Of a stretch of DNA of 64,000 bases, positions 1-64,000 are shown piece by piece (positions within the stretch are counted from its first letter, which is position 1; every line of letters starts with the position of its first letter). The stretch is taken from positions 25,792,001 through 25,856,000 of the forward strand of contig OZ004609.1 in the NCBI GenBank assembly GCA_963924565.1, given 5' to 3'. The DNA is from Ascidiella aspersa (Eukaryota). A model generated the notes under the pieces. That model was given only the letters and a program-made list of their open reading frames with translations. It was not told where the DNA came from and searched no databases. The position numbers and the translations under genes are program-made.

Positions 1-228
1 CGTAGCATCAGAATTGAAAGTTACACCTATCCAATCTAAAACTAATAAATCAAGTAAACTTTGTTGTGTTCTTCAGGTTACTTTTTATAACATTATGTTT
101 AGACATTACTTTGTGGCGTCACATTTTAACAGAACTTTGTAACTTCACATTGTGATGTCATCTCTGAAAAAAAATCTTTTCCCCTCCCACCAAACGAAAA
201 TCCTAGATCTGTGGCTACTTGGTCGTAC

Positions 229-969
229 CAATGATTGCTCTCAAGGGGCTCTGTGATGTTATTTCTACACGGCAAGTTGGGCATTGGTTGTTCCTGTCAA
301 GCCAAGCATTCATGCACACACTGCAGAAGACATGGTGGTTGCTGCAGGTGACAGGCTCCTTTACCTACAACATGAACAAAGTATTAGCAACAAACAAATA
401 TTTACTTCTGGTGTTTATGCTGTGCAATGAAACGTTGAAAAAAAAAAAAAAAGTTTGAGGGGGAGGCCAAGAATTCCTGATAGGCTTTGCAAAAGGCAGA
501 AATTAAGTTAATGTAGTGAGCTATTTTGCTGAACCAAAACACTAGATTGCCTGGGGATTTATTTATAAAACGATAATGTAAGTCGAATAAGTTGTAAAAT
601 GCGAAAATTATGACATGGATAACGCTGAAAAAACAACGTGGGGGTTCATGTTTCCCGCGTAAAGCAATTTTTTTGCTGACGGCAACGTTTTAAGGGCTTC
701 ACTGTAACATGCAAGCAAAACGAGATTTAACGAATTGCAACTTAAACACGATATAAACACTATACACGGAAAATTAGGAATCATTATACGCGTGTTATGA
801 GTAAACAAAAAAATATTTTTTTACGTAAAAAAATATTTTGTGTCATAAATGACTCGAAACATTTTTTTTAAACAAAATTTTAATAAAAAATTACCTTGCC
901 AAGGCAAATTTGACAAGAAATAGGCAAAGTAAAGGACACAGAAGAACGCAGCTCCTTCCCGCCAGACAT
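229..969 (-). CDS. OBI1: ORC ubiquitin ligase 1 / RING finger protein 219, 5' part (exons 969-895 and 364-229; gene continues left of the window)
   Basis: Spliced translation MSGGKELRSSVSFTLPISCQICLGK|VKEPVTCSNHHVFCSVCMNAWLDRNNQCPTCRVEITSQSPLRAIIG is an N-terminal RING finger. It closely matches the recalled human RNF219/OBI1 start (LTLPITCHICLGKVRQPVICINNHVFCSICIDLWLKNNSQCPACRVPIT). GT/AG sites are in phase. Confidence 0.9.
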
Positions 970-1260
970 CTCAAAACTAGCGTACTATGATCTGTTACGT
1001 CACAATGAAGTGAAACGCTTCATCGCGCATCGCACGAGACTATTGTTTACTTTTTATCCTTTCTAAACTTTTTATTGGAAAAATTCTAAATTTTACGTTA
1101 AACGTGCATCACTAAAAATGGTATTTATTTTAGAGCATAAACCCCGATTAATCGTAACGATATCTTCCTGTGAGTTTGTTTACATTCGATGTAGTATGAC
1201 GTCATAAATGCTTGGCATTGCAACGTGGATCAGCTGTAGTGCTAGTTTCTCTAACAACCA
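970..1260. promoter_or_regulatory. Probable bidirectional promoter of OBI1 and SLC10A7 with CRE-like elements
   Basis: Short CpG-containing gap between the OBI1 ATG (969, -) and a putative non-coding SLC10A7 exon ending at the donor AAT|GTAAGT (1336). It contains TTACGTCA (~995) and the palindrome TGACGTCA (1197-1204). Confidence 0.55.
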
Positions 1261-2549
1261 GCTGAAAGGTGAATGCGTCTGTCGATGAGCCGAAGATTGA
1301 GCCACCTGTGGATTAGAATTTTATAGCAAAACAATGTAAGTGTGTTTTAGCATTACCACAATAAAGTTAAATAGAAAAGCGGCATCTGCGAAAATTTTGC
1401 ATTGTTAGATGTTCATTTTAATACTGTATAATTTAATTTTTGGCACTGGTCTTGAATCCTACCACATTTTAGTCAGGGAGTTTATATTGCTAACATTATT
1501 TTGGTTATGTTTGGTTCCGACTTTCGGGTTAGTCAAGTAATATTATTATATTTATTTTTACATATTTTTTTTTCAATTTTGACCACTCGTTTTGTGACTT
1601 TAAAAAAAGTTGTAGGATTTAAAGCCTGCGCCTATTTTTGTGATTTGGTAAAAGTATAGGTATGTTCTACACATGTGTGTCTATTGTGTATATGTGATAG
1701 TACAAATTATTTATTAGAATAAAATCTTTTTTTTTCTGTTCAAAAAATTGCTTTGTAGAAGATTTTTATTTGTAGAAAAAAGTTTTTAGAAGTGTTTTTA
1801 AAGTGGAATTAGGCTTTTTTATGACACAAAGATATTGTAAAATAATTGTTTTCTTGCCCGATTAATTTATCATTTGTAAAACTTTCCAAAAAGTGGTAGG
1901 AAGCATGGGAAGTGCCTGGCAGCCACTTCCACCATGTTCTGAATTCATTGTGAGATCAATAAGCATATTATTGCCTTCTTCTTAAACAGAGGGTTTGCAT
2001 ATTTACCCTGAGGGCATATCTAGGGCTACTATTAGCAAGTTGTATACTAAATTATCCATTGATAGGAAGGCTGAATAACTTTGTAGTAACTAAAAAAGTG
2101 TAACTTTTTACGAGCTACCAGATCTAGGTTGTAGGCACACTTAAGGTGCATCATTTAGTAGGTTAGATGCATAGTGTGTAATATAGTGTTTATACTTCGT
2201 ATATTGGAACTTTATCAATTATTTGTTGTTTTAGTGAAACCAGTACATGACCAGTATAACATTTATAGCTGATAGAGAGATGTGGATTATTAGATAACAA
2301 TTTTTGTAGTAAGTGTCATCCTTCATTTTTTGATAATGCTAATTTTTTAGTGGTTTTGGTTTATAAGGTATGACTATTTTTGTCCCTCTCCATAACTGTG
2401 GACAGTGATCCTGTTAAAACCAATTTTTGTATTCTCAAAGAAAGTTGGAAAGTATGACTAAACTGCTTGTTTTTTCCAGAATCAGTTAAATTTTTTCACA
2501 AATTTAACTTTAAATGATTTGGACCAAGCCGAAAGCTTATCAGAAAGAC

Positions 2550-5500
2550 ATGGCACCCTCAGTTGGCTTCATTGGCTCAATAAAAGAGAAACTGCTGAAG
2601 AACTGGTTTGTCATTGGGATTGTTGGTGTCATCCTCATGGCAAAAGTCAATCCTGGATTTGGTGCGAAAGGAGGTGAGCTCTAAAATAAATTTGAAAATA
2701 AATCAAGTATAGTTCAGTGTAAACTTCATCTGTGTTATTTTTGTTAAAACCAATGTAAATTAAGTTGTTGGCGATTGTAAAGATTGATTCGATATTTTTG
2801 GATAATTTGTATATTTTTATATACTAAAACACGGGTTTGTTGTGGAAAGGTGTAATATTTTGTGTTGCTTTAAGGTATAAAACTTTATTTAAGCATGTTT
2901 AAAAACAACTCAACTCCTCTTCACACAGCGTTAAAAGCAATCGGCCGTTGTGCAATAGGTATTTTTTAAGTCGCCCTTTTGGACTAAACTCTTTCAGGAT
3001 CTACGATCCTATCACGTGTGGCTTTAGTTTATATTAAGCTGCCTGATCGGGACGCGCAACACTTAATTGGAAACCGGCATCTAGAGTTAAATTAATATCT
3101 CGTCCGACAAGTAGTTCCCGTTGGAGTTAATCAGTCATGCGCTTTTTTGTTGCGCAACTTTGCCTCAATCCGCGAAGGCGGCGGAAATCTGCGGCCAGAA
3201 GTTACCATGACGGATTGTCCGACGACGGTGCGCTCTTACGTTGGCCAGTTTTTACGACCTCGATTAGCGCCCGGCCCTTTGTTCTTCCACAACCTTTATA
3301 CGTGGCATTTTCCGCTCTTGTAGCGAGTTAACATGCAAATCTAAAATCACTTTACATTGGCGTGGCGGTATAGCCAAACTCTAACCCTAACTACTTCAGC
3401 TTTTTGTTTATAGGTTTGGTGCTAAGATCAAATGCTAAAGAAGCACCGTTTGTTCAAACGTATTTTTGCCTTTTAATCTTTGGAGAAACAAAACGGGAAC
3501 ACACAATACAACCTACAAAGCAACAATACCTAAATCAGAAAAATCTATAATAACCTGGTATTAAGACCAACGACACAATGAAGCCAAATTCTGGCTATTT
3601 AGGCCCTATTCCGACAGATTTAGGACTTATTCCGATTTATACATTCCTACAACTATTAGGTATTACTTCTATTTTGGTATTTTTCCGAACTGTGTTTTAT
3701 TTCCGACGTTGATGTTGTCCGAAAAAAACGTTTTAAAATGAATATTGTCCTTTTACCAAGCCTTTTTTGTTTGCCTGTAGTTTAGGTTTACGTAGCTGAA
3801 TTGATATTTGCACATCGCTTAAATCACTGTTGTTTTATAGGCCCGCTCATGCCCGAGATAACGGTGAAGTACATCGCGGTGTCGGTAATCTTCTTCAACA
3901 GTGGATTGTCGCTGAAAACCGAAGAACTAAAGAAAGCGCTGATGATGGTTCGTGATTCGTTACTTTGTTTTATGTCCAACTCGGTCATAAAAGTTGGTTG
4001 TTTCTAAAAATCTTGTTTGTTTTTTATATGAGGGGTTAGATTAGACCGAACAGTACTTGGCGGGGATATACTGGGATAACGGTGTAAGAGTATTATTCTT
4101 GGATTCTTTAAACGAAACACAAAGCTTTTTGTTATGATGCCATTAAATAAACTTTTAAACGGCCAAAACTATCGACCATCATGATTTTTGCGATTTTACC
4201 CGCTTTGTCACAATTGATTAGGTTCAAGCCAAACCTCCAAATTTCTTTATTTCTGTATAGTGGATTACGGCGTTAGGCAACACGCGCCAGTAAGCCTCGT
4301 CTCATAAAGTATAACTTCCTGTTAATTTCCTGCCCGCAAATGAAAAATGCCATCAAGTAAAAATTGATCTGTGTGCATTTCGCATTCCAACGTTAACCAA
4401 ATTGTCTACGTTAACCAGTTTGTCTGTTGTTTTGCTTCGCAGGTTCAGTTGCACGTCTTTATTCAGTCGTTCACCCTGCTGTTCACCCCTTGCTTCATGT
4501 GGGCCCTCTTGCATTATTTCCTCTCCAAGACCGCCATCAATGTTTTTCTCCTTCAGGGGTTCGTCCACATTCCTTGGTCTTACAGTTTCTGAAGACTATT
4601 TTTGTAGCACCTTATTGACCGCGAAAGAATTTAGTTGGTTAATTAGAGAAAAAATACGATAACTCGAATAATGAGCACCTACAACATGCTACGTAGGGCT
4701 TTATGTTTTTTTATAGTTTTATTCGCTACATCGTTCTACTATTTCTCAGTCTATAGCGTTTCGAAGTGGCCTGTATAAAATTGTTCGCAAAAAAAGCGAT
4801 TGTGTTTGTAATTTTCGCGCCCAAGCTTGAGAATCCCAAACGGGAACAGAGTTTATTTCGCGTGTTGTTTTCGTCGAACGTTTTCTCGTAAGTTCTAGAT
4901 GGGACTTAATTTCAAACACTCTACAATGTCAAAATATAATTTATTAAACTTTAGTTCAATATTATAAAATGTCGTTTCCCTCTGCAGACTACAAGTGGTG
5001 AGCTGCATGCCGCCCCCCGTCTCGTCGGCCGTGATCTTCACCAAGGCAGTGGGGGGCAACGACGCCGGCGCCATCTTTAATTCGGCCTTCGGTAGTTTCC
5101 TGGGAATCGTCGTTTCGCCCATTCTGGTTTTCCTCTTTGTGAGTATTCATGTTCACTTTTAGGAGTAACTTACAGAGGTCAAGGATTGCACATGGGTTCC
5201 GCCATTTCGTTTTTTTACCTGAATTTTATTACATTTATAACGTGTCTTTTACAACACTGCGTGTTAAGGATGAAAAGCGACTTTTTGTAAAACAATATTG
5301 ACCATTCAGTCTCAACTTGGTTCTATGTTGATTTATGAATAGTTATTTGCTTATTGAATAAAATTTTAATCCATCCACTCATTATTGCATATCACGTTGA
5401 TTCAATCTAATAGCAAATTATCACCTTTCCATGGTATTAATTACTACTAACGTACTGTTAGAAGCCGTCCCAAGTACACTTTAAAGAGACCATGATCTTG

Positions 5501-8500
5501 AATAAAAAGTATCAAAAAATCTCGTGTAATTAAAAATAATCGTATTAAAAACGACCATTTATTGTAAATTCTTAACTATACGTTTTAAATGATATCTTTT
5601 GTTCGGTTTTTATATTAATATTTTGGAATGTTGTGATCTAAGTCAATTAAGTTGATTAAAATAGGCGGGCTTATAATTACCCTATACGTAAAACTGTCCC
5701 ATAAAACGCACAGAGGTATTTTGTGATGCACAGTAATTGTCCGCGATATAAGCCCCATGTAAAGTTCAATCAGTATGCCTTTCAAGAATGCTGTCAATTT
5801 GAGTTTCTTCTGCTTTTTAGATGGGTTCGTCATCGACTGTTCCGTTCGTGGACATTTTCTCGAGTCTGTTTGTTACCGTCGTGGTGCCTATCTTGTGTGG
5901 ACAAGTAAGTTGTCATGTTATGTTTGGCATTAAAAGCGCACGTCACACTACGCTATAGTTATTTTATCGCGGGGAAGCGCATTGTGTCTATTGCATAATC
6001 CTCTCACCAAACTAAACCTGTTACTCTGGTTTGAATGCGTTGTTTCCTGTCGACGTTTTTGTCGACATGTAAAATTCACGTGCCCCGAGGCAACGTTAAA
6101 AACATGCATAAAATAAGCAATTTATATAGCTTTTCAATCTTTTGGCTTTTTAGTAACAGATAGTAGTAATTAGGTTACTATAAAATCTTTAAATCGCTTT
6201 TAATTACGTTACTTAACAACAAAACATTTGTTCCTGAATTTCGAAAATCGTGTTGAGCCACCGTGATACTTTTGGGCCCATTGTATTGTTTGCTAATGGG
6301 CGGTGCCTGCTTATGTAAACGAAACGCCCAAAGGCGACACGTTTTGCGCCCAAGTGTAAAAGAACAAACATAGAACAAGCACACCGCCAACCAGGGGAGC
6401 GCCACCGCAAAAAGTGATCAAATTTGTGGCAACCCAATAAAATTTAGATATCTTTTCCGAATCGCATCCTTGGTATCTCGTTATATCATTTTGAAAAGCC
6501 TGGGAACCTTTTTCTAAATTAAAGACCGAGCTCCAGAACTAAACTTAAATTCCGCTCTCTATTATCTCGTTAAAAGATAGGGGTGTCCGATATTTGGTGT
6601 AACATTCCGATACCAGTACCGGATATATCGGACAAAAAGTATCGCTATCCGATCCAATACCAAATGACGTTGTTACTACTCAAATCAGCACAATTGATCT
6701 AAGTGCAATGGTAATGATTTTCAGGGTATTAGGCCCAATTTAACTTTTGCCCTGGGAAGCCAACTTACCTTCTATTTGAAATGTAATATTTTTCGCGGAT
6801 TTAATCTATAAAGGTAGACGACTCGAGGTTGGACGGACAAACAAGGGTGCAATGCCCATTTTGATTTGGTATCGGCCGACACCGATATCTTCGCCGAACG
6901 AGTAGCGATAGTCTTGGCATCTTGTTTCGTATCCGATTCAATATTATCGGGCATCTCCATTTAGCGAGTTGCGTTCAAAAAATGTAGAAAAATATATTTA
7001 ACGTAGGAAAAATAGCCACCTTCAAATTAAACTATACTCGCTTGTTACGATTTTTTTACTTTTTTTAGATCGTCCGCCAGTTTATCAAAGGCTGGTTGGA
7101 GAGGGTAAATCCCCCATTCGGGACAATCGGCAGCTTCATTCTGCTGCTGATCATTTACACGACATTTTGTGACACCTTCTCCAACTCCGCCCTTAAGATC
7201 GACAAGTTCAGCCTCATCTGCGTCGCCGTAACTGGTATATTGATGCTCTTACTGTTGCTCAAAACCACAGCTTTACTTACGTGATGACCAAAAGCACTTA
7301 GTATTTTTTATTTCTTCGTTAGGGAAAGCGTAGGGCGGTTAATTTCCTGAATAAATGTTATTTTCTTTGGAATGTTTACCTGAGGCTTATTCATTTTATT
7401 TTTTTCGAGTTTTTCTGTGCAACATTCCTTATTAATACTAAAATAAAGCTTTGTATTTTAATGAACAGTCGTTTATGCAAATCACAGTTAAGTCGTTTCA
7501 TCGTAACTATATCATTGTCGACAGCGTATCGACGAATTAAAGGGAAATTTTCTGGATTCATAAACAATAAAAAAAATATTATGAACAGTGTTTTTACATT
7601 GTTCGAATACATCGAAACTGATTCATACCGAAACTCCTGATTTTAAACCTACATTTTTCGAACCAATAAAATTGAACATAAAGCGTTCCTTATATAAGCA
7701 AGAAATTCCTAGCCCATAAACCTAAAATAATTTATATTTCTTTTGCGCAGTGTTCTGCGTGCAAGTGACCCTCATCTCCACCGTCTTCATGATTACGACC
7801 CGCGTAAAGTGGCTTGGCTTTCAACCAAGGGACACAGTGGCCGCTATGTTCTGCTCAACCCACAAATCGCTGACGCTCGGTAAGGGTTTGTTGTTCCTCT
7901 CACTCGAGGTATTTTTTATATTCAATTGTAAAATTGTTCTTCCGCCAAATTTTTATTAAACGTTTTTCTTATTGTTTGCCTGGTATATACATATTTTTTC
8001 GCCTATAGTTGCAAAAATTAGCCCAAAAGAATATTGCCCGAATAGGTGGTCGAAACGTTGATGCTTTAATAAAATTTTGCCGGAAGAACAAATTTACAAC
8101 TGAATACATAGCAACAGTAGATTTATTTTTTATTGTTACCACGGGCAAACAATTCCTTTCGCGTTCTGCTGAAACTGGTTTTTCGCATACTCGAGTTGAA
8201 TTTATTGTACAGCATTTGAACAGTCGCTGGCAATTTTGTTATTATACACTCGTTTTATACATTTAATTTTAAAATGTTTAGTGAATTTAACAATTCATTA
8301 CCACCTGTTGGCATACTGTAAAAGCAAAGCATTTGCTTTTGCCGCGTGTTATTTACTTCGTTTTTAAGAGGTAATTTAACTATATAAAACTACTGGTTTC
8401 GCCTACAAAAAACACTGCTTTCGAATACGGATTGTTTGCGAAAGTAATTCAGTAGCTTTTAGAATGCTCAAGGATTCTGGTCTACAGGTGTGAGCACCTC

Positions 8501-9163
8501 ACCCCTATTTTTAGCTTGTGCCTCACCTTGGCTTAACGACTGAAACTGATTTTGTCTTAAAATAATTCACGCCCTTTCGGACCAAGCTATCGTGACTCTT
8601 TATACTTTTTATTATTGCAACGTATACACACGCGGTGCGAATAGTGGGTGGGGAACTCCCTGCTGATTTAGTCGGCCGATTCATAAATTAAGCTATGCCT
8701 ACCGGCATACAGTTTGCCATCCAAAGCGGTAGAAGCGAAAAATTACATCTACGCTATAAATATAAACCATTTCATGCCGCTTTTTTGCTTTCTACTGGTT
8801 TTATAGGGAAAGGTGTCGTGTTGCTGTATGCCTCTATAATTGTCATGTCCAAACGCACGTGTAAGAAAATCCCTGTTTTGTCAACGAATTATTACATTAA
8901 GAAGCAATGTTGGCCGTCATGCATGCTACCGTGTAAAGCGACAGAAAGGGAAAATCACTTGGTTTCACGCTATCTTTTTTCCACCAGGTATCCCGATGAT
9001 CAAGGTGATCTACCAAGGTTCACCCTACCTCTCCCTACTCACCATCCCGCTGCTCATCTACCACCCTACCCAGATGCTGCTGGGCGGCTTCCTCGTGCAA
9101 ACGGTTCGCGGCTGGATGCACCGCGCCCAAAAGACGGCCTCCGGCCTGCCCCCTCTCAACTAA
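2550..9163 (+). CDS. SLC10A7: Sodium/bile acid cotransporter family member 7, about 350 aa, 8 coding exons
   Basis: Exons 2550-2673, 3841-3947, 4443-4558, 4988-5138, 5821-5904, 7069-7234, 7751-7879 and 8988-9163 join in frame (1053 nt). Signature peptides: [101 protein letters not shown]. 5' UTR intron probably 1336-2479. Confidence 0.95.
6578..6959. mobile_element. Non-autonomous DNA transposon (hAT-like MITE) in a SLC10A7 intron
   Basis: Imperfect terminal inverted repeats TAGGGGTGTCCGATA ... TATCGGGCATCTCCA with several subterminal CCGATA/TATCGG motifs. A related fragment lies at about 47023-47180. No clear TSD. Confidence 0.65.
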
Positions 9164-11164
9164 CCCCACACATGTCTGTGTTGCAAATATTTGCACGCCC
9201 CCCTTTAACCCGTCTTATCGGTCTAAACAGGGCGGCAAGACGTCTCACTTTCTTCCACCAGAAAATGCGGCCTTGGCTGCGCCTATCTCGTAGCCGCGTA
9301 GATTAGCAGTTCTCCTTTTCTGACGAGTTGATTATATTATTTATGACGCGTACTCATTGCTGCAGTTTAGTTCAGTTTTCGTTGCGAAGCAGTTCGATCA
9401 TTGTGAAACCATTTAGACTTGTCTCTAGGCGTTTCGTCAGGTCGCTTAGTTATCCTAATCCTCCGTAGTGATACGTAAATGCTCTTAGGTTTGTTTTTAT
9501 TCTTGAAGCAGGCGTCCTGCCGGAATTGACAGGCCCAGTTTTATTTTAATGCTGAAGCAGCATTGATTTGAACACGTCTCGTGTTATTTCTAATGTCTAA
9601 GGTGCCTTAACGCTTTTACTTTTATCGATGATATACCCTTTTTAGTCGCTCAAAATGTTACTGTGCTTGAGCGAATGCCGCCTGAAAACACACTGCTGAT
9701 TTAAAGCAGATCCTAATGACACATTGACTTTTTATGAATAGCGAAACACAAGTTTTCCGTCTACGTGTTTATTGTTCTTTTTTAATTAGTGTAAACTAGG
9801 TTTAAGTAGTGTATGTCATGACAGTAAATTTGAATTTAATCGTAATTAGAAATACCGAAGTCCTGCTAATATCCTGTTTGCGGGTTTAGCATAATCGAAA
9901 CTAATCTTTACCGTGATTATTTGGAATGACAAGCATACTTTACTTCCCCTTTTGTTTATTGCCACTATATTTGACGGGTCTTTGTGTGATGCAAGTGAAC
10001 TTTAGTGCTCTGCAACGATTCCATAGTGCGCAGTGTAACTAAGAAAGTTATTTTTTTTGTTATTTATCTTAAAACATATCTACGGCTTTTCCAGGGTTAA
10101 AAAAAACATTGACAAGTATTTTTTCATTATTTTTTTGTTACGTGAAGCCAATTAACTACATTGTGAAATTGCCAGTTGAAGTTAATAACTCTCCCATGTA
10201 GCTTAATATTTTAATATTTTGTTACTTGTGACATGAAATATTTAAAGTGTTTTAAAAAAAACACAACCAGCATTTTTAATAATTTTCCTTACGTTAGAAC
10301 AATTAGCTTAACTTAATGCCAGTTGAAGCTAACTGACTCTTTCCTGTAATAAATTGAGCCTTTTTAAACCGAAAAAAAAAACTGAACTTAATGTCGCTTG
10401 ATTTTTCCATATGTTTTAAACTGCCCATAATAATTTTTAGAGAATTTGTTTTTCGCGAGGGTGACCTTTTCGTCGTGGCCTGCACAAATCGTTTTGCGCC
10501 CGCTTTTTATGTCTTGAAGTTTAACAAAGTCGTGCTATATTTACATGCAAATACATATATATTCAGCAAACGAGTAAAACAGTACATCAAAAGCTGGCGT
10601 TTGGAGAACAACGTTGTCCGAAAGGTATCACAGTGACAAGCACAATACGTAAAGTACGCACGACAAAAGTAGAATGCAAATTAGGCCCTTGGCCAAAACT
10701 CATTGGGTCCAGTATAAACCAAAATCCACCGTACTGTTCCAACATTACCCGGCGGCTCTCGACTGCAAAAATTAGAGCTCTGTATGAAATATAGATAGTA
10801 TATAGGATTATAATATAACGACGGAAGTTGCATCGCAAGTCCCGGCAATTATTGTGGCCTTGAATGAAATATAGTTGTGGGGGGAATGTATCAGCGGAAA
10901 ATTACACAAGTGCAATTTATGGGACGCAAAACTTTCATGTGACAATTTTCCACAATTATTGCGGTACACTCTCCTTTATTGAGCCATTCGGACTATTTTC
11001 TTTAAAAGCAAAAAATCCAAAGCTGCCATTGATTACAAAAGTCTCAACTTTTGTACGATGCGTGGTACTTGCGACGTTCCGTGGCTCACTTGAAGACACG
11101 TCGAACGACCGAAACCTCCGCCAGCAAAGGTATGGTAGAGAACTCGATAAATAATATGGCGAAA

Positions 11165-14100
11165 TCACGTTTCTCCAGGAGTCGATTTTGTGTTGAGGGT
11201 GCCAAACAGTAATTCTTCTTGCTCTCGTAGCGTATCGGTGTCCAGGCAACTGCTGTTGTACATCTGGCTCGAGTTGTCGTGACCATGTTGCTGTAAGGAC
11301 CGAATTAAATTGAATTTAAGCGAAAAGCCATTGGTAACGTGCATGGATATTAAACGTCAACAGTAAAGATTATTTTACGTCCGTGAAAAACAAATAAAAT
11401 ATACTTCTGTTCGACAATAATAGTTATTCAATTTTTTGCGTTGTTAAAGCTAGATTTAGCTAACGCTACTTGTAATCAATGTGCTTATTTTCATTTAAGT
11501 CTACATACAACCCCTAGACATGCTTAAAAGATTTTATGTTGTTCCTACAATTTTGATTATCCTTGTGGGTAACTTATTACTGCTATATCACGAAGAGCCA
11601 ACTTGGTCAAACTATTTTATTACATTTCTTACAAGTGTGGCACTTACTTTCATGAGTTGCAATTGCCGCTGAGCGAGGTAGTAAGCCGCTTTTGGACGCG
11701 GTGTGGTCGGCCTTTCCACTGTGCAAGTCCGCATCTGTTCACCAACTGGTGGCACACGATCTAAAAGAGAAAAAGATTAAGTTGCAGTACTGCAAAAACG
11801 ACAGCTTTTTAAGCCAATGTTTTCGTAATTAGGTGATTGGGGAAGGGTCGGTCGATTTTAAAGCCGTTTATATTGGCTAATGAACTGCATCGTCGCAGAT
11901 TCGGATTTAAAAATGATAGCTTTAAACCTATGCAAAAAAAGGGCTATAAAGCCAATAACGAAAGCAATAACATTATTTTATATTGTAGACAAATAGGGTT
12001 CTTATCAAGAGATTGTGTTGTACAAGTCTATGTGCGAAACTGATAAAGAATTTCAAATATGTCCTGCTAGGTGTATAGCCACAAGCAAGCCATAAAAACA
12101 AATATATAAAGTATATCTCAAACATTTGTGTGCGTCATATCGATAATAATATTTTATTCACCGGATTCCGTGTCGATGTTGCTGCAGCTTTTTCCGTCAG
12201 GGGGCGTTGTGAGTCTGCATCGAAGCTCAGCTGATTCTTTATTGTTATTTTGGCCTATACAACAATTCAGTAAGCCCAATCAAATTGCGAAAGTTAATTA
12301 ATTTGGAAAGCATTTCACTTAAATTTAAGGAAAATAATATTGTTAAATAGTTATCCGATATTTATCAGTATTTACAATAATTTCTTAACAACCACTAAGT
12401 CTAGAAAAACGACCCGCTATTAAAAACTCTGTAAGTGAAGCAAATGCAAATATTTTCGATTTGGTTATTAGTTGCCAATTCGCGCGAAAGTTGGCGGGCC
12501 TCTTTTTTTCAATTGCCCTTATTACACTTAAAATCGTATCTTCGTGGCCTGTCATTGCAGTTATATCAAGGAAAAATCTGTCTAACCTGCGTTTTTTTGC
12601 CTGCAAGCGTGTCGCAAGATCACCAAAGATACGATGAAAATTATCACCGCACAACCGCCGATGGCGCCAAAGAGTACTGGATTTTTGACGAGCGACGAAA
12701 TCCACAAATTTACAGCTGAATCCGACGGCTGTGTGGAATTATTCCTTATTTCGGGAACGGCGGTAAACACTTCAGAGCGATCTGAGAACAACACAAGTCA
12801 AGTATAAAGCCCATAAAGCATAAATTGTTGTTCATATTTTAAAAAGGTTAAAAGCAAATGTCAACATAGAAAGGCTGAATGGACTTTTAGTACGAACAGT
12901 TTTTTTTTTAAACTGCTTCATACTGTTTTACTATGCAAGTTTTCCTCGAACACTATTGATCTATATGCGTTAACACCGCGTAAAATATGCTATGATTAAC
13001 ATTGATAAGGCTCCTAAACCCATTAGCAGCAGGTTTCTCGGGGTTCAAACGTGTCGAAGTTTCAGCAAAAGGGAGGACTAATTGATATCGATTTCTCCCA
13101 ACCTATACGCGTTACACCAAGCAAAACTTGTTGTCGAGAAATTTCGTCAGCCGTTGCTTAATTTTAGTCACGGGCATCGGCGGGCTTAAAGTTCGGTCTT
13201 AACAAGTGGTTGAACATCTTCGATCGGTAAACAGACCGCCGCAAGTTAGTCGATAAGGCCGACAAACAAATCGAGAAAACCACTTGTGAATTTGCCTACC
13301 AACTGCTCTGTACAAGATGGTAAAACCGCAGGGCTCCGACAGCGCGTACGACATCGACATGGCAAACGTCACAGTCGCCGCGTAGTAATTGCTGGTGAAC
13401 GTCTGATTTCGATGAGTGACCACCGCTGTCCGATTCGCGTCGGAGATACTGATGACGTCATCGTAGCCTACTTGAAGGTCGATGACGTGGAAACGTATCA
13501 CGCGACCAATCAGACCCGCAAAGACCTTCCAGACCTGAAATAAAATTGATACGTCTTGTACACCGGGGCTGAAAACCATTTAAATAAGGAATAAAAGTCT
13601 TTAACACAGCCATTTTAAAATGTCAAGTGCTATAATTCCAACGAGAACAGATAAGTATACTGCAAATCCTAAATCCATTAAAGACCTAAATATATTTGAA
13701 GCATTTAATCAAAAAAACGATTGATTTAAAACATTTCAAAGCTGACAAAGAGGCTATATCACGGATGAAATATTGTATCCGAGATTTCATCTGCGTCCGG
13801 CCGCGTACAGTTGAAACCGCCGAGATTGTTTCGCCGATAAAAACCTGCCACAAAAGGCTCGGGTTTACTTGCTTTACGTGATCGCGGTGGCGTCAGTTCA
13901 TTGAAAAGTAAAAAAAACTACACCCCCTTTTGAAATAAAACTACAGCCCCTTTTTGAAATACAAGGTTCTATAAAGGAGCGAGATATTAATTCGCTTTTC
14001 AAACAAATCGGGAAATTAATTTTCAGTGCTAGTTTTGTCCCGCTCAGAAACAGATTTAACAGGATAACAAGAAATCCTAAGGAGAAACATGCAACTGCAC

Positions 14101-17100
14101 GCACACAAACAGAGCGCCGTGAGTAACTTCTAAATTAAGAAGCAAAATAACCTACTATTTCGTTGGACGACTGGCACTGTCCGGGAAGGGGCGATATCAG
14201 CGTTCTTGGCAGTTCAGTGGCGTACAAAAAGCACCCGCATGTGCAGTCAACCGTGGCTGTGCTGTTGCCGGGCAACGTGTGACCAAGGCAGTGTTTGAAC
14301 GTCGTTTCTGTTTTGTTTCGGAATTGGCGTTCAATGGTATTCAGCGAATCTGAAATTCGTTTGAACTGCGTTAAAAGTCATGTTAGTTGCAAACAAGTGA
14401 CGTGCAGTTGCTAAAAGAATAGATCGACAGTCACGTACAGGCCTCAACGCCAAGCCTGTTTCGTAAGTGTATCTTAAAACATAGTAAATAGCAGTGATGA
14501 CAGAAATAAATATTTTTATGAACTCTGATCAAGTTACATCAAACCTTTAGGTGATTCACTAAACGAATATAAAATAATAATGCACGATCTCGTGCCCTCG
14601 CAACAACTTTAGAGTCTGTTTCGCTGCCTGCGAATAAAACCGCACCTCGATTACAATTTGACCCGTTTCCGTGCGGTGCTGGATTGTTGCAACTTCGTTT
14701 TCGCCTTTGAACTGCGCTGGAACATAGGCGCTGACAGGAGGTCCATTGGGACCAGGCTGTCCACGACCCGTTCACAATAAAACCTAAAAAATAATATAAA
14801 TATTCAGGTAGAAAATTTGCTAAAATAAATTGGTTTACAATATTGGGCTTTACAAATTTTTCAGTCTTTGACCTTTTTTGTTTTGTTTTGTAGCCTCTTG
14901 CGATCCTTTTGGGTTAACAGGGATAAGCAGAACATTGCTCATTGTTAAAGCATTTCTTAAAATAATGTGCAACTCGTTTAAGATTAATTGTGATTCAATA
15001 GTTTATACTTTTGCATATCAAAAAGAATTTATATAGTTGTAACACTGAGTGAGAAATTGCTATAGGCAAATTTTGTCGCTCGGAAAAATCGCGACCCCCT
15101 TTGGGAAGTCTTTGTTTGGTTCTTTAATTATATTAGTATGTACCGCGACAGGTGAGGTCTAATACGATTTGCGTCACGCTTGCTTGATGATAATTTCATA
15201 ACTGTTTTGTTCCAATGACTTTTCCAAACATGATCATCCGTTCAAGGAGGGCGGGAAATTTCAGATATTTGGCGTTCAATCATAATGTTTATCGCTATCG
15301 TCAAAGTTATCTAAAGGCGTAGAGGAAATGACAAATAATTTACGGATTCGTGTCAATGTTGTTCGCGACGAAGGCGTCAAAAAGGCCAAGATACCTGAAC
15401 AGTCAGTTACCCGTAACACAAATTTAACTTTATTTTCAACAGTGAAAGCACCAACCTTTGCGACCACGAATCGGCAAACATTTAGTTCTGATGACTACGT
15501 CAGACGTGACGTAACGAAAGCACAAACCGGGAGCGTTTTGGCTTCGTTCGAGAATAGTTCGACTTTCAAACTCCACTTGATCTAAGGAAAAAAATATTTG
15601 ACCAAAATAGTGTAAAACAGTAATTGTGTATCAACGAAATACATCTTCGAATAAAAAAAAACACCGAATATTTCTACATGCTTTAAGCTCCATATCCCTA
15701 AAGATACATAGTGAAGATTCAACAATGTCGCAGCTTACATGACGTTAGGTTACAATAACAATATAAACGTCCTGAATGTATCTATTACAGATATCCCTAA
15801 CTTTTTACCGCTTCTCATGATTACTTGTCGTGCTACTACCAAGTCGGTTCCATTGGTGAACATGGCAACCACTTCGACCGAGTCTTGTTCCGGAACGCAG
15901 GGAGGGCGACTCAGTCGGACCACAAAACTCTTGGCTGCAAAATAAAAAAAATAGAAGGTTTAGTGGAAATATACGTAGAGAGACATTTAACTCCCATGTT
16001 AAAGCTACTCTTCTGCTTTATTAGAGAGTATCGGGAAGAAAGAGTAAGTGATTCCGTGTAGAATTATTCATGCATCAAAAACATAAAATAAAAAACTGGA
16101 GAAAATTGCAATTGACGTTGAATATTATAAACAGACAGTAAATGTAAACATATTCAAGTATAACACAAAGCAACTCGAGGTAGCTTCACTTTACATCATT
16201 TTGTCCTAATTAAACGTTTTAAACAAGAAAGTTCTCGTATCAGTATTTTGTACAAAAAACAAACGTCTCATTGTTACTGTACCCAAAACAGTATCGCCAT
16301 ACCGCGGGTGGAAGGGAAACTCTTCCGGTCGAGTTCGATATCGTACTCGCTACTCCACTCGATATTTATCGGTCGACTGTCGGCCACCGTCACCGAGTAA
16401 CCGTTGCGGGAGACAACAAGGGCAACAGTGTAAGGTCCAGGGTCGCTAAACGCTTGACATGGAAAGATGCCGGATTCGGGCGGAAACGGGACCTCAATGG
16501 AGCTCCTTTCTGTCGTACAAAGTATTTCGATTAAGTTGTGAACAAAGGATACTGGTGCGGGACGCCAAAGCACACTTTTTGTGCGAGCCAAGTACTTGAC
16601 ACAACCGTTTGACCTGTGACTTAATGCGCATGTAAGCCGAGCATTTTAAACCCTGTGGGCGTGTCGTGCAGTTTGGCTTGTTTTGGAACTTTGCAAGCAT
16701 GTAAACGCTAATTTGTCAGTAAAACTGGGAAGACCAGATGTTGTGAGGTGAAACCTGATTTTAAGACAGGTATACAAATTTCCATTTAAAATCAAAAACA
16801 TCCTCTGATGCTTAATCGATTTGTTTATTTAAACTATATTTAAACGCTTTTATGATGTTTTCATGGAATTAGCCCAGGCATTAACTTAAGGTTATGGTTT
16901 GTCTTTAATTGTTCGCATGACTATAAAGTTATTATTTGAGGGGAGGTAACAACAATTTTATTCACTCTAAGTTAAACAACATGCTTTAAAAGAACCACCC
17001 TTGTATGTAAATTCATGACAAACTTACCCGTGTTGTTTGCAGTAATTCTGAGTTCGGTTCTGTACTGCGATACGACTCTGGACCTGCATACGGTTTCGTT

Positions 17101-19873
17101 ATACGACACAATTACCTGCCCAAAACATAAAACTCGTATCAGCGCTTTGATGAAATGTATGTTTAATACTGACGTATTTAACTAATTGACAAATAAGGCG
17201 TAAATTTAGTGGCAACGTACATCACACAGCCCTTCAATGATTTAGCACCCGCTGTACAGTTCTGGTTATATACGTTTAGTCAGTAACCTTGACATCTGTG
17301 GTGTAGGATTCGTGGAAGCGTTTGGTCTTTAATCGAACATTTGGAAATTTGTGGACGTGGATGGTCGCGCGTGATGTAATGTTTCCGCCTAAATGAGAAA
17401 CATCGCGTGATGTTGCGGGTGGTTTTTGTAACAAATAGAATTCAATAAAAATACACTTAACGGAAACCGCTTAAAAACGTATTGACTGGCTACAGTGAGA
17501 AAATGTCACTTGAAATGGCGAAAAACCCACTTGTTCGGTTAAGAAGCTCCACAAAATACACGCCGATGCGCCAGAAGTAGCCGCAGTCGAAGGCCAGTGG
17601 AATGTCTTTTATCTGCATTTGAAAAGGTGCTCGAGTACATTTAAGGCATCTCACAGCACTATCACGGACAATTAAAACAAACTTTCGGGAGACGCTGGCC
17701 ACACCAATATAAGAGGTTTTTCCTGCTAAAAAGCAGTGTTGTCGAACGCTTTTACCTGACGCACCCCTTTTGGTTATAGTTGAAATTATGGCCCAAATAG
17801 TGCTACAAAAGTTAACATTCAAATCAGAATACAGAAATTATAAACGGCTTAGCACTTGATTTATTATATCATTATGACTAGATGATAAGAATAAGAGCTG
17901 GCCAATATGCTTTGTCCTCATATAAAGTTAAAGGTGTTGCATAAACGACTTAAATTTGCCCCCAGAAGTATGTGGTCCCCAGTTTAAGGACCGCAGCTAT
18001 AGAGCGACGTGTCTCACTTAGCACTGTTTGACAAAAAAACAACGAAATTAACATAAATCCTATTAAATTTTTTTCATTATAACATACAAGTTTACTCTTT
18101 GATGGCAGTACTTAAAATAGTTATGTACACCATTTATTATGCACGGATCTGTAGCAAAGCCTTAGTATGAAAAACAGAGACAAATAGGTTGAGTGATAAA
18201 TCGACATCACTTTAGGAAGATATTAAAATCTTTGGAACACTAAACACGGATCTGTTTATAATCTTCAGTAGAAAGAGAGTGGCACAAATAATAGATAAAA
18301 GTTCCGAGCGTCTATATAGTGACTCGTTTTTATCTTAGCCTCACCTATCGCACTGATGATGGCAAAAGAAATTGCCGAAACGTTTGCTAATAAAAGAATG
18401 AATCTTTTATCTATTATTTGGGCCACTCTCTTTCTACTGAAGATTAAAATCTTTCGTTTCTTAAAACTAACGCGCGATCATGGTTAAATAATAATGCGTC
18501 GAATCTAACGGTAGTATGAGCTTATAAACGGAATATCGCGGTTATTGGCAAACCACCTGTGCAGTTTGAGTGATGACTTGGGCAGTCAAGGGTGTACTTT
18601 CGTTTTCGTATCGCAGGAAAACCACGTCGCCGTTTCGCGCTCCAACAACCGTTACTGACACATCTTCCGCCAGAGCTGAGATGCGCTTTGGAGCAGTTAG
18701 AACGACCAGAGAATGCGCGGGAAATCCTAGGGACAAATTACAAAAAAATAAATAGGAAATATTTTAAGTTGACTTATGCTTTATATTGTTGACAAAAATA
18801 ACTGCAACAGTTTAAACAATACGTAACATTCTTGGAACATCCATGTGAGCTACGAAGAGGTAGTAATAAATATTGTCGCTTATACCTACCACGAGATTAA
18901 TCAAAGCGACATGGTATAAGTTCACTCTTATTTATGGTATCAGTTCACTCTTAGTAGAACTGCGAATATACTTTAATACTTTGTGGTGGGGTATGGCGAT
19001 AAAGTAATCTATACTGAAACCAAAGTAAGTTGAAAAGAAGTCTTAATGTTTCCATTTACAAAAATATATACCGTTAACCACATAGAGTGCAAACGTGTCC
19101 GGAATTTGGCAATGTGCACAGGCAAGAAATTTCACTGATAATTGCCATTCTGGGCCCTCGCACTGTCAGTTTAAGTGGATTGAACGTTACTTCAAACAAT
19201 ACTTCGTGCTGGCCCGATGGCCCCAATTTAGGTCAGCGGGCAATTGCGACGACAACAAAGGGATTTGCGAGTGCTTGTTGATTCTATGAGCTTATAGCTA
19301 CCGCTATCGACGGGGTTTCAGATTATCGCAGCATGTCAAGAATGGTCGCTAAACTTTAACCACCCCAAACGAACTACGGCTGAGTTAATCGCGTCGTGAA
19401 ACGGTTCAGGTGAACGCGTTGTGTAACCGTACCCTCCAGTGTCGTGTGGCATTCATTCCACAAGTGGTGCTTTCGTTTTGTGCGCCACGAATAAATAGCT
19501 ATTACTCGGGCCATTATTCTCTTAACGGTGTATCTCGCAATTCGGCACCCAAGCGAACTTGCGCCAATAAAAAGAAAATGTTTGTCTGCGCGGTTAGAAG
19601 CTGCGCCCAGGTGCTTTCTCGAAGGAAATTGCACCGCGTGACCACACAACGAGATTTTATTGCCCGCCATAATACAAAAATTCCCCGCGCCCATATAGCA
19701 GCACTTAGTTAAAGTGATACCCACCCCCGCTTGTTTAAACCGCGACACAATAGCGCGGCCCCGACAAGTCGTTGGCGCCTTGAATAGGATACACAGCTCG
19801 CATCGACCATCGATCTATACCTACCTAAGAGCAGAACAATCAGGATGCTCGGCCAGACAAAGAAGAGGCGCAT
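11165..19873 (-). CDS. THSD1: THSD1 / Drosophila Golden goal (Gogo)-like single-pass receptor: signal peptide, THSD1/GOGO N-terminal domains, TSP1, CUB-like domain, TM, cytoplasmic tail; about 680 aa, 15 exons
   Basis: Exons 19873-19825, 18726-18557, 17612-17531, 17388-17288, 17115-17028, 16509-16303, 15934-15809, 15581-15456, 14783-14646, 14349-14156, 13534-13300, 12781-12587, 12254-12162, 11760-11648 and 11290-11165 join without stops (2043 nt). Signal MRLFFVWPSILIVLLLGFPAHS. THSD1-like blocks: LAFDCGYFWRIGVYFVEL, FPCQAFSDPGPYTVAL, VRLSRPPC, GLCFRY...KCLPI. TSP1: WTAWSQWTSCQRLC...RRKRSCNNPAP. CUB-like: CGC...LISP...VWKV...IRFHVIDLQVGYDDVISI...GFTILY. TM: VLFGAIGGCAVIIFIVSLVIL. Confidence 0.8.
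18261..18444. mobile_element. MITE with ~40-bp terminal inverted repeats and TA flanks (Tc1/mariner-like)
   Basis: ATCTTCAGTAGAAAGAGAGTGGCACAAATAATAGATAAAAG ... CTTTTATCTATTATTTGGGCCACTCTCTTTCTACTGAAGAT is a near-perfect inverted pair. TA lies on both sides (18259-60 and 18445-46). Confidence 0.8.
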
Positions 19874-22800
19874 AGTTTCGCACCGAGCCCTGATAAGCAT
19901 CTTCTTCTTACTCGGTGGGAGAGGAACGTCTCGCAGCAAGGTCTAACTCGTGACGCTGTTTATTCACGACCGCCGAAATTATTCATCGTAACAACAACGC
20001 TGCAGTGACGTTACGTCGCCATGCCTGAGACACGCCAAAACAGGACTGCTATACAGAGACGTTAATATCTGAAAGACTGAACAAAAATATAGCGTTAGTC
20101 ATGTAATTGATGGCCACGGCGTTCGCCTTCAGAAGTCTGGCCACCGTCACAAACACCAAGCGACAAAACATAATATGATGATAAACAACTGACTTTTTGA
20201 AATACTGTACATCGGTAAATGAGAACCTAGCTATATACGGCTACCGTTGTCAAATTTTGTTTCAAATATTCATAGTTAACGAAACAACTACATTTCGTAG
20301 AGAAACTGGACTGTTTTTCGACCGCAGCTAAAATCAACCAATGTGTCGAATGTAACATATATAAATTCGTCACAATTTTTCCCGCTTCACCAAAGGTCTT
20401 TTTTCAGATGTTTTTTTGTACAAGAATAGCAGTCTATTTGAAAAGTTGTTTTATCAGACTCTTGCCTTTGTCGCTTATGCCTTTTGTTGATGTTGTAGCC
20501 TTGAACTGCCGTGCAGACTGTGAGAAAAAGCGTTCACACTTCGCCATTAACCCGACAAAAACGACGGCGCCGCGTACACAAGGCTTTGTCCAAATGTTTT
20601 CAAACAGGGAGTAAACAAATAAACTCCTTTGTCGTAAATTTGTGCACTATCCTTTAGTTTGGTATGTTGCCATAAGTGTAGTTTATAGTGACTGTCACCA
20701 TTACTGACCACTAAAATAGTAGCAAGAAACGTTTAATTAGAACTATTCGCGGTTACCTAAAACACGATGCAGTTTTTCCATAGTAAAACCTAGACGGTAA
20801 TTTACTGACGAATTATTTACACAAGACTGGTATGTTGAGTCTTCACTTATTACTCATCTATCTGAGGAATGCTCTTGAAGATTCACTGACCACTGTAATA
20901 CCGACGTCACGTTCCTGAAAACGCATCGATGTGAAACAACAGTCGATATATTACTAATTATTATATGCTATTTCTAGCTTTAACTAAAATTCCTGCACTA
21001 AGATTCGCTTCAGCCTGCTAGCCTTGAAATTCACTTATACATATGAATATTTAATAATGGCGTAGAGAAACTGCATCGAAGCCAACGAAACGTCCCAGTG
21101 CTAGGTTCTACTGTGAGATCAGATGGAACTGCAGATTACCGTTACCGTTTGCTGGTGCATTTTAATGTTTAAATAAAGTTGGCCGTTGACTAACCTTTGC
21201 TGATGGTCAATAACGCAAGCCGACAACTGTTCTTTATGCGAATCAATCCAATCTCGCCAAGCTTACAGCTCTTTTAGCCCTGGAGACAGGTTGCTGCTTG
21301 CAATTAGTCCTTGCCCTAAACTTGGCCAAAATGATAATTATTATCGCCAATAAAAGCAATGCGAAATAACGGTGCTTAACTGTGTAAAGACGGCTCCTTG
21401 TGTAGCTCGAATAACTCGAATCAAAGACTCCAAAGACTCCTCAAATAAAAATCGGTTTAAGTTACTCTAGTTTCAAAAACCTCACCAGCAATCGAGAGCT
21501 GGAAGTACATTACATACTGCGTTGTCGATTACGATCAAGCTGCCAAACTAAAGGCGCCCAAAGTCATAAAACCGAGCAAAATGCGTCAGGTCTCGTTTAA
21601 CGACCGACAGCCAGCGACCGAGACTGCCAGTTCGCTGCAGAGAGCACCTTACATTTTTGAAAGCTCCAGACATGATAATCACCTGAATAGCATTGTATAC
21701 GCTTTTCTCAGCCCATCTATCATACAGTGACCCTTGAAGTTGAAAGACCGTCGCTCGAATGACAACCTCGTTATTTTGTAGTCTAACCGCGATTTACACT
21801 GAACTGTGAATGCCCCGCTCTGTTTGCACACTACATAAAAGTAGCTGAGGTTGCTCACCAAACAACCTAATACAGTGGTTATCTCTGTAAACCTACACAG
21901 CTTTGACTGCAACAAACATATAAAGCCGACGTGTTAGATTGTAATATTCAATTGCGGTTATTTTGACAAGTCAGCAATTTGACACACTGATATATTACGC
22001 TGAATTGTTTTAACGATAAAAAAAATTCACATTCGCCTATGTAGCACTAAATATAACGAAAACAAATAAAAAAACACGCGTGAAAACCCCTACTGTTGTA
22101 AACAAGTCATTTTTTAAATAATTTAGGCCATATAAGTACAACTCAAAACGATTTTACCAAATTGGAAGTCAAGTCCTAGTCTATGACACGAGTTACCCGG
22201 ATGTACAAATCCAAATAATTGCTTTAAAACGTTGAATCCTTAATTATTTAAATTAGTAAGCTTAGTCGATTCCGATCAATACATCGCATAGCCAACCCTA
22301 ACATTACGTATCTATACAGTGTACAAAACTCAGGAAGATAAGTTAATTTTCCCAATAATTTGAACTAAAAACTTGTCATATATAAACCTTTAGTCGAGTC
22401 TATTCATTTAAAAACACTACCTAAAGTCATTAAAACACGAATGTATCTCATTTCAAGGTGTACAAACGTCAAAAATCAATCTTCGGTTGTTGTGAACATA
22501 GAAACTTTAATTTACTATTTTACCGTATGTCCCTTGTCACTTAGCTGCCCTTCATTTCGCTTGAACAACATCAGACTTACATATATCACTACATACTTTC
22601 GATGGAGTGAAAGTCTTTCTAAAGCTAAACATTAAACCTGATAGAGTGATAGTGGATACCTGCAGTTTAATATATATTTAAGTATACTATTTTTTTTGTC
22701 ACGTTTTGTTGGACAAGTGCTACCTATTTCTGCCATCTGGCGGATAGACGACAGTAAGAAAAAAAAGCTGATTTAACAAAACATGTAAAAGTTTAAACAA

Positions 22801-23480
22801 TAAGGCGCTATACGACTTGGTTAGGTAAATATTACATTACACTTCTTTTTCGCCATTGTGTATGCGGTATCTCTAATAAAGAAGGAAAATATAATAGCAC
22901 TTGGTTTACAAACACTAAACAGGCTAGCTAGCCTGAAGGTTGATCAACAAAATTTACCTTAACTTTCGCAATCCAATATAAACCAGGTTCTGCCAATTTC
23001 AGAAACCGTGGTATGAAAAACAACTGAATGTTTTAGTATAAATAAAATATTTTAAATACATTTTTCACCGGATTATATATCTAATGGTTGATAAATTATT
23101 TATTTTATATTAGAAGATTCAGAAACTCTTGAAACTGTAAATAATAGAATGCATTTTTTTAATAGAATCATTTGCGAAGCAAACTCGACATATATGAGAG
23201 CGCACAAGTTATTGCACGGGGCGAACTAGTAAATCGCAGCAGGGGTAAAATCATCAAACACTTTCCAAATAACATTTTCCGCAGATAAGTAATACCTTCT
23301 ATTGTGGGTTCAGAAATGCTAATACGAATAAAATAGAAAGGTATATAGACACTACAAACCTCCACAATAACATTTTCTGTTGTTTGATGTAAAAATACAA
23401 GCATACCCAGTACGCAAAGTAAAAAGGTTGGAAATCAAACTTGGGGATACACCCAAGCGTAATGACTTTATGGGTTTTTA

Positions 23481-23822
23481 CAGAGGTGGGCAAACTGTCT
23501 GCGAGCCGCATTTTAAAATTTAAGGGTTTAAATTTCAAACTTGGATACAATTATGTGGCTTGGTTTTTTAAAGAAGCAACATTGCAATGTTACACCGGGG
23601 TAAGCTAGTTTAATGCGGGATTTCATAAAAAAACATTATTGTTTGCTTTGTTACAATGAATTAACAATAAAAATGTAAATGGCACATGGAAAAACAAAAA
23701 CATTTAAATATGAGGTACAACTCTCTGACAAGTTTTTAAATGTTACTATCAAAATGGAAGACCAAAAAAAAACATATCAAAGAGCCGCATGCGGCTCGAA
23801 GGCCATAGTTTGCCCACGTCTG
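23481..23822. mobile_element. hAT/Charlie-like MITE
   Basis: TIRs CAGAGGTGGGCAAACT ... AGTTTGCCCACGTCTG with subterminal GAGCCGCATGCGGCTC motifs. TSD is degenerate. Confidence 0.75.
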
Positions 23823-25286
23823 GTTTGTTCGATCACATACACATTGCCAAAGGATAAATTTGGCTAATTTGGTACAAATAAAGAGTTTCCTGTTCGACAA
23901 AATATGAAGGAACAAATTTAAATTAGAAAAGAGAGGAAAGGATAAAGGGACAATAACGATGAAACAGTTGGGACAGATATCGAATTGTTGTATTGGACAG
24001 ATATAAAATTTTCGTTGTTGAATAAATATAACTAGGAACAAGACCTCCGAAAAACAATTGACCAACAAAGTTGATTTTAGGTTAAGGTTTAAATTACAAT
24101 AAATAGTTTTTTTTTTTAACACATAAATAGAAATATTAGCATACAGACAAAACTGATAAATATAAATAGAGCGCACAATAAGGCCATGGACTTTCGTTTA
24201 ATGCACTTAACATCAAAGTTACGATTAAGTTCGGATCAGTGTTGCTCAGAATGTAAGAGTTACGGCCACGCCAAACTTTTCTAAAACTAAATATTGCTAC
24301 GCAGCATCAAGCAGACAAGTTTGCATGTAATTTATACAAATGATGAATTTAGGTCTCAGCATTTCGAACGTTAGTCACTGTTTTTAAATGGTTTGGCTTG
24401 GAATCTTGGAATGAAGTATTTGGGGTGTTTGTATTAAAAAAAAATTGGTAGATGTTAGTTAGTGTTTCATCGAATTTCTCTGGTAGCCAGTTTGCTTCAA
24501 ATATGTTACATTTCGTTGCTTGCTAATCAAAATATCGCTTGGAATCAGACAGCTTTTAATAATTCAATATTTTAGTTTGGTGCAAATGACTTGACTTGGG
24601 ACTTGAGCGTTTCCGTCAGATTATTTTAAAAACTATCGGTCGACAAAAACAAATAAAACCAATGAAGTATATATAAAAACATTTTTACTAGTTAAGAAAG
24701 AGTTTATCTACGTGTCAAACGGGTGTGATTAAAATAAACCGTTCAGACATGCAAGCCAGAACACGCGGAATGTTTGGAATTTCGAAATCGTTGCATATCT
24801 AATGACGTACCACAAATACGCCGGCCTATCTATTAGACGTACATGCTGGACCATGACGCAGTGCGATTGCATTAGGCGGGCCGATGATCTGGACTTTAGA
24901 CTTCGCACAATGAGACGGAATGGCAATTGCTATAAATGGTAAAACACTTTGCATTTCACCTCGACGCGATCCGATGTTTGTTGGTTTGAAAAGGATTCAA
25001 AACGATAGAGGCAGAAACCTTAATTTGCTAACAAACATGTGAGGCTACGATGATATTTATACTGTAATATACTGACCGGCTATCGGCTCAGTTTAAATTC
25101 GTATTGCTGAATGGCGGAAGTAACGACGGAAAAACGGCGCTGTCTACTTCGGTCGGGTGCACCGATACGCAGTATCGGACGAACGCCGGGGGTATTAGAT
25201 CGGACTAGTGCGGTCAGCGGTCAGCATCCCCGACGCACAAAGCCACCGAGAATTACCAGGCAAATTCACGCCCGTTTCCCAGCGCC

Positions 25287-28200
25287 TCAGACGAAGCCCG
25301 CAGTGGTGACGGGATACGAGTGGTTGGTGTGCCAAGTGGAAGAGGCAGCAGTGGTAGAGGTGACGTTGCTAAAGGGCAGTGGGGTCGTGTGCTCGCCGGC
25401 GCCGCCGCTGCACACGCTGTCGTTGTTCTCGTGCGTTAGATCGGTGATGATGGTTTGTACCGACACGATGGTGCCCGCAATGAAGCCCACCAGGCCAAAG
25501 ATGCAGATGAAAACGTCCTTGGCCACCGACCACTTGGACATCTTCGCCGTTCTGCTGCTGCAACAACAAAGAAAATGGCCTAAAACAGAAGCGGTCGTTG
25601 TTGCATGGCAGGTCGACGCTCGTTTAAACTACGAGGGTTATTAAGGTCCGTCGATTTCGCAATGTAGGTTGCGCATAAAAAACGTTTGTGTAGTGCGATT
25701 CTCAACAATGGTGTTTTCTAGTTTGCGGCACACACGGGGCTGCCCCTTATGAAAAAAAAGTGTCGTGCGATTTTTGTTCGCGGCTTGCACAACGTGCACG
25801 TTTTATGTAAAACAGCCTGAAAAACAATTAACAGCCGTTTGTTTTCAAAGCTTCGTTCTGGCGATCGTTCGAAGGACACTAATGCGAGAGAATCGAAGAC
25901 AATGGAATCCCCCTTGAATCGAGCTACCTTAACAAGATTCCAAGTATAATAAATGATGGATTAATCAATTATTCTGTCGTATTAAGTAATTAGATATTTT
26001 ACTACAATTTATGCAGATTTACAATCGTTTAGTGGCGGGTAATATAAACTTTTTTTATGCCTAATATCCAACCCCCAGTGGGCAATAAATTACTTGACGA
26101 TAAAGCAACAATTCAAGGATAAATGGTTGCAGAAAATATCAGATTTCGGGTAGAAAACTTTAACACGTGTTACAGACAGGGGTCGGTTCCGGGCGGGTTT
26201 TAATCCTGATTTCTACACACCATAAACAGCGCAAGCACCCTGACAGATAAACCTGTTGTGAGGACGTTCGCGGACCGACCCATACTTACTTATTGCTCAC
26301 GGCTCCGTTGATCAGTGGGTCAGTGTAGGGGGCGGAGTCGGGTGCGTAGAAGGTTAGGATGTGGATTATCGGCGGAAATATAAGCGCCAGAAAGGAAGAA
26401 GAGAAGGCGCCTATCAGCGAGATGTAGTCACCCAGGTCCGGGATGGCAATCGCCAGGAGACCTGCGCGCGCGTCAAAATTCGTCACAATTGCGTTTATAT
26501 TCTAATTCTTGTTATAAACATATTTTGGTTAGTATAGTGGTTGTTATCACCAGTTAATAGCCAGGCACAAACATAACCGGGTGTTTTGCTCACATATTAA
26601 AATTGAAATTTGGCCATTAATTATATCAATGTGAGTCGTGCTTAGGATTAAGCAACGCTGTGGTGTTTGTGTCTGGGTATTTGTTCTACAATTAGCCACA
26701 ATCTACAACCAAAATTAGGAAAAAAACGCAGGTTTCTACACCAAGTAATATTAGTTTTTGTAATCTACGATATATGAAACATTAGGGCTTTCCCGTCACC
26801 AAACGCTAAAAATGACATGCCAACATGCAGCTATACAAACACACACAAAAAAAACAGAAAATTTTCATGCTTTAAGCTAGCTCTTTTAGTTTAAATATTC
26901 GATCATGTTTCCGTATATCAATTATGTAAACCAAACCAATACTTGACATGAATAAAGCAAATGCATTTTGGTATTTCCTATGTCAGTATGGAGTTAAATA
27001 AAATGTTTTAAGTTAGCAAAGGGTTAAAATTAGGAATAATTTCTCGTGATTCGTATCTTTAAAACTGCATTTTTATGTATTTTTAATTTACTAGAAACTG
27101 GTAAATCGTGCCCAAATTCCTAGTTTTGTATTGCGCCAGGTCCGTTCGCTTGTGCGAACGAGCAGCAACTCACAGGCCACAATTGAAAGCATGACTCGAA
27201 AAAGGGCGTCCATCAGTTTCGGGCGACCGAAGCTTTCGAACCAGGGCTGGAGCAGATGCAAGGGCACGTAGAACTGGATCAGCCAGCCGATAAAAATGCT
27301 CGCAGAGTAGAGGACTTTGGTCGACTGAGCGAGTCTTAGAAAAAGTACGGCATTGGTTATGGGCAGATTAGACGCATGGACACCTGTCCTGCGGGCATTT
27401 CGCTGTTAGACATTTCGCAAGCCTATTAGCTAATGTGGCAAGGATCTTTGTGGTGGTGATAAAGGTGCTAGGCATAAAATTATGCTATACGAGTGAGTCG
27501 ATCGGCCTTTGTAATGGTTGACCCGCTGCTTTCAGGGTGGGTAGCAGAGGTATTTTAGCGCAATAGTCTGAAACTCACAAAATTTACCATTCAAGCAGCG
27601 CGTTTCGCGTGCTACCGGTCATGCATCGACAGAGCAAACACAAAACAAACCACGATTAAACTATAATTGCGAGGTTAGGCGAACCGCTACCGTTAGTGAA
27701 AAGAAAGAGAAATAAGTGTCGGTGCAACCAACGCTACCAAACAAACACCAGCGTGCGATGTGCTCGGGGGAGCCAAAACGCGTGTCTTACAAGTAAGGAT
27801 TACGAGGAACAGACGCATGACGATTTGCCAGCAGAGCTCGTTGCTCGGCATGAAACGTCGCTTCAGCTTGGTCCAGAGAATTTGCGCGGGCACGTAAAAC
27901 TGAATTAGGTAGGTGGAGCCGATAACCAGCGTTAAGAGCACCTTCACCGACTGGTAAAGCCTGGGTGGAAGAATTTAACGGTCAGGGTTGGCGCTCGTAA
28001 AAAGGGCCAAGCGTACGCTCGAGCAAACAATAGCTTTAAAACCTCGACGGGCTCCGGATAACCTTGATGTAAAACTTGTTTACATCAAAAAAGTAAACTG
28101 GCTTTAGGCCGTTGTTTGACAACCATATAAAACCAGTCTCACATATGAATAATTATTTCCTGTAGACGACCTCTTTAATTTTAATAAACAAAATAGAACT

Positions 28201-31200
28201 GCTTTTAATATAGTGTCATTAGTCATTAGGTCTAACCAATAAGACTTTAAAAATCAAACAATTTAATATAGCCTTGCTTATATATTGGTAAAATGCAAAT
28301 GATATAAAAAATATGATGTTGTACACAGTAAACAACAGCCAATGTGTTTGCTTAATTACATTTTGCCCTGTTGAAATTACATTTTTGCCCTGTTGAACTT
28401 AAATAGGTTATCGAAACGTTGGTACATGTACATGTATTAGTAAAAAAACATTTGCCCAAAAAAACACATGTTGGAAAAGACAACAGAAATGTTTCAACTT
28501 ACGGATCTGCCACTGGAAGATTCAAGGTAATGCTTCCACAAATTTTATCACCAAACTTTAGGTACCCAACCAAACCCAGACCAATGTAGAGGAAAGAGAC
28601 CATGCTCATTCCGGAGTATAAAATGGCAGGAAAGTGACTTGGGTTTTTCATTTCATTTTCAATTGGCAAAATCTAAAATACAGTAATTGGAAATATAATT
28701 TCAGAAATGTCACTTTTAGGATCATAAAAGATAAGTTAAGCCTGTTAAATAGCATTAATGTAAATAATTGTTTTTTTAACTTACCACACCAATGCCTTCA
28801 AAAGCATATATAGCTGTACCAAAGAACATTGGAATGTTTGTTACATTGCCAACTAAAGGTCTAGAATCAATTGGTGGAAGATTCTAAAACGAAGGTATAA
28901 AGTTTTTTTTTTTTTTTTCTATAAGCTAGACAAAAACAGTATGGGGTAAATTATTTAAAGTAAGTTTAAATCACAAATCAAGCATTCATGAACCCTTCTT
29001 TCTGTTCTACTGAGGTTAATTAGCAGAAAGACGTTTTAAATGTTTTATAGTAACATTAGAAAAAGTTTAGTTGTTCTTTGCCTTTCTTGCGTTTCATAAT
29101 TTAGAAATAATACAATAACCAAGTAAAATCAGTTTAAAGTTATCACTAAACGCCATACATTGTTATGCTGAATTTTTTTGGGAAAAGGTGCAATTTTCTG
29201 CACAAAGGTATGGTAAAACAGTGTTTCTCAACGCTTTTACTCAGCGACACAAAAACTAAAGCTTAAACCTAACGGTGAAGCTTTGGGGACACACCGGCTG
29301 GACATTATATGTGAACTTAAATAAGATACAGAAAGCACTTACTGGCAATACATAGTATAAAATGATGGCAAGGGACACAACCGTTGCTGCATTGGCAAAA
29401 ATGGAGAACCAAGCAAGAATCTTTAGGTGCTTTATAAAGGAGAGCAAAACAATAGGAACAAATATCATGGCCATGAACCACCTGTCACTGGGGGCAGATG
29501 CATAATACTGGATGACAACCTGCATAGAAACCAATAAAAATTTGCTTATACCTAATTATTATAAAATAGAGATTTTACCCATTGGTTTTATGACAAGCTA
29601 ACCAAACTAAGATATATTTCAGGGATGCAAAATCTAAATACTTTTAACCTGTCTAATATTTTGAGCCATGAAGACGAAGTAAACACAGCAGAAACCCAGT
29701 TGAGTGATCATTAGAAACACATTGACCGCTGTGCCTGCCGCATTCGCATACTTCTGTATGCCAGGAATTGGGCCATGTTGCACAGCGGTCTTCATCACAG
29801 TTGAATAATCCATTGACATTATACCTTCTCGTCTGTTCAATATATGAAAAAAAATAACAATTGATTTAATGTGAAGTGTATTTATGTAGGTTAGGGTGGT
29901 CCAAGACTTCAAGCACTTACGGACAGAAAATCAGTCACATGTTTTTGCATGCCACACAAAATGAATAAATCAACTGGTGTCCTAATATTTGTTTATTATA
30001 TGTTAAATTGGTTAAGCTTTCTTTGTTTTTATTGTTTAACTTTTTTCATGTTCTGGTTGTAGTTTAAAACTGCATGATCTAAATAGTACGCAAATAGAAA
30101 AGTTTAAACCTCACTGAATTACACAGTGTTCTGTACACCACAGAATATAATAGACCAGGGTAGGAACAACCCTGCTTTAGGCTATAAACAACATTTTAAA
30201 ATCTTATTTTATTTTAAAATTTAGGTTTTCATTCCATGAAACAAAAACTAACAGCGCTGGCAGACCATAGTGGCACATTGCGACAGCATAAAATAACAGC
30301 CTTACTTGCTAAAGTGCTTTGAACATATGACCAGTAATCGCATGCAGTGAACACAGATAATTGCCATTAATAGCAGAAGTATGGGACCAAGTAATATTCC
30401 AGCATGCTTAATTGCCCAAGGAAGACCAAGTAACCCTGTTCCAATGTTGCCTTTTAAAAGATGCATCATAGTAGCCACATCACTGTTATAAAAAATAAAT
30501 TACACTTGACAAAACCTTAGCATAGAAATAAAATTTTGATTAAAATACTTTTTGATTAAATAAATATTAACGGAAAAATGTACATATGGCCTACAAAAAA
30601 TATTTTGTACAGCAGTTTCAAAACAAACCATAAAATAAAAACGTTTATGTAACAACCATTTTAACATATTAAATTGCTGCTGCTTGAAAATGAATGTCAA
30701 AGCCAAATATATAAAGTAAATGGAAACCATCTTAATAAAGACATTAGACATCTATTTAACCTATTTAGTTTTGACCAGTATTTTCAAGCTACATTACAGA
30801 TCTGTATATGGTGCAAATATGATTTATGATTTTGTTTTTATTTGTTGAACACCAAAATGATTACCACTTTTTGACTATAAAATGCATTCACGGAAAAATC
30901 ATAACAAAGGCTGACCAGCAACAAAAAATTAACTTACGAAGTTGCATGAGGGTTGTACATCCTCTGGCTGTGCAGCTCAACATCTGGTGGGTCATCGCTG
31001 CAATAGTCATATTTTTCAACATTCCTAAACAGGAAATTGGGAAAAAATGCTCTTGTAATGGATCACAAATTGTATTTTTTTAGACGCGTGGGAACTGCTA
31101 TCGGATTATTTTTATAATTGCAATACATATCCTATTTTTGCTTTTAAGACTTAAGATTTCTATATTGAATAAATCACTTAATTATTGAGTAAATCACCAA

Positions 31201-31418
31201 AACAGCAAACTAGATAGTTAGAGTATTTAATTCAAAATAAAAATAGATTTTCACAAAATCTTGTGGCAACACAGCTAGCATAAGCATCACATCTGGATTT
31301 TTTAAGTAAATAGTGAGCATCAGTTTGGAAGGCACAAAAAATAATTCATTACAACTTACGCATTTGCATTTTGCTCGTCGTCTGAGCCAAGAAGCGGTTT
31401 TCTTTGTTCCTTGCTCAT
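25287..31418 (-). CDS. Proton-coupled amino acid transporter (SLC36/PAT family), about 518-521 aa, with two alternative versions of coding exon 8
   Basis: Exons 31418-31360, 31024-30938, 30482-30306, 29832-29649, 29519-29343, 28883-28785, 28672-28503, [27960-27791 OR 27334-27174], 26461-26290 and 25557-25287. SLC36 motifs: [94 protein letters not shown]. Orthology to a specific vertebrate paralogue cannot be assigned. Confidence 0.93.
27174..27334 (-). other. Alternative (mutually exclusive) exon 8B of the SLC36 gene
   Basis: TTTTCTAAG| acceptor and |GTGAGT donor. Open frame [53 protein letters not shown] is homologous to exon 8A and has the same entry and exit phases. Confidence 0.88.
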
Positions 31419-34400
31419 TGTGGGAAAAGTGTTGTAAGAATTACTTCTTGAGTTTATTTTCTGTAAAACACGACACTATAAATTGCTGATTTACACTTAA
31501 CAAACTTCTACTAAACTCAAAAGCTTATTTTAGCTTATAATAATTTTACGAACTGATCGGTTTACACAACATGAGCATGCATCCGATCAGACGCCACTAA
31601 TATAAACAAACTACTGGTAGTTTTCAAACCTTTGACTCCATAACACGATTTTTGCAACTCCTTTCGTTAAACTTTTAACAGATATTGGCTACGATTGAAA
31701 CTAACGATATCGCGGGATAGACAGAACATATACAAGTGTCAAAGAACAAAGAATAGCAGCGAGCGTACACGCCGATAGCCGTAGCAGTACTTTTCCGTTG
31801 TGACGGCCGCGCAATCAGCTGTTAGCGCACAGAGAAAAAATACGACGTCATAATAGAGCAAACAAAGGGCGTGCGACGGGTAAAACGTTCGTGGTTCTGG
31901 GTTGCGGGGATGTACTTCCAAGCACTTGTGGCGCGTTTTGAGAAAAGCTGCCGGCTCACGGAATAAAGTTTAAATAAGGTTCTGCGAAAAGCCTTTGCCT
32001 AAATCGGTTTTGAAACAGGATAAGATACCAACCACAAATTCGTTTATTACTTTATTTTATATAATTGAGGACGGATAAAAAAATAAGACGCGGCCTGGCT
32101 ACCAGGATATGATTTAAAAAGCATTGTAAAGCCACCGTTAAAATTCAGTTTGCTTTTTCCAAACGCAAAAGTCACAGGGCGGCCAACAACAAAAATCACG
32201 GGACCGGCTATGTTTTGTTTGCCTTGCGTGCAAATGCACACTGTGGACTTTGAGTTTGTGGCAAAAATACCAGCAACGGGGTTTGAGCAAATATGGACCA
32301 ATAAGCGCTACAAGCGAAAGGTAAGTGCTGCGTGGGCGTCTTGGGGAAATCTGCTAAGTTAACGACTGGCGGTTCGCATCCTTTAGTCTCACCCGTCTAC
32401 ACGAAAATGTTAGTTGCCTTTCCATCAGGAAACGTGTTTCGCTTCTGCCAGAAAAGCATTACGTCATTACAAACGACATGGAAGATCGGGCGGCGATCAA
32501 CACAAGCTCGAACATTATGGGAATAGAGCATTTCAAAGCTTTTGACTATTGATGCGATAAGGCTATAGCGCTCCCACAATTGTTTTGCATGTTAAAATGT
32601 TAACGTTTATAAGTATTTTTTGCAACTAAGTTTTAATGCTTCACGCCCACGCCTGTCTCAAACGAATGACTTCCGCCATGGATATCGTATAGTTTTAGCA
32701 GGCGGCCAGTTTAAAAACAGATGCCACCGAACTCAAAATACTTCAAAAGTATGCATTATATTTCAATGCGGTTAAAAACGTTCGTTACAAGACAAAGCAA
32801 GCCGTTGACTAGTTAAAATTGAGAAGATTTAGATTTATCCCTGTACGATAGTCAAACTGCAAACATATACATTTAAGGCTCAAAGTTGTTGTTAACAGAA
32901 AGTTGTTTTCTTTCGCGGATTGGTATTGGGGCCGTTGTCAATTATTTGCGCTGCCTAATGTTTATTAAATACGTGTTAAAACCACGTCGTGAAATTTCCA
33001 CGTTATCTCGAAATCTTATATTTTGCATTCATAGACGGAGTCAACGGACAATGAGTGAAATAAAGCGCAAAAATAAGTGCACATTGTCAGATTTTAAAAT
33101 GACGTGTAAGTTTGGGTTTATTAACAATTATAGGAAACGACTTTGCAGAAATTAAAATACGAACGCTCGCTGTTCATACTTTAGTCAAAACAAACAAACA
33201 CAAATCGTTTTTACCAACGTAAAATAATAATAATTCGACATAGCATTCTCTTATCTGGGCGACATAGTTAGCCGCTAACTTCCTTAACTTCCAATTAAAG
33301 ACGACAGACCTCTGTCCATCTATTTTATTACCCTTTTAAGATCTTTTACCCGGAAACTTCGTGCAACGTTTTGTATTGCCAAGGGTACGGTAATCCCAAT
33401 ATTTGCGTTTATTTCGTTATAAAACAACTGACACCATAATGATCAAACAAAATGTAACATCGGGAACATCGTAAAAATGGTCATAAAAGGGTTGTGAGTA
33501 AACCCTAACAGAAGCAAGATACAGTCATTCCACTTTAATAGGAGAAGAAGGATTTTGTGTTCAATTTTAATTTTGTTGCTTTAAGTGTTTTCAGTCGTAT
33601 CGACCAAAGAAGTGTTTGTAGATACAACAGAACAAGAATTGCAAGAAAAAATTAAATGGTGTAAAGTTTGTTGTAAGTGACGTTACATAACTTGATAAAG
33701 GTTATATTGAAATCCGATAAACAAACTACATTGCCTTCCATGTGATGCAAAACAATAAAATATTTTAAAAACTGTTCAACAGAGGTATTTGATCAAAGAT
33801 TTCCAGTGTCAAACAAACACAATTTGTTTTAAAACTAAATAAAATCTTTGCAACATGTTATATGAGTGTGGACATTTATCTCTTGCCTTATTACACTTAT
33901 TACAAATGTTAGGTTACAAAGAACCACTGCCATTGTAAATCGTGTTTAATTAGTAACTAAATAAAAATTCAAAAAAAAATGGCTTCATAGTTTGTTTTTT
34001 GCGTTAAATGTTTTATTTTTGTTTTATTTTAGTATAAAAGGGTTAAATAAAAGATGTTACACTCAAAAAATGTAAAACACATATGTATATATTTATATGC
34101 CAGACACAGAAATACAGGAAATTAATATCTATGTGAAGCAAGAGTTGGAAGAAAATAAAATGTGTGTCTGTAAATCATTGCTGCTGTTTTTTATTGTATA
34201 TATATATGCTTTCATCTTAAACAGATTATATAATGCAAGACTTGTTTGTAACTGTTTTGGAAGTTAAAAAGATTTCAAAGTTGTGCGAATGTATTGGTGA
34301 TTTGAGTTATACCATTTCAGAGTTATTCAACTCTTATATGCATAGCAAAGCAAACATGATCCAAGCATATTAGCTATTTATAAATGTTCAATAATATTTG

Positions 34401-36071
34401 CTTGTCAAACATTGCAATGCTTAAAATCTTGACAATAAAATATAAAATGCAGTGCCGTAAGGGCTCAGACTATTATTGTTATATGAATGGAAAATTTAGA
34501 TAATGTAAATCTAGAAATATATTTGATTTGCTAGTAGTAATGACAATGTTAATAAACAAGCTAAACATCAATAATAGCATAAGCTTTTCTGATTGGTTGA
34601 ATTTTGTTTCAACTTCTGTTTAAAGTTTCACAAACTTGAGCTTTGTGTAAAATACATTATAAACTATAAATAAATGTTTATTAAAGTGTGTTACCAGACA
34701 ACTTTTTTGCATTACAAAAACCTCACCTGAAATTTCACTTCCAAAATACAAACTTCTCACTCCTAAACTACAAACTTTTTACTTCCAAACTACAAACATT
34801 TTATTTTATTTAAAATCTGTTAATGTTAAAGAACATTTTGCAGTGCTTATGAAGCAGTACTTACCTAGTTCTTGGCGGATATCCTACAATTATCAATCAA
34901 ACATTTTAATAATCTATTTTAGAGTTTAAAACCCTGTAAGAATGATGTGTAGGCAATACATCAAAAAAACACACAACTTAGTTAACATGATTAAAAGTGC
35001 CGTACTCACTAAGACACAATTGTTTTAAACTAAACACGTCAAACATGACGTGCCACCACGACCGAATGAAGTTCGTTTTACCCCAAGGCTAAATTGTATA
35101 TATTGCTCGTCTGCTAGACCGATTTTGTTCCTAAACGTTAATTATAAAATCTTAGTAACTGCAACGTCAGTTTTGAAACCGATACTGTAGTTTCTTAATT
35201 TGCTTGTTTGTTATAAAGATTTGTTTTTGTATTTAATAAGGTGTATTTCCTTTTTAATAAAAAGGTAATTAATATTCATCAAACTTGCATTTAATTCGTA
35301 TAATAAGATAAATACAGAGACAGTCGTCTGTCAATCAACATTAAATCTTATTTAAGTTGAGTTCTGTGTAACTCCCATGTAAGTTACGATACATGTAAGA
35401 CGTCACAACAACCCTAAGTGGCACCAGGCCGTGACGAATGTTAAATCACGTGATTAAAGCTTGGTTGCTCCTAAACATATCTCAAAGTATTTGTAATGGA
35501 AAAGCAATAAAATACCTACGGTACCTTATAACGACTAATTACAATTTTTTGATGACCTTACTTTTGTCTTTGTTTTAATTTTGTTCTCAAATAACCAGTT
35601 CTTATTAAAGGTTTGTTTTAGTTTCGTTTACGGTGTTTGTAACGCAAAACATTACTTGGAATAGCGTAACACAAGCTTATCGAACCTGAAGAATATGATG
35701 ACTCATCGGCAATTGACCAAAATTGTTTTATCAATGCTAGACTTTGAGATAACTTATTATATTTAAACTATAAACAGTGTAACTGACAACTTTAGTTCAG
35801 GAAATGACTTTTAAACCGTACTAGGAAATGAACAAATTTATTGGAAGTCTAAGTCGATATACATATTTGATTAAGCAAAAAATAACCCAACATAAATAAA
35901 TTGTTTATAAAAGGAAACAATAGCCATTTTTGTTAAACTCCATTAAGTTCTAAGTGATTAAAATAGTTCAATACATTAAAAAAATATCATTTTTCTTCTT
36001 TTTCTACCTTATATCCAGATAAAATCAATATATGTTTTGTATGCCAAATAGAACTTCAACTTTACATTATT

Positions 36072-37472
36072 ATGGAGCGAATGCAATCCATGTTTAGCAA
36101 TGCATACAACACACCAGCCGGGCATCTGGTCGAAAAGGCCACAGCGGGTCATTTAGCTACTGAAGATTGGGCACTGAACATGGAATTATGTGATGCAATA
36201 AATAGTTATGGAGATGGTGCAAGAGATGCTGTCAAAGCAATTAAACGAAGGTTGTCTGGAAACAAGAACTTTAATCAAATAGCTCTCACCCTTTCAGTGA
36301 TTGAAAGTTGTATAAAGAACTGTGGAAGCAAGTTTCGGATATTGGTTACATCCCGTGAGTTTAGCAAGGACACACTCTTAAAAGTAATCCAGCCCAAAAA
36401 CAACCCACCCATAGTTTTGCAAGAAAAGGTGCTTGGTATGATCAAGCAGTTGGCAGATACGTTCGGTTCTAACCCCCAAATGTCTGGAGTAGCGCATGTT
36501 TATCAAGAGCTGAAAAGCGAAGGCGTGGAATTTCCTAAAACCCAAGCCCTGGGCAGCAGCATGACAGAAGCCCCTTCACACTCCTCCAGGTCACGAACAC
36601 ATCCACAACAACAACCACAGCAACAACACAATGCAGCCTATATTACAGCACCAACACAAAGTCAGATATCCAAGTTGAAAAAGGACATCAGTGTGGTGGT
36701 TGGCAACATAAAGGTGTTTTCAGAAATGCTCACCGAGCTGAATCCTTCAAACTGCGATGCACCTGATGTTCAACTAATGCAGGATCTTAACCGCACTTGC
36801 CGAGCCATGCAAAAGCGGGTGGTTGAGCTGCTTGAACAGGTCGGAAATGAGGAAATCACCATTGAACTCCTGAAAATAAACGACGATCTCAACAATGTAT
36901 TTTTAAGATATGATCGTTTTGAACGCTTTCGTGCCAACAAGAAATCAGCCCAGCCAGAAACTCAGCATGCAATGCCTGCAGCAGCTGCTGCTTATCCCTC
37001 AGCTGGCCCATCTTCATATCGCCCAGAACTAGCGGCAAACACTGCAAGCCTGCCTGTTCCAGTGGAAGAACCTCCACCTAGTTACTCTGACACAGAGCAG
37101 CCCACTCCAGAAGTTTCAGACCTAATCGATCTCAGTGCCGATAACAGCCAGCCTAAAATGCCAGCTGCACAAGGCATGGCATTACCTCAGGAACTTGCAG
37201 GTTTGAGCCTGAACCCCTCGTACCAACCAAGTTCAAGTAACGGTGTAAATTCTGATCTTACCCTGTCCAACCAGCTGGATGCTTATGCACCAGAGCCTGA
37301 AGTTTTACAACTAGGCTCTTCAGTTGATGAAATTGAGCAATGGCTGTCAGCAAATGGTTCCCAACTGGGGGTTGAGGCAACACAGCCACCTTCTGGGGAA
37401 ACCACTGATGAGTTTAATGCATTTCTAGGTGAGAGGGTGTCCCAATCAAGTCATGGCCACACAGCAACATAA
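36072..37472 (+). CDS. TOM1: TOM1-family ESCRT-0-like adaptor (VHS + GAT), 466 aa, intronless CDS
   Basis: VHS domain (VEKATAGHLATEDWALNMELCDAIN...CIKNCG) and GAT domain (LNRTCRAMQKRVVELL...LLKINDDLNNVFLRYDRF). Tail carries a clathrin box DLIDL, the myosin VI-binding motif IEQWL and TDEFNAFLGER. A splice acceptor lies just upstream (AG at 36017-18). TOM1 versus TOM1L2 cannot be resolved. Confidence 0.93.
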   Translation: MERMQSMFSNAYNTPAGHLVEKATAGHLATEDWALNMELCDAINSYGDGARDAVKAIKRRLSGNKNFNQIALTLSVIESCIKNCGSKFRILVTSREFSKDTLLKVIQPKNNPPIVLQEKVLGMIKQLADTFGSNPQMSGVAHVYQELKSEGVEFPKTQALGSSMTEAPSHSSRSRTHPQQQPQQQHNAAYITAPTQSQISKLKKDISVVVGNIKVFSEMLTELNPSNCDAPDVQLMQDLNRTCRAMQKRVVELLEQVGNEEITIELLKINDDLNNVFLRYDRFERFRANKKSAQPETQHAMPAAAAAYPSAGPSSYRPELAANTASLPVPVEEPPPSYSDTEQPTPEVSDLIDLSADNSQPKMPAAQGMALPQELAGLSLNPSYQPSSSNGVNSDLTLSNQLDAYAPEPEVLQLGSSVDEIEQWLSANGSQLGVEATQPPSGETTDEFNAFLGERVSQSSHGHTAT

Positions 37473-38852
37473 TTAAAAAATCTGAACTATTTTTTTATTC
37501 TTGGAAAAAATCTAGGTGAACGGAGATCATATTTGTGAGAATCATAATTATGCAACCAACATTTCAGCTGTTTTTGTGTTAATATGGCCTTTTTATTTGT
37601 TTTAGGATTTTAAGTTCTGCTGTTTGTAAATGTAGATAATAAGTGTTTTGTTTGCAAGGTATTTATGTATAACAGAGGTGGTCGACATATCAATGGCCAT
37701 TTTTTATACCTTTTCTGCCAAACTTTCTAATCCTAGGAGAGTGTTTTTCAAGAAATATATAGAATGGATTCTTTGACTATTTTAGGCAATGCTTTCAATT
37801 ACATCTTGGTGTATAAACAGAAGTATTCATCACATTTAAAATGAAATAGTCAAGCTTAGTTAAACACTTTTATAATTAAATTAAACGACCAACACTTTTT
37901 GTGTAAATTGTTTCAGATTGCTGTTAAAAAAATGACACCAGTTAATGTTCTGTTTAAAAAATTTATTTACAGTTAAGTTAAGAGAATATGTTTCTGATGT
38001 TTATTCTCGGCTTTTCTTTAAAATACTTGTCGATCTCAATCAATTAACATAATTTTTTTTAATAACATTACCAAAAAATATTTTAATAATGCTGGAGAAC
38101 AACAATTTTTTCTAGGATGTCATTCAGCCTGTTTTTGTTATACCATTTAATGTATGTGTTGTAATTGTTTGCAGTAGTTCAGAGTTCAAATTGTCATGTA
38201 TTGTTTTTGATGGTATTGAATATTATCTTATGTTAACCATTTTATTAGCAAAGTTGAATATAGGAAGTTGTTTTGCATTAGATTCCTAATAGAATCAAAA
38301 CTATTCAAACTGTTTTCCAAAAGTAAATTAATTTCCAAATTTAAATTACGGTTAAGTTTTTAAAATTGCCAATACTCCATAACATTATTTTTGTACACTC
38401 ATATCTTTAATTTTAAAAAACAAAGTACTTTTTATAACACCAGTAATACTGGTTATTATGTATCTGTTGCTAACCAATAAAATAAGTTCAATAATTTCCA
38501 TATTACTCTTTATCTTATATATATAAATTTTCAAGTGAATTTCTGTACTCTGTATGTTCGCCGTTTGTTGAAACAACCTGTCTGTCAACATGATAAATTG
38601 TCATACTACGGTACTATTTCGAGAATCAAACAAGGAGAACATAACGAAGCCAGGCCTAGATAGCAGATACTCGTGTGTTTTAGTAGTCTTGACATCCCTC
38701 TTTGAAATCTCAGTAAACAATGATCTTAAAACTAAAACCGTGATTGCTACGATGTTACATCGAAAACATTTTGAAAACACGTCGGTGCTTATCGCCGCCA
38801 ACGCCTAATCATCGCTCGTTATCGTTGTTTCACTTAGCAGTTCACCTGTTAC

Positions 38853-39830
38853 CAGTGTTACCTCTGAGAAAATTTTCTGCTGCGCAAATATTTTTTTGTA
38901 TTGCGCAAGAATATTTTATGGCTACGTTGGCAGGGAGGGACCCGCGGCAGGTCAATGTTTTTTGTATTGGGGCGAGGCGTGAAAAATTTAAAGATGACGT
39001 CACAAAGCGTGACGCCATAAAACAATTTTTTTCAATAAACTTATTGTATGTGCAACTGCAATCGAGCTAAATACGTGTAAGGATATGACAACAAAGCGGT
39101 CGTGCAAAAAGTATCCGAATATTTGGGTTAAATTGATAAAATGTCTAATTTTTAAAAATAGGATGCTTGACGCCTTTAGCGCACAATCAAGAGTTACGAA
39201 CTATTCGCTCAATTGCACTTATCAAGATGATTTTGTCACCAATGCCAACCTTAAAAAATCTAAACGCAAACCAACCAAAACCAACGGGTTGGCGACCCAT
39301 GGGCTAAGAAACACTGCGGCCTGGAGAGTGGAGACCTACAGTAGCGATTGTATTATATAAAAAATCGGGCAAGATAGGGCCTATACAGATCTTAAAACGA
39401 ATGTTTTTAGAAGAAAAACGTATACACCTATGCCATTTGACTAGTTTTAGCAAGCTTTTGCAAAAAAGCCAAAGAGATAACCGAATTTTCTGACGCCAAC
39501 AATGTTTAAAAAGAGCCAAATTTGTATAATTTGACGTCAAAAAAGCCAATCTGGCAACCCTGGAGTAGACATTTAATTCTATGTGAGATAAAAAACATAC
39601 ACAGCATGGATGATGAAAACCGAACAGACAAAGTATTTTATTACGTCACAATTGTCAATGCGGATTTCATTTGTTTACTTGCTTTTAGCTACAAACATCA
39701 ACGAAAAAATGGCCAATGCGAAATTCTCAACCTGTTGTGGTAAAAAGTAAAGATATTGTAGTTTCAATTGGAGAAAAGAGCAAATTTTACTGCGCAATGG
39801 CGCAGTTGCGCACCCTTAGAGGGAACACTG
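38853..39830. mobile_element. Composite non-autonomous DNA transposon with CAGTG...CACTG ends and a 5-bp TSD (GTTAC)
   Basis: TIRs CAGTGTTACCTCTGA ... TTAGAGGGAACACTG. GTTAC occurs at 38848-52 and 39831-35. Ends of other MITEs lie inside (...AAGAAACACTG at ~39316; ...TGGCAACCCTG at ~39562). Confidence 0.75.
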
Positions 39831-40587
39831 GTTACCCCGTTTAAAGATTTTGAACGAAGGACGACGCATACTTGTCCAGTTTAGGAAACTCTGTGTTATT
39901 TATGCGCTAACCAGGCAATTACCAAGAAAACTCTATAACGGTCTTATTTATGGTGAAGCGGGGCCAAGCACATCAATTATCCCCAAAACTTTCATGTTTA
40001 CGCAAATCTGCAATTAAATACCAACTTGCTTCATGGCTCTGCCCTTATTTAAAAATTGTTATTATATTATGCTTTAAAACTAATGATTTTAACAACATAT
40101 CGTCAAAAAAAATTTTCAGCCAGTTGGAACCTTTTAAGTTTGGTTTGTGCCAGCGACCACGAAAAGTTTGCCGAGACTAGATTCTCAGCATAGCGCTGCC
40201 GCTATGTGGACACAAACTCTCTACGAGTTAAGTTCTGCCTAATTGTCTAGTTTAACGCCGTTCGACGCTGTTAAATTTACACTTGAGGTCTTTGCAATAT
40301 GGCCACTGCATCGTGAGTAACACTTTTCCAACCATTTTACCCAAGATAAACGCAGAAGATATTTTTTTGCACCCTGTGCGATTTTTTTGGCTGTCAAGCC
40401 AATTTTTCCAATCGCTTTATGTGGCCAATTGTTTAAGTCGCCCCCTATAAGACAAGTGTAAGCTAAATGTTTTCACCGCCTGAAACCAAGGTTATTTGCG
40501 CTTCGCGCGAACTTAGCCTATCTTGAGTTGCATGATTGCACGTCGCAGTTTGTTCGACAACGCACACTTCCTAATGTTGTATATTTT

Positions 40588-43500
40588 TTATTTTACTAGT
40601 AAAATAAATAGCGAAAAAAACGAACAAGAAAAACAAATCAAAATAGTAAAGCTCTCAAGCAGCTAACGACCATTTACTTTTGTGTTTTGTCATACTTCCT
40701 CTTTTTAAAGCCGAATATCGCTCGGAAGTTCGCGCAGAAGATAACATCATAAGAAAGCGTAACATAGGACAGCTTCGGCATATTTACATTGATAAATAAC
40801 ATATCGCGCGCATAAAAGGACACAATTCACAAATGTTTTGCACGGTTCATTTTTGTGCACTCCAAAGAGTAATTGCTCGCGGGAAAAAAACACACGATAT
40901 TCGTAGTTTAGTACTTAACCACGCACTCACGTTTTCCCAGTATAGACACGTAACAGGACACACATAAAACCAGTGGTAGGCCTACAGGGTTTCCGTGGCC
41001 TTTTTGCAAAAAGTACATTGGTTAGTTTCGGTTTAACCAAACGAATAAAGGGAGTCATTTGTAACAATTGCGCCCAAGTTAAATTTATCTGAAAGCTTCT
41101 TAGTTTGTTTTCGATTGTTGAATTGTAGAGGTTGCGGTAAATTGTTTCCCATGGTAGACGTGCACTCCCGCAACTTAAGGTCCGGTGCCATTCTAATTCA
41201 GCTTTTGGAGGAAAGAGGATTGTTGTTTGTATTTTTTCGTAGACCGATTTGGTGGAGTTATACCGCTGGATAAATACTTTTAATGTTTGGGTTTTATACG
41301 ATCGGGACGTTGTTGCGCTACCCGAATCCCAGTCTTCTGGGAGACTCGATATTAATTTTATGAGTTGGACAAAATCTGTGTTGTTAGGAGTAAAGTTAAA
41401 TTTATTTACCAATGCGTCATATTGTAGGTATTGGCCGTTTATGTTCAATAAATCCTGGTGAAAAAATATATGGGAATCTATAAGTGATGGCATGAAAAAA
41501 ACATTTAAGTGGTACTTTACTTTTTTGCTTAGCCAAAGCGGACGGCTGTTTGACTTTGTATCTATGATTTCCAGGAGTTGTTTGCACGCCGTTATTGCGC
41601 AACGTAATGTTCGCATGGGGAGTATATGCCTTGTAATTGCATTGTTTGTTCCTATGTTCCCATTAAAAAGCGCTTCCAATCTATTACCTTGGATAAAGGG
41701 GCCTTCGATTTGTTTCCAATCCGCTTCCGCGTTTTCGTCGAGTAGTGTATAGATCCATTTTGTATGTAGAGCTAACAAGTAATTATCTGTATTGATCATG
41801 CCTGTCCCCCCATTGGCAATACTCGCACTCAAAGTCTCTCTTTTCACCCGCTCCCATTTGGACCCCCATAAAAATGTAAAGGGGATTCGTTTAACTTTGG
41901 AGATAAAGCATTTTGGTACACTGACCGGGACAACACTGATTTTAAAGGTTAAAATTGGGATCATGAGGCTCTTAATAACTGTTGTTTTTCCAAAGAGCGA
42001 AAGACCCCTTGCGGACCAGATATTTGATACTATTTGAATTTTTTTCAGAAGTGGTGTGAAGTTTTTTTCAATTAGTTGGCGTCGTTACTCGGGCGAGTGG
42101 GAATTTCAACGCCTAAGTATTTGATAGTGCCTGATGGCCATAGAAGACCACTTTGTTCCATGGGTTTGTAACTGTTTTCACGATTTGTCCCGATGAAAAA
42201 CGCATTTGATTTAGACATATTTACTTTGCAGCCTGACATTTCGCCGAAGTCTTCGATTATCGTAAAGACTTCTGTAAAATCCTGATCACTACCCGATAGA
42301 AATACTGTGGTGTTGTCAGCAAATAGGGACACTTCAAATTCCTTGCCATTTATCGTGATGCCGTTGTAAAGACCCTGTCTTAAAGCAGCGGCAATTGAGG
42401 CATTCAATGCACAGAACAAATAAAGTTGGAGAGAGAGGATCTCCCTGGCGTACGCCACGTTCAACATTGAACGATTGTGATAGAAAGTTGTTATTAACAA
42501 TTACGCACGACGGCTTTTGATAAAAACACTCGATTAATTCAATAATCTCACGACCAAACCTGAAAGCAGCTAAGGCTGCATATATGAAGTCCCAATTCAC
42601 CGTGTCAAAGGCCTTGAACATATCTAAGGACAGTATCGCGCCAGGTATACTGTAATAGTCGGCGCAGTCGATGATATCGAACAAAAAACGAATATTAGTG
42701 TCTATCGTTTCGGAATAAAACCATTTTGCGCAGGCGAGATAATGTCGTTTAGTACACTTCGGACTCGGGTGTTAACTACTTTTGAAGCAATTTTGTAGTC
42801 TACATTTAATAGCGTTATTGGTCTAAAATTTCCCGGTTCAAGATGGTCTTTATTAGCTTTTGGAAGTAAAGTTACTACTGCTTCTGACTGCGAAGGTGAC
42901 AGTCTACCCGTATTTACAGTATGTTGCCAAAGCTGCCATATAGAGGCATTTGATATTGTCCCAAAATGTTATAGAGAACTCTGCTGGAAAACCGTCTAGC
43001 CCAGGGGATTTATTTTTACCCATGTTGCAGAGAGCAGTGAAGAATTCCACTTCTAATATTTTTGATTGTTCTGCCTTAATTTTTGGGAGATCTAGTGTTT
43101 TTAATTTTAAAGCGATTAAGGTTTTGTTTAATAAATTTCCGTTTTGTTTATAGAGTTGCTTGTAAAATCCGACTAGGCCGTCCAAAATGTTGTTTTGGTC
43201 AGTTATCATTTTATTGTCGATCAACAGTCTGTTAATACCCTTCTTTTGGCAATGTCTTTTTTCTAAATTTAGAAAGTATTTTGTATTTTTCTCGCCCTCC
43301 TCGGCCCAGCGAGCCCTACTTCGCGTTACGGCGCTTTTGGTTTGGCGCAGTATTAGTTGGTCAAGTTCCGATTTAAGTTTGGACAATTTTCCGTGCAAGG
43401 GGCCTAATTCTGTTTTAGAATTTTTTTAAATAGCGTCTTGCGTCTCCCCAATCAGTTTTTCCAAATCGTTTTTCTTAATATTTGACCTTCGTTTTAGTTC

Positions 43501-43717
43501 GGCCGAGTATTATAGTTTCTCCCCGAACCACTGCTTTCAAGGCGTCCCATCTAACGTAAGGATCGGTTTCGTCTATATGGTTTTCCGCTTTATAATAAGT
43601 GATTACCTTTCTTATTTTTTCCTTGTAATGCTGGTCATTTAATAGTGATGTATTAAATTTCCAGTAGCCTCTGCCGCGTGGTGCTGGGTTAATGTCAGTT
43701 CCTAGCGTTACCATATT
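40588..43717 (-). mobile_element. Decayed, 5'-truncated non-LTR retrotransposon (L1/Tx1 clade) ORF2 remnant
   Basis: Frameshifted ORF pieces give RGRGYWKFNTSLL, RSRARWAEEGEKNTKYFLNLEK, NKSPGLDGFPAEF, LSLDMFKAFDTVNW, GVRQGDPLSPTLFVL, SLFADN (degenerate YADD), IKYLGV and a C-terminal Cys/His knuckle remnant. The 3' end is A-rich on the minus strand. Candidate TSD CTAATGTT(GT)ATATTTT at 40571 and 43718. Confidence 0.92.
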
Positions 43718-44658
43718 CTAATGTTATATTTTATGACATACATCATATTAATAATTAAACAGCTTCTCTCTGGTTATTTTAGTTCAAATATCAGAGGAGC
43801 TATTTTTGATTAATATTGCTGCAGGCATACCTGGTAGAAACACGTTACACCTGACATCATGTTATGTCGGAATTTGTAAAGTCATAGGTTAAATGTTTTA
43901 AACAGGTTTTTTAATAGGAAAATAATTTGCCTTACATAATCATATATTGCCCCAGATCCATACGGTGTAATTAAAATAAGTCTAAAAGTATTGCAATTGT
44001 TTGCCACGAAAAATTCACGCGAGAAAATTCGCCTTTATTATTATTTGTTTTGACACAGTTGTTTGTACGAAAACGCTTCGCAAACAGCTAAAATGACTTT
44101 ATCTCGGTACCGGTAATCTTAATTAAATGTAAACTGCCAAAAAATACTACCGGACTAATATATGGAATGGCATACCAAGACGTATTAAGCAGCATTATCT
44201 AATATATGCCAATATTGATGTAGGTCTATAAGGCCTATATTCTTTTAATTCTCATTTGCGGTAAAATGGTCTCCCTGTTCCGAAGATGTTAAAATCTAAA
44301 AGGTTTCGAGCGTATGAATAATTTTCCTTTCCTCTTTAATTGCTATTAAAGTTTGAAAATAATTGTAGTAAATTTATATTTATACTCCTGCTAGTTTTTA
44401 CTAATTATTTATTTTTTAAACTTAATCAGGTTTAAAACACTTTTAATTATTGAGAAAAATTCACACAGTAGGCTTTGACTGAATTTTTGGTCAAAACGTC
44501 CTCCGTGATAATTGTCAGTGTTCGTGATAATTGGCAGTGTGAAAAAAAGGATAAAAAAAAAAAAAATTCAATAAAATATGTGTTACTTTTTTATTTTTGT
44601 TAAATATTTCATTGCAGGCTGCATGTTTTTATTACGCCACTATTCTTAGATTAAAATT

Positions 44659-44921
44659 TAGGGAGTCGAACCGGAACTTTATGAAACGGTTTTGGGCCAT
44701 TTTTTGCGAACAGTAACAGAACCTGATCCGTTTTTCGCAAGATTTTAAGGAGACGAACCGGAACTGAACCGAATATTTTGAAAGAACCTAAAACTTAACC
44801 GAACCCCAATCCTGAACTGGATTGGACCAAAGATTGGACTTAAATCTCTTTGATTGAACCAAAAAAAACATTGAATCCGAACCGAATCTGCACTGGATAA
44901 ATTAAACGGTTCGACTCACTG
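44659..44921. mobile_element. hAT-like MITE upstream of FAM199X
   Basis: TIRs TAGGGAGTCGAACCG ... CGGTTCGACTCACTG with many internal AACCG/GAACC subterminal repeats. Confidence 0.75.
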
Positions 44922-45999
44922 GTTAGTACAATAGTTTGATCTGTTGAATAATTGCTTTCGCGAAAAATTATTGTAAAAATAAACTTTTTTAGAATTTTTC
45001 TAAACGGAGTATTTTATTCCCGCCAAATCGGAAGGCAAGTGTAAAACTTTAGCAAACTTCAGTTGCCACGAAAACGTAAATTTGTGTGATTAGTTTTAAC
45101 ATTATTGTTTTACCAAAGGTTTTTGTTAATCAGTTCAATTTTTTACGAGAAAAAACAGTGTCAGAAAACACATTTTAGTGTCAGAAAACACAATTTAAGG
45201 TACAGCACATATTATATATGCTTGATCGCTTTTCCGTTGCGGTTTGTGATTTATTCTCAAGATTTCTAACAAAATATTTTAGGCTAGCCGTTTCTCGTCT
45301 GTAGAGAAAATGACGCTATGTTGTTTAACTATAAATCAGCCGCACGCGAAGTTTTGATTCTTATGTTGTGTGTGTTCCTGTAAGTCGTTATTTGTTTATC
45401 GTTATTAGCCAGAGAGGCTACAAGTACATTGTGCGACGTGAAGTTGGCTTAGGCTTTAATTTTTCTAGAGTGATTTTTCGTCCTTGATTTATAGATATTT
45501 TTATAAGTTTGCACAATTTTATAAAGGTTTCCAATGAATTCAAGAGTTTAGATAATTACAGATTTTTGCAAACTACAAATGAACAAAATAATTATTGCAC
45601 ATGGGCATAATTGAAAGATTCAAATTTTTTGAAATCTTGTTAAAGAGAGTCCCATGGTTTTTGGTGCCCATGTTCGTCCGTGGGCTTATATTGCTAACAA
45701 TATTTCGGTTAGGGTGAGAGTTAGCATTTGGGTTTGGGTGGGTCAAGTTTTATTTAATCTTATATATTTATGCCTTCCTTGCAATTTAAACTTTGACACA
45801 TTGTTTCGTCAGTTGTAAAATAAATGTGGTGCAATTCTACACACACGCTTTTATTTCTAATGTAGTGCATTTTTTAAATTTTATATATACATGTAATAGG
45901 TTTTAACCTACTAAATGTTTTGATTTTAATGTTATAGTGAAACCTATTAAAGTACTATGATATAAATGAATTGGATAAAAAGAAACAGGAGCATTCAGT

Positions 46000-48900
46000 A
46001 TGGATGATCCCGATTCCCAATTTCTGCCAACGTCATTGACGAACATGAGAAGAACTAGTACGGGTATACTTTTTTAGATACTAACAAGAAAAAACTTTTC
46101 TGGTACCTACTGACTTTCTCCAATGTTTTCTGCTACCTATGTACAATGCATTTATCAGGAAATGCAACAACACAATGATTGACACCATGGAAACTAAAAA
46201 AACGCAAAAAAGCAAATAAAAAGTCAGTTATCTTTTAACACGCATGTTTGTATGAAGTTGGAAAATAAACAGGTGTTAAAATATAAAACTGATTTGTGTG
46301 TTGTGTCGCCATATGCTTTTTATTTTTTTAAATTTTTGTTTCTTATCACATTTTTATCTCCTTGTTGTGTCGATTTACTTTGCGTGGTGTTGTTGCATTC
46401 CCTGACAAAGGCATCATGCATAGATGGTTGAAACGCTGGAGAAAATAAAAAGTACCGGAAGAGCGTTTTCTTTTTAGTATACTATGCCAGGTACTGTAGC
46501 ATTTAGCATATTTATACTTATATTAAATGTTTATACAATTTTTTTCTGTAATACTTTCTACTTTGTAACTGTTAAGGTTCGTTAACAAGAAAAAGGACAA
46601 GCACAACAAACTCCTATGATTATGCTTCGTGTTCAAACTATCGAGAATATGTTACTGCCAGGTCAAGAAAAAAACCTATTACTGTAAGTGTTTTTTAAAT
46701 ACTTATGTCCAAATGTCCATGTTAATTAATTACTTAAATCTATGCTGTTTGACAGAACATTTGAGTTAAAATCTATATATTACATAGTAATTTACTTTTA
46801 TTGATTTTCTTTTAAGCTAAATTATTCAAGCAATTTCAGAAATAAATATTTATAGTGATATTTTTCGATTGAACACTGCTTGTGATTTGTAATTGTTGTG
46901 TACTTAAGGCGGAGTGTTTTAGCAGTACTTTGTGTGGAGCTGAAACCAGCACTGTGCCAACAAAACTGAATGTTTTATATCCCTGTTTTATATCCCTCTG
47001 CTAATAGTAGGAATCTATTTTAAAGGGACGACTAATATTAATTTTTCGGACAACACCGATACCCGATTTTTGTTTTTGCTAACCGATATTCGATACCAAT
47101 TTTTATATGTATATACGTGAAATAGAAAAAAAAACTATATCATGTTTTCGTAGTAAAATATCGGCTGAAATGTACAGACAACGATATCTCTAAACTTTAT
47201 AATTAATATTGCATTTAGCTGTGTTGTGTATGACTATTGCCTAAGTGCAATTGTTTTTATTTTTTGTTTCTAATCCCTGATTTAGCAAATTTAATTGTTT
47301 AGTTTTACCTTTAAACCCTTATTGAACGCCCAAATATAAAAAATATCCCACTAAATAGTCATACAGATAAAACATAAACTACATAAAATGTAGTATCAGC
47401 ATTGTTCACACAAAAGTACTAACATAGCATCAAAATGGCTGCAGATAATTCTGTAGGTTTATGTTATTCACTTATTAGATGGTAAAGATCATAACTAAAT
47501 GTTACAAAAAAAAAAACTGTGAGCCTGGCTTACCTTGCCAGAATGTCTTTCTCCATACAGAACTTTTTAAAAAATATGGCAGTGCCAGGTAAATACAGAA
47601 TGTTATAGGAAAAAGTCAATGTGAAGTATGCATTAGATTTAGAATATGGTACAGTAATAATCCGTTTTCACCTAAAATATTTTTGCACCTTAAAAAGCCC
47701 TAATTTTGCTGATTAATATATATGGCTTCACTGGTCAAAACTGAGATAGTTTAGGCAAATATTTTATTTTTGTCCAGGGTCGCAGCTGGGATGACAACAG
47801 TCTTGGTCATGGTTCAGTTGCAGCTCGAATGCGCAGAGATAGAAATAAGGCTGTCCAAAGAACCCAATCGACCGCCACCTACACCAGCCACAAAATAGAT
47901 ACGCAAGGTGAGAATAAAAAACAATGCTTTGACAATATATATATATATATAAGCATCTACAATTTATGCGACATGGCCTGTTCAAACTTAGACAATGCCT
48001 GTGTTTTCTGACAACAGACCTTGTTTACACCACATGTTCTTCAGCTAACATTTGCTTAGAATTTTGCCTTCTGTGCTGCTCAATTGCTGCATATTTGTGC
48101 TTGGGCTATTTGGGCTGAATCTTGCTGTAGTGGTGATAATTTGCAGGGTTGATATTGAATTCAAATTTGCACTCGCCTCTCAGACAAAAATAATTTGTAC
48201 ATTAGGTCTAATAATGACAACTAATATTTGTTCAAGAACACTCGAAAGTGGTGTCTTGTCCGACTGACGAATAGAAAATCTCAACCCTAATTTACTGCAA
48301 CAAATGTAACAATAAGAACATGTACTCTGTAGCAAACATTACAAGCACCCTTAATCTGATAAAATAACAGTTGTTTGCAAATTTTCTGCAATAATTTTGC
48401 GCAAATGGTTTAACCTGCCCACTACTACGGTGTGTTAGCATAGTTATGTATGAACTGCATCGATGGTTAACCGTACAATTGAATACATAGGACTTATTAC
48501 AATGTATGATGCACTCATTCAATTTTGGTTGTAGTTCAGCAGCCTGTATTGTAAGCGATTTATGTAATTTTTTGGTTCAGTAATTGTCATAATAATTTGT
48601 ACAGTGGGTCTGATTACAATGACTAATTTTTGCTCAAAGGGCACTCGCGAGTTATGTCTTGCTTGACTGACTACCCCAATTTACTGCAACAAAAGTGACA
48701 TTAAGTAACAATAAAAACATGTACTTTGTATAGCAAACATTGCAAGCACCCTTAATCTGATAAACACCACATCCCTTTCATCATGGAACCACGACGATAA
48801 ATTACCTTGGGATGAGGGTTACGACTTGACCCCAGTTCAGGCACATACTGCCGCTTCCAGAAGGACTGCTGGCAGCCTCTGCAACATTAGTTCGACAAGT

Positions 48901-51900
48901 AAGTGTAATTTACAATGCGTGAAAACAAAATTGAACATCCTAAATCATTATTTCCACATTTTAAGGAATAATGTTCTGTTATTGATTATGTTCTGATCAT
49001 GTTGTTTTACTTGTTCAGGGTTAAGCGTTTAGTAGATCAGTCTATTTTACCAAAAAAATCAATGTTATTAGATAATAAATTATCTATTTTTGACATGGTT
49101 TCGTAGACTAAGCTGCCTTACTGGCAAAGATCCATGGCTTTCTGTTTACAAAATCAATATTCTCTATCTCCAAAATCTCACATTGTTTGTTTGGTGTCTT
49201 GGGTTCCTCTATCACAATACACCCTCCCATGAATCTAACCATATGTCATATGCTTAATTAAAAATCAATAAATTGGATTGCCTAATTTCATTTTAAAAAT
49301 ATGCTGAATTTAGTAAACTGGGTCATACTAAGCTAACTTGGATTGTATCAATGCAACGCTAGTCAAACCCAATCTTTCCTCATAAAATGAATATGTTAGA
49401 ATATTAAATGTTTTTATTATAAATTTTCGCACCAGTTAATATTACATTTGATCAGAAAGCTATTTTTTGATCTCTGTTTAAAGTAACAAAATATTTTATT
49501 TAGTGCCATGTTCTGCATGGGATTCTCGCTCTATTCCAGAATGCTCTAGGCCACAAGTCAGTCAGCGCGGTAACTTCAGACATTCGTTTACTTCAGGTTA
49601 GTAGAAGCAATACTCAACCAAAAAAAAAAAAATATGAAACCAATGGCAATAAAGCCTATGCACCAACAACATAAACGAATAGATTTAAATGTCAGTTCAA
49701 CCCACAAAAGCCTTGTGGTTTTGGTGGGTTTTCGTTTACTTCAGGTAAAAAAAAAAATTGAATATGAAACCAACGGCAATAAAGCCATTGCACCAACAGC
49801 ATAAACTAATAGATTTAAATGTCAGGTCAACCCACAAAAACCTTCTGGTTACATGGTAGCATATGTCTTGATGTGGTTTCTTATTGTATTTAATTTATTC
49901 ACCTAATTGAATGGTTTTGATTTAATTCGTACTGTTTAATTATTATGTAAACAATTCAACAAGATTACCTATCATCCAAAAAGGACCACAAAGGTTAAAA
50001 AATATCTGAAACAATATTTCAGAATACTGCAGTCAAACACGGTATCATCAGTTCTGCTTGAAAAGTTATGCAAGTGGAATTTACCAAAAAATATTTTTCA
50101 CTTTTGGCATTTGACAAGGCAATTTATTTTCAGCATATCACCATTCCAGCCCTACATCAGGCTGTGCCTCTATCGCCAGTTCAGATATCGACTCAGCTGA
50201 CATGGCATTTTTCAGCATGAATGACGACTCTTCGCTATTCGATGGCGACTCCCTGTTTTCCGACTCTCTATTTTCTGAATCGTTTGGCGTCATGGACACA
50301 GATTCGGGTTTTTCAACCAACATTTTTAGCTTGTTGGAGGAAGGAAGCATAAGTTGCAGGTACAAATTAACGCACATTGCCACTAATTTCAGAGAAAAAA
50401 TTTGTTTATATTTAAAAACTTTTCTATGCATTTTTGTCTTTTTAAAAAAAATTTTTATCATTACCCTCCCTCCTCTGTTTTTGCTACAAAAATACTAATA
50501 AAAACATACAATGTACAGATATTGCTGTAAATATAAAAAATGTTAGTCAAATGCTCAACTAAATAAATGGATATACAAGACACAAAATAATAAAATATTT
50601 AAAAAACGAAACAAACACTATTGTCTGACTTCTGGCTGTATTGTTTGTGGTTCGCGTTTATGGCCACATTTAAAACTGCGTTGTCTGCAGCCAAATAAGG
50701 CTTGACGTTTAAAGCTTGTGGTTTTTTAAACTTTTTTATGAATGGCTCTTATTCCGCAGACGTTAGTCGCGTTGTAGGCGCAGTCACGTATCTCCAACGC
50801 CAATTTTGGTGTCGCACTATTGATTCAGTTTTTCCAGCTTTTGCGTCAGGCCAACATGTTCTGTGAATTTCATATTAATAATTAATAGGCCCCGCCCTTA
50901 TTTCTTGCATTTTCCGTTTGGTTGATTTTCAGAGATTCTGCAGCGATGTTACAAATTTAACTGAAAGTATATTGACACTTATTTTCTTCGACAAGATACC
51001 AACCATAAAAGCGAAAAGTGCAAGTCAAACTATATACGCGACCATTGCTTTACCCACTGGGCAACCTCTAAACCTCACAAGCGACATACCTTTTATTTGC
51101 TTATTAAATACAAACCTGTCTGTAGTCAAACTAAACGCATTATCGTAGCTACATTGATTGAAAATGCTGAGAAAATTTGTTGTATAAAGCAGGGTGGTTC
51201 AACGTCAGGCCCACGGGCCATATCGTTAGCTATGTCCCGCGGAACATTGTTTAATTAATAATAAACACAATCTTTTTCTATTTGCGCACAATCAGAAGGT
51301 TTTATAAAGTGTTCAGTTCACGTACGACCCTATATTAAGTGAAAAAAATATGCAGTAAGTTTTTAACTACTTGACGCTTGCCGATCAGTAAAATCACAAA
51401 ATAACTTTCACGGACCGCTAGCCAGAAAGGCAAAATTTTTTACTAGTACAACTAGTGCAAGTGATTATATTTATAAAAACACTTACAAATATGTATGATA
51501 TACACTATACAGGTTACTATAGCAATCTGGAATGTTAGCATTAAGTTCGAACAAGACTTTCCCCAAAAAGTCTTGACGTACTAAAACATGATGCGAAGTT
51601 TGCGCGAAAGGCGAAAGCTGTTTGCATTAACGCTGTTAATTTCGATAAAAAGCATAGATGCCAACCTCAGGAATCACTGGTTTAACCAATTAGACAAATA
51701 TTCTTGTAACACGGGAACTTATAGAGCAGTGCTTCCCAACCAGTGTGTCGCGAAGCTATTTCAGGTGGGTCGAGCGGTTTTTAAATGCTACAGTTTTCTA
51801 TTAGATTTGGAAATCATTTCCTGTCATTATGTGACATTTGTGTAACAATGTAACAAAAAGGTAGCAATCCAATGTGAAAGCCCAGGTTTCGCATTATTAG

Positions 51901-54900
51901 TAAATTGCATGTGTATATGCATTGCTTATTTTCTCATTAGTTTGTTTTTCTTTCTTTTTGTCACATATAATTGTGGGTCGCACAATAAAACTTGCACTAA
52001 AAGTTGGTCGCGAACTAAAAAAGGTTAGGAAGCACTTGTTATAGAGTATTGTATGTAGCCCTTAGAATAAAAATTCGGACCACCCTGATCAAAAGTATAC
52101 CTAGCGCTTGGTGAGTCAGGGGGGCTTGCGTTCTGACCTGTAGCTTTTGCATTCCAGGACACCATTTCTCAACGGGGACTGGCCCGATTCGATGAGCGAG
52201 CTGGACTTCGACTGTCGTGAGCAGCGAACCGACGTTTCAAACTGCGACGCGCATTCCGATATCGGGCCTAGCTGTTCCGTGCCAACCGACAGAAACAAGT
52301 ACACGCTTTGTTCCAACCTATTTTGTATGTTTATATCAAATAAAGTGTTAACGAACGGTATTTATTAAATGCTTTCAGGTTGAAAAAGCGGCAAATTCGG
52401 GCGATGTCAAAACCGACGGTGTCCGATACCACGCAGGTATGTGCTCAACTTGTGGATGTACTTGATCAGACCCTATATTCGATACTGGTTGAAACTGCTT
52501 GTCTGATATTCTTATGATAATATTGGTGACATAATGATACTAAACTTTTCTTTAGGACACTTTTTTACTATTTTAGTTAAGAACTGCTCAAAATTATCTT
52601 TGAAATGTATTTTGTAGGAGTAGGAGTGTTAACTTAGCCGTCTTGGTGATATGGTTTGGTGATAGTTATTTCAAGCCAAAACGAATTTTATTGCTATATA
52701 AAAAATAAGACATAAGGGATAAGGCGAAACCAAGCAAAACGTTTCGAACGTCTTGCTTCCGTTTGTAATATATTCATAGGAAAGTAGATCTTACAACCAA
52801 AACATGTATTGTATATAGTTGCAAGGCTATGTGTGTTAAACAAAACTCCGAACATTCCTTGAATTGTTTAAACATGCTGATGCTTCCTGACATACTATGA
52901 CAACAAGATGGTCTTCCGTTATATTCCTGTTTATTTTTGACGTCGAGTATCTTGTTAGTCTATAGCAGCGCGTCTTTACCGCTGCGCCATGGAAGACCGC
53001 AACTCCACGAGAAAGTCAAAAATGTTTTATGATATAAAACAATGCCTCGTTCTTTCAAATTTGTAATAAAAATAGCAAGCAATCCAAGAGAAATACCGCT
53101 ATACTTGGCTCGAGAGGTTACGCCAGTGCGCCACCACGTTTTTTAAGATCCAAACGTGCGCCTTCTATGACTAAAAAGCCTTGGTCTATAGTTATGTTTG
53201 CTTGTCGGCGGCAACCGTAGCTTTTCCGTGCTGTCAACCGTAATGGTTGGTTCAGTTGAAATATTTCAACTTTGACCCCTTCGGTTAAGAGCGAGGAAAT
53301 TTGCCGTTAACGCTGGCAACGCTTTTTGTGCAAATTGAATGACGCGTGTAATGTGAACCAACTTTAACACGGACAATTTACCGATGCAGGAGCAGTGTTC
53401 GCCGATGGACCTAAGGCAGGGCGCTTCGATGTACCTGAACAAACCTACAAGTTCGCTTTGTACGATGCAGCACGTCGAGCAGCCGACGGACCTGTTGCCC
53501 TACGCGCTCAACAATCCGCTGGGATTCGACTCTCCGATGTCCACTGGAGATTTGGGCGGCAACGCCGACATTAACCCGGCACCGGCGAGCAGACAAAAAC
53601 AGCTGGGACTCCGCTTGATGCCAGTTGTTGCTGACACGCCTAATTACTTCGCTGGTAACGGCGGAATAGACGCGGCTTCGGTTGAAGACGAGGAAGGGTA
53701 CAGAACCGACGAACCTAACACGCCGGTTGTGGAATCCAAAATGCTAGTCCTGCCCGTCGAGCCGCCGCCCCTGACCACGCCTCCCCCTCCTCCGCCGCCG
53801 CCCCCTGAATTAACCCCCGTTGTCCCCACGACACCTGCACCACCCCGCGTCCCGGGCACTTACCAGGCAACGGACCAGACGCGAAAGTTCGCCAGCACCA
53901 ACCTGGACGCTCCCGTTCAGGTTCAGCTGCAGGTAAACAGCCCCAAGCTGCTGCTGTCCACGGCGACGTCGACTAGCGCTTGTGGCGACGGAGCGGGATG
54001 CGGCGCCCAGCAGTCATCCAAGGTGCCGATTGTACTCAGCATCAACAACTGGAACGGGATGCCGCCCGAGGAGCGACTTGGCTTTATCGAGCAGCTTAGC
54101 GAGCGCATTAACAAGACGATGGGCCTTCAGGTGCTGGTCGCGTTAAAGTCTACATTAGTGTATATTCATCGTGTGTTTGTGGCAGAAATGGCAGGTATAT
54201 AGGCCGCAAAATCCCAAAGGGTTTATCGTAACACAGACGGCAGCCTTGAGCTTTTGCACTGATTAACGTGATTATTTTACGATCCTCCTCGATTAATATT
54301 TTTGGTTTGTTTTAGTTTGATTTCTATTATATACCATGTTTTGTCTTTCCTGTTAGACTTGAGAGCAAAAATTCTAAAAAGGACTTCTGACGCATTATGT
54401 ACAATTGATCTTTTTTCACTTAAATTTTTTTTCAAACTGATTAATGACTGGAACGCCGCTTGTTGGGGATTTCGGCATCAGAGCGTTTGGTTAAATTATG
54501 TTCAAAGATTTAGTTTTGATCATTGGCTTAAATAAATTGCCATTCAATGTAAAATTTCATGAAAATTTAGTAAATAAGAAATATGCCGCGGACCGCTAGA
54601 TTTAACTCTGCGGGCCGTATTTTGGTGACAACTGTTCTAACGCAGTGATTCTCAGCCTTTACGGCACCCCTCAAAATAATAAACAGATTTTCCCCGACTG
54701 TAATTTTAATTGAGTATTTTACTAAAATGTCACTATAAATGGAACTGGAAAAACGCAATCAACTATAAACATGTAGCAAAATGACATTTAATATAATGTC
54801 TCTCGTACACAAATAGTTTTATAAAGAAACTTACCAATAAAGAAAAAACAGATTGTTAAAAATTCTATCTGCGCCGCGGCACCCCTGTTGAGAACCACTG

Positions 54901-56133
54901 GTCTAACCGCATCCTCTGTTGAATTACAGGAGCAACTGAAGATCGTTAATATAATCGGCGCCGGGCACCGGCCTCCAGTCACCAGCATGTCAGTGGACGA
55001 CATCGACAGCCACAAGCTCTCGCGCGAACTGGGCAAACTGAATTCGACCGCCGCGGCTTTGACGAGCGCCTATACCGAACCTTTAGGCGCGACGCCCCAG
55101 AACCAGCCTTCGCCGAGCAAAAGCGCAGACGAGCCGAGGTATGTGGGCAAACAGCAGCAGGACATCTCGGCGTCAACTTCTGGGGCCGGTGGCGGCAGTG
55201 GCGGCCTGAGACGGAGCAACAGCGACGGTAACCTGCCCAAGACCTTGTCGGACGCGCAGAAAGATCACCGGGTGAGGAAATTGGAGATAGGTTTTTAAAT
55301 AGAGTTAGCTCCACCAGGTAACATATCAATATATAGAAATCGCTCGGTTTATACTTTTTGTACACCAGAAGAGCGATAGTTCTTTATCCATGTTTTGATA
55401 CACCGGACTCGTCCTGGTGGCGAGTGTCGTGCTGCTACCCAGTAATTTTATTATCCACTCTTTTCAAATGTTAACCTTTGTGGTGTGGCAAACCACGAGT
55501 TGCGTTTTGCTGGCTGGTTGGACCTGTCGGACATTTGAACTAAGTTAAACACGATCGCATAAATTCATTGCGTTACAAACAAACCCCAACCACAACACCT
55601 ATTTATGCTTTATATCGAAATATTCTAAATAAATAGTTGTCTTAATGTGTCAAAAGTATAAACCTGTTGTTGCAAACTTTGACTTTCACTTCTTTATTCA
55701 ACGCGTTAGCTCATTATTAATGGATCAGAAGAAACCTATTGTCAATGATTTCAGATCCCATAAAATACATCATTTATATACATAAAAGAAAAACTTTTTT
55801 GTAAACATCCACAACAATGTGGTCTGAATATCATCTAAAATCGCGTACAAGGTAATACCTTAAAGTTATGGGCGACACCCGTAAACGTTATTTTCATTTC
55901 TCAGTTTTTAGTTAAAGGCATAGTTTTACATCAACAAAAAAACATGTTGTATTTTGCGTATCTTGCAGCGCCGACAGCGGCAGGCGCGAAAGTGGGCCAA
56001 ACTGATGAAGCAACGTCAGCGCAAGGAAAATCGACAGCAAATTAAGGAACACAAGAGCGGCCTGTTCGTCAACGAGAAGAAGGTCAAGCTGCAAGTCGAA
56101 TCCGAGGAGGAAATTGACGTCACCGACATTTAG
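46000..56133 (+). CDS. FAM199X: FAM199X homologue, about 743 aa, 11 coding exons
   Basis: Exons 46000-46063, 46577-46683, 47778-47907, 48734-48898, 49504-49596, 50134-50359, 52158-52298, 52379-52436, 53390-54130, 54930-55271 and 55969-56133 join in frame (2232 nt). Blocks matching recalled human FAM199X: TSGCASIASSD, WNGMPPEERLGFIEQLSERINKTMGLQEQLKIVNII (human [36 protein letters not shown]), RSNSDGNL, and KSGLFVNE...EEEIDV. The N-terminal exons rest on splice phase only. Confidence 0.85.
46075..46483. repeat. Long degenerate inverted repeat (foldback) filling most of the first coding intron of FAM199X
   Basis: TACTAACAAGAAAAAACTTTTCTGGTACC...CAGGAAATGCAACAACAC pairs with GTGTTGTTGCATTCCCTG...AGTACCGGAAGAGCGTTTTCTTTTTAGTA. 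Confidence 0.75.
48196..48765 (+). repeat. ~170-bp direct duplication (48196-48365 and 48598-48765) that includes a splice acceptor
   Basis: Both copies share TGTACA..GGTCT...ACTAAT...CACTCG...AATTTACTGCAACAAA...ACATGTACT..TAGCAAACATT.CAAGCACCCTTAATCTGATAAA. Confidence 0.85.
49583..49850 (+). repeat. Tandem duplication (49583-49720 and 49731-49850) that includes a splice donor
   Basis: TTCGTTTACTTCAGGT...AATATGAAACCAA.GGCAATAAAGCC...AATAGATTTAAATGTCAG.TCAACCCACAAAA.CCTT.TGGTT occurs twice. Confidence 0.85.
51190..52087. mobile_element. Older hAT-like MITE hosting a nested insertion
   Basis: Termini CAGGGTGGT ... ACCACCCTG with a subterminal GGCCCACGGGCC motif. TSD only partly conserved. Confidence 0.6.
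51727..52038. mobile_element. Nested hAT/Charlie-like MITE with a perfect 8-bp TSD
   Basis: CAGTGCTTCCCAACC ... GGTTAGGAAGCACTTG, flanked by TTATAGAG at 51719-26 and 52039-46. Confidence 0.85.
52966..53183. mobile_element. Degenerate hAT-like MITE with an 8-bp TSD
   Basis: GTCTATAG at 52958-65 and 53184-91 flanks a CAG...TTG element with internal TGCGCC motifs. TIRs are eroded. Confidence 0.6.
54643..54900. mobile_element. hAT-like MITE just upstream of a FAM199X splice acceptor
   Basis: TIRs CAGTGATTCTCA ... TGAGAACCACTG, subterminal CGGCACCCC at both ends, imperfect TSD TTCTAACG / GTCTAACC. Confidence 0.75.
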
Positions 56134-57272
56134 CAACTCGCTGTTGCCGCTAGCGTCGTAGTTTTGCACCGCATGACCGTACCTTGGTTTTCGTTAGCCC
56201 CACTTTTATATTGAGGCTTCCACATAACCGTGCTGTTAGACATTGCTTTTGTTCGCAACATAGGTTTCGTAAATGTAGAATTCAAATAAGGCCACTCGTG
56301 GCTTGGTTCTTTCTTTTCATTTGTATTTTACTACTTTTTGCTTGTCGGAGTCGCATTATTATCACTGCGTCCGATGTGCCCAAACGAAAGTATGGCGCCA
56401 CTCTTGTGGCGTTTCGTGTATTGTACAACGCGTAGTAGTAACGGCATCAGCAAACACGCCCGAAGTATTTTTCCTAACTCACACCTTACCCCGCCGTATT
56501 CGACGTGCCATTGTGACCGTTTATTTTTTGCTCAACCACTGTTAACTGACCTTTGTGTATGTGTAGTTATGTACCGACCGAGTTAATGTCTCGATTTGGT
56601 AAATGCACTTTTTGGTGGAAGCTGCTGCTTTACGGTAAAAAAAATTAAATAAAAACAACCACAGTGTTTAAACCTGTTTCATCGCCTACTTTTTTGGACG
56701 TAGGTTATTCAAGTTATATGCAAGTCCGCGTGTAGACAGTTTATCTTCGGGGTTCTCAAACTGGGTTACCCAAGAGATATTTCGTGGGTACACGAGCAAG
56801 TCAATCTTACTGGCACTCTGGTGATTTTGGGCAACCCCGATTGAAATAAATCGTTTCCAACGTTTACGAACATTGTCGTTCGTTAAATAAATGAGCTTTC
56901 ACAATGATACGTCACTGGCCACAAATTCAGTAACTGTTGTCAATCGGAGTTTCTCCAATGCCGCGGTGAAGGTGTAAGCCAGGGTTTCGGCCCCCCTGAG
57001 GGGCCACGGAGCGGTGATTGGGGGGCCACAGGCATAACTCTCATACTGTAGGTCATGGCATTAGAAAACTTCATTATTAGAAATCACAATTATAAGTATC
57101 TTTGCGAAGCTGGATTTCGTGATCTTGCTTGAATTAATAAAACGAAATTGCTCAAAACAGAACCGAATAAAAAACTACCTTAGCGAAATACAAGATTGAG
57201 CTTTCAACGTGCAAAAAAAAGTAAATTCAAGAATAAAAAAAAAAAAACCTGCTAGTTTTTTATTGTTTAATA

Positions 57273-57663
57273 CAGTGGTCGGCAACCACCGGTCCGCGAG
57301 GAGTTCGTTACCGGTCCGTAGCAGGGTTGCCAGTTTAAAATTCAAAACCCAAACCGTACGTAAAATGCTTAAAAACTAAGAAATAAGTCAAAATCAACTA
57401 ATTGCAGTTTTCTATTCAAAACAGATTAATTTTCGTTTAAACCAGTGTGCTGTGACCATATGAGATGCATTGAAAAAACGATTTATTATTTTGATGTTCA
57501 GGCAGGAAAGTATTAGACACAAGCGTATGCATTTTAATTAGCTCATTGAAAAAATATTTTAATCAACTACCTTTACTGAACATTTGTTGTTTTTTAAAGC
57601 CGGTCCGCGGAAAATTTTAAGTTTCAAACCGGTCCGCAGGGCCAAAAAGGTTGCCGACCCCTG
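57273..57663. mobile_element. hAT/Charlie-like MITE with a perfect 8-bp TSD; older related copy at about 57840-58120
   Basis: CAGTGGTCGGCAACC ... GGTTGCCGACCCCTG, CCGGTCCG subterminal repeats, and GTTTAATA at 57265-72 and 57664-71. Confidence 0.88.
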
Positions 57664-59056
57664 GTTTAATACACAGTATTTGAGATTATAGTTATTGTTC
57701 GACTAATCTAAAACTACACCTTAGAAGGGCTTTGGGTTTCAGCTATTTATACTAAGCCTAAATGTGGGGACTAGCATGCTGCTTATGTTGTTTGAAGCTT
57801 TCTTTTTGTTAGTTACGTTTTATAAGTATGATACTAAGATCCACAAGGAGTTCGTTACCGATCCGTATTTCTATACTTTATCAGGTTTCGGCTTGACGTT
57901 CGTACTTTTCATATTGAAATTATTTTAGGCTTTTTGAAGACATCACTGTATGTTTTCTTATAAAGAACTTTAAGATGTTTTTGCGGCAAAAAAGACAATC
58001 ATTCTCATAGAATCAAAGTTGTACTAAATTTCCATTTTTGACGTTGTTGTTTTTTGCCGTCCGTAGTAAAATATTAGTTTTAAGCCGATCACAATGCAAA
58101 AAAGATTGCCGAATCCCATAGGCCTACCGAACACTCCCGAGTAGAGGGATGCGAAAAAAATAGCTGTTCAGATGGAACAACCTTTGTGATGAGGGGCTAC
58201 ACTGCCTTAAATGTCTAACAAAATGACATCTAAGCATTTATTTGGGGGGAATGATTAAAATCAAACAAGCGATATTTGATTAAAACCGAATTAGCAATAT
58301 TTCGGTATTTTACAACAATCGGTTTCCCCCAAAAGCGTGTAATAAACTTTTTCGTTTGCATGTAAGCACAATGTGCAACAACACTTCTTCATAAATATAA
58401 CTTGTCTAAAGAGTAGTTTGTTCTAATAAAAAAGTACAAAAGAGAAAACACGATATGCCCAGAATGTATATTTTGAAGGGAAATAATTTGTCAAATATCC
58501 GCTAGGGGTGCAAGTTGCGGCTAAAGGGAAATTTTTTCGCACTTCAGTGTCTATGGGAAAAAATGGTGTTTACAGTTTGCAAAGATCGCACCTGTTGATA
58601 AGTTAGCTAATGACAATGACAGTAATTTGCGCTGATTAGAGTGACATACATTCACTTTCTCCCTGCGTATTAAGGCTAGGAGTTGCTATAAAATGTTATC
58701 GCCTAGAATTAAGATAGTTTAGTAGTTTACTTTCAAGTTCAGCACAACCTGTTATTTCATAATAATAAGTTTGTTTTGAAATTGCATTATGTTTACAGTT
58801 GCATTTTAACCGAAAGTGATATATAGTGTGTTTTTTAAGTTGACTGAGTACTTAAAATTATATAAAATCCTAATTTGATATGGGATACTTTTCCTAATGT
58901 CCTCCGAAAACTGTAATTTTATATCTATTTTTTATGTATTTTTGAGAATGCTTTTACAAAGTTTTTAGGTTGCTTATGGTGGTAAAACTGAATTGCCGTC
59001 ACCAATGCTAAGGACTCCAACGATAATGTAACTCAGATTTTCGGAATGCAATTATA

Positions 59057-62000
59057 ATGTCGAAAAACACGACAGTGGAGTATAAGCCTAATTCACCAAC
59101 ACCAAATGTCAGTATACATTGTGACGAGAATGGCAGAAACTCACATGACAATGAAAAGCAAGCAAATGACAAAAATGCCACGTCTTTCAAAAAGGGTATA
59201 TATGTTACCATTGTTTGTATTGCCACTATAATATTTGGCGCTGGTCTCTAGAATCTTAACACAATTATAAAATCAACACACAATATTTGGGTTAGGCTAC
59301 AAGTTAGCCTATTGATAGAAGTGCTAATGTTGAAGTAAGCTCCCTGGGCGATCCATGAAAATAGCCTTTTCCTATTTGTATTGTCCTTTTTATATTTTCA
59401 CAATAAGAAGTTTTTTTTTTTTTTAATTTATTTTTTAAGGTACTCAACCCAAGATGTTTGAAAGGTCCTCTAAGAAATGGTGGAATCCCAGTTTTGATTC
59501 CAAACTACTGCAAACACAATATTTAAAGTCAAGTTTACTTCAAGTTCGGTAAGTGTCAATTAAAAAACAATATATTTACTGAATGTATAGTATCATTAAT
59601 TCATTACTGTAAATAAACAAAATAATGCAGGCAAAAATGTTTATTTTGTACAACAACCGCTTATTTAACTTAAATGAAGTGTGTTTATTTCAGAGCGCTA
59701 TTTCAACAGTCGCTGCTTTTTATATGCCTGTCTTGCATCACCTGGACTGTGTACAATTTGTCTTTGCTAAACACCTCAGCAGTGAATGGGTGGCTTGCAG
59801 GTGCAATATGGGCTATTGTTTTGGCAGTGATATGCCTTGTCCTGTTAATTTTCACAAAACAGTAAGTACCTAAAATAGAAGTAGAATATCTAATCCAACA
59901 ACAGCTAAATGACCCAGCATCATTTTTTCACTGAGGATCTGGTTTAAAGGGAATATTAAATCACAAAAAAAATGTTTGGTTGAAACAACCTTTTGGTTGA
60001 AACAATGTTTCTATAAATTATCATAAATTGATGTGATGTGTACTGACACCTAGTTTAAAGTTGAAGACAATATTATGTATCTAAATATATATCAAAACCA
60101 CCTTTTTTAGCCACTGTTAATATTTTAGTTTCTTGTTGCACACCAAAGAAAACCACTAGCCTAAACTTTCAGCTTATATTATAGCTTGTCTAGAAATGGA
60201 AGTCCTGTTATTTTTATTAAGTATAGTGTAGGCTTGTATAGCTAAAATCTGTTCATTTTTCTATTTTACTCTGCCCTTTCTTTTAATAAATTAATCTCTA
60301 ATTTAAAGAATTTTCATCCAATTACACACACACATCGATGCCATTAGGGTATTAACTGCAACGTGTGTCCAAGTATGTTTAATTTTACATTATATAAGAT
60401 CAACATCTGACCTCTGCAGAATTGCATTGGAATGAGCACATCATATATTTCAGTTTGGTGAAGAACTGCTCTTGCATCCAACAAATAAACAATGTTTTTT
60501 TTTCAATGATTTTTGTGCAAATAACTCAAATCTATTAGCAGTAACAGCAAGCTTGTTGTCACTTGACTTGCATATTTTTTTTTAAATTGAGTAATATTTT
60601 TTTTTGGTTTTAGAAAATTTCATCAAAAATACACAATTCATGTTGCCTTACTTTTGATCTGTCTTTTGATGATCAGTGGGCTGCTAGCAGCGTATTTCAC
60701 CCGTGAGGTGATGTCCAGTGCTGGCAGTTTTGTTATCGCTGCGGAAATCATTCTTTTGACTTACATCATTTCACCGTTGCCCGTTCCAGTCACTTTTCTT
60801 GTTGCAGTAATCTTTACAATCATTCATGAGGTGCTGTATGTCAGAAAAATGTTATATATTTGAATGTGTTTGTATGACTGTATGTGACTAGCAAGGGAAA
60901 CACATGACACTTGTTCATCATAAGTTTTGATACTTAATACAACTTTTACCAAATCTGTTACTGTTTAACTTTTTGTATATATATTCTGAGTTTTCATGTT
61001 TGTCAAATATAATGTTACATTGTTTACCAGGTAATAATTATCTTAAATAAGTTCATTATGTGCAGGTACTCTTACATGTCGGACAGTATCAATTCATCAT
61101 TTTGGGTTCCCCTTTCACCCCACCTCAGAGTGTTATTGGGCGTTTGTGTTTGCTCATTGCTATACACATTGTCGGCCTGCATGCCCTTCTTAACATTCAA
61201 ATCCTGAGGTACAGCACATTTGGAAAGGTAAATAAAAATATGATTTTACCTGTTCATTAACCTGATCTGATAAATATATATACTTATCTATGTGTATTAT
61301 GACATGAGTTTTATAAATTTGTTTAATAGTTGTGCATTACATGTATATAATATATTGACCGGCCATCATGCAGAATTTTGGCCTGGTGTTCAAATAAAGT
61401 TTTAACATCACATAATGCCAGACTTCCTTTTAATGTTTGTGTGACGCATGAGTGGGTGTGTTGTGCTCTACTATCCAATTCCATTAAAGCTAGTGCCTGG
61501 ATTTCCTGCACACCTAATCCACTGCATGCAGATGCAATATATACAGTACACTTTGTCAATTAACTAACTACCTTCCTAAATGGCTCCATTAGCTGACTGA
61601 TGAAGGTCAGGTAAAATGCAAAGGCATAAGTGTAACCCATCACCTCCCAATAATGGCTATTGGTGCATTAACCACTATGTTTATTTTAGTAAATTTTTAA
61701 TTTGTACCTAATAGCAGTCACTTTAAAATACCCACCGCCATCATACTTTAAGCCTGAGACTAATATTAAAGAAAGTGTTTAAATAAAATTTGCTTTTGTA
61801 TTATAATGCACCCCATTTTAAACATAAAACACCAAACTTAAAATACACAAAATGCACATTCGTTGTAGATGCAATTTTTAGTCAAGTGATTTAAATGGCA
61901 AGAGACTTTCCCATTGTGCTGTTATGTTATATGCATTAAATTAAAAGGCTTCAGTTTATATGGTTTGGAACCCATGACCCAATGTAAACCCAATGTGTGA

Positions 62001-63938
62001 CTGTTCTGTGCTGGGAATTAGTTAGACTTTTTTATCTAAGGTATTCTTACATGTCTGATATTGGCAATTTTTCAGCTTTCTGTCAGCAATATCTTGGCTG
62101 TCTAGTTTGTCACATATATATATATTACATTACTATTCAAATATTTATTGTATTGTAAATGTTATGCATTGGATTTTGTTATCTTATGCAACCTATTTAC
62201 CAACCTGTTTAAACTTTTAAGTGTAACCAACATAGTTTCACATTTGTTGTAAAACTAATATTGGTAAATCAATAGCGTAAAGCCAGATCTATTAAAGTCA
62301 TTCAATAAAATAATATGTTTGTTTTGTTTGTGCAAAAGCAACAATGACTTTTAGCCAACTTTTCCAATTACCAGACGCAATACATGAATAGGCCTCAAAA
62401 TCTCTTGAAGTCTGTTGTGTTAAGCACTCCCTGGAATGCCTGTAACCTTAACTTGGCTAGTTTAAAACTCACATGTTTGTTGTAGCAAGTCAAATATTTC
62501 TGTATTAAGGGCAAGTGATTTGTCATCAAAATCGTCTGATCACTGTAGTATGAGTCGCTCATAATTTTTGCCTGAGGTGTCAAAGGTCTAGAAACAACAG
62601 GTTTAATGCAATTTATGAGGTTTTGCTGATGTCTATTTTTAACCTCAGGTTTTGGGATTAACCGGTTGTTTCACCAAACAGCCTTTGCTATTCTGTTTGC
62701 ATTTAGTTGCTTTTTTATTTGTACAAAAGGTAATAAGACCAAAATGTATATGTCTTAGAACTATCTATTAGTTTAGACATAATATAATAAACACAGGTTG
62801 TGACATGTTAACAGAGAAAAATTATACAGTTAAAGTTAGCAAACCGTAAAGTGTCTTTATGGAAAAGTTATGGTACATTATTTTTTTGTTGTTTTTGTAA
62901 ATTATGTTTTCTGTAAGAATATTGTAAAAGCAATAGGAAATACTCAGCATAAAAAGACGGGTTACAAAGTTTCTATTTGAAACCAATCTTTAATTTCTTC
63001 ATAAATTTTTAATCAGTGCTTTGTAATTTGACTTTTGACCTGCCTTAGTTAACTTAGTAATGCTTTTTGCATTTCATAGTTACGGGTTTACATAAAAACA
63101 ATATGATGCAAGAAATTTATGTGTTTATTTAGTTTATTACCATTAACAACCCATCCTTCATGCTAACATACATAAGAATAAAATTACGCAAATAAAGTAC
63201 CTGACGAGAATTAACATCTTCTTCATTTTCTAGGTTTTGGAACTTGTAAAATCCATACACGCAAAAGAAAAGAAAGTTCAGTTCAAGGACATGATGATTA
63301 GCACCGTGATGCCGATTTCTGTTGCAAGAGAACTGGAGGAAAACGAGAAATCAGAACTTAAAAATAAGCAAAAACTTCAAGAGGCCCCGAGCAAAGGCTT
63401 AAAATTAAAGTGGTGGAACAAAAATGGAAAAAGAAAGCAAGTTGTCGAAGAGAAACCCCACTTCCGTTCATTTACAATGAAGCGGTAGGATTTTTTTACT
63501 TGTGGTGAATTACCCCAATGCAATTCACCGCTGTGTGAAATTTAAAAAGCAAAAGTGCAGCAATGTTGCTTTTATTTTTAGAATGAACAATGTTTCGATC
63601 TTATATGCTGACATTGTCGGTTTTACACAAATGAGCACCAACAAAACGGCTGCTGAACTTGTTGGTCTTCTCAATGACTTATTTGGCAGATTTGACAAAC
63701 TTTGTGAAGAAACTGGATGTGAAAAAATCAGCACACTGGGTAGGTTGTCAAGGTTGACAATTCTAACATGTTTCAAGCATGCTTGCTAACAAATAAGTAA
63801 ACAAGTATATAATATTTAAAATAAGTATCTTAACAATGTTGAAAAAAACTTTATTTGCAGGTGACTGCTATTATTGTGTGGCTGGTTGCCCAATCGAAAA
63901 TGCAGATCATGCAAAGTGTTGTGTGGAGATGGGATTAG
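59057..63938 (+). CDS. ADCY9: Adenylate cyclase type 9, 5' part (N-terminus, first TM cassette, start of the C1a catalytic domain); continues beyond the window
   Basis: Exons 59057-59195, 59440-59548, 59694-59861, 60614-60830, 61066-61227, 63234-63484, 63582-63739 and 63861-63938 are in phase. AC9-type motifs: [18 protein letters not shown] and [59 protein letters not shown]...[10 protein letters not shown]. Confidence 0.93.
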
Positions 63939-64000
63939 GCAAGTTTTTTATAAGAAAAAATTTCCTATTTTTATTTGTTTTTTTATAATTTATTGATTTC

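Follow-up and report, generated by a model that had tools for sequence, protein, structure and literature searches.

The SLC36 gene and its exons

The window, a stretch of 64,000 nucleotides from Ascidiella aspersa, carries on its reverse strand the tunicate orthologue of the SLC36 (PAT, proton-coupled amino acid transporter) family, with a coding span of 25287..31445 (-), the 5' limit of which is approximate. Proton-coupled transport of small amino acids is the activity ascribed to members of this family. The Clavelina and Ciona orthologues aligned with the window as colinear tblastn pieces, from 31445 to about 25290, and the names given to the orthologues at source were PAT1 or PAT1-like. 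Of seven exon pieces searched, three passed the curated cut-off of Pfam profile PF01490 (Aa_trans) unaided, colinear at profile positions 8-60, 214-267 and 337-373; exon 8A aligned with positions 273-335, with a score below the cut-off. The orthologue profile matched PAT1 with an E-value of 1.5e-184, compared to 5e-14 for AUX1 and 3e-9 for SLC38A9. The sequence alignment to SLC38A9 was confined to TM1-2, and gave therefore no position in the segment for Q438.

The constitutive exons harbour the PAT1 motifs GNIGTG (TM1), GFCCVY (TM3) and YAFEGIG (TM6). By eye, on the profile alignment, the human PAT1 pocket residues G59/N60/T63, F154/Y158 and E270 were retained, and F267 was replaced by Y. All of these pocket-equivalent residues are located in constitutive exons, and none in the alternative segment described below. 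The gene may be the only one of SLC36 type in the A. aspersa genome. Genome searches with the peptides of exons 8B and 7, and with a paralogue from Styela (P0166), had this gene as the sole match among the best-scored candidates, which makes such counts lower bounds. Eight other Aa_trans loci of the genome lacked an SLC36-type match (six without any hit, two with weak ones). Styela itself has P0166 as a second SLC36-like gene.

Exon 6 (28785..28883, (-)) is constitutive, encodes the sequence ending in YAFEGIGV and contains the equivalent of human PAT1 E270; its 3' end is fixed by an RNA joint to exon 7 (28672/28785, 5 reads). Exon 7 (28503..28672, (-), 170 nt), also constitutive, corresponds to Pfam positions 214-267 and finishes with the first two bases of a Pro codon. 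It is followed by intron 7 (27961..28502, (-)), with some RNA read coverage, and by two alternative exons. The first of these, exon 8A (27791..27960, (-), 170 nt), encodes TM8, a loop with the motif KRRFMPSN and most of TM9, and is separated by an intron of 456 nt (27335..27790, (-)) from exon 8B (27174..27334, (-), 161 nt), which displays the B-type pattern LAQS.K.LYS...GWL.Q.YVP...PW. An intron of 712 nt (26462..27173, (-)) then leads to constitutive exon 9 (26290..26461, (-), 172 nt), encoding the remainder of TM9 and TM10 (Pfam 337-373). TM11 and the tail are encoded by the last coding exon (25287..25557, (-); RNA depth about 4.4), where three tandem in-frame NAG acceptors (25560-25552) allow a start at 25557, 25554 or 25551.

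Both alternative exons are open and have intact splice sites (a slash marks the exon border): acceptor ccacccag/G and donor T/gtaaga for 8A, and acceptor tttctaag/A and donor T/gtgagt for 8B. Their first base completes the Pro codon of exon 7 (CC/G or CC/A), and both end on the T of a Cys codon (T/GT) which is completed in exon 9. The exon coordinates, lengths, GT/AG sites and translations had been given in a sequence-only reading of the window, and were exact to the base and letter. That reading had also claimed that the two exons are of equal phase and that inclusion of both or neither breaks the frame, and a local frame check agreed. The orders 7-8A-9 and 7-8B-9 were open, the order 7-8A-8B-9 ran into a stop inside 8B (within about 20 codons), and the order 7-9 into a stop in exon 9 (11 codons). 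The statement that the ORF track misses 8B entirely was incorrect, as an ORF at 27091-27267, with an internal GTG start, spans the 3' two thirds of this exon.

Homology, distribution and age of the exon pair

The tandem exons had been described as homologous with strongly diverged DNA, and this was borne out. BLASTP aligned 8A with 8B at 15 identical residues of 28 (E 8e-7), and over the full length 19 of 53 residues were identical. Nucleotide identity was 47%, and 36% at third positions; synonymous sites are saturated, and 10 of the 19 shared residues are coded by different codons. An assembly duplicate is ruled out by the 47% nucleotide identity, and an upstream extension of 8A by an in-frame stop six codons before the exon. 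No third exon copy, and no paralogue with the same pair, was found within the window.

In three other ascidians, the RefSeq orthologue isoforms have either an A-type or a B-type segment, with flanks that are identical within each pair. These isoforms, which are computer gene models, are X1 (P0283, A-type) and X2 (P0285, B-type) in Ciona intestinalis, X2 (P0153, A-type) and X1 (P0280, B-type) in Clavelina lepadiformis, and X1 (P0271, A-type) and X2 (P0272, B-type) in Styela clava. Alternative use of the exons, as put forward from the A. aspersa DNA, therefore has a counterpart in the gene models of three relatives, where each version replaces the other. Exactly one version was present in all 27 tunicate protein models or transcript-derived proteins examined, and a single version only was seen in eight non-tunicate protein clusters. 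Among the lineages sampled, the exon pair appears to be limited to tunicates. Region-limited protein searches with the B-type segments of Clavelina and Styela returned their own cluster only; in the protein index, B-types are masked where an A-type isoform represents the cluster (Ciona, Clavelina).

A-type segments are 55-56 residues long and B-type segments 53 (57 in Clavelina). In a tree of the segments, the B-types formed one clade (support 93/86), window 8A grouped with Ciona A and Clavelina A (97/94), and PAT1 and PAT4 grouped together, apart from both tunicate types. The single B-type clade indicates that the exon had been duplicated before these ascidian orders diverged. Exon 8A shared 62% identity with the A-type of Ciona and 57% with that of Clavelina, and for 8B the identity to the B-types of the three relatives was 45-57%. 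Orthologous identity was 38-62% among A-types and 45-62% among B-types, compared to 54-76% for exons 7 and 9; between A and B it was about 30-47%.

Each type has residues of its own across the four species. The A-types share T/S-Y and a basic loop motif, K(R/S)(R/K)(F/C).P.(N/S), and the B-types share A at position 2, Y at position 9, G-W/Y and PW, together with a different loop, which is three residues shorter than that of the A-types, Clavelina excepted. The TM8-TM9 loop is the least similar part between the two types. QFYVP is near-invariant and adjoins the mid-TM8 T-Y (A) versus G-W (B). The contrast between TY and GW, noticed in the window alone, was type-specific in all four species. The earlier suggestion of long selection on both copies was also substantiated, by the B clade, by the shared type-specific residues and by the occurrence of both types in each of the three relatives.

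Use of the two exons and proposed splicing

RNA was examined in one stranded run (X5) from A. aspersa (about 6% of the run; 78 reads), with a threshold of three reads for the listing of a junction. Exon 8B is used in RNA of A. aspersa: the joint of 8B with exon 9 (26461/27174) was covered by four reads with four different starts, skipping 712 nt with CT..AC (cut +2), and the intron between these exons is thus spliced out. No 7-8A, 8A-9 or 7-8B junction was listed at three or more reads, and most constitutive junctions were likewise unlisted among the 78 reads, as was a joint of 8A with 8B. Bin depths were 3.67 for 8A, 4.25 for 8B, 7.17 for exon 7 and 6.16 for exon 9. Depth reached about 5x on 8A and on 8B, compared to about 6.5-9.5x on the flanks, a value of roughly half. 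Intron 7 had a depth of 1.3-2.8, against 0-0.6 for the other introns. After the 8A donor the depth dropped to about 0.6, as expected for a used donor. Use of 8A in A. aspersa is suggested by this depth, by its intact sequence and by its conservation.

The exons are very probably a mutually exclusive pair, an old tandem duplicate of exon 8 in the SLC36 gene which gives two full-length transporters. Exon 8 would have been duplicated in tandem before Stolidobranchia, Phlebobranchia and Aplousobranchia separated, and exon 7 would now be spliced to 8A or to 8B, and then to exon 9. The two resulting full-length transporters would differ only in TM8, a short loop and most of TM9. Transcripts with both exons or with neither would lose the frame and presumably be removed by nonsense-mediated decay, which would make the protein output exclusive. 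Steric exclusion as the mechanism is ruled out by the 456-nt intron between 8A and 8B, and incompatible spliceosomes are ruled out because the donors (gtaaga and gtgagt) and both acceptors appear to be of the ordinary GT-AG type. An inverted-repeat scan of 26200-28700 for docking/selector RNA pairing, in this one species, detected only short imperfect pairs, none of them so placed.

It might be argued that only 8B is used in A. aspersa, and that 8A is a relic transcribed merely in unspliced or intron-retaining RNA, as the sole listed junction of the pair joins 8B to exon 9 and as unspliced RNA, to judge from the depth of intron 7, could supply part of the 8A coverage. However, this is very improbable: 8A is open with good splice sites, its identity to the Ciona A-type is on par with the constitutive exons, the read depth over it is double the intron 7 value and drops past the donor, the gene models of three relatives include A-type isoforms, and at 78 reads the missing 8A junctions are matched by most of the constitutive ones. 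Slightly less credible still is that the pair acts mainly as a dosage switch, in which transcripts with both exons or with neither are shifted in frame and degraded, and the two proteins have equal functions. The early stops produced by double inclusion and by double skipping are in favour of such a switch, and the 78 reads are compatible with it, but each type has retained its own residues over four species and the types have been separate since before the ascidian orders diverged. This is the pattern expected for two selected proteins, and it is unexpected for an exon that merely breaks the frame.

Structure, possible function and comparison with known systems

The segment exchanged between the two versions consists of TM8, the TM8-TM9 loop and most of TM9, and corresponds to residues 331-386 of human PAT1. 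When each alternative exon was searched singly against the PDB, human PAT1 (9v3t) was the sole match, with E-values of 4e-4 for 8A and 1.2e-4 for 8B. AlphaFold models, built on the natural Ciona proteins and not on the spliced window protein, had the same eleven-helix LeuT-type fold for both isoforms, with pTM 0.80-0.81 and block-mean pLDDT of 87-98 over the segment. TM8 occupied residues 340-373/375 in these models, followed by a 5-residue loop and by a TM9 starting at 379/381. The solved structures closest to the models were LAX3/AUX1 and SLC38A9 (TM-score 0.73-0.81 by target length). In the usual PAT topology the TM8-TM9 loop is cytosolic.

A functional difference between the two versions is inferred. 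Most likely it would concern transport kinetics or the range of substrates, by way of the pocket wall formed by TM8 (T-Y in A, G-W in B). An effect of the TM8-TM9 loop on regulation or sorting is possible as well; the basic motif KRRF.P.N occurs there in A only. The sequence-only reading had proposed that selectivity or proton coupling may differ between the two transporters. In the human PAT1 cryo-EM structure (PMC13473456) the substrate contacts are on TM1, TM3 and TM6. The putative proton site, E270, is on TM6, which places both the named contacts and this putative site outside the exchanged part. This would fit versions that differ not in cargo but in place or partner, by sorting or cytosolic binding via the loop, as would the low similarity of the loop, basic in A and different and mostly shorter in B. 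Such a division is a possibility of the minority kind, since type-specific changes are also present in mid-TM8, beside QFYVP, and TM8 lines the pocket, with variation of TM6 and TM8 setting the pocket size across the fold (PMC13473456, which names no contact residue on TM8).

It is tentatively suggested that the choice between A and B is a natural exchange of TM8, loop and TM9, older than the ascidian radiation, by which the transporter may change from one mode of working to another. The modes might differ in substrate range or in affinity, through the change from T-Y to G-W in mid-TM8, or one might be a surface role and the other a lysosomal or signalling one, set by the basic loop. If so, the pair would provide a ready-made experiment on structure and function in the SLC36 family: two natural protein versions that differ in a defined pocket wall and one loop. 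The recent publication of the human PAT1 structure makes the meaning of TM8 and of the loop directly testable.

The exon pair is no new principle and is already present in database models. The isoforms of Ciona, Clavelina and Styela involve the same gene and exon pair, with identical flanks and similar segment lengths, but are computer models without a name, note or paper that marks them as mutually exclusive; A. aspersa adds one more tunicate, in which the pair was observed in genomic DNA and reads confirm one of the junctions. No description of alternative SLC36 exons was found in the full-text literature that could be searched. The earlier remark that the arrangement was not described hence holds for papers, but not for RefSeq, where both isoforms are present for the three relatives.

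Mutually exclusive homologous exons are rare, and in the carriers studied they tune affinity. Solute-carrier isoforms of this kind are CAT-2A/CAT-2B of SLC7A2 and those with exon A, B or F of SLC12A1 (NKCC2). The CAT-2 swap lies around the TM8-TM9 loop of an APC-superfamily amino-acid transporter and alters its apparent affinity, and the NKCC2 swap exchanges a membrane helix and alters ion affinity. These belong to different families and arose by independent duplications, and a measured functional difference is a feature of CAT-2 and NKCC2. In a survey of tandem duplicated exon substitution (PMC9741552), such events, 236 of them human, were enriched in ion transport. The survey, which covers animal channels and transporters, mentions SLC12A1, and no SLC36 entry was found in its main text or in two supplementary files; the SLC36 pair follows the general pattern, in which ancient homologous exons, side by side and equal in phase, swap a membrane segment of a transport protein.

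The vertebrate SLC36A1-4 genes share the family and the key residues GNIGTG, GFCCVY and FEGIG with the tunicate gene, but they arose by duplication of whole genes, whereas the tunicate pair alters TM8-TM9 only. The grouping of PAT1 with PAT4, apart from both tunicate types, indicates that the tunicate pair is an independent event. The pair had been proposed as a one-gene alternative to SLC36A1-4; exon duplication in ascidians was upheld, and the parallel is one of analogy only, as the splits in the tree are separate and Styela has P0166 in addition. The ascidians have thus diversified the SLC36 family partly by exon duplication, and the vertebrates by gene duplication.

Gene structure and reading frame of the 8A/8B pair

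Exon pieces of the minus-strand gene matched Pfam Aa_trans (PF01490) colinearly, and the Ciona and Clavelina orthologue proteins aligned along the window between about 31445 and 25290. Membership of the SLC36 family, proposed earlier from the sequence, is well supported: the family profile matched human PAT1 (SLC36A1) with E 1.5e-184, and in PDB searches with each exon alone the sole match was PAT1 (9v3t), at residues 331-386 for both 8A (E 4e-4) and 8B (E 1.2e-4).

The borders of the exons around the pair were taken by direct reading of the sequence. On the minus strand these were exon 6 (28883-28785, 99 nt), exon 7 (28672-28503, 170 nt), exon 8A (27960-27791, 170 nt), exon 8B (27334-27174, 161 nt) and exon 9 (26461-26290, 172 nt). 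The last coding exon (minus strand, about 270 nt) ends at 25287 and starts at 25557, 25554 or 25551; its acceptor at 25551-25560 is a triple tandem NAG (cagcagcag), with the frame kept by all three choices and products varying by 1-2 residues. A 177-residue open frame on the plus strand (25111-25644), antisense to this GC-rich exon, is most likely a compositional by-product rather than a gene.

Both 8A and 8B have ordinary AG and GT splice sites, and their translations were identical to those of the sequence-only reading. Exon 7 ends in CC, a Pro codon completed by the first base of either alternative exon (G in 8A, A in 8B), and the final T of either exon gives TGT (Cys) once joined to exon 9. 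In a local frame check the joins 7-8A-9 and 7-8B-9 were open, the join 7-8A-8B-9 reached a stop within 8B, and the join 7-9 reached an early stop in exon 9. The rule put forward from the sequence, that including both exons or neither shifts the frame, was thus borne out. A longer coding 8A, extended at its 5' end, was ruled out by an in-frame stop six codons upstream.

The peptides of 8A and 8B shared 15/28 identities (E 8e-7), and 19/53 across the full length. Different codons were used at 10 of the 19 common residues. Nucleotide identity was 47% (36% at third codon positions), which excludes an assembly artefact as the origin of the pair. As judged from these comparisons, the pair is an old duplication kept alike at the protein level. 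No third copy of the alternative exon was found within the window.

The frame rule would only clear the wrong products (both or neither exon), presumably via nonsense-mediated decay. As a source of exclusivity, steric hindrance between 8A and 8B was excluded by the length of the intervening intron (456 nt). Both introns resembled ordinary GT-AG introns, and an inverted-repeat scan around 8A/8B gave no convincing arrangement of docking and selector elements.

The composition of the gene (25287-31445) changes within intron 7 (27961-28502), GC3 being 0.22-0.49 in the exons up to exon 7 versus 0.71-0.81 in 8A, 8B, exon 9 and the last exon; the 2-kb GC profile of the window also has a step near 28000. 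A compositional domain border and biased gene conversion are both possibilities.

RNA evidence on the use of the two exons

Raw reads of the stranded RNA-seq run X5 (same species label) were mapped on 25200-30600. Sampling about 6% of the run gave 78 reads on this region, and a joint was listed if it had at least 3 reads. All reads were oriented as expected for a minus-strand transcript in a standard stranded library. The threshold was passed by two joints, namely exon 6 to exon 7 (28672/28785, 5 reads) and 8B to exon 9, exactly at 26461/27174 (712 bases skipped, GT..AG ends, stated shift 2). The latter was present in 4 reads with 4 different starts, and 8B is therefore used in Ascidiella aspersa RNA. 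Among the 78 reads, neither a joint with 8A nor the 7-8B joint reached this threshold, which is uninformative at this depth, as most constitutive joints were likewise unlisted.

Use of 8A in Ascidiella aspersa rests on read depth, intact sequence and conservation. Bin depths were 7.17 for exon 7, 3.67 for 8A, 4.25 for 8B and 6.16 for exon 9, or about 9.5, 5, 5 and 6.5 after correction for the exonic share of the bins. As a rough sum, the depths of 8A and 8B together approximated that of the flanking exons. Past 8A, the depth fell to 0.6 in the 8A-8B intron and 0 in the 8B-exon 9 intron. The depth in intron 7, upstream of 8A, was 1.3-2.8 versus 0-0.6 in the other introns of the gene, which suggests that this intron is removed slowly or partly retained; that such retention marks the regulated splicing step is a guess.

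At seven positions in the coding sequence (26332, 27192, 27250, 28824, 28843, 30449 and 30455), X5 did not agree with the assembly. Four differences were synonymous and three conservative (A>V in exon 9, M>V in 8B, V>A in exon 6), and they are probably polymorphisms.

Conservation of the A and B types

Segments of relatives were cut from members of 90% protein clusters. In each of three ascidian species, the segment between identical flanks was A-type in one RefSeq isoform and B-type in another: Ciona intestinalis (database proteins P0283, A-type isoform X1, and P0285, B-type X2), Clavelina lepadiformis (P0153, A-type X2; P0280, B-type X1) and Styela clava (P0271, A-type X1; P0272, B-type X2). 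The B-type was also present among older Ciona models (XP_002123949.1). Four transcript-derived proteins (JGI, Logan; probably other tunicates) each held a single type. P0002, a JGI contig protein of probable tunicate origin (364 residues), ends in LTCKFA directly after its B-type segment, which looks like a donor (gtaagtttgc-like) read through into a retained intron; P0289, in the same cluster, was spliced normally.

A maximum-likelihood tree was built from the 56 columns of the segment and is hence weak in its details. One clade in it (93/86) united the B-types from the window, Ciona, Clavelina, Styela and two further proteins. The 8A of the window grouped with the Ciona and Clavelina A-types (97/94), the placement of Styela A was not settled, and vertebrate PAT1 and PAT4 formed a clade of their own. 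Identity between orthologues was 38-62% for A and 45-62% for B, compared with 54-76% for exons 7 and 9, which are constitutive; between A and B it was about 30-47%.

Type-specific residues were common to all four species (Ascidiella aspersa, Ciona, Clavelina and Styela). The A-type has Y or C at segment position 2 and L or F at position 9, where the B-type has A and Y. Just before (L/A)(I/L)Q(F/M)YVP the A-type has T/S then Y and the B-type G then W/Y, and after the YVP kink W and PW, respectively. The A-type loop is basic, K(R/S)(R/K)(F/C).P.(N/S); that of the B-type is different, and 3 residues shorter except in Clavelina. The tree, the identities and these shared residues date the exon duplication to before Stolidobranchia diverged from Phlebobranchia and Aplousobranchia. 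By general tunicate dating, this divergence lies several hundred million years back.

Eight non-tunicate clusters, a limited sample (amphioxus, crinoid, locusts, Aedes, thrips, copepod, Daphnia and elephant shark), contained no swapped version, with one segment version in all isoforms; a swapped isoform could fall in another cluster there, while tunicate A and B shared one.

Possible effect of the exchange and comparison with known transporters

AlphaFold models of both Ciona isoforms were built from a 105-sequence alignment (pTM 0.80-0.81; block-mean pLDDT 87-98 over the swapped part). They placed the segment at TM8-TM9, as had been predicted from the sequence: it spans all of TM8 (340-373 in B; 340-375 in A, with a kink at 361), a 5-residue loop and the initial 15-16 residues of TM9. 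Against a fold library older than the PAT1 entries, the B model matched LAX3/AUX1 and SLC38A9 structures (TM-score 0.73-0.81 by target length).

In the cryo-EM structure of human PAT1, TM1, TM3, TM6 and TM8 make up the pocket, G59, T63, F154, Y158 and F267 are named as contacts, and E270 in TM6 is the proposed proton site (PMC13473456). Across the fold, pocket size is set by variation in TM6 and TM8; PAT1 is without a polar TM8 side chain, and SLC38A9 uses such a side chain for longer substrates (PMC13473456). The window equivalents of the contacts and of E270 (GNIGTG, GFCCVY and YAFEGIG) all lie in constitutive exons. With TM8 lining the pocket, it is therefore plausible, by analogy with PAT1, that the exchange alters substrate range or kinetics via the TM8 wall; altered proton coupling received no specific support. 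A serious alternative is that the exchange acts on sorting or partner binding via the TM8-TM9 loop, considered because this loop is the most divergent part between A-type and B-type and should be cytosolic in the usual PAT topology.

TM6 in exon 6 (28785-28883) reads YAFEGIGV, with the E270 equivalent kept and F267 replaced by Y. At two positions neighbouring the E270 equivalent, exon 6 has A and V, as does human PAT4, whereas PAT1 has S and M.

The genome (308.6 Mb, 75 contigs) was searched with the peptides of exon 7 and of 8B and with P0166, a second SLC36-like protein of Styela and thus a second gene there. Only the best candidates were scored, so that locus counts are lower bounds; among them this gene was the only match. 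Eight other Aa_trans loci were compared with SLC36 proteins, with no match for six and weak matches for two. Ascidiella aspersa may therefore possess a single SLC36-type gene, as far as these searches indicate.

Full-text literature searches turned up no account of alternative SLC36 exons. Exchange of tandem homologous exons is a well-known phenomenon (PMC9741552), and both isoforms are already modelled by RefSeq in three ascidians; the general principle is not new. The 8A/8B pair is correct and conserved and offers a useful lead on SLC36 structure and function, in principle unsurprising; its parallel with vertebrate SLC36A1-4 is one of analogy.
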